A DNA stretch of 60,985 bases, filler included, from Sphacelaria rigidula (lineage: Eukaryota): the NCBI GenBank assembly GCA_964200075.2. It is 5 parts of 5 records of this genome, joined end to end, with 100 filler letters (N's around TTAATTAATTAA, not from the genome) between each part and the next. Parts side by side here need not be neighbours in the genome. Positions count along the whole stretch, not along the records: positions 36,655 to 48,770 come from CAXNAA020004108.1; 4 more parts are not named here. One strand, given 5' to 3'. The position numbers and the translations under genes were made by a program. A model generated the notes under the pieces. It was not told the DNA's origin, did no database searches, and saw nothing but the letters and a program-made list of their open reading frames with translations. This document shows positions 1 through 60,985 of the stretch, piece by piece. Positions within the stretch are counted from its first letter, which is position 1, and every line of letters starts with the position of its first letter.

Positions 1-3000
1 GGAGAGCCGGAGGCGTCGGCTGCCGACATGCCCCGTGAGCTCGAGACATCGGCGGAGGACGTGACGCAGCCAGTCGCTGCGGAGCCCACCGCCGACGCGT
101 CAGGAGAGCCGGACGCCTCTGCTGCTGAAGCGCCCGCTGCGCTCGAGACATCGACGGAGGACGTGACGGAGCCAGTCGCTGTGGACGCGCCCGCTGCGCT
201 CGAGACGTCGACGGAGGACGTGACGGAACCCGCCGTGGCGGAGCCTAACGCCGACGCGTCAGGAGAGCCGGAGGCGTCGGCTACCGAGGCGGCCGCTGCG
301 CTCGTTACATCGACGGAGGACGTGACGGAACCCGCCGCTGCGGAGCCCACCGCCGACGCATCGGGAGAGCCGGAGGCGTCGGCTGCCGACGTGCCCCGTG
401 AGCTCGAGACGTCGACGGAGGACGTGACGGAGCCAGTCGCCGCGGAGCCCACCGCCGACGCGTCAGGAGAGCCGGACGCCTCTGCTGCTGAAGCGCCCGC
501 TGCGCTCGAGACATCGACGGAGGACGTGACGGAGCCTGCTGCTGTGGAGCCCACCGCCGACACATCAGAAGAGCCGGAGGCGTCGGCTGCCGACATGCCC
601 CGTGAGCTCGAGACATCGGCGGAGGACGTGACGCAGCCAATGGCTGGGGAGCCCACCGCCGACGCGTCAGGAGAGCCGGAGGCGTTGACTACCGCCGCGC
701 CCGCCGCGCTCGGGACTTCCCCCGAGGACGTGACAAAGCCAGTGACTGCGGAGCCTACCGCCGACGCGTCAGGTGAGCCGGAGGCCTCGTCTGTTGAGGC
801 GCCCACTCCGCTCGAGACGTCGACGGAGGACGTGACGGAGCCCACCGCCGACGCGCCAGGTGAGCCGGAGGCGTCAGCTGCCGAAGCGCCCGCTGCGCTC
901 GAGACCAAGGACGTGACGGAGCCAGGGGCTGATGGTGAGCAAACGACGGTGGAGGCAGCATCAGTAGACGGTGAGCGTAGTCGGTCTCTGTCGGAGGTTG
1001 CGGCGGCAGGCATGGAAGTAGCGGCGGCCGTGGCGGACGCCGCCAAACAGCTTGCTTCTGAACCACCCATCGAAGTGGCAGCAGCGGCCACTGAAATCAG
1101 CGAAGGGATGCCTTCGGCCAAAGCAATGGAGTCGATAGCTGCGGACGCGCCCGTTACGCTCGAGACCATGGACGTGACGGAGCCAGGGGTTGATTGTGGT
1201 GAGCAAACGACGGTGGAGGCAGCATCATTAGACGGTGAGCGTAGTCGGTCTCTGTCGGAGGTTGCGGCTGCAGGTGTGGAGGCAGCGGCGGCCGTTGCAG
1301 ACGCCGCCAAACAGCTTGCCTCTGAACCACCCATCGAAGTGGCAGCAGCGGCCACTGAAATCAGTGAAGGGATGCCTTCGGCCAAAGCAATGGAGTCGAT
1401 AGCCGCGATGGCCATTGGACCTGGAATCGCCGCTGATGAAGTTGCAGTCGCGGCAGCCGAGTCTACTGCGGCCCGTAACACATCGACTACCGGTGAAGAC
1501 CCCATCGATAAAGAAGACCGTTCAGCTACCCCGGAAGAATCTACACAGCCTGCATCTACCGTCGCTGTTGCTGCGGCGGGAAATATCGAAATGGAAGCAC
1601 TGGCCAAAGACAACGTAGACATGCCGTCTTCTGCCCGAGAACCAACTGCGCTGGCAGTAAAAACAGTCGAGCCGGAGGTGGATCTGGTCGAAGAAAAACT
1701 TGCCGGCGAGGAAATTGCCGCTGGTGATACTAGTGTAGTAAAGACGGAGGCAGAAGCTGAGGTTGTGGTGAAACCCGAATCCGAAGACGTGGAATCGTTC
1801 GCTGAAAGGGCGGTGAAACCGGCGCAAGACGAACCTGTTGGGGAACTCGCTGCTGCCACCGATGAGGCACAGGCCACAGCGACGTCGTTCACCACTTGCA
1901 GCGCTGACACGGCCGATGTCGATTGTAAGGGGAAGCCGAGCGCCACAGAAGACGATGTACCCACTGCGGGGGAGGTTGAACCGGAGACGCCGGCGGCGGA
2001 GGGCGCAGCCAAGCCGGAAGAAATAGTTGTGGTTGAGACCGTCGCCACCGCCGATCCGGCGGAGTCCATGGGTGAAGCGGTCGACCTGGAAAAGTCTGCC
2101 ATTGCTTCCCCTGCCGCTGTTTCTGTTTCCACCGACGAAGAGGGCATGAACTCACCAGCGGAAGAACCCACGGAGGTGCCTGCGCCGGCGTCCGCACCGG
2201 TGGCTGATGCTGATGTCATCGAGATGGTCGAGAGGACGCTAGTTGATGATGCCCCACCCGCGGCCCCTGCCCATGTTACCCAGACGAGTGGTACGACGTT
2301 GATGAAGGAGGAAGGGAACGGAAAGATGGCGGTGGTGGCGACACCCAGGGAGAGTATGGAGGAGTCCTCACCCAGGGAGATCCCGGTGGAAGCCGCGTCT
2401 CCCGCTGCCACAGCAGCTGAAAATGACGGCCCTGAGGTCGAGAGCGCCACGGGTAACAAAGCTGCTGTTGATGATATCGCTGATGAACCTGCTGGGAAAT
2501 CGACCGACAGAGTCATTGTCGCCGACGTTGCAACCGCTGAGCAAAGTGGTGACGAAGCCGCGTCGGCGCTGGCGTCAGCACCGGGGGGAGAGGCAGTAGC
2601 AGTCGGGGAAGACGCTAGGGGCCTCAGCTCGAAGACTACCGAACCCATTAGCGGCAAAGACGATAAGGGGACAGCACCGAAGGAACTTGCTGACGGTGAC
2701 GAGATCGCGGCCAGTGAGGTTAGTCGTCTGAGGCATGCGAAGAAGCAGGGCTGGGAGGGAGGATTTGAGATTGTATTTTTCTTCACGGGTGTGCTGGTTG
2801 TCGTCTTCGGTTTCTTGGTGTTCAGCGGTGCCATGTATTTCGTATCCGGTAGATCATCTACTTGAGCTGTCGGTCGGTTGTTTGCTTCAGCTAGCTAGGG
2901 GTGTGGTGTGCGTTTATTTGTGATTTGAACAGAAGAGGAATTTTGAGATTACAAGTTATTTTATCATGTTTGATGGCGTGTCCTTTCTAGCTGTTGTCAG

Positions 3001-6000
3001 GTCCCCCTTGTGCCGTTTTCTGACATCAAAATTATTACCATCTATCGTTCTTGTGAAGTCAAGCAGGTGTCTCTTCAGTTGGGCCTGGAACGACCCCTCC
3101 CCATCTTCCCTCGTCCCCTACGGCTAGGACCTTCAGTGTCGAGTGTGTACGGATTTTGTTACGCGTTCCCCTTTGGGGCTGCCTATACTAGATCCCATAC
3201 GAGAGCCACACAATCGCTGCTATCAGTCTCTGCAACCCCTACGGCCTGGGGGCGACTGTACTATTTCCGACCGAAGTATAGAGCTAGTATGAGACTGCCT
3301 GGGCTATTCCGTCAGGATTCGCAAGGTTACACACGGCGAAGTGGGTAGGGGTTGGCATACTGATTGACTGACTGTCGCACTTTAACCGACCCCCCAGGGG
3401 TCCATCCGTGGTCTTCCTGTATCTTGAGAACGACCAACCCGCATCACGATCAAGTAGTTGCTGAGGGCCGCGTGTTTATTTGGGAATCTTGGCACCTTCC
3501 ACCGCTCTGGTTAGACCCGCAGTAGCACAAGCACTCGGGATTCTTATCTCTGCATCGCTCATGCATGTAAGCGGCTACTCATGACGGAAGTCAACTCGAG
3601 GACGGGGCTTGGGGTTGTGCCCAACGGCGCGGTTCGGGCTTGGAAATTAAAAATATAAACCAAAGCATGTCCTCGCAAGGCTCATGTATGTGTCTGTTGC
3701 GCTTGATAGATCGTACCGGTAGCGGACTACTTGTAGTCGTCAGAAAGCGGAGTCATGAAAGCATCTTTGGTCCTTGAACTGTTACGTGTGGTGGATATGT
3801 ATACTACGTAGTATATGCATGGAGGTGGGCTACTAGAGAGTATTCGTAGGCGTATTGTCAGGTGTTGCTTGTCTGTGACGAGATAGCACGAATTACTATA
3901 GTGCAACGGTTTCGGCGTCTTGACGCAGCCACACTTGGAGGATCGAGCTCCATTATATCAACATGCTTTCGTGTGGAGGTGATATGTTCAACCCTGTTGA
4001 ACCCGAGGCGCCTCACGGGATCTTTGCTGAAGGAGAATGACTGCACCATGACTGAGTCGTGACAAGTCAGCAGCCGGCACAGATGGAACGCGGAGGATTC
4101 ATGAAGCCCGTCGGCTCCTCGGGCTCTACACCTCTTTTTGGAATAATGCCAGGCTGATCTTCAATGCCAGCAACTCCGCCGCTCTCCCCGAGCACCGCTA
4201 TCTGGGAACAAAAGCCTCCATGACAACGTCAATGTATGTCGGTGTCCGACACCTTGCTGAAATTACAACAGCGGTTTCACCTCTTTCACCACTAGATTAC
4301 CTTCAGAATTGACATAATCTTAATTGGGACGTGAAAGTATAAGACCTTACGATGACCCACCCTGACCAGTCACTTATACCAGTTCCCATTGGAGGGTTTT
4401 TGAAACCCCAGATTGACCGTAAGTGTTCATCCCACGTCGTTGAACAGCCGTGGCATGTCTAGCTGACACCTTGGAACTCGAGAGCATAACAGCGTTTGCA
4501 CTGTAGTGTATCATGGAGACAGGTTCTTGAGATCAATACTCTTTCAACTACCCTTCGTCTTGAATATTATTATTTTCTCTGCCTTTCGTGGAAATCTTCA
4601 AATCAGCCAAGTTGGAATCGTCTGGGGAAACTCATACTTGCGGCGGGGGGACACTGCTCTATATGGGGCAACGACAGAGCTTCATACACTTGTTCTTCGA
4701 TCGATATCTCGAAATGAAAAATGGATCATGGCGAACGTTTACCACGTTGTCGCATGACGGCATGGCCTCGTCTATAGTCGACGAGGAGTTTAACCAGTCG
4801 TCTTAACACCTGATATATGTGCTGCACAAGCGGTCAAAGGCTATCCTGTCGGACTCGAAGGGTGCCTTACTGCGCGGGGGGCATCAAGCTGAATCTTTCC
4901 AGGCGCATCCCTGGATACGAGACACCCTGCTTCGAACCTCGACGCCCGGCTGCCCCGATTGTACATGTGCCCCACGTCGTGATTCATCCCTCCAACCTGG
5001 AAATTACTCACGACTTGCTCATGCAATGGCGTATTGCGGGACGTTTCTCGCCGGTTTGTGTGGTGTGGTAGCTCTGGAGTCGCAGCAGAGTGTCGGAAAA
5101 ATCCAATTACAGAGCTATTGTTCTCCACCACAACTCTCCGGTTTTTCGATAGTTTTTCCATGGGTGATGACACCGAAGAAAAACTTCCAAAGGTTGCCTG
5201 ATTTGGTCGATGAGCTGGGAGGGAAGCCCCACTTTATATATATACCACGTGTGTGTTCGACGTGAAGAGGTGAACGATTCTCGGGACCCATCAACTCGCC
5301 CACCTGTGACCGTGACTTTCTGCTCTTGCACCACATTTGCGGTGTTGACTATCCGTGTAGTTGAAGCGGGGGCACATTTACCCACCGCGGTGCGGTCACT
5401 GGGTATCTTTATTGCATATCGTGGTGTGACGGTAGGGAAAATCGATCAGGATCCTCCGTCGATACGTTTGTGGATCCGAGGTTCGAACAGGGCGGGTTGA
5501 TTCTCGATGAGTCTCCCATCATTCGTGATCATCGCGCGGTGATACTGAACTATTTCATATCTCTCGCAGTCTTCATCGCAGACTATTGTTCATTTCTCCC
5601 TTATTGTACGGATTTGGAATGGATTCCCGAGCACAGAACACCTGCACACATTCACACAGGAAAGGGTGCTGTTGACTTAATGCTGTATTCGTGAGGTCCA
5701 TTGTTCCCTATTCCCGTTTCAACACATCGCGTCGTACTTGACCCTTGTCATGTTCCACTCATACGTGATGTATACGTGCCACCCCACAGGTGTTGGCCGC
5801 CATCGCTTCAGCAGTCCTGACCAATGCCAACCGAAAGCCGCCCGCCCTGACAGCGACCACGTTCGAAGCTCCTCTGGTAAGTGCTGCGGCGGCTGAAGCA
5901 GCAGCAGCAACCGAAAACTCCCTGGCGACGGCTGAGGAAAAGTCGGGTACATGTGAGGAGAAGGCTTCCAAAGGGGGAGCCGGCAAGGACGCTGCCCCTG

Positions 6001-6038
6001 ATGGTGATGGTGGTGCGTCTGCCGCTCAGCCCGCTTGA
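1..6038 (+). CDS. 5'-partial gene for an acidic Ala/Glu/Thr/Pro-rich, probably disordered tandem-repeat protein; exons <1-2718 and 5790-6038
   Basis: Frame is open from base 1. Phase-0 donor GAG|GTTAGT at 2718/2719, where the composition changes abruptly. Acceptor CCCCACAG|GTG at 5789/5790 resumes Ala/Glu-rich coding (VLAAIASAVLTNANRK...SAAQPA*) to TGA at 6038. No recognisable domain. Confidence 0.75.
40..897 (+). repeat. Coding tandem repeat, ~102-bp (34-aa) unit LETSTEDVTEPxAAEPTADASGEPEASAAxAPAA, about 9 copies
   Basis: The CTCGAGAC-like unit start recurs at 40, 142, 199, 301, 403, 505, 607, 709, 811 and 898 (spacing 102, with in-frame short units of 57 and 87). Confidence 0.92.
898..1407 (+). 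repeat. 261-bp coding tandem duplication (LETxDVTEPG...MESIAA x2)
   Basis: 898-1158 is nearly identical to the sequence starting at 1159. Confidence 0.9.
3400..5500 (-). mobile_element. Possible heavily decayed retroelement (DIRS/Ngaro-like RT and RNase H) in the intron of gene 1
   Basis: Minus-strand fragments 'DDWLNSSST' (~4800; compare DIRS YLDDWL), 'AAELLALK' (~4170) and 'HVDIMEL...DNT' (~3970-3850; compare HINxLEL...DN). Many stops and frameshifts; boundaries approximate. Confidence 0.3.
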
Positions 6039-9000
6039 ACGATGAAGACGGTTGGTGGCGCACCAGGCACTGTTAGAGAGGAACTTGAAGAATGTGGGTG
6101 ACACGTTTCGTAGCCCCGAACTTGTTCCAGAGCTCCAGTTCGGAGATATGGCGCCATGTTATTGATAGCTTTGTCGTTTTTACTGCGAGCTTCGGAGTGG
6201 GAGCTGTTCCCCCTCGAAAGTCGATTTATCGTGTTGTATGACGATGACATCGTGACGGACGGTACGGTACATACCAGCACTCGAGTCGTGTTCGCGTTGA
6301 TTGTATTAAGTTGAAGCGGCCGGCACTGTTTTTCTTCGGGAAAGGGCGCTCGTATACCTATCTTGTCTTTATCCATCGTAACTGGAGGTCACGTTGAGAT
6401 TGACACTTTTTTTTCTTTTCTCGGGTGCCCAGTGCCCACAATTTGTTACAAAGTTTGTTTGCTCACTCGTGGAGGATGGCGATAACGCCAAGCGACTGTG
6501 TATAGTATGCATTTCCCCTGCTTTATTGCAGTTGCTTTTCACCTGCTGATGTATGATATTGAGTGGCACGGTGTAGTAGGGCGAAAATAGGTGCTCAAGA
6601 CACCTCGCCTCACAGAATAGCGGTTTGTACAAAAACACGAGAATACATGAACCTCGAGCCCACGGTGTTAGTAAGGGGACGTGTCAGCCCTTTGTGCGAT
6701 AGCCACTTTGAGTCCTATATATATTTGCCGGTGCGGAGGTGGATGTGTCATCCATGTTCATGTGTTGTATGGGTGAATGTGATTGCAAGTAAGTGTTCTG
6801 GAATGTTCAAAGTCAGGGAGGGTACAGCTATAATGTGTGCGTGCGGCGTAGCAGCGTCATTCTAGACAACGAATATCCCGCCGCAAGTCAAGTGGTGTGA
6901 CGGGCCAGCACTTGACAGTTTTCTTTGTTCGTAATTAATTGTGGTCGCGGGGTTTCTTGCTCGTGACGAGAGCAGAGGATGTGCGTCATTTTTTTATACG
7001 TTGACGTCACTGAGCCTAATTGTTTCTTCTGTGCGCCCTTCAGAGTTTGAAAATCTCTGGGGTACTGTAATGTGGGCTTTTCCCGGTGGTGTGACTCACC
7101 CCCTGGTTCTGTCGTTGTTCCGCCGATTGATGTGTCAAGAATGGATCATGACTCGTGGGTGAAATATCGTGGTGTGTTTTCTTTGTACACGTGGAGGAGA
7201 TGTTTTGTGCGTTGATGTGTCGTGTTCGATGGTTGGTGGGTCGTTTCTCTTTTGTGGTACTTGTCGCCATCGTAAAATTTGTCGTGCGGGTGGGTTTCAA
7301 GCGCATGAAAGACAACTGATGGACTTTTTCTGGTGTTTTTCATTACTGACTGTTTTGTGTGATTCGTAGTGGGTGTGTCACGTGAGGCCACCAGCGGTGC
7401 GAATTCCACGCGTGATGACTGTTGTTTTCGTGTGTCGGATGCATGGCGGGGGGTTGCCTGGATTGCTACATCGTGGGGACGTGACTTCTGCCTTCTGACT
7501 TTTTTTTAGTCTTGAGAATGTATGTTGTGACGTGGGAATATGCAAAACAAGTCATCCTTCATCGACTTGTATGTTTGGTCCTTTGTTCGTTTCGGTGGTC
7601 CCATGTTGCGCGTAGCACATTGTGTCCAGAGTTACGGGTGGTTGGGTAGTATTGCGAGAGTTTCATGCCTGCTTGACAAAAATAGTATGCAGGACTCGCC
7701 GCAAAATGCCTTCGAAAATTATACGTACTTTGAAGTTACTGTTACGAACGAAAACAAAAAAGAGAAGAAAGAACGAAGAAAAGTATTTTCTCGGTAGATT
7801 ATTATTCCGAATGGGTAATGAATGCTTCCGTAAAAAGTACAGTCCGTGATGACTAGAAAATGAATCCCAGGATGTTCGGGAGCACAAGTGGTGGGGTTGG
7901 GGATGAAACACTATACTGAAGGGATTTTGTTTCATGTCTCGGTGAGTGCATCAACAGGTACTAGATGCGGAGGGGAGACTCCAATGCTGCATATCCCCGG
8001 ACGGGGGAAGATGAGGGATGAGATGCCCAGTGCCGCACACCGCAGTACCGGTGGCGATTGACTTTTGCTGATGTTTTGGTTGACTAATTCCATGTATGGG
8101 TTTTGGAGCCGTGTGTGTTGATCGGCGGATGTGTTCTGGGGAAGATAAGATAATGCCTTCAGGTGTGTTTCCGGTCCAGTCATCTGGTTATGGGTGCTAC
8201 ATGTTCACTTGGTGTTGTCCAATATGGCTTGGGTTCTTCACTTGCCTACCGCGGCAGACACTTTCTACGATGCCCCCCCCCCCCCAAAAGCGCATGGTTT
8301 TGAGAGGCAAAATCTTCACGTGAAACGAAATGGGAAAAGCCGCGCACAACGAGAAGCTGGGAATCCCAACGTTTGGGTTCGTTCTAGCCAATGTCCCCAA
8401 TATGAGGCGCTTCATGCAGCCTGAACCCGAACATCAGGCGCTGTATTGCCATTTTTTTCGTGGTACTTTTAGCTGGTTTTGGGGGGGGCTATCGTAGAAA
8501 GTGTCGGCACATGCTTGCTCTGTGCTTTTATTTTAGCGGTACCGTCACGTACGATGCCCAAGGGTTACTTGTGCTGTTTAGACGAAGGTGGGGCATCTCT
8601 TCCTCGCTTATTTTCTTTCACCTAGTTAGTTTCCTGCCCAGATAGGTGTTTCCAGCGATGACTGGATATTATGATCATGATGTTTGATATCATATGTTTT
8701 GGTCCCGCAGTACGCCCGAACGTTTCCTGTTCCGCTGCCGGGGTACTATGCGCTGTTACCGCGAGTCGTGGGTTTTCGTGCAGTACTGAAGTTTTGTGTT
8801 GGATGTTTCAAAAGGTCTCTGTACGATAACGTAAAGCAGGTTAGGGCAAAGGCATCTTATTACATGTGTTCACTCTACTTCTGCAAGGAATACGTCGAAT
8901 AGGGGGTAAAGTTGGATATTCTTGTGTGTGTGTTTTGAACTCGAGCCCTTGGGCGTGAGAACGTCTTTCGGACCACATTGCCGATTGGAGGGTTTCGCGA

Positions 9001-9339
9001 CGAGTTTGGGGAGGAGGGGGGCGGTCGGTTGGTCTATGTGGGAAGGGTACTGAATCGAGGGGTTCTTCAGGGCTTGAGCGGACCGCGTTATTTGTGACCA
9101 TCCATCGATGTCGTTTGAATGTTGTTATGTTGTCCCACCGTTGCCTCGCCGAGTAAATGAAGTGAAGGATTGATTGTTGTGCACGTCCTGTTTGCTTGCT
9201 TGCTTGCTCGCTTACCTGCTTGCTGTCTTTTTTTGTGGACTTTGTCATTCATGTGTGTTTCTTCTGTCACTTGTGTTAGCGGTTCGGTCCGGTACTGATC
9301 AGGAAGTTCGAACGTTGGATCAGTATCGTAATTTCCCCT

Positions 9340-9341
<2 letters not shown>

Positions 9342-9377
<36 letters not shown>

Positions 9378-9380
9378 TGT
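9342..9380. repeat. (TG)n microsatellite
   Basis: Direct read, one interruption. Confidence 0.95.
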
Positions 9381-10255
9381 ACCCTATAAGTTGAATCATC
9401 GCATGAAACGAATGCGTGCTACACATGAGTGTATTCCTGCAAAGGCGACCCGCTGGGGTTCTCATATTTCTCGCTGATCGAACTGCTTTGAGACAAGCAA
9501 GGGGCGAGCGAACCCCAACAGTATGCAAGCCTTGAGGCTTCTCGTGTCATTGCTCGTCTGATTTTCGTCAGGTCAGTACGTATGTCAGGATTGGCAATCG
9601 TGACGTTGTGCGGAACCCTGTCGGGTAGTGAGAGCAGTAATCGTTGGCGTATCTTCGCTTGTCAGGTGCCGCAGGGCGCGAGGGAACAATGTGGGGAGGC
9701 ATGGGTACGTGCTAGCACATTAATTGCATGGGTGCAATAACGACTAATGACATGTCCATGCTTCAGTGTATACGACCGTTACTTGATTTTCGGCTACTTC
9801 CCGCCTCCCCCCCCCAATGGCCAACAATACGTGCCCTCTTGTTGAAGAGAAGTGCAATTTGGGCCCAATCAAGAAATCTATCAATTTTAGTTGGATATCC
9901 AAGAATAAGCGCCACCCCCCACTCCCCTGTATATTGCTGCCCCTGCCGCGCAAAAATTCAATGAATCACGTCAGCACTGCAAACCAGACGAGCGATGTTC
10001 GCGTGTGGTTTGCGGAACGCCTTCGGTATGTCTAGGCCTTCTGCATGTTTCCTTCGCTTCGAAGGGGCTTCCAAAACATCCTTCCCGTAGAGAGGGAAAT
10101 GACTCACAGTTTTCTCACTGGCCGAGGCTTTCTTGTCCTTCATACCTTGACCGGAACCTACTACTACTGTATGGCGACGCTCCATGTATTACAAAAACTC
10201 CACCCCATCACATCGCTTCAAACAAAGATCCAGAACACACACCTCTAAGCTTTAA

Positions 10256-10352
10256 CCCTTAGACCGCAAGATTAGTCTTCTGGATCATGCATACTTTTTT
10301 TCACTTGAAATTGATGCCGATTCAACAGAAGACTAACCTCGCGGTCTAGGGG
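10256..10352. mobile_element. 97-bp piggyBac-like MITE (copy 1)
   Basis: Terminal inverted repeats CCCTTAGACCGCAAGATTAGTCTTCTG / CAGAAGACTAACCTCGCGGTCTAGGGG, flanked by TTAA (10252-10255) and TTAC. A second copy lies at 57242-57340. Confidence 0.8.
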
Positions 10353-10360
10353 TTACGTAC

Positions 10361-12011
10361 CCCTGACGTTATGCTTTGGACGGCGTTTGGCAGGAACCTC
10401 ATGTCTATTGCGAGCAGAACCAGCAGTATCCCCGTGGTTCTCCACATTGAGGCGCCGGCCGATCTCCGTGAACCCATACGGCACATCAGGGAAATGTTGC
10501 TGTGAAGAGGAGAACAACAAACATTTATCAGAATCTCCGCGTTTACCCTCAGCTATCGCCGCCGCCTTTCCCCATTCTCGAGCGCGCCGCAGCACGTCTT
10601 CATAAGCGTCGTCGTTGACGACATTGCATTCAGATAACAAGATGTTGGCAAGAACCTCAGGCCGTAAGCTGTCCCGGCCCACCCCTTCCTCTAGCTTCGT
10701 GTTTCCTTCGACGGCCCTAGGGCCCGTCGCAGCCCGATCGAGGGTGTGGGTGCCGCCAAGTCGCCGAGTCTTCGAGATAAATGGCTGCGTTGCGATGGAT
10801 CTTCGTGTGTATTCTTGCTTGTCACTGTTGTCTCGAATTTTGAGCTGGGCTCTGTCATGCTCTGCCCATGCAGAAGTTGTGTTGTATCCTGCGTTGCCAC
10901 CAACACCAACACCACGGCTGGCACCGCAGTCGAGGGCGGAGTGATCGTTGTCTTTGTTCCCGTTCGGATCCATTCCGTTGCCGTTCAGATGTGTTTTGTT
11001 GCTGTTTGCAACAACATCCTGCCCCTGCCCCTCGTCACATTCCGCTCTCTCGTACCTTCTCACGACCACCTCTTCCCCGTCGTGTTCGCTTATATCTACG
11101 GCGTCAACAACTCCATTCGTCCGGTAGCAAGATAAACTAGCCCTCCACACTGCCTCTTCTGCTACGTTGGTACTGTTGACACCAAGGCTCCGCTTCCCCT
11201 CGTGTGGTGACTCGGTGTTCAATGCTGAACTATTGCTTTGAGGCGGTGACGACTCTTCGATTTCCATCCCAATAACCAAAGTTTGAGTATCTCGTCGTTC
11301 GGGGACTGGACCGTGATGATCAGCATCACCAGCAGGACGCGGAGAATGGGACGGTTTCGGGGATTCCGTTGGTTCGATCTTTGTGGGAGATCCGCATCGC
11401 CGATCTTCAGAGCCGAAGTAGCCGTTCGGGCAATTTGTCCGATCATGGTCTGCGTTGTCTGGGTCGTCGTTGTTATTGCGATCGAAGGAAGCTTCAGACT
11501 TTCTGTCGGTGTGCTGCTGTTGTTGTCGTGGTCGGGTGCCCACGGGAGTAGTGGTGGTAGTACCAAGGGTGCTGTTTGCTGCCGTACCGTCTTCGTGTAA
11601 GTTCGAGGTATTATTGACCCGCACTGGTTCTATGGACTCTCTGCTATCCTGGTGCTTGATGCCAGCGGAAGCAGTAGCATCAAAATGGAACCATCGATCG
11701 ATCCCTACTGTAATGCCGTCGTTGATATGGTTTCCCTCTTTGCAGTGTCTGCTCACATCCTCGGGTGCAGATACTGGTGGATCTTCGATCGTGGCGTTGT
11801 GGGGGTGATGGTTGTTGGCATCCTCGTCTCGTGAATCTGCGGAGCTCATGGCGCCGGTTCGCGGCATCGATGACCCGAGGAAAGAAGACATGGTGGCCGC
11901 TGTAGCGGCGGCCAATCGCTTTCGCTTCAGATGCGATTTTAGCGCCATCGGCCCCTGAGTACGAATATTTTGAAGCAGCACGTTCCAGATTGTGATAGTG
12001 GCAGATGGACG
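10361..12011 (-). CDS. Large exon (~550 codons) of an unknown low-complexity protein; upstream exons are outside the contig
   Basis: 542-aa ORF preceded by an in-frame acceptor (GCTGAC branch-like motif, then CTCGTAG|CGT at 12012/12011). Candidate donor G|GTACGT at 10361/10360; alternatively it terminates at TAA 10353-10355. Basic NLS-like stretches HLKRKR and PAKRRPK. Confidence 0.65.
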
Positions 12012-12118
12012 CTACGAGCTGGGTCAGCCGAGAAGCGATTCTGTAGTTTGCAGGCCCATTATACGGCCAATACTTGGAGTTGGACCCTGAAATTTGGTAT
12101 GGACAATGAGTAGGGCAT

Positions 12119-12218
12119 NNNNNNNNNNNNNNNNNNNNNNNNNNNNNNNNNNNNNNNNNNNNTTAATTAATTAANNNNNNNNNNNNNNNNNNNNNNNNNN
12201 NNNNNNNNNNNNNNNNNN
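12119..12218. other. Artificial 100-nt contig linker (N..TTAATTAATTAA..N)
   Basis: The same linker occurs four times; the core puts stops in all frames. Confidence 0.97.
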
Positions 12219-12692
12219 ACGGCTTATACACTGCCTCATGGGTGCCTTACTGAGATGGGGGGGGGGGGGGCATTGAAAATGTGTCCACAAACTGTTGCCA
12301 GACAACGGTGTTGTTGACCTCCACGAGAAGCGACCTCAGGCGTGAGACCCTTCGTGTTCATTCATTTACAAGACCCTCTCTGCGTCGTTCTGCTGCATAC
12401 ACACCCCACAGCACGGCGACAACCCCCTGAGGTGCAAAATAGTACAGCGTTGCAATGTAACCAGGGTTTCTTGCCCTGTACCGCGGGGGTAACGCGGATT
12501 CTCACGTCAAAAGGACAAGGTTTGGTCGCCCACAAAACATGCAGAACTTGAAAATCACCCACAAGAGGTGACACACAACGATGGCCCGAGCCACCCAGCC
12601 TAAATAGTCGTTATTAGTAGTGCTTAGTCAAGACGCAGGACGACAGTAGATTGATTGACATGCAACAAATGCGTCCACACACGGAAGAAAAA

Positions 12693-12990
12693 CAATATTT
12701 TCGTGGAAGTGAGAGTACAACGGTGATAAGAGAGTGAGTTTCATTACTCATTCTAACTTGGCCTGTTCTCATTTTGTGTATGCTTTGCTTTGCCTGTAAA
12801 ACTGTAGTGTGCTCACGGCTATACGAATATGTCCTACTCAGAGACATCATAGTCTTCAGTGGCAAGCTACTACAGCAAGTGTATCGGGCCTCGTGGAGGG
12901 GCATTTCGGAACTTGAATACTGTACTTAATTCGTGGATTGATCACTTCTTACTCTCAATCGTAACCTGGACCCTCAATCTCCAAACATTG
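12693..12990. mobile_element. ~290-bp MITE family A, copy 1
   Basis: Homologous to 17697-17987 and 50699-50981 (core CTTCAGTGGCAAGCTAC...GGGCCTCGTGGAGGGGCATTTCGGAACT); degenerate TIRs. Confidence 0.75.
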
Positions 12991-13074
12991 TTGAAAGTAG
13001 ACAAGCACGACAAGAGGATGAGAATAAACGGCTGCACGATATCTCGCATTCAGAAGCAACGAAACGTGCATCAG

Positions 13075-13280
13075 TGAGATCCTTTGGACTGAAGCTCGTA
13101 AGAGTAGGGCGGCGCGTGCGTTCGAAGTTGACAGTGGGTTTTAGTGGGTTCGACCCCAACACTGCCTTCAGCAAAGCATTCTGAACACTCGAGGCGCCTG
13201 CCCCACACAACTGCCGCGAGGCGGACCAGCCGAGCCTCAGGGTAATCGGCGGTATACGGACCCGTTCGCGGGGTAAGTGT
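13075..13280 (+). repeat. Dispersed repeat, homologous to 38010-38215
   Basis: Colinear matches AGCTCRTAAGAG...AGCAAAGC...CTCGAGGC...CCGCGAGGC...GCCGAGCCTCnGGGTAA...GCGGGGTAAG in both copies. Confidence 0.7.
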
Positions 13281-14464
13281 TGCGTGAGGTTTCCTCGTTC
13301 CTTCAAGGAAAACATGAAAATCAGTGAGATCCCAGCTTACACATATAAATCGTATAAAAGCTAATGTATATCGTAAACTGTTCAAGTATATTCGCTACAT
13401 GGATCTCATGAGCCAATGTACGCGATACGAAGAACTGCCCACGATCTAGTGTAGTATCACCAGGATGTACTCATGGAATCGTCGAGTACTGGCTATGTTC
13501 CGCTTCGCATCTTGAGCTATTGGGGGGGGCGTCTCGGTCTTTTCACAGGGTCGAGACGCAGAAAGAGAGAGGGGACGTGGAGATCACTTTCTCAGAGTTT
13601 CTGAGGTCAGTATTTCCCATCCCCTTGCCAATAACGTGTACGAGGACCATCTCCTGCGACCCAACAGCTCGCTAGCTGCTTGGTGCCCGACGAAACCTTC
13701 TCTCCAGAAATATCCTCAACCTGTGTACGCTTTACACCACAGCAGGAACCCAGACTCCACGCCTACACCACCGACACAGCGCCTGCAGTAACCTGTCTTG
13801 CGTGGGGACATTATGTTCTCACCCATGTACACTACGAAGCAAGGCTTCTTTTGCAAGTGGCGAGCTCCACAAAGTGTGCTCCATCATTCCTCATAAAAAA
13901 ATTCCTGCTACCATTCCAAACACACGCACTCGAAGGTGACAGCAACGCGGATGCCCTGCATTACTCCCGTTGGTGTGACGTCGATAAAGAAGATGATAAT
14001 TTGAATCATTGGGTCCTCCTCCCGCGATCTATCTCACCGGCGCGACGATGTCCCTACAAGCGCGGGAAGGCCATGATGAATGAAATGGCCAGTCGGAGAG
14101 GGGTATGAGTATCACGCGTGTAGGATTTCCTACTTAGTGAATGTGCACTACACGGAGCGCGAACATTTGAAAGCTGGCCGCGAACAGTAGCACTGTTTTG
14201 ATAACCTACGAAATGTGCAGAGGATATCAATACCCGAATAACACACGGAAGGATCCCGATACCCGATGAATGTACGGAAGAATGTCAACGGCGGTCTTCC
14301 ATCACGCTACAGGCCAAGACATCATCCAATCGGCAAGTGATCGCTCATGTCTTCCTCGACAAAACCATCCTAAGGCCGCTCTTCGGTGCGTTGATGGGAA
14401 TCTTCCCGCTTAAATCCTGCGTGTTCCGAACGTGAAGAGTAGTTTGCGCACAGTACGACCGGTC

Positions 14465-14838
14465 GCCCCGGTGGCTCAGTTGGTAACCTCGGAACCCTCC
14501 GACGGTTGGGTCATGGGTTCGAATCTCGGAGTGATCTGGGATTTTTCTTCACACAACGCCCGACAGTGGAGAGCGGCTATGTCGTGGGTATAAGAAATTC
14601 GACTTGACGGTCGGCGAGGGAAATGGACTGCCGAACCCCTCTCGCGATAAAAAACATAAAAAGCAAGCAACGCAGAAAGAAGGTGGGGAACTGATACAAA
14701 TAAAGAATGAAAAACTCCTTTGTTGACCTTACTCCTGTGTGATCCCGGTTGGTGCGCCAACATACGTCCAGAATAAATAGGATGACAACATACAGTAAGA
14801 AGTGTGTAAACAGGCGGCAAAACAAACGAACAGCAGAT
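14465..14838 (+). mobile_element. tRNA-derived SINE, family 1, near full length
   Basis: Head GCCCCGGTGGCTCAGTTGG (A box) and GGTTCGAATC (B box), followed by a non-tRNA body and AAAC-rich tail. Diverged copy at 19993. Confidence 0.8.
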
Positions 14839-15899
14839 TTTTCACCAGGTTATACGGAGAGGGTCCAAACGGAGTAAGCTGTTTTGGTGCCACTCCGTTG
14901 TGTTTTCAGGCCCGTAAGGCATGGTAACCAGTGACCACGAGACGCGGTGCGCAGGAATTACCCATGATGGCTCTCGAGGGGTGACTTTCTGGAACGGGAA
15001 TCGAAGGGGTGCCTTCCTGGAACGGGACACTAGAACACGACAGTCATGGCTACATGCTTATTCATGGCCATCAAAAGCACATCGATTTACGAAATCTCAC
15101 TAACCCCAACCCCCGCACCACCACCATCGTATCCACCCTTCGCACAGCTTGCCAATGCCGCATCCTCACCTGCCCCTCGACAAGCTTGTAATCGAATTCC
15201 GAAAGGAAGCGCTTGAAAACAGAATGAACTCCAACCTCGCCAGCTCCTTCCCTGGACAGACCGAACATCTCTGGTTCCGGATTTTTTGCAGTGGACGCAC
15301 TCCCAGAACTGTCGTTGTTGCCGTGAAGAAACCGAAAGGGACAGAACCTGCTGACGATTGCGAGGTTGGCGGGTCTCTTCAGATGAAACGAGACATGTAA
15401 TGCGAGCGGTGCGTCAGGAGAACATGTAATGGCGCGGAAGCAAACTAGGCACGAACAGGAAGCGGATGCCTCAAAATGAAATTATCAGATCTGTTTGAAA
15501 ATTGACTCACAGCTTACAATAATCTGGCTGTATTTCCCATGTTCTGGGTTTCGACTATTTAGCAGATAGCGGTATAAGTAGCAGTATAACTTATGGGGGG
15601 TCGACAATACTACGAGCCATGTACTGTAGTGCCGTTTCATGGGGATCTTTGGTGCAGATATATTCCCACGTGTAGCTACATAAGCCCGTGGGATACTGCA
15701 GTAAAAAGTGTGCTGCTATGGTTTGTTATACTGTAGTGTACTGTACAAAGGTAGCTAAATCACGTAGCTCGCAGTAGATCTAGTCTGCGAGCTAGAAAGA
15801 CTGACGCGTCAGCAGTGTTGAATTGAGGATACGATTTAGTCCCACGTACGTGTAGGGAATTTGGCTTTTTGTTCCAGGTTTAAAAATGCTTGGACTCGG

Positions 15900-16075
15900 T
15901 CACCTCTACCTCCCATGCCTTGACTCTCCTTTGTTTCTTCAGCCCTCTGCATTCAAAAGAGGCCGTTTGATTTTGTTTTGGTCAAGTGAAGAGCCCCCAA
16001 AAAACCATATGTCTTTCCGATTTTCTGATGCAAAAGCAAGTGGTCTGAACACCACGGTGCAACCTCTGCCATATA
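15900..16075 (-). repeat. Dispersed repeat, inverted copy of 21208-21400
   Basis: Reverse complement GCAGAGGTTGCACCGTGGT..AGACCACTTGCTT...GGGCTCTT..TTGACCAA matches the sequence from 21210. Confidence 0.7.
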
Positions 16076-17696
16076 CTACTGTCTGCGCGACGGTAGTCGG
16101 TCTGTCTCGAGGACGGCACCACACAACACAAGCCAATATTTCCACCAAGATCGAGAGTCAGGTGACCACATCAGCCGTGAGACCGTAGCGTCAACATTAC
16201 GACCCACTGTATGTACCTGGGCACCCTGTGAACATACGTGGCAATGAAAACCCCTGGGATGAGCCCAGCACATTAGACAGATCTGGCAGTACACAAGCTT
16301 GATGCGCATACCAAGGGTGGAATATCTAGGGATCGCGACCGGAGAGCATGTGTCTTGTGTGACGAGGGTTGTTGTTATTGTTGTTGTCGCCCCCCTGCAG
16401 AGCTCGTGGGTGTTTTTGCCCACATTGTGTGGTCCCCAGAGAGCTGAGTCGCAACCTGCTTTGAAGGCCTTGTTCCGTTTGCTTTTTGTTTTGTTTCTGT
16501 GCACCCACCCATCGGATCCCATGCGGCAGAGCTCTGCCGTTCATATATTTCCTTTGAGCTTTGCAGTGCTAATTACCTCCTTTGTTTTCCATATTTTATT
16601 TCTTGAGGTTCCTTCGCGTGTGCTCCGTTTCTTTGCCTCGTCTATCTCTAAGCAACGCTTGGTTCGTAGTGAATCACTCAATGGGCCACAAGTTAATCAC
16701 ACCTAATCCAGCTGTGAACGATATCGTCTGCAGCTTTCAAGTCCCCTTTCAAGGTATATGATAAACTGCTCGTTGTTTTCCAGATGAATACACCAAACAA
16801 AAATATCCAGCTCTCTCTGACCCGCCGCGCGCGGGTGGGCGTTTCAGCAGGGATTACGAGGCTTCAGCGCAGTACAGACTGTACTACAGTGCCGTGCCCT
16901 TTATCGTACTTTGCGCTGGCTTCTTACCGCATCAAATGACACCTCATATAGGTCAAGGTCGAATACCCTGTTCAAAGTACACGTGCATCATGTCAGAACT
17001 TTGATGTACCATAAGACATACCCTATATGGGATCTCTGCTTTGTTCAGGTGAAATTTATTCAAGGCACCCCTCTGTCCCTCAACATATGTACTCGTTGAT
17101 CTTGTCCAGATGTGTCATTATGTCACTACAGCTGAACCACCTCGATTTCGTCGCATCCGATCTCTTCCGCACTCTTGCTACATTTCGAATAAAGCGTCCA
17201 GAAAATCTTCCAACTACGAACGAGGTTTTCACAACATAAAACAATGGCCGGCGCGGAGTTCATTCTGCCCCGCACTGTAACCAACTGATTAGGAAGTTTC
17301 GACGCATTCGTCCACGTTGGCGCAGTCAAATGCCGCACGGAATGAATGACCTGAATACGAAGATCAACGCTCTCTGTGCACAGCTGGTGATGCGAGAAGT
17401 ATGGGAAGACCAATCAGAATCTTACATCGCTTGGCATGGGTTTACGAATCGAGGTCTGAGATGTGAGTTTCTGTTTGGTAAGGAAGACTTCTGGAAACAC
17501 ACATATAGAAGACAAGGAAATATTTGCGAAGTTGTCGCAATATAAAGACCATAGTTCTTCCACCACGAGGCCGCGTTCGTTAGATGGGCTTTGCTGGAAA
17601 TGCCTCGTCTTCAACAACAGTGCGCACTGGTGGAACTGTGCCTCATTATGTGAAGGTTGTAGATGCAGAAATAGGCAGATCATTGTGTTAAATATG

Positions 17697-17987
17697 TCTT
17701 CGTGAGATTGAGAGTTTAGCGTTAAGTGGGTGAGTTCTATCGTCTTCACCTGACCAATGTTCCATCTTCTGTCTGCTTTTCTTCGCCTGTAACACTGTCA
17801 TGTGCTTATAGCTACATGTCGATACCCTACTCAGGGATATCAAAGTCTTCAGTGGCAAGCTACACAAAGCGCATCGGACCTCGTAGAAGACAGGTCCGGA
17901 GGGGTATTTCGGAACTGGAACAATTTCATTAATTAGTTAGCCGCTTGTCATTCTCAATCGTATCCTCGACTCTCAATTTCACGAAAG
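17697..17987. mobile_element. MITE family A, copy 2 (inside the Gypsy relic)
   Basis: TIRs TTCGTGAGATTGAGAGT / ACTCTCAATTTCACGAA and the shared core. Confidence 0.8.
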
Positions 17988-19683
17988 TATTGTATGTTGT
18001 GGATGAAAAATGCGATCGGCATGTGTGCGGTTGAGTTCGATGGAAAACGCGAGGCGTAAACCAATAGTCGCATTAAAGGATTGTTCTCAGAAATCATACG
18101 ATGTGCCCAGAACTCCTCAGCCCTCGGGCAATGGCGCCAGGGCAGGGTCACGAACCAAGTGCCAACGCCACGTCTGGTTTCACTGCGATCTGTTCGGTAT
18201 TGCAGGAGCTGCGGTACTTGCACCGCAAATTGCCGTCTTTTAGTGCCTCCAGCGAGGACTTAAATACGGTGCAACTTCTGCGAGACGGCAGCCGCCGCAG
18301 ACTGGGAGATTCCGACGCTGCAAACACAAAATATCTCCGCCAACTTCTCGAGCGGTCTTAGAGAGAACGAACTTGAGCTCCACTGCTAGTAATGAAGCCA
18401 TAAAGTAGTATTGCGCCGGGGAGGTCCTCGCGTGCGCTGTTTCAAAATTTCAAGCTGCGCTGTGAGGGCCGCCGGGTGAATTGTGTGCACAGCTAGGTGC
18501 AAAACATTTTATTGGTTGGTTTCGATCAACAGAAAACATGGCTACGTGGCGTTCTCGTCACACCCCAAACTTTTACCAACATAATCACTGAGAAGAAATA
18601 TCTTCTCTCTCGTCGACGCGACGCCACTGTACATGGGTAGTACGGCGGGTATATCTCACCACATGCTGACATGGATGTTTTGGATTGAATATCGATTGGC
18701 ATCCAGGCTGAAAATGTTCGAATTCGTTGATGAGGGCTGAGTCTGGTCGTTCCATAGTTCTGCACTCACTTCTTGACAGCTTGTTCTCAAGTGTCGCATG
18801 TCCCGGGCTGTTTGCAGGTGCGGTGTTTTGGAAAAAGACAGTAAGTTGCAGCACAGGTCCTCATTCTCCTTATACCACTGCGTTGCAGGGAGTGTGGTAC
18901 CTCTAAGCTGCGGTACGCCACGGCGTGGTATTTGGATACCTCGATTTCGCTCGGTGACACGGTATGTGACTTACCGAAACTGTGTTCCGGTACGGGACGG
19001 ATGTTTCGCGGTACGAGCTGCATGGTCGGCGGGAAATACGGCCTCGCCCGGCACCGCGTTCCACGAGTGCTGGCTTCTGCGAATTCGCACGGGAACTATG
19101 CCGCAAGTTGTATCTAAACGCCGTGATGCACCCCGGTAATAAAATCACGGATAGTCCTTTGGCGTTTCGAATGGAAGTAGGATGAAGGGGTACGAGAATT
19201 TTTCGCTTTTGTGGGTTACGCCACGTTTTCAGGGTGTCAGCTCCTGCGTATCAACTATCAGCACGGCAATCTGCTACGCCCAACGTCCTGTTCGATCGTG
19301 TGGCCATACCTTCCTTATCAACCATGGAAAGGGTGGCTAAGTCTTGTATTCAAATCATATGACGTCTTATCCGTCAGACGATGGACCCGTCCCAAGAACT
19401 CGTTCACAGCCTGACACATTTACTCTTCCCCTTACATGATTCTGCGTTTGGGCACCAAGCTGCGTGGTGCGCTCTCTCGCCGCAAAGGTCGCTCGTCTAT
19501 GCAATTCCTAGGAACATCGCAGCTCTGTAACAGAACAAAATGTTTCCGAAAATCCTTCTGTGTGTCAAGACGAATACATCGGTCCTCATCCACGTTTTTC
19601 TCCCGAGCTGTCGACACTACTTTTCATAATCTAAGGTACATCTCCTGTCACGAGACAGCGGCGATGACTACGTGACGACTCAC

Positions 19684-19827
19684 CTTTCGGGATCGGGGTA
19701 CAGCTTTTTAGACCTCACGGCAGATGCAACACTCCAGAAGACCTCGTCGCCCGCCCGTATGGCGTAGCCGTTGAAGTTTAGGTCAGCTTTAGCAAGCCGA
19801 ATTACGCCACCAACAACCGGGTACATA
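19684..19827 (-). CDS. Cytochrome P450 internal exon (after the K-helix to the PERF region); possibly a pseudogene fragment
   Basis: CTGCAG|T...AG|GTGAGT, 144 nt, phase 2/2, encoding MYPVVGGVIRLAKADLNFNGYAIRAGDEVFWSVASAVRSKKLYPDPE(R). This fits the P450 pattern ExxR-xYP...R...D...GYxIPxG..V...YPDPxxFxPER. Confidence 0.75.
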
Positions 19828-19992
19828 CTGCAGTCGGAGGAAAAGTATCGCCACCGAGAGGACGGGGTCCTGCGGGTCATGCCCGTGTAATGTTCCGATG
19901 TTCCTACTCGGTAAGGCGGCGTGCAACCCACACGTTATGTCTTGCTGATGTACGCCTCCATTGTTTCTTCTCCGACAATCAAGGTAAGACAA

Positions 19993-20220
19993 GCCTCGGT
20001 GTTTCAGGGTAACCTCGAAACCGTGTGCCGGTTAGGTCGTCAGTTCGATCCTCGGTGAAGTCACACGAACTGGGGGGGGGGGTTCTCGCTATGTGCTTGA
20101 CAATCAGAAGCGATTACTTCGTGAGCATACAAAAATCGACTCAACTATCGATACGTGAAAAGGACGGCGGAGCCCTTCCCGCAGTAACGATGAAGGCGAG
20201 CACAGCATAAAGAAGATGGA
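19993..20220 (+). mobile_element. tRNA-derived SINE family 1, diverged copy
   Basis: GCCTCGGTGTTTCAGGGTAACCTCGAAACC...GTTCGATCCTCGG aligns to the 14465 head, and the body continues colinearly. Confidence 0.7.
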
Positions 20221-21207
20221 AGAATATGTATATATGTATAGATGAACAAGGCTTTCGGCGGATTTCGCCGCCACGCTCGATCTGATTGACAGCCAAGATA
20301 CATGAGAACTGGTCTTCGTTACGTGAGTTGCGCAATGTGACAGGTCATAGTTTGAAGAGGAGTGCTTTTCGCCGTGTGCGTGCTGTGGCATATGTCATCC
20401 CAGGAGTAGGGTATGAAGAAAAAGTTATTCTTGATGGTTGATGACACGGTTTCAAGGGGTAGCGAACAACCTCTAGCGTGGACCAACACACACGAAGACA
20501 CGCATACACACCTTCCACCTACAGCACCGGATGACAAACAACCCGGTATCATTGCACCGCCGACTCATCCGGCAACGCGCGAAAGACTTGTCACGGAAGC
20601 AGATCACCGTTTCCAACCGTGAGCCCAGCACTGTTGCACCGCCACAACACCCGTGAACACAGTGATAGCCCAATTGTACAATATTCACATCACAAACACG
20701 ACGGGAATAAGTGAAACACAGTACCACCAAGGTAACCACAGCTGTGGCAACAACATACTTGAGGGAATGATACTCACGATACGAACCGACACGGGAAAGA
20801 AAACGGAATACCCAACGTTACTACCCATCATACGAAGCGGGCCCCACAAAGAGAAGCGAAAACGTGAGGCGTACAATTCCCGCAACGTGACAAAAACTAT
20901 GGCATATACGGCCGACCTACGAAGTTCGAAGGACGGTTGTATTTTTCACAGATGGTTAACCCTTGAGCAGCCTGGATCCGTTTTTAAAAGTTCAACATTT
21001 GGGTGAGGTTCGACTCGAAATCAGTGCTCTCGCTGACCTGAAGTCATGATCAATGAATTTTATATGGACGACCTCATGCCCCCCGATCTCCTTGAAACTA
21101 CTTTTGGGGGTTGCCCGTCTTCCGTGCCCCCAAAGCGTTGTTGGAATAACTCGTGTTCGTAGCCCTGTCCTTGCGACAGGTCAACTACCGTTCAGCGAAC
21201 AGTAGTA

Positions 21208-21400
21208 AGCAGAGGTTGCACCGTGGTTGATTAGACCACTTGCTTCTGCAGCTTCAGAATAAAATCAGTGAGACAAAAGGTTGATTGGGCTCTTTATTTG
21301 ACCAAGAAAAAACACAACTCGCAGTTTCGTCTCAAGGCGGAGAACTGATGGTAGTGGAAGGAGAGTGACTGTAGAGAGGGCAGTGAGGACCACAAAAAAC
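21208..21400 (+). repeat. Dispersed repeat, partner of 15900-16075
   Basis: GCAGAGGTTGCACCGTGGTTGATTAGACCACTTGCTT. Confidence 0.7.
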
Positions 21401-21789
21401 ACAATTGCTCAATCCTTGGAACAAAAAACAAAGCTAGACACGTACGTGGACTAAAACGCGTCCTTGACGCTGATGTGTTGGTTTGCCAGCTCGAAGACTG
21501 GATTCTTACTCAAGCTACGATACTCACGAACAATGGTAGCACACTGCCTTATTCTACGAGCTTACGCGGCAAGTCTGACAGGATATTGAACTCAAGGATC
21601 CATATAAAGAACAGCACTTGCACCCCCGGTCAATATTGGTGGCTCCTAGTTGAACCAGAACATATTGTCCCGCTATTTTGCTACAGAGTAAAAACTCACA
21701 CACAGAAGATAAACAGCTAGATTGCTGGCTGTATAAATTTCCAACACGCGTATGTGCGAAGGATGGAAGACCATTAGCACGCCGAGTGC

Positions 21790-23900
21790 TCCAGTCATGC
21801 TCACGGTGGGACAAATAATAAGGCGATTAGTGCAGTCATCGACCGTTGCGGAAAAAATAGGGCGAGTACTCAAGCCATTGGTCGTAGTGGTAAAAATTGA
21901 TAGGGCGGGTGATCGGTCATCGCTCGTGGTGGAAACATCAGTGGGCCACCTATTCCATTCAATGATCGTGGTGACAAAAATTAAACATAGGGCGAGTACA
22001 GGTGCCATTGCTCGTGGCGGAAAGAAATGAAAGAGACCAGCACTGTAGTCACCCCTTGTGGTCAAGTAAATAGATAGGTCGTGCTCTCGACGAGTGCTCG
22101 TGTTGGGAAATATCTCTGCTACATGAGTCATGGCTCCTGGTTAGGGACTCAAGTCGAGGCGTGAGGATGAAGGCGAGCAATTAATGTTTTCACGACCTGA
22201 ACATGGTCTATGACCGCATACATCTTCAGAAATAGTGTCGGATGCTCGTGTATCTCGATTTCCCCTGATTTTGGGACCACTCAAACTGTGACCAGTGGCG
22301 GTACCCCGACAGTCACAAATTATCCCTTTCTATCGATATGAAAAAGTATTAACCCTTTGCGGACTGAACGTCTGAGAGCCCTCCAGGACGCCCGGAATGA
22401 CCAGTGATGGTTGTGGGAATGACGTTTGTGTCTCCACGCAAGCTGCACGACACAGAGGCATCGTTGTACTGAAAACCGAATGTTTCATTCAAACTGGGTT
22501 CAGGTGAAAGTACAAACTGTTCTATATTTTGGGTGGTGGGATGGACATGAGGTAGTGTACGGGTTGTGAACAAGCAGCACCGCGGTCCACCGTAGTCAGC
22601 GTTCAATAGGGTGTGACATTGGATGATATTGCTGTCATCACCTTGCCCCACCAATCCATCTGGGGTGGGGGTGGGCCACGATCTCCCTCTTTGTTACAAG
22701 AGACAAATTCTCTTCGAAGGGCAAGGGGTTGCGGCGCATACAGTACAGTAACACCCCCCAAAGCAGCAGCTGCCTCTGCAGACTCACACGTTGTGGTCAG
22801 TTCTCCGCGACGGAGATCAGCTGCCAATACACAACTTGTGCATCCCTGTCGACTACATACACGCCCATTCACCACCGCTTCCACCATCCCTACAGAGGGA
22901 TACGCAGAGCACATGCCTCCATCTCCGTCTCTCGTTCCCGGTGTTGCTATATTCAGTCGCCTTGTGAAAATGATCACATATGTAGGGGGTACGGTTCTTC
23001 CCGGTCGCCCCCGAAAATCCAGGGTTAGTTTTTCACTTGGCTACAGAATGGAAATGGGTGTTATATATAAATCGGGGGATGGTGGTCTGGACTGCATAAA
23101 AACCAAGGGGCTACCACAAAAAAACGACAAACTAGCCCGCCACATGCGGGATTTCTTTTGCTTGGAGCGTTCGTTCGGGGACTGGGGACAGGATACACGC
23201 AGATACTCCGCAGTGGCATAACTTCCCGCTTCAGCCGCGGCCGGTATTTTGCAGCGCCGTGATTGGGCAGGTCGCTCCCGGACTGTTTTATAATTCTTGC
23301 ACTAACACATGGTGAACCCTGTGTCAGTGGCGTTCAGTCCTAAAATAGTTAATTTGTACTCTGTACCGTTTGCGGACTTGCAACTTGGGTTCTCGCGGGA
23401 CATGACACCATGCAGCACGGCCGATGTCTAGGCACGGCACAAAAGATGGTCAGAAGTTTTATATCCGCAACGATTGGTGGAAGTCTGTTATATCTTGGAC
23501 GAGCGCGGATATAGCCCGTGAGATTGGCCCTCGTTCGACTGTTGGAGGGCCTTTGTTGGAGGTCTAGGTCATTGGAGTCGTTGCTCGTGGTTACGACAAG
23601 TAGTTCGTCGAGTACTGAAGGCATGGCTTGTGGTGTAAAACGTTCATGTCGCGACAACTCGACCCATCGCTCGTGGTGTACAAAATCAATAGATGGAGTA
23701 TCGGAGTCACTACTCATCGCGATACAAAATAGTAGGGTGATTACTCGAGTCCGCGCTCGTGGTGGACAAATCCCATGGATCAAGTTCTTCAAGCATCGCT
23801 TGCTGTGATAGAAATATCAGGGTGGTTAGTCGAGTCATCGTTCGTGGTGTGAGAGAATTAATACGCCGAGAGCTGAAGACATGCTTGTAGCGTTTCCAAT
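21790..23900 (+). repeat. Degenerate ~43-bp tandem array in two blocks (~21790-22145 and ~23575-23900)
   Basis: Core GTCATCGCTCGTGGTG followed by A-rich sequence and TAGGGCGAGTACTCGA-like ends, recurring about every 33-48 bp; about 9 + 8 units. Confidence 0.7.
22353..23348. mobile_element. ~1-kb non-autonomous piggyBac-like element
   Basis: TTAA on both sides (22349-22352 and 23349-23352). 18-bp termini CCCTTTGCGGACTGAACG / CGTTCAGTCCTAAAATAG match 14 of 18 as inverted repeats. Confidence 0.6.
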
Positions 23901-24336
23901 AACATAACCAAGTGCACTCGTCTCGACGAATAATGAATCGTTCGGCGTGTGGACATGTGCGCCTTGAAATGGGCGGGAGACCCTCACTTCGGGTGCTCCC
24001 AGCTTGTGTAAGCTCTGCCTTGATCGCATACCAACATCTCGCCCGAAGATAGTGGGCACGGCAGCTACTTACGATCACTCACCCACGTCCCGGACCGCTC
24101 GAGCGAGATGAAGCAGGGAATGCAGGGAAGGACGCACCGCCTCCGAACCGATTACTTCAACGGCCACCAGCATCTGCGTGAAGTGGTAATTCATGTAGCG
24201 GAGCATATGGTGTAGGTACGTGTCAAGTGCATCCAGTGTTATCGCTGTGCGTATCATCATGTGCGCCTGTTCGTGTGAGTATGGAAGGCATATATCGTCT
24301 TTGCGGGCTTGGCGAGGTCTGTCGCCGGCGGCTGCC

Positions 24337-24436
24337 NNNNNNNNNNNNNNNNNNNNNNNNNNNNNNNNNNNNNNNNNNNNTTAATTAATTAANNNNNNNN
24401 NNNNNNNNNNNNNNNNNNNNNNNNNNNNNNNNNNNN
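24337..24436. other. Artificial contig linker
   Basis: N..TTAATTAATTAA..N, 100 nt. Confidence 0.97.
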
Positions 24437-24829
24437 AATACCGTCCCTGCTACTCCTTACCAGACACATTACCATATATATCGTAGTAACCATCTAATCA
24501 AGGAAATATGCCCATGTGCTCAAAAGTCTGGGCCATTGTCCTCGTTGATTAAACGACATGTGTATAATAGTAATTATTATGCCGTGCGGGCATAGGGTCT
24601 ATACTAAATTCTATATGAAACCCCGAACGATATATACAGCGGATTATGACAATTTTGGTGTGTCGACATTCCCTGGAGCACGGGGAAACGATCGATACCC
24701 TCACCTTCACCTGTTTCGTAATCTATCTCGCGATATGGCGCACATGAGATTCCATACTACGAACAACATATTACAAGGCACTGAATGCACAAAATCTGGA
24801 TTTCGCGTCTCAGTTTTGACACGTATGCT

Positions 24830-25225
24830 TTGAAATTTTGTATGGAGAATCGCTAGGGCACAATAAAATAAAAAACAGTTTTTTGAGATATTTTCCACAG
24901 TTTTTTTTCGTGTTTTAGGGATATTTCAAGGAAAAATAGACTGTGTTCTTGGTCCATATTTCATGGAAAAATGGACGGTTTCTAGATCGCCCCGCCGCAC
25001 CTCAAATTAAGGCTTGAACGCTGAAATTTGGTACGGAGAATAAATGGGGCACGATAAAAACAAATATCGCTGGACCCTACGTTGTTTTACGTGAGTCAAA
25101 GGCAACAACCAGTTTTCAGAGAAATGCCGTCAGCTCATGAAAAAAAATGAGAACTTGTGGTCCAGAGATACGTATTTTTACTATGCTCTATTCATTCTCC
25201 GCACCAAATTTTGAAGTCCAACTCT
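24830..25225. repeat. AT-rich element with a repeated motif GAAATTTGGTAYGGAGAAT...GGGCA (two direct copies, one inverted); probable DNA-transposon subterminal repeats
   Basis: Copies at ~24832, ~25023 and inverted at ~25180-25215; a related motif is also at ~12088-12118 in contig 1. Confidence 0.55.
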
Positions 25226-28200
25226 CAAAATTGAGGTGAGGCGGAGCCTGGGAACTATAAATTCGTGTCTAGGCTGGACCATCTCGTACTTCGATAATGA
25301 CGTTGCAGTTTTCTCTTAAACAAAAAAAAAAGTTGAGAGCTCCAAAAGGAATAATATATATATATATATATATGTCGAAAATAGCGGAGGGAAAAGTGTG
25401 AAGTAAATATAACAAAATACGGCGATGCCGGGGCTCGAATCTGCGTCAAAAAATGGTGAACGTGGGCTATAGATACACATCATTTTGTCCCTACCGGCCA
25501 CTTATGTCGGAGCGAAGTGGTACGTTGCTCCTGTTGTAGTGAATGTAGAGGAAAACTGAAAAATAAAAAAGATAATGGTCAACTAAGCATGGTGTTACTG
25601 CTCCTCACCGTCGACCTGGTCGCCGAGACGGCGCATTTGTAATATTATGTCGAGAAGACTACCAGACTAGTGTCACGCGAGTTTGGTGGGCCATGATACG
25701 CACTTTTCATGCATCTGTTTTTCAGGCCATCTCACATAGCACCATATACAAATATAAATCGAAAGGTCCGAGAGTCGCGTCAGCTGCAGAGATTGTCCCT
25801 GGACGCCGCGCTTGTGGTACCTGCCACGACACACTGCCGCGTCATGTGCGAACATCGATTCCTGAGTCACTGGGATATAACCGGACGGAAGCCGTATCAG
25901 AGATACTCGGATTTCGCGTACGGACAGCACGTCTCAGAGGTGGTGTTCGGGTTCGATCTGGGTCGTCCGACGGAAGAGGAGGTGAGAGAGCGTTTGCACT
26001 GTGGTCTCGACACACTAACGCATGTCTCATGTCTTCACCATGTGTACCCACGTTCGCAGCATGCACACAGAATACGAACATCAACCTAAATGTTGCCATC
26101 TATGCTCCCAGGCACCTGCTGAGCCACGAGAGTCGCGAAATGGTGATACAGTAACGCAGCTTGGGGATGTCGTCTGCTTTCGTATCCACCCACCTTCAGG
26201 CCTAAAGAATGCTCGGTTGTCCTGCCTCGCTTGCAAGTTCAAAAGCGTCGTCCCCGCAGTTCACGACATGATCCAATATACCGAGAGTGTCCTTGCGTTG
26301 GACGTAGATTTCGGGCAAACAGATTGCATTCCCAATCCACATGTCCATGGATTAAAAAAAGGATAACACTCTGCGCCAACGCGCCTACAACCCACATCAC
26401 CCTCCGAAGAATTACCGGTTCCTGTGGACAGCCACGAACATCGCCCAGAGTACCATTTTTTTTGCGTTTCTCGCACAGCACCCCTGTCGCGAGGAAGTTC
26501 TCGCTGCCGTAGCCTGGAGCACAGGAAACGCGAACATAAATATTCGCCATGCTCAGAGATGCAAAATACATGCACGCTATTCCATCGTGTAACTAATACC
26601 CGTATCACGTCGGTTGATCATGTCCTGTGCGCGAACCCGCTTTCAACAATCCATGCTACCGAACGCCGCCAACCGATTAGATCACAAATTTGTCTGCCTG
26701 ATGTTGACGACAAACCCGGGCGCCACTTTTGTGAAGATTTTGGCGGCGATCAACGGATGTATCAAGGAGCGCGCAGTGGAGGACACAGTTGAAGAGGGAG
26801 GAAACAGCAACAATCACCTGCTCGATGACGTGCACACGCACATCGGGATAGGGGTGTTTGTATTGGAAGAGCAGCTGCGCTATGTCGAGGTCAGCCTTTA
26901 TAAATAAATCGGATACGGTAACCGTGCATGCGCAAGTGTATTTCAGCTCTCGATGTTGCTCGGGCCAGAATGTGCACTGTACGCTTGGACACGAACTCTG
27001 ACGCACAACTACCTCCACATGCAGTACACGGCGCCGGATTACTAGAGAAGGAATCCTGTCCATAGGGACGTGACTTTGATATCTCGCTGGCGCGCCTCAC
27101 CCTTGATGAGTTTCCTACTAGGTGTACGCCGACCGTTATATGGAGCTACTGGACGTGCCTCCCGAGGTGTCGGCGGCTGCGGCCGATTCGGCTTTCCAGA
27201 TTACTGTGCAAATGCCTTCACCGGATATTGGTCTATATGCCTGCCTCGTATTCCACGACGAGCTGCCGACGGCACTGACTGTAGGAGAGCTTCAACAGCA
27301 ATTCAGTGGACCATATACAGACTTTTCGGCGGACCAGGTGATATGATTATCATTCAAAATGACGCGCACTAAGCACGGAGTTGCACAAGAACGCGCCTAT
27401 GAAGAAAGTGTGCAGTACCGTGGAGAACAATGTGTATATGTACTGATCAAGTTGTTTGTGCCCTGTTGAGATCTTGTACCGCGTCTGCACTGTACGGAGC
27501 TCGGCGGTCTCGAAGTTGAGACGCCCTTCAGAGCAGCATTTCCCGATTCCCCGATTTCTTGTTCAAACGGGTTCATGTGGCGCAATTGAGAAGAAAGTGC
27601 ATGAAAGCGCAGTACAGCACCCTCAATGGGAGGAGATGGTGCTGGTGCTGTCGTCTCTTCATATACCGCCCGAATGTTGCCATCGCTTTAACGCACGTGG
27701 GCACGTGCTGCAGCATGACGTTGTACGGCATACTCATGCCGGCGCTGCTACACCTCGTCCTCAGTCATCAGCTGTACCAGCTGCAGTCGTAACAACATCC
27801 TTGATGTATTCGATGGTAGACCGTTTTCAGGTTTCCCAGACTCGGAAAATGACGCATATCACCAAGCGTTTGCGGTAAGCGAGATAGTAAAAAACGAGGA
27901 AATCGTGAGATCGTGAAAGGGTATCTCGAGCAGGGCTTACACATGGTTGTCGTTCTTCGAATCAACTACACTCACAGCTTGCATATAATGTGAAGACGGA
28001 GCATACACTTTCGTATCCTGAGCGCCAATGATAAGACGCCGCACCAGTGCACCACGTCGTCTCACTGGCACATTTTTGCGTTCAACACATTTTCTCATGT
28101 TCCGTCGACCAATCCAAAGGTCGGGATTGTGTGGCCATGGCAAATGGAGCTCCTGGATGACGGAGTGGTCGACATCCCGATCCCGGTTTCCCCCGATAAG

Positions 28201-29569
28201 CCCGGTACTTTTTACGTTCAGGTCCTCGTTTGCAATGATCCCAGCTTGATTCCCTACGATGCAGAGCCCATCGGCGGGTTGCCGTTGCCTGGTACCAGCT
28301 TCTGTGGTGGGGCGGTGGTGCTGAGGGCCCCCGATGAACAATCCACCAATCTTGGGTGAGCTCGCTGATAAAAGCTTACGCAACTGTGATGGGGTCCGTG
28401 ACCAGAACCGTTGTGGCGCTATGAAGGGCGCAAGGTCGACCCACACAGACGTTAGCATGTCGCGTACACAGAGCGCCGATGCCAAAACTCCTGCCCATCG
28501 GCTGTCTTTTTGGTATGGGCGAATCAGACGAAACATGCATCACACTTGCTGTCCGATTGGTGTTGGAGTTTTAGGATACACTCAATTGCGTAGGAGAAAG
28601 CTACTTCACCACGTCGGATTTTGTTGCCGTTACTTTTTTCTCCCAGTATATCTGAACTGGGAATGGACGGATCTCCGGTAGAAAGGAGTAATGACACACT
28701 GGAGGAACGGGAGGCGAGATTAATGGCTTCCACAACCGCTCTCCGCCGTGATTTCGCCCCGATAGTCAGGGTCCGAGTGGTTCAAGAGATGGGCGCAATC
28801 AGGCTGCAGGTACTCGAATCACTTGAAGAATCTCGAGAAGAATTCTCGATAGATATGCGGCGCCTCGTCTAGAGCATGAGACGTATCCAGAGGATAGCTG
28901 TAGCACGTGGAACCCTCGATGATTTGGAGCCTTGATTTTCTAGGATGCTACTGTCGATACCTCGCTCATCTGTATTTTGGCTTAATAAAATACATCTGAC
29001 CAACTGCGTATGGAGGAATGCATATTATCTGATTTCACTTTACACTCAATCGGGTTTGGTTTCCAAACGCTTCGGTGGTTGACTGGCAGGACGACGGCTA
29101 CGAGCAAGCCATTTTCATCCCGTCAGAGAGATCAGAGGACATGGCTCAGCTAAATCTCGGGGTGCAGTTTCTTCGACTGGGAACATGGGATGATGCCTCG
29201 TCGGTAAGGTATTTACGCTCTTGGGGTACATTGATACGTAGCTATGAATTACATCTCTGCTATCTTCAGCGTATATTTCACAAAGGTTTAGCCAGCACAA
29301 ACATCAAACGAGGCGGGAACTGAGCTGAGCATTTACACAATACTGTATTAACACGAGTACGAAGTTAGGAAGTTCACTGCACACAACTCTGTGCAACCTG
29401 TGCAACCTGTGCATCCAAGGCGTAGGATGCTGCGATGACCGCAATTCTGTAGCAAGTCTCATTCGGCCTCCTCCAACCACATTGCCACCAACGCATGTCA
29501 GGAACACTCATCTCCCCGCCCCTTTTGAAGAAGACTTGGCGTTTCGCCGGGCGTTAACTTTGAAAGCAG

Positions 29570-32500
29570 GTGCGGTGTAGCGAACAAACCTCTCTCATGA
29601 ATGAAGTCTCACCTGGTACGACCGCGGAGGGTGAGACTAAAGAGGCGGGGAACACGGGGGAGCAGGAATCCACCGTCGAACAATCGAAAGACACAGAACC
29701 TCAAGTCGAGGAACCTCCCTCATCTACCGAACCTCCGGTAGACGGCGACGTCGGCAGGATACCAGACTCCACCGGAGATAGTGCTGAAGCAAAAATACCA
29801 GGCGACGCTGATACAGAGGGAAAATTTGCTGAAGCGGGGGACACAAATGATCAGGCCGCGGCGGGTGAAGGAGGGGAGGGCAAGGGTGCGCCGAGCGCAG
29901 ATGAAACGGCGGTTGCTACACCAGAACCGGACGTGAACGCACCGCCGTTGGTCCTTACGGAAATTGTCGTCGTCAAATTCGGCGAGGGTGAAAACGTGTG
30001 TACACGCGAAAACCATCATTACTAGCCAGATGTTTCCAACTGTATCATCGACTAAGAAGTAAGCCACAGGAATACGACTGAAGAGAGTGCTTTGCTGAGA
30101 TCGGAAATATGTGTCGATTGACCGCAGGGCGGCACGCGCATGCTTTCTCGGGTTGATGAATGTACTCGTGAGTGTTTCGGAAATGCGTTGACGAACCCAC
30201 GACGCGTGGATCTAGATCTGGTCTTGTCCTTTCGATTGTTATACCACCGACGCAGTTTTTGGTGCCGATATATATGAACCCCATTGAACAGATCAGACCA
30301 CCAGACGGCTTTGAGCTACTGCCCGGTGACTTGGCAAGTTCGGAAGAGTTCACAAATGAAGTCTTTTCAGAAGCGGGGATCACCGACCAGGCTGGAGGGG
30401 AGGGCGAGGGCGACAACAAACCCAACGACGAGGAAGTAGCGGAGGGAGTAGAAAACACCTCGACAAAATGCTCAACAGGGGGGGATATGGTCTTCCTCTG
30501 CGTCAAGGCAAGCTTTCTCGTGAAATGATCGTTCATCGCCACGATAATTTTTTATGTTCCTTGGGGTTAAACAAATGGTTGCCTCCTCTTCATCGTTCAT
30601 CCCGTACATGGCGGTGAGATTGCCCAGACTCCTGCAAGGCATGTTACTTCCACCCCAAAATTATTCAGCGCGGAATCCAAGCATCATAGTTCACTCTGAA
30701 GCGCAGCACCTTTGATCCCGCGAGTCGTCCACCTGCACCGCCTCACAGTACGTTACGCTAGTCTCACTCGCCTCCGACACTTCGAAGACAAGCAAAGATG
30801 CACGTGCATATCATTATTGGTTTTCATGAAGTGCTCTCAATCAACAAGTGGGGATAGACGCTATGGACACCTCCGCAATACCGCCCTGTCGCTTGCCGCT
30901 GCACTCCATATCGCAGAGGATGCCCTATACGGACGGAGTATCTCCTGTAACGGACCTCGCCATGGTATACGGCACAGAGGGGTTCCAGATGGGTTGGGGT
31001 TTTGTTACCACCCCCATGCCGCAGGTACATATATATATATTTATGTGTATATATCCTAGATTTCATCACTATTCGAGGTGGTGTACGATAAGTTCAGCTC
31101 TTTGTGTGCTATTAATAGTACGTGTGATGAGACCAGAAACAACGTAGTTTCATTTCCTTCAGATCAATCACATCCACGCCTTTAACATCGCGGTAAACTG
31201 TACTTATCCTGCCTTCCACTGACGGAATGTGCTTTGAATGGTCGAAAACAACCAGCGTCGATCGAGTGACCAATCAAACTGCTGAACTGCGTCACGCCCA
31301 TCTTATCCTTTTTGCGGACACGTGCTCACAGGTCGTCAATGACCTTTACGGGTGTGTGGTACACCTGTGCCACAAGAAGGCCAGGGCTTCGCTAGCCGTA
31401 ATCGAGCAAATGGCGGAGCGGGTGGCCGAAAAAAGCGCCAGACAGGTTGGTTCTGACGGAGAAGGACAACCTCACTTTGAATTCAATATGACGATGGATG
31501 CACACATACATCTCCGAAGTGAAGTTTTGTCACAGGGCGTGGATTCCCGAGGCTCTGTACAGTATGCTTCTACGCACGCCTGTATAGTATCGATCATAAT
31601 CATTCTCTTCACACGTTGCATGAAATCAGCGACGAGCTAGACACCAGGCTACTAAGATTGTATTCATATACAATTTTTCAGCCTCCTGCCTATCTATCTA
31701 CTGAAGCATCGCCGAAAGCGCACGCTACGTTGTGGACGGTGTGTGTTTCATGACAGATCCAACAACACCTCGGCATCGGAGGAGATGAGGGGCAGGATAG
31801 TGCTGCCGCAGGAGAGGACGAAGCCTACGATGTCGACACCACCATGACCCAAGCACAGGTGCACGTCCGCAGGGGTAATTTTCACGCCATCCGCTCACAT
31901 GATGAAGGGCCCAAATCTGCCCGTCAGCGAAACTTCAACTGTAATAGGAAAAATAGCTTATATACACGTCCTGAACGTACGCGAGTGATTCATGCTCGCA
32001 GTATGTATGTTATGGTCAACCAACGCAAGCTGCGTTTCTGATACTTTGTACGTTAAATTCGCCGTGCTGCGTGTCTATCTGATTTTTCTTGCCTTAATGT
32101 GCTCCATGCGTCTATTTTGCTCGTGGAGGCTACAGATGATTGAGTGGGAGGAAAAGCGGAACAGAGAGGCCGAGGCGAGGGCCGAACAGCGAGAACAGGT
32201 ACGGAACATGTTCAGGGCGGAATCGCCGAGATGATAGCATTCGTACACCACGCGCACGTAGTGAGACATCTTTCAACGTTGCTGTCCTTTTTCAAGTCCA
32301 TTATGGTGTAGAAAACACTCGTGCCCGCACCATTTTGTCTTCTGTGCCTCCTGCATTTTTTCATGTTGTCGTACATTCGTTTCTCGACGATATAATAATT
32401 CCCCCCACAGCGTGCGAAATTTGCAAACGCCTTTTCTTGTAAGTTCTTCAGCATAACTAGTGTCATTTATCAAGATTTAGAGTTAGTTGACTGTTCATGA

Positions 32501-35500
32501 TTTCAATTCTCAATCAGAAAATACCCACCTGCGTTTCCATAGGCTGTACCGGCCGTTCGGCGGACAACGTGTTTCGGTTTGCGGATAAAGCACGACGAAA
32601 CTTGGAGGTACTATAAGCACTCGCCAGTTGGTTGATCCTGTAGGAACTAATATCTTCTTGACCCTGTGAGCAACTTGGTGGTCGAGTAGTGACAAACTAT
32701 CACCTTAAAAATGAGAGATCTACCCCCCTTGTCGCGAACAAACGGGGACATTGATGGGACTTCTCTTAGCTGACTCTCTACACCCAAGCTTTTGCCCGGG
32801 TTTGAACAGCAGAAGTAGTCGTAAGCGTACGCATTTCGACTCATATATGTTTTCAGGTTATGTTCTGTAGTATATACCATATCCGGAAGGGAGGATTTTC
32901 AGTTGGCATGCTAAACCATCCCGAAATGTGCACTGAACACTTTGTTATGCTCCAGCAGGGTATCGAGCCATGTTCAGAACGCTCCGGTACGGTCCAGAAG
33001 GGTGTTGACCGACAACATCCCTTTTTTTTTAATCTCTTCTGTAAATACCTTAACTTCAGCCGGTATACCCTACAGAACACGAACTTGTAGTTGTATACTC
33101 CGTGAGGATGCCCCGGTTCCTTGAAGTTTGAAGTCCGATATGGGTCATCAGAGTTGAACCTGTCATTTATGTTCACGATAGTGCTTTGGGGGCATTCTGC
33201 GCTACCGTTTGTTGTACCCTCGCGGCAAGCGCTCATAAACTCAAGGTTCAGTTGCTGTCACCTTTGTCAAGAAATATCAAGGCTATTGTATAGTACGATG
33301 TCATAATGTTACCAGCCAGGTTTGACGATCGCGTTTTCACACCCGCATTGCTTCCCCAAATTCCGTTCGACATGCTTCGTGGGCACTAACACTGCAGGTA
33401 GAGAGGGACCGGAGGCGCAAAGAAGCGGCCGAGGCTGTGCAGCGGAGGATCGCCGAGGCGCTCAAGGAAAAAGAAAAGCTTTTAAAGGTAGTCTGAGGGG
33501 AGTTGGAAGACAAAGGGCACATACTGGATTCATTTTTGTCTCGCTGAACTCGCTACCGCGTGAAAAAAACAAAAAAGCGGTCCCGGACACTTGTAGAGTT
33601 GTGTCATAGTGACCATTGGGGTCATTTGCAAGGGAATGGGCAGAGGAGCGTGGAATTTGTCCGGCAATGGCATCGTCCGTTTGCTAGCTGGCTCTTGGCA
33701 CAACGCGGGCAGAAAGCTCATACGCCTCCAACAATTTGGCCACTAAGATACGATATTTTTGATGACTTGACCTGACCTGCTTCTTGCACTTGGTCCTCAT
33801 GTTAATGTCGTTGTGCTGCTGAGCTGTCGTGCTGCTGTGCTGTTGTGCGGCGTTGTGTCGTTGTTCAACGCTGACAGACAAACGCCGAGTGGCAAAAGAA
33901 GATCGCGGCTTTGATGTTGACACAACAAAAGACTCGAGAGGAGGCCAGAACAGAACATGGCGGGAGGGGGGTGGAGAAGGAGACCATTCCTGCTCACGAG
34001 AGCGAGAAACACTATGCGGAGTGCCTGGCCGCCATCGTTAATTGCCGTGAACGCTTGCAGGAGCAGCAGGTGCGCTACGCGAACGTCTTGATCGAACATC
34101 CCAGACAGCCTGTAATATAGTGGCAAGCGGTCGTGTGCAGCGCCGTGCTTAACGCGGGGTCGGGGTCGGGGTCGGGCATACTTGCTCACGTTTTGACGAT
34201 ACACTGGAGCCAGCTCACCTCGCATGCTACCATCGGTCATCGGTCCATCCTCTTCGGGATAGGCGGAGTACGACACCGTGGCAATAGCACTCCAGACCCG
34301 GCTTGACGAGAAGGAGTATAAGTCGCGAGAGATCGCCGAGTCCTTCCGAGACTTCAAGAGAGAGGTGAGAGGTGGGAAAATCAATCAACCCACTTCATGC
34401 ATTCAGCCTTTTCGGTTTAGCTTCGCATAGAGTTTTCTTTGATCGAGCCGAAACCAGTACAAACCCAAGGCTTTGGCGAGAGAACCCATGGTCAGACGGC
34501 TTTGCGTGGAAGCGCGTGTAGTACGCAGCGGCTCTATGCACTCACGCACCTTTTATAGGACCGCGGTAAGGGCCGCTTCGAGCTGTCGATGTCACATGTC
34601 GGTAGTGTGTGTTGGTATGCTCACAACACAATAGTGCCATAATGCACGTGTCTGAGCGTCTAAACGTGCTGTCACAACCGCATTTCTGCAGACCCCAGTA
34701 TGTACGCTGCCTTCATCTCTGAACGTCGTCGCTAACGGCCCTTTCAATCGATCGCGATGAAGGTGGTGTGGGGACAGGGACTCCTCCTGTCAAGCAAGAG
34801 TGACGCCCTTACCATAGGTTGTTTGATTGGATTTGATGTGTAGCTGTACACCCTCAAGTGACTGCTTGAGGCTGGCCTTGGTGGATGTTAAGCTATCGAG
34901 CTAGCTGTTCACTACTGTGTAAGACGGACAATACTAATGCTGAAAAAGGATGCTTAGGCGGTCAACAAAGACTTCTAGGGATAATGGACCGCTGAAGTCT
35001 AGACGAGGAAGTATAGCTATGGGGGGTAAGAGAGTGGGCTTGCGAGGTAGTCGTCAGTTTTCTCGTGTCATTTTGGTCGTACCGTTGTATCTTGACCACG
35101 TTGCTATTTCAAACTCCTAAACTCCGCTGTAATAGACCACTCGTGCGGACGCTTCTTCCTATCCCTGTTTTCCCCGCAAGAACGTTCTTTGGGATGGAGA
35201 ATCTCACTCCGAACCGTAGGGGCTACTCTGCAACAAACCAAGCAGAGAACACACCCTGCTGTGCTATGTTCCTGAGTATGCCTAGACACAATAGATCATG
35301 CAATGCATATCCCTGGCGTACTGTACTTGACCCTCGGCTGCTTGTATCTCGGCGATATGTGTTGGGGCGGTACCGAGCAGATTGCGAGGACAGCAGAGCA
35401 CAGCCGCACAGGAAAATCCATTCCTAAAGGAGTAATAACGCAGTTCGAGATCGCTGAAGCTAAAAAGGATGAGGAAATCGAAAAGGTACGAAGTACGCGG

Positions 35501-35687
35501 TAAAGTGGGGAACGGTAATGTGTGCCGTCCTTGCAAAAAACGCGGGGTTTTTGATGAACGAACCTGCATCACCAGGCAGCGGGTGCTCCTTTTTGGTATT
35601 GCAGGTGCGATTGAAAAACATCAACCTCCGGATGATGCTTAAGAAGGTGGAGAACAATCTCCGGGCGAAGGAGCAACTGGCCGAAGG
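29570..35687 (+). CDS. CCDC96: CCDC96/CFAP184 (DUF4201 family) cilia/flagella coiled-coil protein with N-terminal MABP-like repeats; 3'-partial. Exons 29570(ATG 29597)-29995, 30292-30507, 30917-31024, 31332-31445, 31757-31858, 32136-32198, 33398-33487, 33878-34069, 34263-34364, 35381-35485, 35605-35687
   Basis: All exons splice in frame (GT-AG, one GC-AG). The C-terminal exons give AEYDTVAIALQTRLDEKEYKSREIAESFRDFKRE|IARTAEHSRTGKSIPK...KKDEEIEK|VRLKNINLRMMLKKVENNLRAKEQLAEG, matching the CCDC96 motifs SRTGK.IP and VRL.NI.L...KE.LAEG(LHLIDFEQLK). The remainder is missing at the contig end. Confidence 0.88.
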
Positions 35688-36554
35688 GTGAGAAGCGAGA
35701 GTGCGCATGTTTGTCGCGACCCCTTTCGAGTCAGACGAAGGACATTATATACTGCAAAAATACGATCTTATCCCGAAAACGGAGGGAGCTCCGCTCTAAA
35801 CCCAAGAAGTAAGGCAAGACACGAACATCTACGTTGAGGTGGAGTCAAGACTCACAGGGTGCGTGTTACAGAACAGCAAAGGACGTAGTAAGGACACGCG
35901 TTGCGTTTATAGAATTGACAGCGGTTGGCCACGACCCGGTGGAAAGAACTGGTGGGATAACATAAAAAAAGGAGAGATAGGCAGAGTTACGGAATGGCCT
36001 GAGCACCACCCCACATCGCCTAAAAGGGGGGGGAAACACATCAGATATCATGTAACGACTATTAACGTACAATAGGCCGATCCTGCAGCGAACTAGCTGC
36101 CTTTCAGGATGCTTTCAGACATTTACGAAACAATATTTTCTGAGTCGCGTGTGACGACATCTTCGTCAGTAACATTTGCAACCTGCAAGAAAACGTTTTC
36201 TCTGAGGAGAGCTAACGGTCATCAGGACATCGAACTCCTCGTGAGCTTACCCCCACATACACATACACACATTTGCCCCGATTCAAGTGGCCCAAGTCCT
36301 TCAATTGTGCACGTCGTAACACATATTTTTTCCATTTGTTTTTCATGATATTTGGCCGTAACACGCTAATGGCCAAGCTTCGACTAGGTGCAATATCGAT
36401 GTAAAAAGCTCTAGATTTACAGCGTATGAGTTGTGTCCGAACTATGTCGAATGAACTCGCTTTTTGGCCCAAAACATGTGCGGGGGGGGGGGGGGGGGAT
36501 TGTCCAAATTTTTTTCTTTAATAGTCAAATAATACACTCGCCATTCACCCCTAC

Positions 36555-36654
36555 NNNNNNNNNNNNNNNNNNNNNNNNNNNNNNNNNNNNNNNNNNNNTT
36601 AATTAATTAANNNNNNNNNNNNNNNNNNNNNNNNNNNNNNNNNNNNNNNNNNNN
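36555..36654. other. Artificial contig linker
   Basis: N..TTAATTAATTAA..N, 100 nt. Confidence 0.97.
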
Positions 36655-36741
36655 CCTTCACAAAAGAAAGCGACGCACAAAGAAAAAAAACAAGAAAAAA
36701 AAAAAAAAAAAAAACCCCCCCCCCCCCCCCCCCCCCGCCAC

Positions 36742-36885
36742 CTGCTCATATGTTCGCACCGAAAGAGCAGTGGCCTGCCCTGCCGTGGTTCCCTTGGGAG
36801 AAGCTGCAGGGTCTACTCCCTCCTCGGCCCCGTCGCAGTCCAACAACAAACAGCCATCGCAAGCAGCGGCGGCCACGCCTATCAT

Positions 36886-36928
<43 letters not shown>

Positions 36929-39900
36929 TCACAAAAAGTTCTAGTGGTGGCTGAAAAAGGTATGGCAGGGGTGCGGGTACGGCTCTAGATTATTTCAGAT
37001 ACATACCCCTGAATATGCAGTCGTCTTTCCCTTGTCATAACAGGGAGGTGTATAACCTGAGGATACGGTGCGCCCACCCCTCCCCCACCCACCGTGGAAA
37101 AACCTGGTCCGAGGGAATCCCGGCGTGCTCCGGCTTTGTAGGGGCGGACCCCCCTATGGGATTGGCGTCGGTCGGCGATGACGCTGTAAAACACCCCACT
37201 CACTGCGTCAGCTAGGCAACCAGGTTACCGACTTTTTTTGCGCGCTTGCGTTTTTTTTGGAGTAACCATGATGGTGGTCGAGCTAGATCATGTTGTGCGG
37301 GGTGGAAGAACCTCAACTCCGCACAAAGGGGATGATCGTAGTAAGTAGTGCTTGAATAGTGAAATACCCATGAGGCGGTGTATAAGCTGTGGCGGTCTCC
37401 GGAAGTGGCGATACCACAAAATAAAGCAACTCATTGAAAACTGTCATCCAAATGCAAGATTATCAGTGCGTTTTGGGCCAGACAATCTTAGCAGGATGCA
37501 GCGACTCGCCGAACACACCACGGCGCTTCGCGCTTGGTGATTGAGTGCGAGCCTGATCCGGCCAAAACCTGGCGTGCTCCGTCTCGGGTTTGTAGGGATG
37601 CGAGGTCAGTGGTCTGATGACTATGGCATGAGTACACCCACCGTAGAAAAATACGCATCTTGGACTGGGTCATGAGATATTTACAGGGTAGCATAAATAC
37701 ATATGTCAAGTACTACGAGTGATTCACGGCCTATTAGTCTGTTTTGTTTTGTTTCGTTTTTGCAAGGCCTCCTTGCAGGAAGCCATATGGCAGGGGCCTG
37801 CCGTTTTGTCAAGACTTCCCTCGTCTTCAGTTACAGCGTCGATTCTCTTCATTCTACTCCCCTACTTCTCCTCTGTCGACTTCCCTCCGTGAGTGCTCGG
37901 CGTATTCAAGTTGGGGTAGGTTCATCTTGCCACCTCGCGAATCAAGTAATCTCAATGTGCGACGATACAGAGGTATGCTTCAAACTATTCACCAGCCAGG
38001 ACGTGATGAACTTGTTGACCCTAGAGGCGTAGCTCATAAGAGCATGGCGGCACGTGTACTGCGCCAGGATGATGGGGGCTTTTAGTAGGCGCGATCCCAC
38101 ACTGTCTTAAGCAAAGCTTGCGAACGCTCGAGGCACATCTCCTTAAGGACCGCCGCGAGGCAGTTTGGCCGAGCCTCCGGGTAACCGGCACACGAACCCG
38201 CTTGCGGGGTAAGCATACACACATGTATTTGTCATAATTCAACTGCTCCCTCCCCTCCTCGAGAACGGTCCGTAGTCCCACGGGATCAACCACTTGTATC
38301 TATTTCCCGACATTCGCTGTGCAACATACTGTCCAGTGTGAGAACATGACTATCGGCACTCTCGTGGGCCGTCGACTGCGCTGGAATTATTTCCCACCTC
38401 ATGTTTCCACGCTCCCCACGGCCGACACCAGTATACTACGCCATTATTGTCGGGATTCAAGCACACTAATTGTACTCCGCCCATACCGACCGGTGATGTA
38501 CAGAATAAACCACTAGGATCCGGCGGTACAATATATTCTCGAAGAAATTGGTTCGGCAGCCTAAGTACATCCGCACGGGCTATGAACGTCTTATTCCCAT
38601 GTGCATCAATCGATCAACGAATCAATCAATCAAGTTCAGTTTGGATGGTGAGAAATGCCTCTGGGATCTTTTTCAACTCTTGAACCACAGAGAACGTGAT
38701 TATTTCCCACTGTGCCCGTGCGCCTGTATGCGAGCATTTGTGACTTGATCTCAACATGTGCAATTCTTCTTATCCTGAAGATCCCAAGAAGCTTCGCAAT
38801 CAAAGGGTCATCATCTAGCAAGGCGCTAAAACGTGTATTCCTTCAATTAAAAAATGTGCGTTACCGTCAGTCACCACCGGGGGCTCAGTTGTTGATCTCT
38901 GGGCATACCGCAAGCTTAACACGAAACTTGTAGAAAAATGATGGTTTCCCCTCCCTCCCCCAGCTATCTCGGGATCTCTTGCGAGAAATTGCTTCTCAAA
39001 ATTTGAAGCCTCACCGGTAGTTTCGCCTCGACCTAAAGCACCTCCGACAGGAAAAGACGTGCCAAACGCTTTGTTCAGCAACGTGGATCTGCTCAGCAGA
39101 AGAAAAAACACAACCAGGGGAATAAGAAAACCAAGCACAGAGGTAAGCAAGTTAGTGAATCCTTGGAGCGGGAAGCACGAGGTCACCTTTCCGGAACAAC
39201 ATGGGCTGCTGACCTTCAAATTCGGAACAATATCAGCGGCTGAATTTTTAATTTCGGAACAAAATCGAAGATGATAAACCTTTCAACTTTGGAGCACTAT
39301 TGACAACTGACCTTCGTTTTCTAACCACATCGACGGCTCACCTTCGATTCCGGCACAGTGCATAAAAGTCTGACGCTACAGTACAGTCGAGCAGCTTCTC
39401 TCTGTTCGCATTAATTATTCCTGATAACAAGGGTGATATCGACAATTTATCTGTTCCGTGGGTCCCAATGTCTGACATGATCCACTGTTTTAATCGAACA
39501 TGTTTTCTTGTATTACACGGTTTTTGGAGTCGATCAAAGGAGCATCCATACACACGGAAATAAGTCACAAGACGTCGGGAATGGCGAACACACACACACA
39601 TACATACACGACTTGTGTAGTTCCCCTTTTCGGCCCTTCTCTAGCCTCTTCTGGCTCGTGTACCATGTAATCGATGATTTTTTTTTATTATTTGAAATTG
39701 TCTCATTCTTATTATTCCGAGTCGGACGTGTGACTTTGTGTGTATTTATTTTCGCTGCTGTGTTAGTAGCCCCATCCTGCGAGGCGCCGTGTTTCCAATT
39801 TTCGTGGCAGTATTTTTTTACATTTTCGGTTGTATTCTGTCTTTTGATGTCGCGGCTTTGTGATCACGAGCGCTCGATTTCTGGAATAGGGCTACTGTTA

Positions 39901-41726
39901 AACAACAACGACAACGACAACAGCACGCACAGATATGGAGTCACTGTAAAATGACCACGGTAATTCGCACTGGGAAACCTCCCTTGGGAAAAAACACACA
40001 CACACAAAACACGGAATACTTACTTTCCGCTCCCTTTGCTTCCGAGGACTCCAACCACGTTGATTGGCTTTCCTGCAAACCCACTGCTTTTTCATTTTTT
40101 TTGTGCACGTGAAGAAGAATCCCATCATCATTACGGCAGCCACACATTCCCATCCACCATTGCACCCCGAAGGCGGAGAAACCAAACAACAGCGTACGAG
40201 ACGAAAAAGAACAGATAACAAAGAGGTATGGCGGATGCTCATAAATGAGAGCCGGCACAATAATGGGAGAAGGATACAAGTATAAGGTAGAGGAAAAGGT
40301 CGACGACGTCGAAGAGCAAGAGAGGAGGCACCAAGGCCAATTGACATTGCCGCCTTCCTGCCGGGAGCTATAGCCCCTTTCTCCTCTTCAACCGATAGTT
40401 TCAGGCAAACAACAAAATACTCACACTCTAGATTCAATTCCGGACTCTCCCCACATCTTTTTTGTGCGGACAACAACATGGTAAAGCTGTGTTAGAGTAG
40501 ATGATAACACTATAGCAGCCGTAGGATTACCCTTCTCCCTCCAAACATTGAGAGCTTTGGGACTACGATTCCTGAGACCACTTATTACGACGCCCCTTTT
40601 CAAGCGCTAGCGAAGTTGAGCTCTGCAAATGTTGCTCGTCGCGAGTCAGGATATATCACCCAGTATTCGGCAAGGCTTGACATGCACATACGTCAAGTTT
40701 ACTTTTATCTTCGTGTTTGCCCCGTTCCAGAGTTTTCTACAGCGAGTGTTTCCGTTTTGTTTACCTTGCGTAGGTCTATCTTATGGATAATGACCACCAA
40801 TGAATGCCTCGGGGATCAGCCCAAGTGCGACCATCCTTGACCCAGTCCAATCAAGCGTATGTGGCTAGGAGACGGAGAAACTCATGATGCACCAAGAGCT
40901 GAAAACCGTTGTTTGAATGACACGTGCTACTATAATTTCGTGAGTATAGCTAATTCATGACAAAAATAACATGATGTTTAAATACGGAGGGTCCTGAACA
41001 CATAATTTGTTCATACTCAGTGGATACCCAGACCTTATTTCGTAACAAAATTACCCGCTGGCATTCAACGCCGGTAACCACGACGCTACAGTAGAGTCGA
41101 GCAGCTTCTCCCTGTTCACATGCATCATCCCCAATGTCAGCACACATGCCATGCTTTCCATGTTCACTACGTTCCTGATTCATTATTCTTCCATTCGACC
41201 AAATCCGTTATTTTCAAACATCCACAACAATGGCCGTCAATGCAAGGGTCGATCTCCAGCTCTCGATGTCCAAGTTCCTGACGCCGGGGATATGTATCTG
41301 GCTCCAAACCCGGCCCGACATCCTGATGTCGTGATACATGGATATATCACGATACTTGAAATATCATATTCCAAAATCCCATCCTATAGGATCCAAAACT
41401 GACCTGACATGAAAACATAAACGATATCGTGATGTATCGATGTATCTATATGGGCTGATACCTGATGCATATCCCTAGTTGGCGTACCTAAGAAGCGAAG
41501 TCATCTCGCTGGCGGATGCGAGTTTTCCCGACGCATCCACCAGCTCTACCACGCTACCTCCCACTGTCGCAGCCGCCGCCGAAGCAGCAGTAGCAGCACA
41601 CGACACCCGGGACACGCCCCCTGCCGCCAAGAGCAAGACTGAGGTGGTAAAAGCTAGCGGTGTTCGCCGCCGCCGGGGCATCTTTGCTCGCGATTCGTCT
41701 CGTGTTCCTGCTTGGGGCGGCGCCAT
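36742..41726 (-). CDS. SEY1: RHD3/Sey1 (atlastin-like) GTPase, 5' five exons, 3'-partial: 41726-41488, 40571-40531, 40072-40024, 39088-39015, 36878-36742
   Basis: Phase-consistent splicing (2,1,2,1,0) gives VVELVDASGKL...PINVVGVLGSKGSGK|STLLNKAFGTSFPVGGALGRGETT|GVAAAACDGCLLLDCDGAEEG...RTYEQ. This parallels RHD3 QLIDGDG...GPQSSGKSTLLNHLFGTNF...GRSQTTKG...MDLEGTDG...FEKQ (G1, G2 and G3 motifs). Confidence 0.85.
36887..36924. repeat. (CA)19 microsatellite next to the exon-5 acceptor of the SEY1-like gene
   Basis: Direct read. Confidence 0.95.
37490..37642 (+). repeat. Dispersed repeat family B, copy 1
   Basis: GCGACTCGCCGAACA.ACCACGGCGCTTCGCGC...GGCGTGCTCCGTC.CGGG.TTGTAGGGATGCGAGGTCA...TGAGTACACCC is shared with 48988-49195 (-) and 57015-57215 (+). 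Confidence 0.8.
38010..38215 (+). repeat. Dispersed repeat, homologous to 13075-13280
   Basis: Colinear similarity with the contig-2 copy. Confidence 0.7.
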
Positions 41727-42199
41727 ATTTTCGCTGTGCGTACATGTATTCAATCACACGGGGGGGAGGGGAAGGTGAAGGGGGGAGATGGAAACGTTGG
41801 AAAAACCTTCTTTACGGTGGACACGTCAAACACTTCCCCCGAAACGAGTTTTGGATATGCATGATACATGGTTTTACATTGATTGATTATCTTCAACTAG
41901 ATGCTGCTACTGGGTATGTTGTAGGTTGGAAGAATTGGGAACGCCCTCTTTTCGAACGACGCTTCCGACATGCTGCATTGTGGTGGGCCGGAGGAGAAAT
42001 GGGCGTGTGGTCGGTTGATTGGTGCGTTATTGGTGCGTGTTGACGCCGAACTGGAGCAGACTCACCGATGGCAACACTGAGTGATTTTGCATGTTTCGGG
42101 GTGGATGGTGAAGAAAAGGTGTGTGGACGAGCGAGGGTGTACGGAGTAGGTGCGTTGCATAGAGCGTCAATATTGACAAGCTACAAAGTGAGCTTGCGG

Positions 42200-44400
42200 A
42201 CACGCTGCGCTAGATTAGGGAGGTGATCCCGACGAAAACGAGAGCTCAGCGCAAGCCCCACAGCAACGTCTCGGTTGAGTCAACGTGCCCTGAATACGGG
42301 AGAGGAGACACACAAATGCATAAAATGCGCGCAAATGTCCATGTATCGTACTGTCGAGAACGAAAGCTCCCACATCTGTTGCAATCGGCCGGACGACCAA
42401 AATGTGGTGCAAGATATTAAATTTCGATGCGCATCTCGATGTAAGACGCACAGCCGTACATATCCATCGCAGACTGCCTCCTTCAACACGGTCATGATCC
42501 ACTGCCTTCAGGGGAAGTAGACAAGAGGACACGAAAACGACATGGAGAATCCATCATCCGATATGTGTTGGCCACAACAAACTAGACCAGAAATAAGGCT
42601 GTGTGCTCACTGGACAACAAAATGGCACACCGCACTGTACTGCAGCAGCCAGAAGATGGGCTACCGTCGGAAACGGAGAATAACACCACCCCTCCGCGCA
42701 CGGGCAACCCGTCCGGCTGTGGCGTTCATCAATCTAGACTTCTTCGAAACTGCGGTGGCTATGCCGTAGGAATAGATGTCGACGGGAAGCTCTTGTTGAG
42801 ATCTAGTACTATTTGGGGTATTTTGGCAGTTGCAAGGTATTATCTTATCTTCTATGTGCGATGAAACTCGGGTTGAACATGTCATACCTCTGTCACGATC
42901 ACATGTATGAGGGGGTGTTATACTTCGCCACTTACTCACTCACCAAACCACGACGATAGAACCCACATTGCTGTTCGTGTTGGAACGAGAAACGGTTGGC
43001 TCTACCAGCAACACTTCCAGCAGTCTACAAGAGGGAGCATGAGAACAAACGCATTCCAGTGTGCAAGCATCCCCCTACCTTCTCCGTGTATCGTATGATG
43101 TCAACCTTGTTGGTTTCGAAGTTACCCCTGCTGTGTCCGCACATTTTGGCGGGGCAGCCTGCGGAAAACAACCTCCTCCAACATACAACCAGCAACTTTG
43201 TCGTTTTTGCTCTGGTCTGTATTCTTGCTTGCACGCACAAATATAGAGCATTTTGCCACTATACATAAGCATGGGTACATAGTGCAACCTCAACCTGCTG
43301 CGATCTCACCCGCATCCCAAATTTGTACTTGCAAGTGCTACGACGGGGCCAACATGTCCAAACACTGAAAACCTCAACATCTCGAACAACACTCAGGAGC
43401 ATGATCTCACAGCCAAACAAGGCCCTACAACTTGAAACAGGACCTTACCTGCTGTCCAGCAGAAAACTCACCAGTCGATGCCCGCTCCTCTGGTTTCACC
43501 CTAGAGTAGAAGCCCGCCGCCACTGGCTCCTCCGCTGTGGCTCTACCTCACGCACGTGTGCACACTACACCTAACTCTGAGAAGCTTCGCCACGCGTCAA
43601 CCTATGTCTGCTCTATGACCGACGGGATTTTCACGTTTGTAGTCTAGTGTGATGATGAAAAAGACATTGCTCGTCCCCGGTTGTGTGTTGGATGCGTCCC
43701 CTGCATACCAGACATACAGCTAAGGATTGAGGTGGACAGTGGGGCGTTTGCACCTCTCTCAATCAGAGAGAATATTTACGGAAATTTCATAGCTTCGGCG
43801 TGGAGAAAGGAAGTGCACGTATCTGTTATACTACGAGTACTGTGCGAACCACACACGAGACACGATGTCTTCAAAGATAGCAAAGCGAATGATGGCGAGG
43901 GTTGACGACATGGTATCGCGAGCTGCAGCATCAGTGAATGAACAGGTAAGTGAGCAGTGTACGCTATCGATCATAATGATCACGTTCATGATATGAGATA
44001 GATCGGATAGGATCGTGTTTGTGAGATGGTATGAAATGGTAGGACGTCGGAGTGGATGACGTTGAATCCTTTTCATGAGAGGGTGTTATACCACGTCTCG
44101 TACCGGCTAGTCCTTGGAAGACACCCAAACACTTGCCAACCAACGTCTTCTCCACGAACACAAGGTAGGCCCAGACAAATATTGTATGTATTTTCTACTT
44201 ATTATGTAGGGAATGAAATGGCGTGGCTATTCTCTCAGTGCCGGGTCGTGATAGGCGATAGGGGCATCTTAAACAAAGGGTCTCAAAGTGTCCAGGATTT
44301 CCTACCGCAATGTGGTTGATGTCTCCGGAAAACAGTTACGCCGCTGATTTTGGGTCGTCTCCTCGTAGATGCGCCTCATGTTCTTGGACGTGGTGTATAT
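42200..44400 (+). mobile_element. Possible decayed non-LTR retrotransposon of the restriction-like-endonuclease type (CRE/R2-like)
   Basis: Plus-strand remnants 'ASFNTV' (~42480; compare NAFNxV) and 'ARIC...HTRHDVFKD' (~43815-43880; compare the CCHC finger followed by RH). Frameshifted; boundaries approximate. Confidence 0.35.
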
Positions 44401-44899
44401 TGCCAATACATTAGTCGTGTGCATTCAGCACTAACCCGCGGCAAGAGCGAAGCATTATTCCTAGCCAACGCGAAAAGTTGAGATGATATCATGAGAAGAG
44501 GTGAGGGGAGTTGTGTCATTTACCGTACCGCTCATGGTCGAGGGAATGCGATTTGCTCTCCGCAACCTCTCCATGTGCCCCGACAATCGCGGGACACTTT
44601 ACATTCGCCCCATTTCTAGGGCTCATGAAGATGAGCACACCATTTTTTGTTCACGTGTCCCTGAATCATGACCAAGATTACCAGTGTCTTCGCATCTCCT
44701 CCTCCACTCTGTTTTCTCGGTTTCCTGAGCCCCCCCCCCCTATTTAATGCCTCCACATTGTCGGAACATTTTTTCTTAGGTTTGCTCCAATTTCTTACGA
44801 CATTTTCGGGATCTGGGAGGCAAGAGCCAAGACACATATTTTTGTAGGCAAGCCCAAGATCACCAGTATCATGCCGTTCGGAGGTTCGATCGTTATATC

Positions 44900-46350
44900 C
44901 ATTTTCTTCGAGTCATCAGCCGCGGGGAGTACCCGGGGAACCCACATTCTTCCGCAGAGCCTGTACATAGACTGCCATCGCGTCGACTTTTGTCATTTTT
45001 TGTCATCAAGTCTCGCTCTGGCATTGTTGGACGACGGAAACCAGGATAATGACTGCGCATATACTGTCTGTCCTCGAACACAACGCGCTTTGCCGTACCT
45101 AGTTTTGACTGAGAAGTTGGCCACCGAGGCGCGAGGGTGTTGTACCGTTGGTGAGCGTTTGTCGTGTCAGGGTTAACGATATAGCATGGTCGTTCGGCCA
45201 GGCCTGAGCAGGAACGGCCATACCACGTCGATAGCGCCACATCCCGTCCGCTCTGTCCGATTAAAGTACTATGACGCACGTTGAGTGATGCCCCCTAATC
45301 ACGAGAAATCGACAGTGACTGCGAAAATGGAACACCAAGAGCTAGGACGTTCCAGATATATTCCTTTGGCACAAACCTTTACGCATCGCAATGCATCACT
45401 TTCCGGCACCAAAGTGGAAAAAGAGACAAACCAGGAATAAAAATTGGCCCGTCCCCGGATTTTCGGAACAAATTTGAGTATTCTTCTCCGTGTTTGGCAA
45501 CGCCGAACTCGACGAACATCTTCGTAGAGCTCTATGCTTTCTGTTTGTTTGGAGCTATCCAACCAATTGGAATTAGCTTCGACATAATACTCGCAAAAGT
45601 TGATGTTCGACGGATGTGATCGAGTTACAATGAATTGGAGCTACCCAACCAAGTGGAATTAGTTTCGACATAACACTCGCAAGAGCCGGTGTCCGAGGGA
45701 TGTGACCGAGTTCGATCTGTGGTCGGTTGCTGGCTTCTCTTTGTCCATGTAGTCCTCACAGGCTGCATAAAATTCCGGCATGCTATCTTCTTCGTCGGCC
45801 GCACCACCCTGTCGGCCTTGCGGATGCTGTTGCTGCGCTCACCTAGCCGCGGGTGCCTCCGAAGGAACAAATCGAGCTATTTTCGACCTGAGTCTACAGT
45901 GGGATCCTATGGCACCGGTCGGTTGTCGCTGCAGAGTGCCATAACCGCCTGTTTCAGGCCATCTCTATTCAGGCCCGTTGACGCGCTGCGGCAAATTTCA
46001 CCATATCTTCGATGGAATTTTCTTCCTCCGTCGACATTACAGTACTCGGGCCAACCCTGCCAGCTATGCCCACGCCTGCAGCGAACCAAAGGAGATGTCG
46101 GAGGTCTTGGCAGCATCATGGAAAGTCATGCGACCGCTGCGTACCGCTCCCATGGCCTCTGCTGCACGTTCTGGGTTCACTCTTACTCTCTGCACGCTTA
46201 CCAGCCGATCGACCAAAAGGCTGATTTTGGAGGAAGACACACACGCTTGTTCACAGTGCTGTGGGATGGCGTGTTTGTGTTTTTATTCAAGAGGCACGTG
46301 CAGTAGCTCAAAAGAAGCGTCGTGCTCTTGTGTCCACGTAGGAAAAACCA
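44900..46350 (-). mobile_element. Decayed LTR-retrotransposon integrase region, Ty1/Copia-like
   Basis: Minus-strand 'YVDTRAR' (~46335), 'PEYCNVDGGRKF...EIC' (45907-46119 ORF; compare SDxGxEF), then 'KGIYL' and 'GRDV' as in the Copia post-integrase region. Confidence 0.45.
45549..45712 (+). repeat. 86-bp-period tandem duplication
   Basis: TTGGAGCTA.CCAACCAA.TGGAATTAG.TTCGACATAA.ACTCGCAA...GGATGTGA.CGAGTT at 45549 and 45635. Confidence 0.88.
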
Positions 46351-46519
46351 GAATGCAAAACGGTCAATATTTCGCGGACTTATGAACGATAAAAAATTGT
46401 TTCCTTCATTGGTACTGTTCCGTGATAGGGACGTTTACTCAAGTTTCGATTGATTTCAACTCGAACTTTAACCGCAGCTGAAGCGGGACTCCCCCTCAGC
46501 TATACACGACTCTCCCCTT

Positions 46520-46852
46520 CTTTTTTGTATTCCTTTTTTTCTTGTGTCAGTTCAAAACCCTCTCTTTTTTCAGGAGGACTTCCGTGGGGATAAGGGATCA
46601 ATCCGTCTCGCCCCGGTGAACGCCTTTTCGTTTCAGTATCGCGGATGGGATCAGCACTCCACTCCCGCAGCGTGTCGACTGTCAAAAAAATTCAGTCAAA
46701 TTAACTGTTATTGCTACTCACGTACGTAGGTCCTCACGCTTTCGGTTACGTACGTCAGATACTTTTGAAAACAAAAGTCAAGCTAGGCGCATTTGGCGGG
46801 GGTTTTTTTCCGACCCAAGGTTGTCAGTCGTACCGCTCGACCACTGGGGTGC
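46520..46852 (-). mobile_element. tRNA-derived SINE family 2, diverged copy
   Basis: Reverse complement aligns to the 48455 copy (GAAAGCGTGAG...ACGTGAGTA...GCTGA.CC.ATCCGCGA...ACCGGGG.GAGA.GG.TTGATCCCT). Confidence 0.65.
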
Positions 46853-47991
46853 GCTTATAGTTGAAGGTTTATTGACGTGTATTAGGGGGTACTATCCTGC
46901 GCCTTTTACAGGGCTGAAGCCCGTGCTCGTTTACGATGCGCCGTAGTTACTGTACCATAAACTGAGCTCTATGCGCCTTGCCCGAAGACTGTTCGGTACA
47001 AGCGGGGATGACGCCGACGGCAGTGGAAGCTGTTGGGTGCTTCAGAACGATGTGCCACGTCGATACGTATACCCTTCCAAGAACGGCACCACTGTTCGGG
47101 TGTATCTGTAAGCAGCAAAAACAAGGTCGGCCTTCGGTGTGTCTTAACTGAATGAAACGAAGAAAAAATCGACCTTGAAAAAACGTAAAAGTTTTTCTTG
47201 TCAGCACGAATCTTCTACATTGCACCGCGATGTCTCTTACTGTACAGCGAGGTATAAAAAAAGGGGCGAACCACGAGGAATTAAACACGTGGTTGTTGCA
47301 GACCTCTGTGTTTTCCCGTCATGGTTCGCGCAAAGTTTTGGGGGCCTTCTCAGCCCTCCGGATCGTTATACCATGGATTGTTCACGCGCGCAGATGGTCG
47401 ACCAGGCCGACCGGGACGGCCTGTCCACGTCGCCGTGATGACGATACTTTTTTTATGTTGGATTATTTTCCAAGCGCGGATATAAATCAGTGTGCATACT
47501 GCACGTCATCCCTCTGCTGTCTCGAACGAAACCTCACCTTGTCTGATGCGGTTTCATTACTGTATATCAGGTGCGATTAGGTCAAGCGGGTGTGCCCAGG
47601 CAAGACCAGCAGCGGACGTCACAATGTCCACGATACGAGCTGGTATATGCTGCACAGTTGTGACCCCCGATAAAATTTCCTGAATCTTGCATGAGTGACA
47701 AACGCCTGTTTAAGTCGGGGAAAGCGATGTTGTTGGACAGCCAGCCCCAGCTCTCAATAATTTTTTTAAACGATATTTTCAAAAGTAACGTTTGATTGTC
47801 TTCGCCGGACTCGTCGTTATAGGTTATATCGTGTAACGATATCACATCGTGTAAGGTCATTATTCGACAACTAAGTCAACAGGCCAACGAATCAATCAGT
47901 CGATCAAAAACATCCAGTATTTTGTATAAACGTTGGCGTGTTTCTATATCGTGTTTTTGCTTGAAAAAAAAAACGCTAACAAAAATTGCAG

Positions 47992-48128
47992 GCGGGAGCT
48001 GGTGTGAGTTCAAAGACGCGGAAGAAGACCGCAAGGCGTGCGCTTCTGGCGGGGTTGTCTGAAGGAGGCAGCAAGAAGGCTGGTGCAACGGGAGGGGCAC
48101 TAGGGATAGGAGCATCCAAGTCCGGCAG
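47992..48128 (+). CDS. Candidate orphan internal exon (AGAGVSSKTRKKTARR...SKSG), unknown protein
   Basis: GCTAAC branch point, TTGCAG acceptor, CAG|GTGGGT donor, and only one open frame. Confidence 0.4.
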
Positions 48129-48454
48129 GTGGGTGTTTCAAGCGATCTGGATTCAACGGAAGTGCCCTTGGCTTGAAGATGATCGCGCGTGCCGTGCAGC
48201 AGCTTGCAATACCTCTCTGGGGCGATTCAAATTCATTTGATTTCGTATGTTTAGCATCCATCTATGAACGGCTTATATCAGTTGTTACGTTTGTCGTAGC
48301 TGTTCATCCATACTTCAGCGGAGGCGTGAGAAAGCTGGTTTGCTTCAAGACGTTTACGCGTACTCTATGAACAACCATGTACAAGTGCCACATGAATATC
48401 CCAACCCAGAAGAGGCATCGCATGCTATCCCCGTTGAAGTACAGTTGCCCCCGC

Positions 48455-48770
48455 GCCCCGGTGGTGTAACGGTCTGACTGTCGCCACAAAGGGTGGAGAG
48501 AACGAGGGTTCGATTCCCGATGCGTTGGGTTTTTCTTCGTTATATCTGATTTCCACCGTGGAAAGCGTGAGAACGTGAGTAAGCAAAGTAGTTGACTGAG
48601 TTTGTCTGACGAGAGTTGACGCGGTGCCGGAGCGCTGACCCAATCCGCGAGACCAAAATGCAAGGCGTGTACCGGGGAGAGAGGGGTTGATCCCTCGAGA
48701 TCACGGACTCGTCCCGAGGAAGGGGAGGGGTTCGAAGTGCGACAAATGAAGAAAAATATATAGTACACCC
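48455..48770 (+). mobile_element. tRNA-derived SINE family 2, running to the contig end
   Basis: GCCCCGGTGGTGTAACGG (A box) and GGTTCGATTCC (B box), followed by a non-tRNA body. Confidence 0.75.
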
Positions 48771-48870
48771 NNNNNNNNNNNNNNNNNNNNNNNNNNNNNN
48801 NNNNNNNNNNNNNNTTAATTAATTAANNNNNNNNNNNNNNNNNNNNNNNNNNNNNNNNNNNNNNNNNNNN
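48771..48870. other. Artificial contig linker
   Basis: N..TTAATTAATTAA..N, 100 nt. Confidence 0.97.
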
Positions 48871-48934
48871 GTGGTGGGTGGGAGGGGCGGGGGGGGGGGG
48901 GGGCGGGGCGGCGGCGGGCGGGGGGGGGGGGGGG

Positions 48935-48978
<44 letters not shown>

Positions 48979-48987
48979 ACTCCTTTT

Positions 48988-49195
48988 GTGCTTGCCATGG
49001 TCATTTGACCATCGGGTAGGTATACTCATGATCTTGCAGGCCATAGCCATGAGACCGTTGACCTCGCATCCCCACAAAGCCGGGACGGAACACGCCGGGT
49101 TTTCGCTTAAACAGGCGTGCAATCAATCACCAAGTGCGAAGCGCCGTGATGTGTTCGGCGCGTCGCACGAAAGATGAGCTGCATCTTGATGAGAT
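48988..49195 (-). repeat. Dispersed repeat family B, copy 2
   Basis: Reverse complement of the 37490 and 57015 copies. Confidence 0.8.
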
Positions 49196-50698
49196 TGTCC
49201 GGCTTAAAGCGTACTGATGATCTTGAATATGGAGGACAGCCTACAATGCAATGAGTTGCTTCCTTTTCTGATATTCCCAAACTATTCGAGGGGAGAGGAC
49301 ATGGACGGGGCCGACGCCCGCCTCCCTCAGCTACGGCAACGGGCTATGAGGGTAATGTTCCATCTTGGACTAACCACCAACGTCCATGTAGCGCCCATCT
49401 ACCGCGCCTACATAAGATTATTGTCCGAGAATTCCCGGGACCGTCAGCGTAAAACTGTTACTTGCAGCACGAATGGATAGGCGATCTCCAGACCATTTTT
49501 CCACGAAACGGTCTAGCTCGTCTGACAAGCACGGAGCGTTTAGGAATAATATTGACGCTTCACAACGTTTGCACACCATAGTGCACACGTATGTAATCAA
49601 AATACAGCGGTGTAACGTGAAGCCTTGGCATGAAGAGACTACTCGGAAACGGGTACAGCACCGTCCAGGGCACGCAGTACAGAGGTCGTGCATTTTTTTT
49701 CGTCGAGGTAGCCATGTGTACACATATAGAGCACATACGTGACGAAAAATAAAAAAATGTCTCGCGCCCCTCCTGCCGACGGTGCATACGCGCATAGGCC
49801 ACAGAATTTCCTTCAAAGTTACGTTTCAGAGAATGACCAAAAAAGTACACAGACCTGCGATGGGGAGGCGATTGCCTTGGGAACGGAGGCTATACTTTAG
49901 CAGACACACACCACGACAATATCTTGACGCCACAAACAGCCCTTGAGCGCACAATCATGACACGACATATCCAACACGTAATACAATCGCCGGAGAGCGA
50001 TAGCTGCCCACCTATTGATGTACATCGGGGAGGCGCCAGAAGAACATAACCAGGCAAAAGCGACGGGAATCCCGTGTAGCGATGGGATGATAAAGACAAG
50101 AGCTGTTGTGTACTCCCCAAATAAGATGTGTTTCTGCCCCAGGATGCAGTCACACATCAGCATTTTGATAGGTAAGGCTTTCCACAGATGCAGCGTTACG
50201 CGTGTCCTGTTCGCGTACAGCACCCATGTTCATGTTTCTAAGTCGCTTCAAAGATGCGCATCGATGAAAGCGGGAAAATGGGCACTACGGCTACGAAACG
50301 ACCAAAAATATGGGGGTAATCATCCAACCGCAGGAGAAGGCCTCCAGCGAAGGAGCTGCAGCCTCGACCCCCGCGAGCAAGGAGGAGTCACCGAGTAACA
50401 GCGGTTTCATCGCAGGCATGGCTGCGCTTGGAAGATAGATGGGGGACTCCTACATTGTGTCGAAGAGGCAGTCTACCAGCCGTGCGGCAGTCGCTTGGCG
50501 ATCGTAATCGACAGTCACTTCGCTCGTGGGCCTCCTATTCGATACAGTCCGAACGCAGGAGGCTTGCCGACAGTAAAATCGTGGTTAGTCGGTGACGCCT
50601 TGTTGTTCGCGCGGGTTAGGGCTTCCCCTGCACTTGAATGGCAACCCTTATTTCGTAGCTCCGTAGTCATAACGTTCATTCACCGACCTTCAACAACA

Positions 50699-50981
50699 TT
50701 TTCGTTAGATAGAGAGTAGAGTGCTGATTGAGAGTCGTTTCGATCATTTGCTTTGACTTGGCCATTTTTATCCCGTGTGTGCTTTTCGTTGCCTCCATCA
50801 CCTGCGTGTGCTTACAGCTACACGTCGATATCCTACTCGGGGATATCAAGGACCTCAGTGGCCAGCTACTACAGGAAGGATATTGGGCCTCGTGGAGGGG
50901 CATTTCGGAACTGAAACGATTATTTCACTGATTGAGCGCTTTTCACCCTCAATCGTATCCTCTACTCTCAATCTCACGAAA
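50699..50981. mobile_element. MITE family A, copy 3
   Basis: ~35-bp imperfect TIRs TTTCGTTAGATAGAGAGTAGAG...GATTGAG / CTCAATC...CTCTACTCTCAATCTCACGAAA. Confidence 0.8.
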
Positions 50982-51645
50982 TCACTTGTCTTCGTCTCTG
51001 TACATGGTTTCGACGTGTCCGTATTCGGTTCTGGGACGCTCCGAGAATGGTCATGTTGCGATTTTCACGTTTTCGCGCTGCAGTTCACATATGGCCATGT
51101 GTGATTTCTTTAGGCACAGCCGACCAATGTTTATTTCCATTCAAGCACTGGCCGGGGTCGATCACTTGGATGATAATGTCACGTCAAAGGCCCACAATCG
51201 GGCCAATATGTGCCGTTTCGACATCAAAATGTGCCAACTACGCAGAATTTTTCCGAGCAGGGTTTGATATGTTCCGTTTTGAGGAATTCTGGCTGCGGTT
51301 CCGGGCATGTGTCCCCTGTCGAGTAGCTTTACACAAGTCATCACCCAAAACTACGGGTGTCTTTTGGCCGTTTGACGGCATTCACGCGACACTATTGCCG
51401 GGTTCAACGATGGGCACGTAAAACTTGTAGTTTGTGTCGTTCGGAGGAACGACCATGTGAGAACTTCCGTCGACCCTCAAGAGCCCTACTCTTTTTTCGT
51501 CCTGCATTCTTTTTCAGGCGAAATTTAATCGAAAACAGTACTCAACAAGAGTCGAAAAAGACAGCGATGAACACACACGCACACACACATGACACAGCCG
51601 AACGAAACGCGAGAGAAAACGACAAAACACACATAGCGTACGTAC

Positions 51646-54165
51646 CTCCTTGAACGCCGACCGCATCTCGTCGTTGCGCAAGATCCACCCCATGGTCTCC
51701 GTCCCATTTTCCTTGCAAAAAAACGGTGAATCCAGCAGCTTGCAGCAACCCTGCTCCACCCCGCCCTCACCTTCACCATCACTTCCTCCCTTCTCGCAAC
51801 GACTCCCCAGACCCGCAACGACGTGCGGCGCCTCCCCCCATCTGTCCGCCCTACTCGATGACTCTTGAGGGGTCAACCTCGCCGTGGACGTTGTTTCTCC
51901 CCCGAACGACACGCCTCCGAAGGTATCATAAGACCTGGCAATGAAATCCTCCTCCGTCGGATAGCTGTCCAGCTCCTCTTCCCACACGTGGCCATCTACG
52001 TACCTCTTGCCTAAGGAGCGCGGGCCGGGTTCGGCGTCGGAGTCGGGGGCATCGTCGCACGGGAGGCTGCTCGGGGCTCGAGAGCTCTGGATGTCGTCAT
52101 CAGCTCCCGCCTGGCTGGCGGCGGCCGCGAGGTGTCGCAGACGCAAAATCTTCGAGCTTGTGCCTGAGGGACTGTCAGCACTTGGAATAGCCTCAGCCGG
52201 GGCACCAACATCAGTGGTGGCGGACGCGGCGGCGAAACGATCGCCCCTCGACCGCGTCGTCGACTTGACAGGTGCGCCAGGAGCACTTGTACCCGGCTCA
52301 CTTGAGTGTCTGCCATTGCGGAGGCCTCCAAACCTCATCCGAGATATGATGCCGGAGGCGCTGCTGCTGCTGCGGACTCTCGATATCCTCTTGCCTTGCG
52401 TGCCGACGGCCGCCTCTTTAGACGACTTCGAGCTTTCACTCTCCCGCTCCCGTCTGATGCTGCCGCCCCTGCCGCCCCCAACTGCTCCTCCTGTCGATGA
52501 AGATGCGTTCGAAGGTGCTGGCGATCCGCGCATTGCAGTAGCGAAGTGCGCGAAAGAATTGCTCCAAATTCGTCGGTGACTCGTCTCCTCGTGACGGGGT
52601 TCACATGTATCCTCCGTGTCCGTCTTTTTGGCAGCCACGGCCTCGCCATCGCCGAAGCGAGTGTATCCTTTTCCCCTCTGCCTTCGCCCTTTCGCGTCGA
52701 CCCTCGCCACTGTCGTGGCCGCTGCCGCTTGTGATGGACTATTTCGGTCGAGCAAGTTCAAGTCATCGTCTTCGGCTGCCGGCCGTAACCGGGCGGACGT
52801 GAAGTATCGCTCTAGATGTAACGTATCATCCGCCGATCTATCGCGGGCGCTCTCGAGACAAAACGGATTTTCGGTCATGTAGCCTTCCTGCCGTGTCCGC
52901 TCGTACATCAGCAACGCGTCGTCATCCTCCTTAACCTCACCTTCAGCACCACCACCACTGACATCACCTCGAGTGTCACCTTCGTGCTGTCGACCCCCGG
53001 CATCGGCCTCGGCACTCCGCGCATCGAGAGAATGCCCCCACGGTTGTTTCGCCGTACGAACAGTATCAGCACCGTCAAGCGAAGCGTCTTCGTCCACCTG
53101 TAGCGACAATCCAGAAGCTCCTCGCCCGGACGGCTCAACCGGAACAGGGTCCGACTTCTGCGCCTCGGCCGCTATCACTCGAGCCACGGAATCAGATGCA
53201 TCCCCTGTTGGTGATACTACCACCGAATGCGTCCGCAACACGTCTTCCGTAGGAAACTCCGGTACGTCTTCAGTGGGAAACGCCGAGGCTGATCCGGACT
53301 CTGCAGGGAGCCCTGGATCGGCCCCGGAACCCACCGAATTTTCCCACGTTGATGACAACAACGACCCAATCGACATCGCCGCCTGTGCTGCCGCCACTGC
53401 TCTACCCCTCCCACGGTCGTCCTCCCCCCGGCCACCTCCAATGGTCTCATGGCTATGGCATGTATAATCATGAGTACACCCCTGGTCACCTGCACCATCA
53501 CGGTCCCTCCATGCCCATGCCCACAGCACGGAGGGCCCGGGGATGCCTGTCCCTGCAGGAGGGGCTGGTCCCGGTGCCGACATACCCTTCGCCAGCGGCG
53601 GCCTTCCCGAGGGAAGCTTGGCTCCCGGCGCCGCGGGGGGTCGAGGAGCAGGGGCTGGCGACGGTTTGGATTCGGCCGAGAAGTTGGAAGACAGCGATCG
53701 CGTGCGGATACGCGTCTCCTCCGCCGCACCCCTTGCCCCCGCCGGTGTCTTGTCAACGATCATGGTGGAAGGTGGTGGCAACGGTGGCGGCGGCGGCGGT
53801 GATGGTGATGTCGATGTGATTTCGGGAATCATCCAAGAGCGGGCACGCTCGGCGCTGTTGTGATTTGCCTGCGCGACCGTCCCTTCCTCGATCTGCCTCG
53901 CCCGTCGCCTCCCACCCCCCGGTTGCTGTACTGTTAGTGGGGGAACTTCCGCCGGTGGCGGGAGGTCGTCGTTATCTCCGGCCGGAGAGTTAGTCGTGGT
54001 TCCGGGGGAGCGGGGGTGCGAGGGGAGGCTAGAGGTGGCGGCGGTGACCGGGGGATCTGCTGCCATGTCCACTAGAGCCGCCTTTCTGGTAAATGTTGCA
54101 GCATCGCCTCCGTGGAATCGAGGTGGGGGTGGGGGCTTGGAAAAGAAGGAATTTCGGAGTCGCAT
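51646..54165 (-). CDS. Large first coding exon (840 codons) of a Pro/Ser/Gly-rich, probably disordered protein; later exons not found
   Basis: ATG at 54165, GC-rich open frame, phase-0 donor GAG|GTACGT at 51646/51645, followed by T/GT-rich intron-like sequence. Confidence 0.75.
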
Positions 54166-54203
54166 TGACGCCGTTGCGTGCGTTCTGTTCGTTTCAGGTT
54201 GGG

Positions 54204-54208
<5 letters not shown>

Positions 54209-54243
<35 letters not shown>
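54209..54243. repeat. (TG)n microsatellite 44 nt upstream of the ATG at 54165
   Basis: Direct read. Confidence 0.95.
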
Positions 54244-54251
<8 letters not shown>

Positions 54252-55143
54252 CAGAACGAACAAGCCACGGTGTGACGGGACGCGTGTACAGGAGGGAGAA
54301 CCGTCGTTGAAACGCATTGCAACGGAGAGGAAGACAGAAACAGGAAAAGACAGAGGGAAGATGAACGACGAGGAGAAGGCGACAAGCCGCATACGCAAAC
54401 GCAAAGACAGCGGGGACGGAGCACAGTACGTGGGGAAAGAGTGGCGGACAGAAGGGAGGGGAGGGGGGGGATCAAAATGAGGAACGGGAGTAGGACGCAC
54501 AAAGTTCAGCCGTCACAGGCTGCGTGAAAAACACCGTCACCTGGCGAGGACACAGAAAAAGGAGCGAGGAATGGAATACCCATCGGTCTGTAAAACGCCT
54601 GACCGATCTCACCATTGTGCGGCGATCCGTGCAAAACGCGAGAGACACAACGTACGTGATTAGGTGATTCAATGGACGGTTGCGCTCAGATGACTTGGTG
54701 TCATCTCAACGATATGACAGGCTCTCCATTTGAACAACATCTACATATACATTTGGTCCGGAAACACCTAGCCATTTTTTTGGTGAGTTGCAATCTCATG
54801 GTACAATCACGCGCCGGTCACTCGAAATATCCGTGGATAACATATTCATTTCGTTGTAGATTCAGATGCATTCTTACGCTAAAATGAAGAAAAAAAATGT
54901 TTGTGCTTGGCCGCGTACGAAAAAAGTCACTGCATAAGGTTAATAGTAATCGCTATTTTTACAACAACCTTGGTCGTGAAGTTCTCCCCCGCTGGTCAAC
55001 CACTACCCAAATTGGCACATTAGCTGGGTATGAGACGGGCAGCATGTGCACCAATCTGCGGTCGTCAGCGCGGAGTGATGCTACGGTAGGGTTGCACTTT
55101 TTGACCGAAAATGTTTCTTGGGGTGCTGCACGGATCATTTCGG

Positions 55144-55188
55144 GAATCGGCATCATTTTCACTTGATAAGTGAAAATGATGCCGATTC
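55144..55188. repeat. Perfect inverted repeat, 21-bp arms with a 3-nt loop
   Basis: GAATCGGCATCATTTTCACTT-GAT-AAGTGAAAATGATGCCGATTC. Confidence 0.95.
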
Positions 55189-57014
55189 ACGAAAAGGCCC
55201 CTGTGTGCATCTCAATGCCCAGTCCCCGGAGATTCGGGTTGCAGAGAAAGCCCCAAATATTTGGGCTCCTACAAAAACGAGACCCAGAAACAAAAAGTGG
55301 AACCCCTATCGTAGCACTGCTCCGCGCAAGAAAGAACACAACGGTTACATATTTATGAAAATGTGGGCGATACGCCCTCCACACGATTTCCCCACGGTAC
55401 AAACTCTATGCTCTGACCCTCAATGCATATCTGGAAACACCGATGCACTAACTCCAACATAATGAGCAGCTGGGCTACTGCTGTGGCGCTGGCAAACAAA
55501 CATCCTCCTGTACTGGGACACCTCCTGGATGATCATAACGTGTATAAAACTGAGGTACACATCGTCGGTAGAGGTGCTCAGTTGGGGAGGTACGACCGTA
55601 CGTGCGCTGTGGCCGCTGTAATGCGCTGGAACTTCGGCCACATGTCATGTGGAGCACAGCCAACGAACCGATATCGCTTCATCTCCGCTTGCGTGTTGCA
55701 GCAGCATGCAAGGGGGCAGAAACAGGTAAATTTCTGCTGCAAAAGAATTGTCTCGTTTATTATCGGCGGAAGACTGGATATTTGTGTAGTTTGTAGGAGT
55801 CGTACCTGTGATGACCGACTGGTTGTTCTCGCATCCTGTATAATGGAATGGTCCGTGAAAAAAATTGATGAACAGATTTGGCACCTGGGCTTGGAGGAGT
55901 GAGCTGACGCGGGGATCAATATCGTCGACTTCTTCGCGGCACAGTAATGGCGCTGCTGTACCCGCGATCGATACCCTTGTTAGTTTTTTCATCAGCCTTT
56001 AGTCGGACCACTAATTTGATTTTCAAACCCCTTCGTACACTTCAGCAATAGGGCACATGCACAGCAGGGGCCGTAGAGAAAAAATCGAGGGTACTCGCGA
56101 CTGTGTTCAGCTCAGAGGCGAAAGCAATGGGGTTTTGTACTCTGAGGCAAACATGTATCCTGCTCGCGATCTACACCCTTCATTTCCGCTGGTAGCGGAT
56201 GACATCCTGAAATGACTGAATTTCCTGGAAATGTCTATGGCCATTACTACCGACACTTGTTATTTCGGAGATTCCATTTTTTTTTCTCGAATGCTTGCGA
56301 GTGCCACATATCACCGAGCAGTTCTCCGAAGTGCTGCGTCGCTGTCCGAATTATTGGGACTTCTCCAAAGACGAAGCTTCGGGGGAAAAATGAAGGCGGT
56401 TTGTTTTCGGGCAAGACTAAACCCGGAGTCCGTATGGTTCCAAAAAAATTCGAGAATATCCGAAAAGGCGGTGTCGAAAATAATGAGAAGAGTTTACCGG
56501 CGTTGGGCTATAAATGTCCATGGTTGATATCACTTGATTTGAGTGTGTACAGCGAGAATCGGATATTCGGTAGGGCTGACAGTCTCGTGTGCTCCTCGCG
56601 TGCGCAGAACGCGTTTCCGTTGAAATCGGCGCCACAGGCGCCGATTTGAGGCCTACCAAGACCGCCCTTTGCCTGGGAAATATATGCACCGCCCTTGCCC
56701 CGTATGCGTTGGGTTGCGGTTAGAATCTGTGGTAGCGATACTTGTAACTTGTGTCAACCATGAACATGTGTAGCCTAGCGCTGGTGAACTAGCTTGAAAC
56801 ATAACGAGCCTCCTTGCTGAAGCATCCTGAATCTTGATGTCAAATCGGGCGTTTCTGGTAGTGCGGTGAGGAATAGCAAAGCACCGTCGGTTTCTCGCTC
56901 ATATTCCGCCATAAAATGCATGTGCGCGTGTTTGATCAACCCCTCTGCAAAAGCCTTTGGACGAAAACTGGCACGGTCGCTAGCTCTACCCCCCGTCGTG
57001 CAAATGGGCGGAAC

Positions 57015-57215
57015 AATCTTCGCAGGATGCAGCTCACCCTTCATGCGACTCGCCGAACATACCACGGCGCTTCGCGCACGATTTTTTACAGTGCAGGNNN
57101 NNNNNNNCGGCGAAAACCCGGCGTGCTCCGTCCCGGGATTGTAGGGATGCGAGGTCAAAGGTCTCTCATGACTATGGAGTGCATGATCATGAGTACACCC
57201 GTTGTTGTGCAAATT
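57015..57215 (+). repeat. Dispersed repeat family B, copy 3 (contains a 10-N gap at 57098-57107)
   Basis: Colinear with 37490-37642. Confidence 0.8.
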
Positions 57216-57241
57216 CCAACCGGCCGTTCACCCATGCTCGA

Positions 57242-57340
57242 CCCTTAGACGGCGACAGTAGGTCATCCGTTGAATCGGCATCAATTTCACTCGAAAAAAA
57301 TATGCATGATCCAGGTAAGACTACCCTCGCGGTCTAGGGG
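57242..57340. mobile_element. piggyBac-like MITE, copy 2 (opposite orientation to 10256-10352)
   Basis: CCCTTAGACGGCG...CGCGGTCTAGGGG; internal TTGAATCGGCATCAATTTCA...TATGCATGATCCAG is shared with copy 1; flanks are TCGA and TTGA. Confidence 0.75.
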
Positions 57341-58172
57341 TTGACACAATGTTTCGCAGCTGTCCCCCACGTGTCATGTCGTCATGTCACCGCCTGCTTT
57401 TTGAACGCAGCCGTGCCTACTCATCCCATTCGTAGTGTCACGCAAATCGCCGCTGGCACGCACGTTCCACATTGTATGTAAAGTAGTGCCTGAGCCGCAA
57501 ACGTCATCATCCCGCTATGCCCATCGCTCATCATGGGTGGTTGACCTGTGACCACGGAAGATGCCCGCATCAGATGCTTAGCAGAGTACTGCGCAGATAT
57601 CGGAAAATGCCCGTATCAGAGGTTTCCCGATGCGACAACAACATGCTCGATCCTCTTCTAGCAGTACGTTTGTTCCTAGTTGGGTTCATCTTCGTTCGGC
57701 GACAAATAGTAATGGTTGACACATACTTTGCGATCGTCCAAGCATAAGATTTATAACCCTCACCAGAATCCCAACCCAGGGCTGTCCGGGATTCTCGGGC
57801 AAGGCCTGGGGCAATGGAGGTTCAGCCAGCGTCCTGGGCGCCGACTACAGCCAAGAAGAGTGCCGCGCACTCTGGGCGGGTGCTTGGGGCAACCAGCCAG
57901 CTCTGCGAGGATCCAGATAAAATGGACTGAACCAAAAGAAGTAATTTATAAGAATACGCCGAGAGGGGGTAAGCTTCGCTCTTGGAATTGGACGATATAT
58001 GCCTCCTCCTTTACCCCCCAATGAACTGCCGTTGTTCGAAGCTCACAATGATGATCAAAGGGACGCGATCAGTCCCCTCACGCACGAATCAACTGCCGGT
58101 GAGACCCCCTCGAAAACGGCTCGACATGAGGACTGACTGGACGTGTGCATAAATTCGGAATTGTTCTTGGAA

Positions 58173-58328
58173 CAAGGCCTCCACCACGTCTTTTGATGAC
58201 GGAGTAACAGTTAGAGGGAAACTCGCGAATATGGAGACCATGTCAAATCTCAAGGCCTTCACCACATCTTTTAATAACGGAGCAACAGTTGGAGGGGAAC
58301 TCGCGACTATAGACACCATGTCGAATCT
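58173..58328. repeat. 78-bp tandem duplication
   Basis: CAAGGCCT.CACCAC.TCTTTT.AT.ACGGAG.AACAGTT...ACCATGTC.AATCT at 58173 and 58251. Confidence 0.9.
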
Positions 58329-59899
58329 AGCGTGGAGTTTGTGTCCCCGCACAACTGACAAAGTCTTTCTGACTCATCTGGCATAGCAAGGTCATATTTC
58401 TACAACTACCCGATGACGTCGGGTTCATGTGTGCATCAAACTGCAAGAAAAGAGGAGGACCCGCGTCAGCTTCCATCTCGATGACCGGAAAAATTGCATG
58501 GCCTTCCTTGGCAACAAAGAACGAAGAAAGATGGACTCCGGCACAACACAACAACGGCAACAACAACAACAACAACAAAACCCGAGGAAGAGGCGGTATG
58601 TACCGACATAAAGAGGCGATTTTTAGAATCCTAACGGCTTTATACGGAGCAAGCAGTGTGAACCACCTTCATAAATACATGGTTGAAGTTACATTGTACT
58701 TTGACGGGGGAGGGTCGATACATATCCAGATCTTCACGGGGCTGGCGGATAGTTCCGCAAGCTCGCCCCTGGTGTACGTAGCATGCGTGCGTGGTCAAAT
58801 CGGCGCCGAAGGCCGGTGTCGATCAGAGTATTGCAAACCCAGACGACTGTACCAAAACCCCCCTGCTACCCACTTGCCCGAGTACTCGCAATATGCCTTG
58901 GATTGGGACTAGGGACAAGGTTTGGTTTAGGTGTAGTACTCCGGGGTATCCTAGGTTTACAGGCTATTTCCAGAACAGAACAAGTCCAGGGCACTCCAGG
59001 GTACTACTCGGGTTTCGACGCGAGAAAAACACCGGGGTTTTAGGCGGTGCATTAGCCTTTTGGGGACGGTACTCCCAGAAACATGGTGTTTGCACGTAAG
59101 GGCCTTTTGGTGAATCGGCATCATTTTTACCTGGAAACGACAGACGATGATACCGAGCCCCCCCACCTTCGTGCAAACACTATGCTTCTCGGAGTCCGGT
59201 CCCAAAAGGGTGAGCGAAACCAGGTAAGTGATGCTCATTTCGTGATGGTGATCGTAAAATGACGATTCACAACTTCAATTTCACGAGAAATCACGCGCCG
59301 TTCTACAATCGAAGGTGGGAAACATGTGATACAAATGACGGCAACCACTACTGCTAATGATGGGAAGCCAACCACTGTACGCCTCATGAGGAGCAGAACA
59401 GCCCATGCCTTGCGACCATGTGACGTTCCCCTTCACATTCTCCCGAGAATGTTCATTCGCTCTAACGAAAATGATCTTTTGGCAATTAATTTTCGTATTA
59501 TTTTTCGTGAGAGTGATTTTGGGGGAAATGACAATCCGGCATCAAGTCACCGATCGGAACGACCTGAATAAAAATCCCAACCGCCACCATCACGATCACG
59601 ATCACGATCACGTCGCGTTCCCTCATTTTTTGACTCGATAACATGGGCCCTTTATCAGCATCTGGGAATTTCGACGGGAGAAAAATACCGGGGAGAATGC
59701 CATGTAGGGGTCCCAGAATAGTGCGGTGGATTGCCAAGCCCAGCAGTACGAGCTGGGCCAGCCGTAAAACTTACAGACGCACAGCGCACAAGAACATATC
59801 AAGTTTCCGAAATCAGCTCGTATGGAGGATATCATTGTGAACTGCAAACCAACCTGGTGACGCATGGCGCCGCCGCTGGTTGATTTGGCGCAGTTTTGG

Positions 59900-60985
59900 C
59901 GATGACGTTATCGTACTCCATTCTGTGCCGAGTGCGTCTCATTTCGTGGCGTGAGAGCGTGTTCTCAGTTTTTTTTGGGAAACGCGGCGAGATCTCATTA
60001 CATGCGGCGGAATTATGCTCGACAACGTTACACGCACGGTCAAAAGTGCACTACTACGAATACGGCGAGATGGCATCAAGCTCAACAGCTCCATCATGGG
60101 AGAGGACATCCGATTCGATTGTGAAATACAACGAGCACAGGCACAAGTATCCAGCTGGGACTGGCCTGTAGTTTCCTCGATCATCTCCCCGATGGTAATC
60201 GTTGTACCTTACAGATTAGAATAAAAATAAAATCTGCCAGATCACGGGGTAAAAAAGGCCGCGTCGGGATCCGAACTGGTGACCCGTGTAATTCGAGGCT
60301 CGTCTGTCAGTCGGGTCACCGGGGCCCAGCGGTGTGACACAAAATGCGAAAGCTGGGCCCAATTTTAGGAGTTTTTGGCCAAAAATACACCAGGATCTCT
60401 TGCGCGCAAGGACGTACAATATTTTTTGGGATGCCGCCGTTTTCTTTCTTTCACGAAGTTGTGACACTTTCCAGCTTTTGCTCGAATTTGAAATCGCTTA
60501 AACTTTCATTTTTTTTTTTCGCCAGGCATATCGAGAAATGTCACGCGGGTTGATCAAAATATCGTGCCAAAAGTTTAGCGCCAAATTCTCCAACTTAAGC
60601 ACCGCGTCACCCGATTACCGACAAAAAAATGCGATCAGCTGGCCCAGCTTGTGTTAGGATTCCATACATTCCCGCACTTAGGTTGGTGACCCTTTTGGGA
60701 CCGGGCCTCCAGAACGACCAAGAGGCTGGTCATGAATGACGTGTCTGGCGTCTAAACGAAACAGTGGCGTGTTGCTGAAAATCCGCGCATGTAACTGCAG
60801 GGTTATGACGAAGGCCGAAAGTTTCATCTAGTCTATTTTCAGGTGCAGGGTGCGCATTATAATAGGTGGTGTACATCTGATGTAGCAAGCAGTATGTGTC
60901 GCGGTAGAGAGCTTCCAACAGGATGCGGCGACCGGCGGGCCGCCCGCCACTTGTGGCTTTGGATGATACGTTTGTCATCATCACC
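59900..60985 (-). mobile_element. Possible decayed piggyBac transposase 3' part
   Basis: Minus-strand 'SHKWR...ILLEALYRDTYCLL' (compare the KW...LLD...NAY.LY end of the catalytic domain), then the Cys motifs 'CARC' and frameshifted 'VHF*..RACNV' resembling the C-terminal Cys-rich domain. Confidence 0.35.

Follow-up and report, generated by a model that had tools for sequence, protein, structure and literature searches.

We analysed a stretch of 60,985 nucleotides from Sphacelaria rigidula (assembly GCA_964200075.2), consisting of five joined parts and called the window below. The 12-kb piece derived from record CAXNAA020004108.1 contains, on the minus strand, the 5' part of a nucleus-encoded, spliced and expressed gene; the transcript evidence is Logan contigs of 1933-2726 nt from four runs of one study (X1-X4), whose run type, RNA, is a guess. 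Four GT..AG exons are joined by spliced contigs in all four runs. Contiguous contig positions cover 41488-41734, 40024-40083, 39014-39088 and 36759-36877 (4/4 runs). Two listed joints skip 1404 and 935 nt, with CT..AC on the plus strand corresponding to GT..AG on the minus strand, and the third, skipping 2136 nt, is given by the contiguous contig positions only. With the splice sites placed canonically, the coding sequence comprises exons 41726..41488, 40083..40024, 39088..39015 and 36878..36760, in total 492 nt or 164 codons. These contigs bear out the exon structure proposed in an earlier sequence-only reading, including a P-loop split between small exons, here exons 2 and 3. However, the end coordinate 36742 given there overshoots by 18 nt, as coding sequence in the window stops at 36760 and GTGCGA comes next. 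The gene runs past the end of its piece (position 36655) after 164 residues from the ATG at 41726, and the transcript contigs extend 2135 nt further than the part covered by the window. No further exon of this gene was found anywhere in the window in a family-profile scan of 2583 stop-to-stop ORFs. The third intron contains one or more repeat elements at 37033..37788, outside the gene product; hundreds of short contigs match this region at 95-99% identity, with summed word depth up to ~2e5.

The transcripts also define the region upstream of the start codon. A 90-nt contig loose end, representing approximately 90 nt of a UTR exon, has 30 letters matched at 43473-43502 with 0 mismatches, and thus the 5'UTR is spliced across approximately 1.7 kb. 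The ATG-bearing exon begins at 41733/41734, directly after an AG acceptor. Reconstructed from window coordinates, 98 nt of UTR are free of ATG and include a TAG that lies in frame, 39 nt ahead of the ATG at 41726-41724. Hence no start earlier than this ATG is possible. Met16, encoded by the second ATG (41681), is missing in P0001, the single relative found for the first coding exon, and no further in-frame Met precedes residue 74, which already lies within the conserved start of the domain.

Features of the gene on the minus strand, positions counted along the window
Feature	Position	Strand	Evidence
5'UTR exon, 3' end, non-coding	43472..43502	-	contig loose end at 41734 (X1, X2), exact match; GTGAGT donor next
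5'UTR intron, ~1.74 kb, GT..AG	41734..43471	-	contigs and loose-end match; junction ambiguous by one G
Exon with 7 nt of UTR, codons 1-79 and 2 nt	41488..41733	-	contig pieces in 4/4 runs; translation; P0001 match
Signal-peptide-like presequence, residues 1-43	41598..41726	-	hydropathy, RRRR before the core, S-C-A after it; core kept in P0001
Uncharged Ala/Ser/Thr/Gly linker, residues 44-57 (14 residues)	41556..41597	-	translation; least conserved stretch versus P0001
Start of conserved Sey1/RHD3 N-terminal region, residues 58-79	41488..41555	-	profile alignments start from residue 60-62
Exon 2, 60 nt: beta-strand 1 and most of P-loop	40024..40083	-	joints in 4/4 runs; family profile alignment
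Exon 3, 74 nt: P-loop end, family signature, switch 1	39015..39088	-	contigs; top match in whole-window scan
Exon 4, 119 nt: strand 3 and G3 DCDG	36760..36878	-	contiguous positions in 4/4 runs; PTF-type profile reaches residue 143

Residues ~60-143 of the predicted protein (below, the window protein) match Sey1/RHD3 profiles at 41-49 bits, in agreement with its original assignment to the RHD3/Sey1-type GTPases. With profiles built for this analysis, the score is 48.6 bits against 23 PTF-type proteins and 41.5 bits against 72 canonical ones; a canonical profile of 39 sequences gives 41-42 bits, and none of 500 shuffles scored above 5.9. The curated cut-off of Pfam PF05879 is 42.4 bits, and the visible 164 aa cover under half of this domain. 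In the entire window, the exon-3 ORF was the only one of the 2583 with a significant family-profile match (E 7e-5, 19.0 bits for the PTF-type profile; E 0.003, 13.5 bits for the canonical one); searched against Pfam as a single exon, it has RHD3_GTPase as the sole match (10.5 bits, E 0.39). The P-loop GxxxxGKS followed by the signature T-L-L-N-x-x-F-G-T-x-F occupies residues 93-112, encoded by exons 2-3, and aligns with high posterior to both canonical and PTF-type profiles. No independent signal against the canonical profile was observed outside residues 83-125. The best BLAST match is the PTF-type protein P0012 (42% over 113 aa), and no annotated orthologue was found in the sequence collections searched. 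Family-level homology to Sey1/RHD3 is established for residues ~60-143 of the conceptual translation.

The GTPase motifs are divergent, as noticed initially. In a set of 206 Sey1/RHD3-type proteins, Q occupies the second variable position of the P-loop without exception, versus K in the window protein. The contigs of X1-X3 show exon 2 without a single differing letter, and the X4 contig has one difference in this exon. The G3 motif is DCDG, versus DxE/QG in 201 of the 206 (DxEG in 189, DxQG in 12; not found in 5). Switch 1 has TT-x-G in 193/206 proteins with x = K in only 89 of them, and therefore the Lys is not family-defining. The absence of this Lys had been listed among the divergent features; what stands is that the window protein keeps the Arg and Thr-Thr and misses residue x. 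The general GTPase patterns DxxG and GxxxxGKS are kept. Taken together, the Q-to-K substitution in the P-loop and DCDG suggest altered or lost control of hydrolysis.

The conserved domain is preceded by an extension of 57 residues with an Arg-rich start, a hydrophobic core and a small-residue site, conforming to the signal-peptide-like N-terminus seen initially. Residues 1-23 contain RRRR, with acidic residues present in the first 12 positions. The core comprises 15 residues, 24-38 (41613-41657), with mean Kyte-Doolittle hydropathy of 1.92; the 19-residue hydropathy is 1.56. The S-C-A site ends at residue 43 and fits the -3/-1 small-residue rule. The first coding exon is 65% identical to P0001 over 79 aa, including the core; the final 19 residues differ at only one position, and colinearity ends at the exon donor. 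Judged by hydropathy and charge layout, this is a conserved extension with predicted signal-peptide architecture. As positive charges lie ahead of the core, the GTPase domain is predicted to be translocated.

For periplastid targeting, the residue at +1, directly behind the cleavage site, is expected to be non-aromatic. The predicted +1 residue is Ala, and P0001 has Thr or Ala there with no Phe nearby; the linker lacks acidic residues, and both observations agree with the sequence-only reading. Transit-peptide-like regions are expected to have net positive charge. Such charge is absent from the region after the predicted cleavage site, where the first 24 positions lack basic residues and the net charge over 25 is -1. 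Linkers of other signal-bearing homologues are equally short in several cases, and some are equally uncharged. Extensions are present in P0001 and in proteins of Nannochloropsis and Prymnesium, but absent in the red-algal and glaucophyte relatives compared.

In the careful maximum likelihood tree, the window protein and 25 rows of the PTF clan are on one side of a branch with support 82/82, but the AU test does not reject the tree with the window protein outside this clan, which is 2.4 lnL better (p 0.61). The quick tree places the window protein in a polytomy. Its branch has length 2.67 versus the median of 0.37. The placement rests on the 164 visible residues of the N-terminal part; the diagnostic C-terminus, with either a Q-rich patch or a transmembrane (TM) hairpin, lies beyond the window. 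Of the features expected in the Sey1/RHD3 family, the G4 Arg-Asp motif and the stalk formed by a three-helix bundle would likewise be encoded past the piece end at 36655.

A conserved C-terminal Gln-rich patch was seen in 23 comparison proteins, and this patch together with no TM segments constitutes the PTF/PPP1-type features. The Nannochloropsis proteins P0004 and P0005 and the MMETSP protein P0136 combine an N-terminal hydrophobic segment with a C-terminal patch of this type, whereas P0022 of Prymnesium has a signal and a TM hairpin; all four are above the Pfam RHD3_GTPase cut-off. The extension-bearing homologues with identified taxon are one ochrophyte and one haptophyte. Nucleus-encoded, periplastid-targeted Sey1-like proteins have been published since 2011 and were recognised as Sey1-like in 2019, 2022 and 2025, according to the sections used here of the papers on them (PMC9407449, PMC12412216, PMC6559170, PMC3101018, PMC3228799). 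In the same sections, diatom and Thalassiosira proteins show periplastid "blob" GFP signals, and PPP1 is essential in Toxoplasma (PMC3228799). Diatom PPP1 is stated to have no GTP-binding domain (Baek et al. 2022, PMC9407449). In the available part of a diatom study, 22 of 40 predicted periplastid proteins localised to that compartment, while ten were secretory and six mitochondrial.

The data support a presequence-bearing Sey1/RHD3-like paralogue rather than a textbook SEY1. The most plausible destination, by analogy, is the periplastid compartment, because signal-bearing homologues occur in an ochrophyte and a haptophyte and diatom homologues localise there. The gene looks like one more, unusually divergent example of the known red-algal-derived periplastid Sey1-like proteins. 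This much of the earlier proposal, a paralogue of the ER lumen or periplastid compartment, is retained. Its novelty is not: the component cannot be called undescribed, since such proteins have been in print since 2011. A membrane-remodelling role is not favoured either, as the published functional data on relatives, in the portions consulted, speak for a role in preprotein import or targeting or in plastid division, and not in membrane fusion.

We consider it moderately probable that the window contains the 5' third, or less, of an expressed gene for a divergent, signal-led Sey1/RHD3-type GTPase of the periplastid compartment, belonging to the red-algal-derived set (red-algal PTF1-3, PPP1, diatom sORF261/532a/534). 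The extension would serve as a signal peptide of the ER type. Its Arg cluster would stay cytosolic and the 15-residue core would be too short for a stable anchor, so that the GTPase domain would cross the outermost plastid/ER membrane. The protein would then be passed into the periplastid compartment, by analogy with the diatom, eustigmatophyte, haptophyte and apicomplexan relatives. It may bind GTP via the intact GxxxxGKS, switch-1 Thr and DxxG. It could help to deliver preproteins to the inner pair of envelope membranes; a part in plastid division or in membrane dynamics is less likely. A more specific version, which we regard as unlikely, is that it is no mere further PTF/PPP1 orthologue but a lineage-specific, rewired periplastid GTPase, marked by the P-loop Gln-to-Lys change and the loss of the switch-2 Glu and acting as a GTP-locked or pseudo-GTPase preprotein scaffold or, given a TM hairpin as in P0022, as a fusogen shaping the periplastidial reticulum.

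The same front end could instead serve as an ordinary signal peptide, or as a type II anchor that stays uncleaved, in a secretory or ER/chloroplast-ER resident that never enters the periplastid compartment. The short, uncharged linker and the net charge of -1 over the 25 residues after the predicted cleavage site would fit this, as would the ten secretory proteins of the diatom study. Yet no nucleotide supply or partners are known for a GTPase domain in the ER lumen, the hydropathy over 19 residues is weak for an anchor, and signal-bearing homologues carry the PTF/PPP1 C-terminal patch, tied to plastid import; such residence seems doubtful. Equally doubtful is a chloroplast or mitochondrial presequence in a host with a primary plastid or none, for example an Arg-rich matrix signal with a sorting segment of the Mgm1/OPA1 type. 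The abundance of Arg, Ala, Ser and Thr and the six mitochondrial proteins of the diatom study speak for it, whereas the unbroken core immediately after RRRR is signal-peptide-like, acidic residues lie within the first 12 positions, red-algal and glaucophyte relatives (P0012, P0015, P0030 and P0100 among them) lack any extension, and the identified extension-bearing homologues come from an ochrophyte and a haptophyte.

An ordinary, fast-evolving SEY1 of ER fusion, with a cytosol-facing GTPase domain behind an N-terminal anchor or an irrelevant leader, would be compatible with the AU test, and the canonical profile still scores 41.5 bits. However, canonical proteins are extremely conserved (the P-loop Q in 206/206, DxEG or DxQG in 201/206, end branches of about 0.4), while the window protein has both motifs broken on its long branch. 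Moreover, the charges on the N-side of the core predict translocation of the C-terminal part, and a start downstream of the leader would have to use residue 74, inside the conserved region. Thus this explanation is very unlikely.

Complex plastids of red origin import proteins across their inner membranes without the green-lineage Toc34/159 receptors, and Sey1-like proteins of the PTF/PPP1 type are at present the candidates for the receptor role (PMC9407449). A member whose complete GTPase head follows a predicted signal peptide, from a lineage whose introns are long, is a data point on retargeting of the family after secondary endosymbiosis, although the kind of component is already published. 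The broken "invariant" residues are natural variants for probing the function of the GTPase cycle.

With canonical Sey1p/RHD3/atlastin proteins (PF05879 and PF20428) the window protein shares GxxxxGKS, STLLN-xx-FGT-x-F, the switch-1 Arg and Thr-Thr, DxxG and a short lead-in. The canonical fusogens, however, are cytosol-facing proteins with two TM segments at the C-terminus and no signal, whereas the window protein has the signal-like front end. At the position of the atlastin Arg finger, which is Ser in Sey1p, the window protein has Gly, according to the accessible part of the Candida Sey1p structure paper (PMC4576867). Gly at this position was also observed in a few relatives.

The haptophyte group (Prymnesium parvum KAL1519129.1, that is P0022, together with P0084, P0096 and P0031) has a signal with the conserved start following within 3-15 residues, and 40-42% identity to the window protein over 92-111 aa, with the BLAST alignment spanning the signal end. 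These proteins have DxQG and keep the P-loop Gln; the TM hairpin of P0022 is at 559-603. The window protein was not grouped with them in any tree built. The Nannochloropsis proteins contain a 150-residue acidic or low-complexity spacer, absent in the window protein.

The red-algal PTF1-3 of Cyanidioschyzon merolae (PMC9407449) and their relatives have a Sey1/RHD3-like N-terminal GTP-binding domain, as does the window protein. In our comparisons this group is represented by P0012, P0015 (Rhodosorus), P0030 (Porphyridium, "SEY1-like"), P0064 (Cyanidium) and P0120 (Agarophyton), and it holds the best profile score, the best BLAST match and the best-tree position of the window protein, with which it shares the FGT-x-FPV form of the signature. 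In contrast to the window protein with its presequence, the red-algal proteins are cytosolic and have nothing ahead of the conserved domain, and relative to them the P-loop Q, the switch-1 spacing and the G3 Glu are all changed. The periplastid sORF261/532a/534 of P. tricornutum (Moog 2011; Zauner 2019) and PPP1 of Toxoplasma and Thalassiosira (Sheiner 2011) are likened here by their description in parts of these papers. Like the periplastid Sey1-like group, the window protein is nucleus-encoded and is predicted to combine an N-terminal or recessed hydrophobic signal with a GTPase domain of the RHD3 type.

The gene under study lies on the minus strand of the fourth piece (36655-48770) and runs off the low end of that piece. 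Four small sequencing runs (X1-X4), all from one study and flagged 'RNA?' as a guess, were aligned to the window; the run search also gave four DNA-like ones (X5-X8) and none recorded as RNA. In each of them (4/4) one contig of 1933-2726 nt spans the same four segments in contiguous record positions. Two exon joints, bounded by GT..AG when read on the minus strand, are listed directly; the third is deduced from the unbroken run of record positions. The X1 contig extends 2135 nt beyond the window on the 3' side and 90 nt on the 5' side. The displayed 30 letters of its 5' end match a segment farther upstream exactly and a GTGAGT donor is next; thus the 5'UTR itself is spliced. The rebuilt 98-nt UTR contains no ATG and has an in-frame TAG, so the ATG at 41726 is the first usable start. 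Since four GT..AG introns are removed exactly, the contigs look like mRNA, with the caveat that the runs are from a single study and that their RNA label is a guess.

Coordinates of the gene segments and of other features in the window
Feature	Position	Strand	Length	Basis or remark
Segments spanned by one contig per run	41488-41734, 40024-40083, 39014-39088, 36759-36877	minus		
Coding exons		minus	239, 60, 74, 119 nt	contigs and canonical splice sites
Introns between coding exons		minus	1404, 935, 2136 nt	canonical splice sites
Match to the 5' end of the X1 contig	43473-43502		30 nt	
Repeat element(s), intron 3	37033-37788			
Direct repeat, introns 2 and 1	39372-39421 and 41082-41131		50 nt	86% identity
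G22 run, then T20 and T8 runs	36683-36736	gene strand		24 nt behind exon-4 donor, near piece end
(TG)19 microsatellite	36887-36924			ends 8 nt ahead of exon-4 acceptor
Very long open frame, putative	1-2894	both		
Very long open frame, putative	10356-12011	minus		
Very long open frame, putative	51517-54471	minus		
Spacers	12119-12218, 24337-24436, 36555-36654, 48771-48870			44 N, TTAATTAATTAA, 44 N

Full-length profiles of PTF-type (red-lineage Sey1-like, with a C-terminal patch) and canonical proteins, picked up exons 3 and 2 alone among 2583 ORFs, and no rest of the gene in the other pieces. As the gene leaves piece 4 and these profiles detected no further exon in the other pieces, the analysis is limited to the first 164 codons. 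The sequence-only reading had described a spliced gene with a signal-peptide-like front and divergent GTPase motifs; this observation is confirmed, and the coordinate given for the gene end is the sole part of it that is not. Relative to the window, the X4 contig carries changes at three coding positions, 41692 (Ser12Leu, in the n-region), 41649 (Phe26, silent) and 36832 (Asp140, silent). Unlisted differences also occur in it, one within exon 2 and two within exon 3. The X1 and X2 contigs agree with the window at all three positions. The X3 contig agrees at 36832 and 41649 and ends at 41686, so that 41692 is outside its cover.

The window consists of five pieces of about 12.1 kb. They are joined by artificial spacers, and features on different sides of a spacer cannot be assumed to be neighbours. 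The repeat element(s) in intron 3 are matched by hundreds of short contigs from X1-X4 at 95-99% identity, with a summed word depth of up to about 2e5 and many loose ends at 37436, 37501, 37539 and 37630; this region has no Rfam match, and scanning the whole window for Rfam families and tRNAs gave none either. The direct repeat shared by introns 1 and 2 is probably a dispersed short element. The putative long open frames (552-985 aa) are GC-rich, with 62-65% GC in the first and the last, and one contains an acidic Pro/Ala/Glu repeat; no Pfam family matched any of them. No Pfam families were found in ten long window ORFs away from the gene.

Pfam needs more sequence than one exon offers: RHD3_GTPase was the sole family matched by the exon-3 ORF (E 0.39), exons 1, 2 and 4 individually gave nothing relevant, and exon 3 had no matches among PDB sequences. 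The spliced 164 residues score 41-42 bits against a profile of 39 canonical sequences, whereas none of 500 shuffles exceeded 5.9 bits. The profile alignments start at residue 60-62 (exon 1) and stay colinear up to residue 132-143 (exon 4). The signal of the canonical profile is concentrated in residues 83-125, and the flanks alone are not significant. All six relatives tested are above the Pfam RHD3_GTPase cut-off.

A degenerate DNA pattern of the family signature matched at least 116 metagenome loci, nearly all of them canonical Sey1/RHD3. The pattern also matches very-large-GTPase (URGCP/GVIN-like) genes at five loci (L017, L046, L072, L084, L114), which have G-R-C-T-x-G after the signature; the P-loop signature alone does not separate the two families. 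One metagenome locus, L071, encodes a signal-bearing form. Its translation, P0002, used as a HMMER query, gave 786 matches at E<=1e-3, of which the best 150 were listed. A word-based search with the MMETSP transcript P0136 gave 71 matches, none nearer to the window protein than 42-56% over short stretches, and added 63 proteins to the comparison set. The exon-3 region, used as an orthologue query, retained none of 19 candidates.

The GTPase motifs of the window protein are unusual for the family. The second variable position of the P-loop is Gln in all 206 fetched family proteins and Lys in the window protein. G3 is DxEG in 189 of these proteins and DxQG in 12, with five unmatched; the window protein has DCDG. 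Switch 1 is T-T-x-G in 193/206, and the x is deleted here. The absent Lys of TTKG, taken earlier as a mark of divergence, is not defining, since only 89/206 family proteins have it. The position after the P-loop Gln is Gly, as in a few relatives; the Ser following this Gln position in Candida Sey1p corresponds to the Arg finger of atlastin (excerpt of PMC4576867). GxxxxGKS, the switch-1 threonines and DxxG are retained. Judging from these motifs, nucleotide binding is likely and normal hydrolysis doubtful.

The conserved start of the family begins at residue 58. The preceding extension has RRRR within residues 1-23, a hydrophobic stretch at residues 24-38 (mean Kyte-Doolittle 1.92 over 15 residues, only 1.56 over 19), a small-residue S-C-A ending at residue 43, and a 14-residue uncharged linker of Ala, Ser, Thr and Gly. 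From this layout, the extension is predicted to have signal-peptide architecture, and the charge distribution predicts translocation of the GTPase domain. The exon-1 search gave a single relative, P0001, an unspliced genomic gene call from Logan whose similarity stops precisely at the donor of exon 1. Over 79 residues the identity is 65%: the hydrophobic core and the Arg cluster are kept, the final 19 residues are nearly invariant, and the linker is conserved to a lesser degree. P0001 has no counterpart of the second Met (Met16). No basic residue occurs in the 24 positions after the predicted cleavage site, which is a point against a typical periplastid presequence. It is mitigated by the short spacing, only 3-15 residues from signal to conserved start, in the signal-bearing proteins P0022, P0084, P0096 and P0136.

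Among the fetched proteins, those that lack TM segments and have the C-terminal patch are from Rhodosorus, Porphyridium, Cyanidium, Agarophyton, Pyropia and Rhodelphis; a glaucophyte relative is without the patch. An added N-terminal hydrophobic segment is present in Nannochloropsis oceanica, N. salina and one MMETSP transcript. The eustigmatophyte proteins (L071:1304-2609, P0004, P0005) have a recessed hydrophobic segment at about residues 25-50, followed by about 120 low-complexity residues rich in Ser, Glu and Thr and then the GTPase domain; their C-terminal patch is of the PPP1 type. The only annotation that one of them carries is 'gtp binding protein sey1', and two members of the cluster bear the wrong label EcfA2. 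A separate signal-bearing group with G3 DxQG comprises P0022 (Prymnesium parvum KAL1519129.1), P0084, P0096 and P0031. P0022 has a signal and a TM hairpin at 559-603, which would make it a Sey1 that is anchored in the membrane and preceded by a signal peptide; no mention of this type was found in the literature excerpts.

In sequence comparison the window protein leans tentatively towards the PTF type. Its score is 48.6 bits with the profile of 23 PTF-type proteins, compared with 41.5 bits with that of 72 canonical proteins that have C-terminal TM segments, and its best BLAST matches are the PTF-type red-lineage protein P0012 (42% over 113 aa) and P0177 (43% over 88 columns). A tree of 67 rows kept 26 of about 120 canonical rows; it omitted the duplicates within a cluster (P0153-P0168), P0076 and P0113 as very large GTPases, and proteins that were too short or in which no P-loop could be recognised. 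In the careful ML tree, a branch with support 82/82 separates the window protein and 25 PTF-clan rows from the rest. Against the PTF type, the window protein falls into a polytomy in the quick tree, FastTree support is 79, and in the AU test the alternative placement was not rejected, being even 2.4 lnL better (p 0.61). The end branch of the window protein is 2.67 in the ML tree, versus a median of 0.37. Being a long branch on 114 columns, it cannot be placed by trees.

The best reading of homology and architecture together is a periplastid protein, towards which we lean slightly. In diatoms, such predictions held in only 22/40 cases (excerpt of Moog et al. 2011, PMC3101018). Whether the protein is a soluble import factor or is anchored in a membrane depends on the C-terminus, which lies outside the window.

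That Sey1-type proteins lack signals holds for canonical ER fusogens, but not for the periplastid Sey1-like relatives in print. Except for Baek et al., the following papers are cited from excerpts. Nucleus-encoded Phaeodactylum tricornutum homologues of the Guillardia nucleomorph ORFs 261, 532a and 534 were localised to the periplastid compartment (Moog et al. 2011, PMC3101018); these ORFs are Sey1 homologues with a proposed role in plastid division (Zauner et al. 2019, PMC6559170). Apicoplast import requires PPP1, which is conserved in diatoms and brown algae and is periplastid in Thalassiosira (Sheiner et al. 2011, PMC3228799). In red-algal PTF1-3, a GTP-binding half resembling Sey1/RHD3 is joined to a Gln-rich C-terminus like that of PPP1; these proteins have no TM segments and bind transit peptides (Baek et al. 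2022, PMC9407449). Three red-algal sey1-like paralogues, including PPP1, occur in nuclear genomes of the CASH lineages (cryptophytes, alveolates, stramenopiles and haptophytes; a 2025 MBE paper, PMC12412216). No paper joining the periplastidial compartment with root hair defective 3 was found, nor, from 2022 on, anything relevant on PTF1, PTF2 or PPP1 beyond Baek et al. The fetched proteins agree with this published picture. With periplastid Sey1-like proteins already in print, the proposal of an undescribed component is not supported; the window protein is a new, unusually divergent member of a published kind of Sey1-like proteins.
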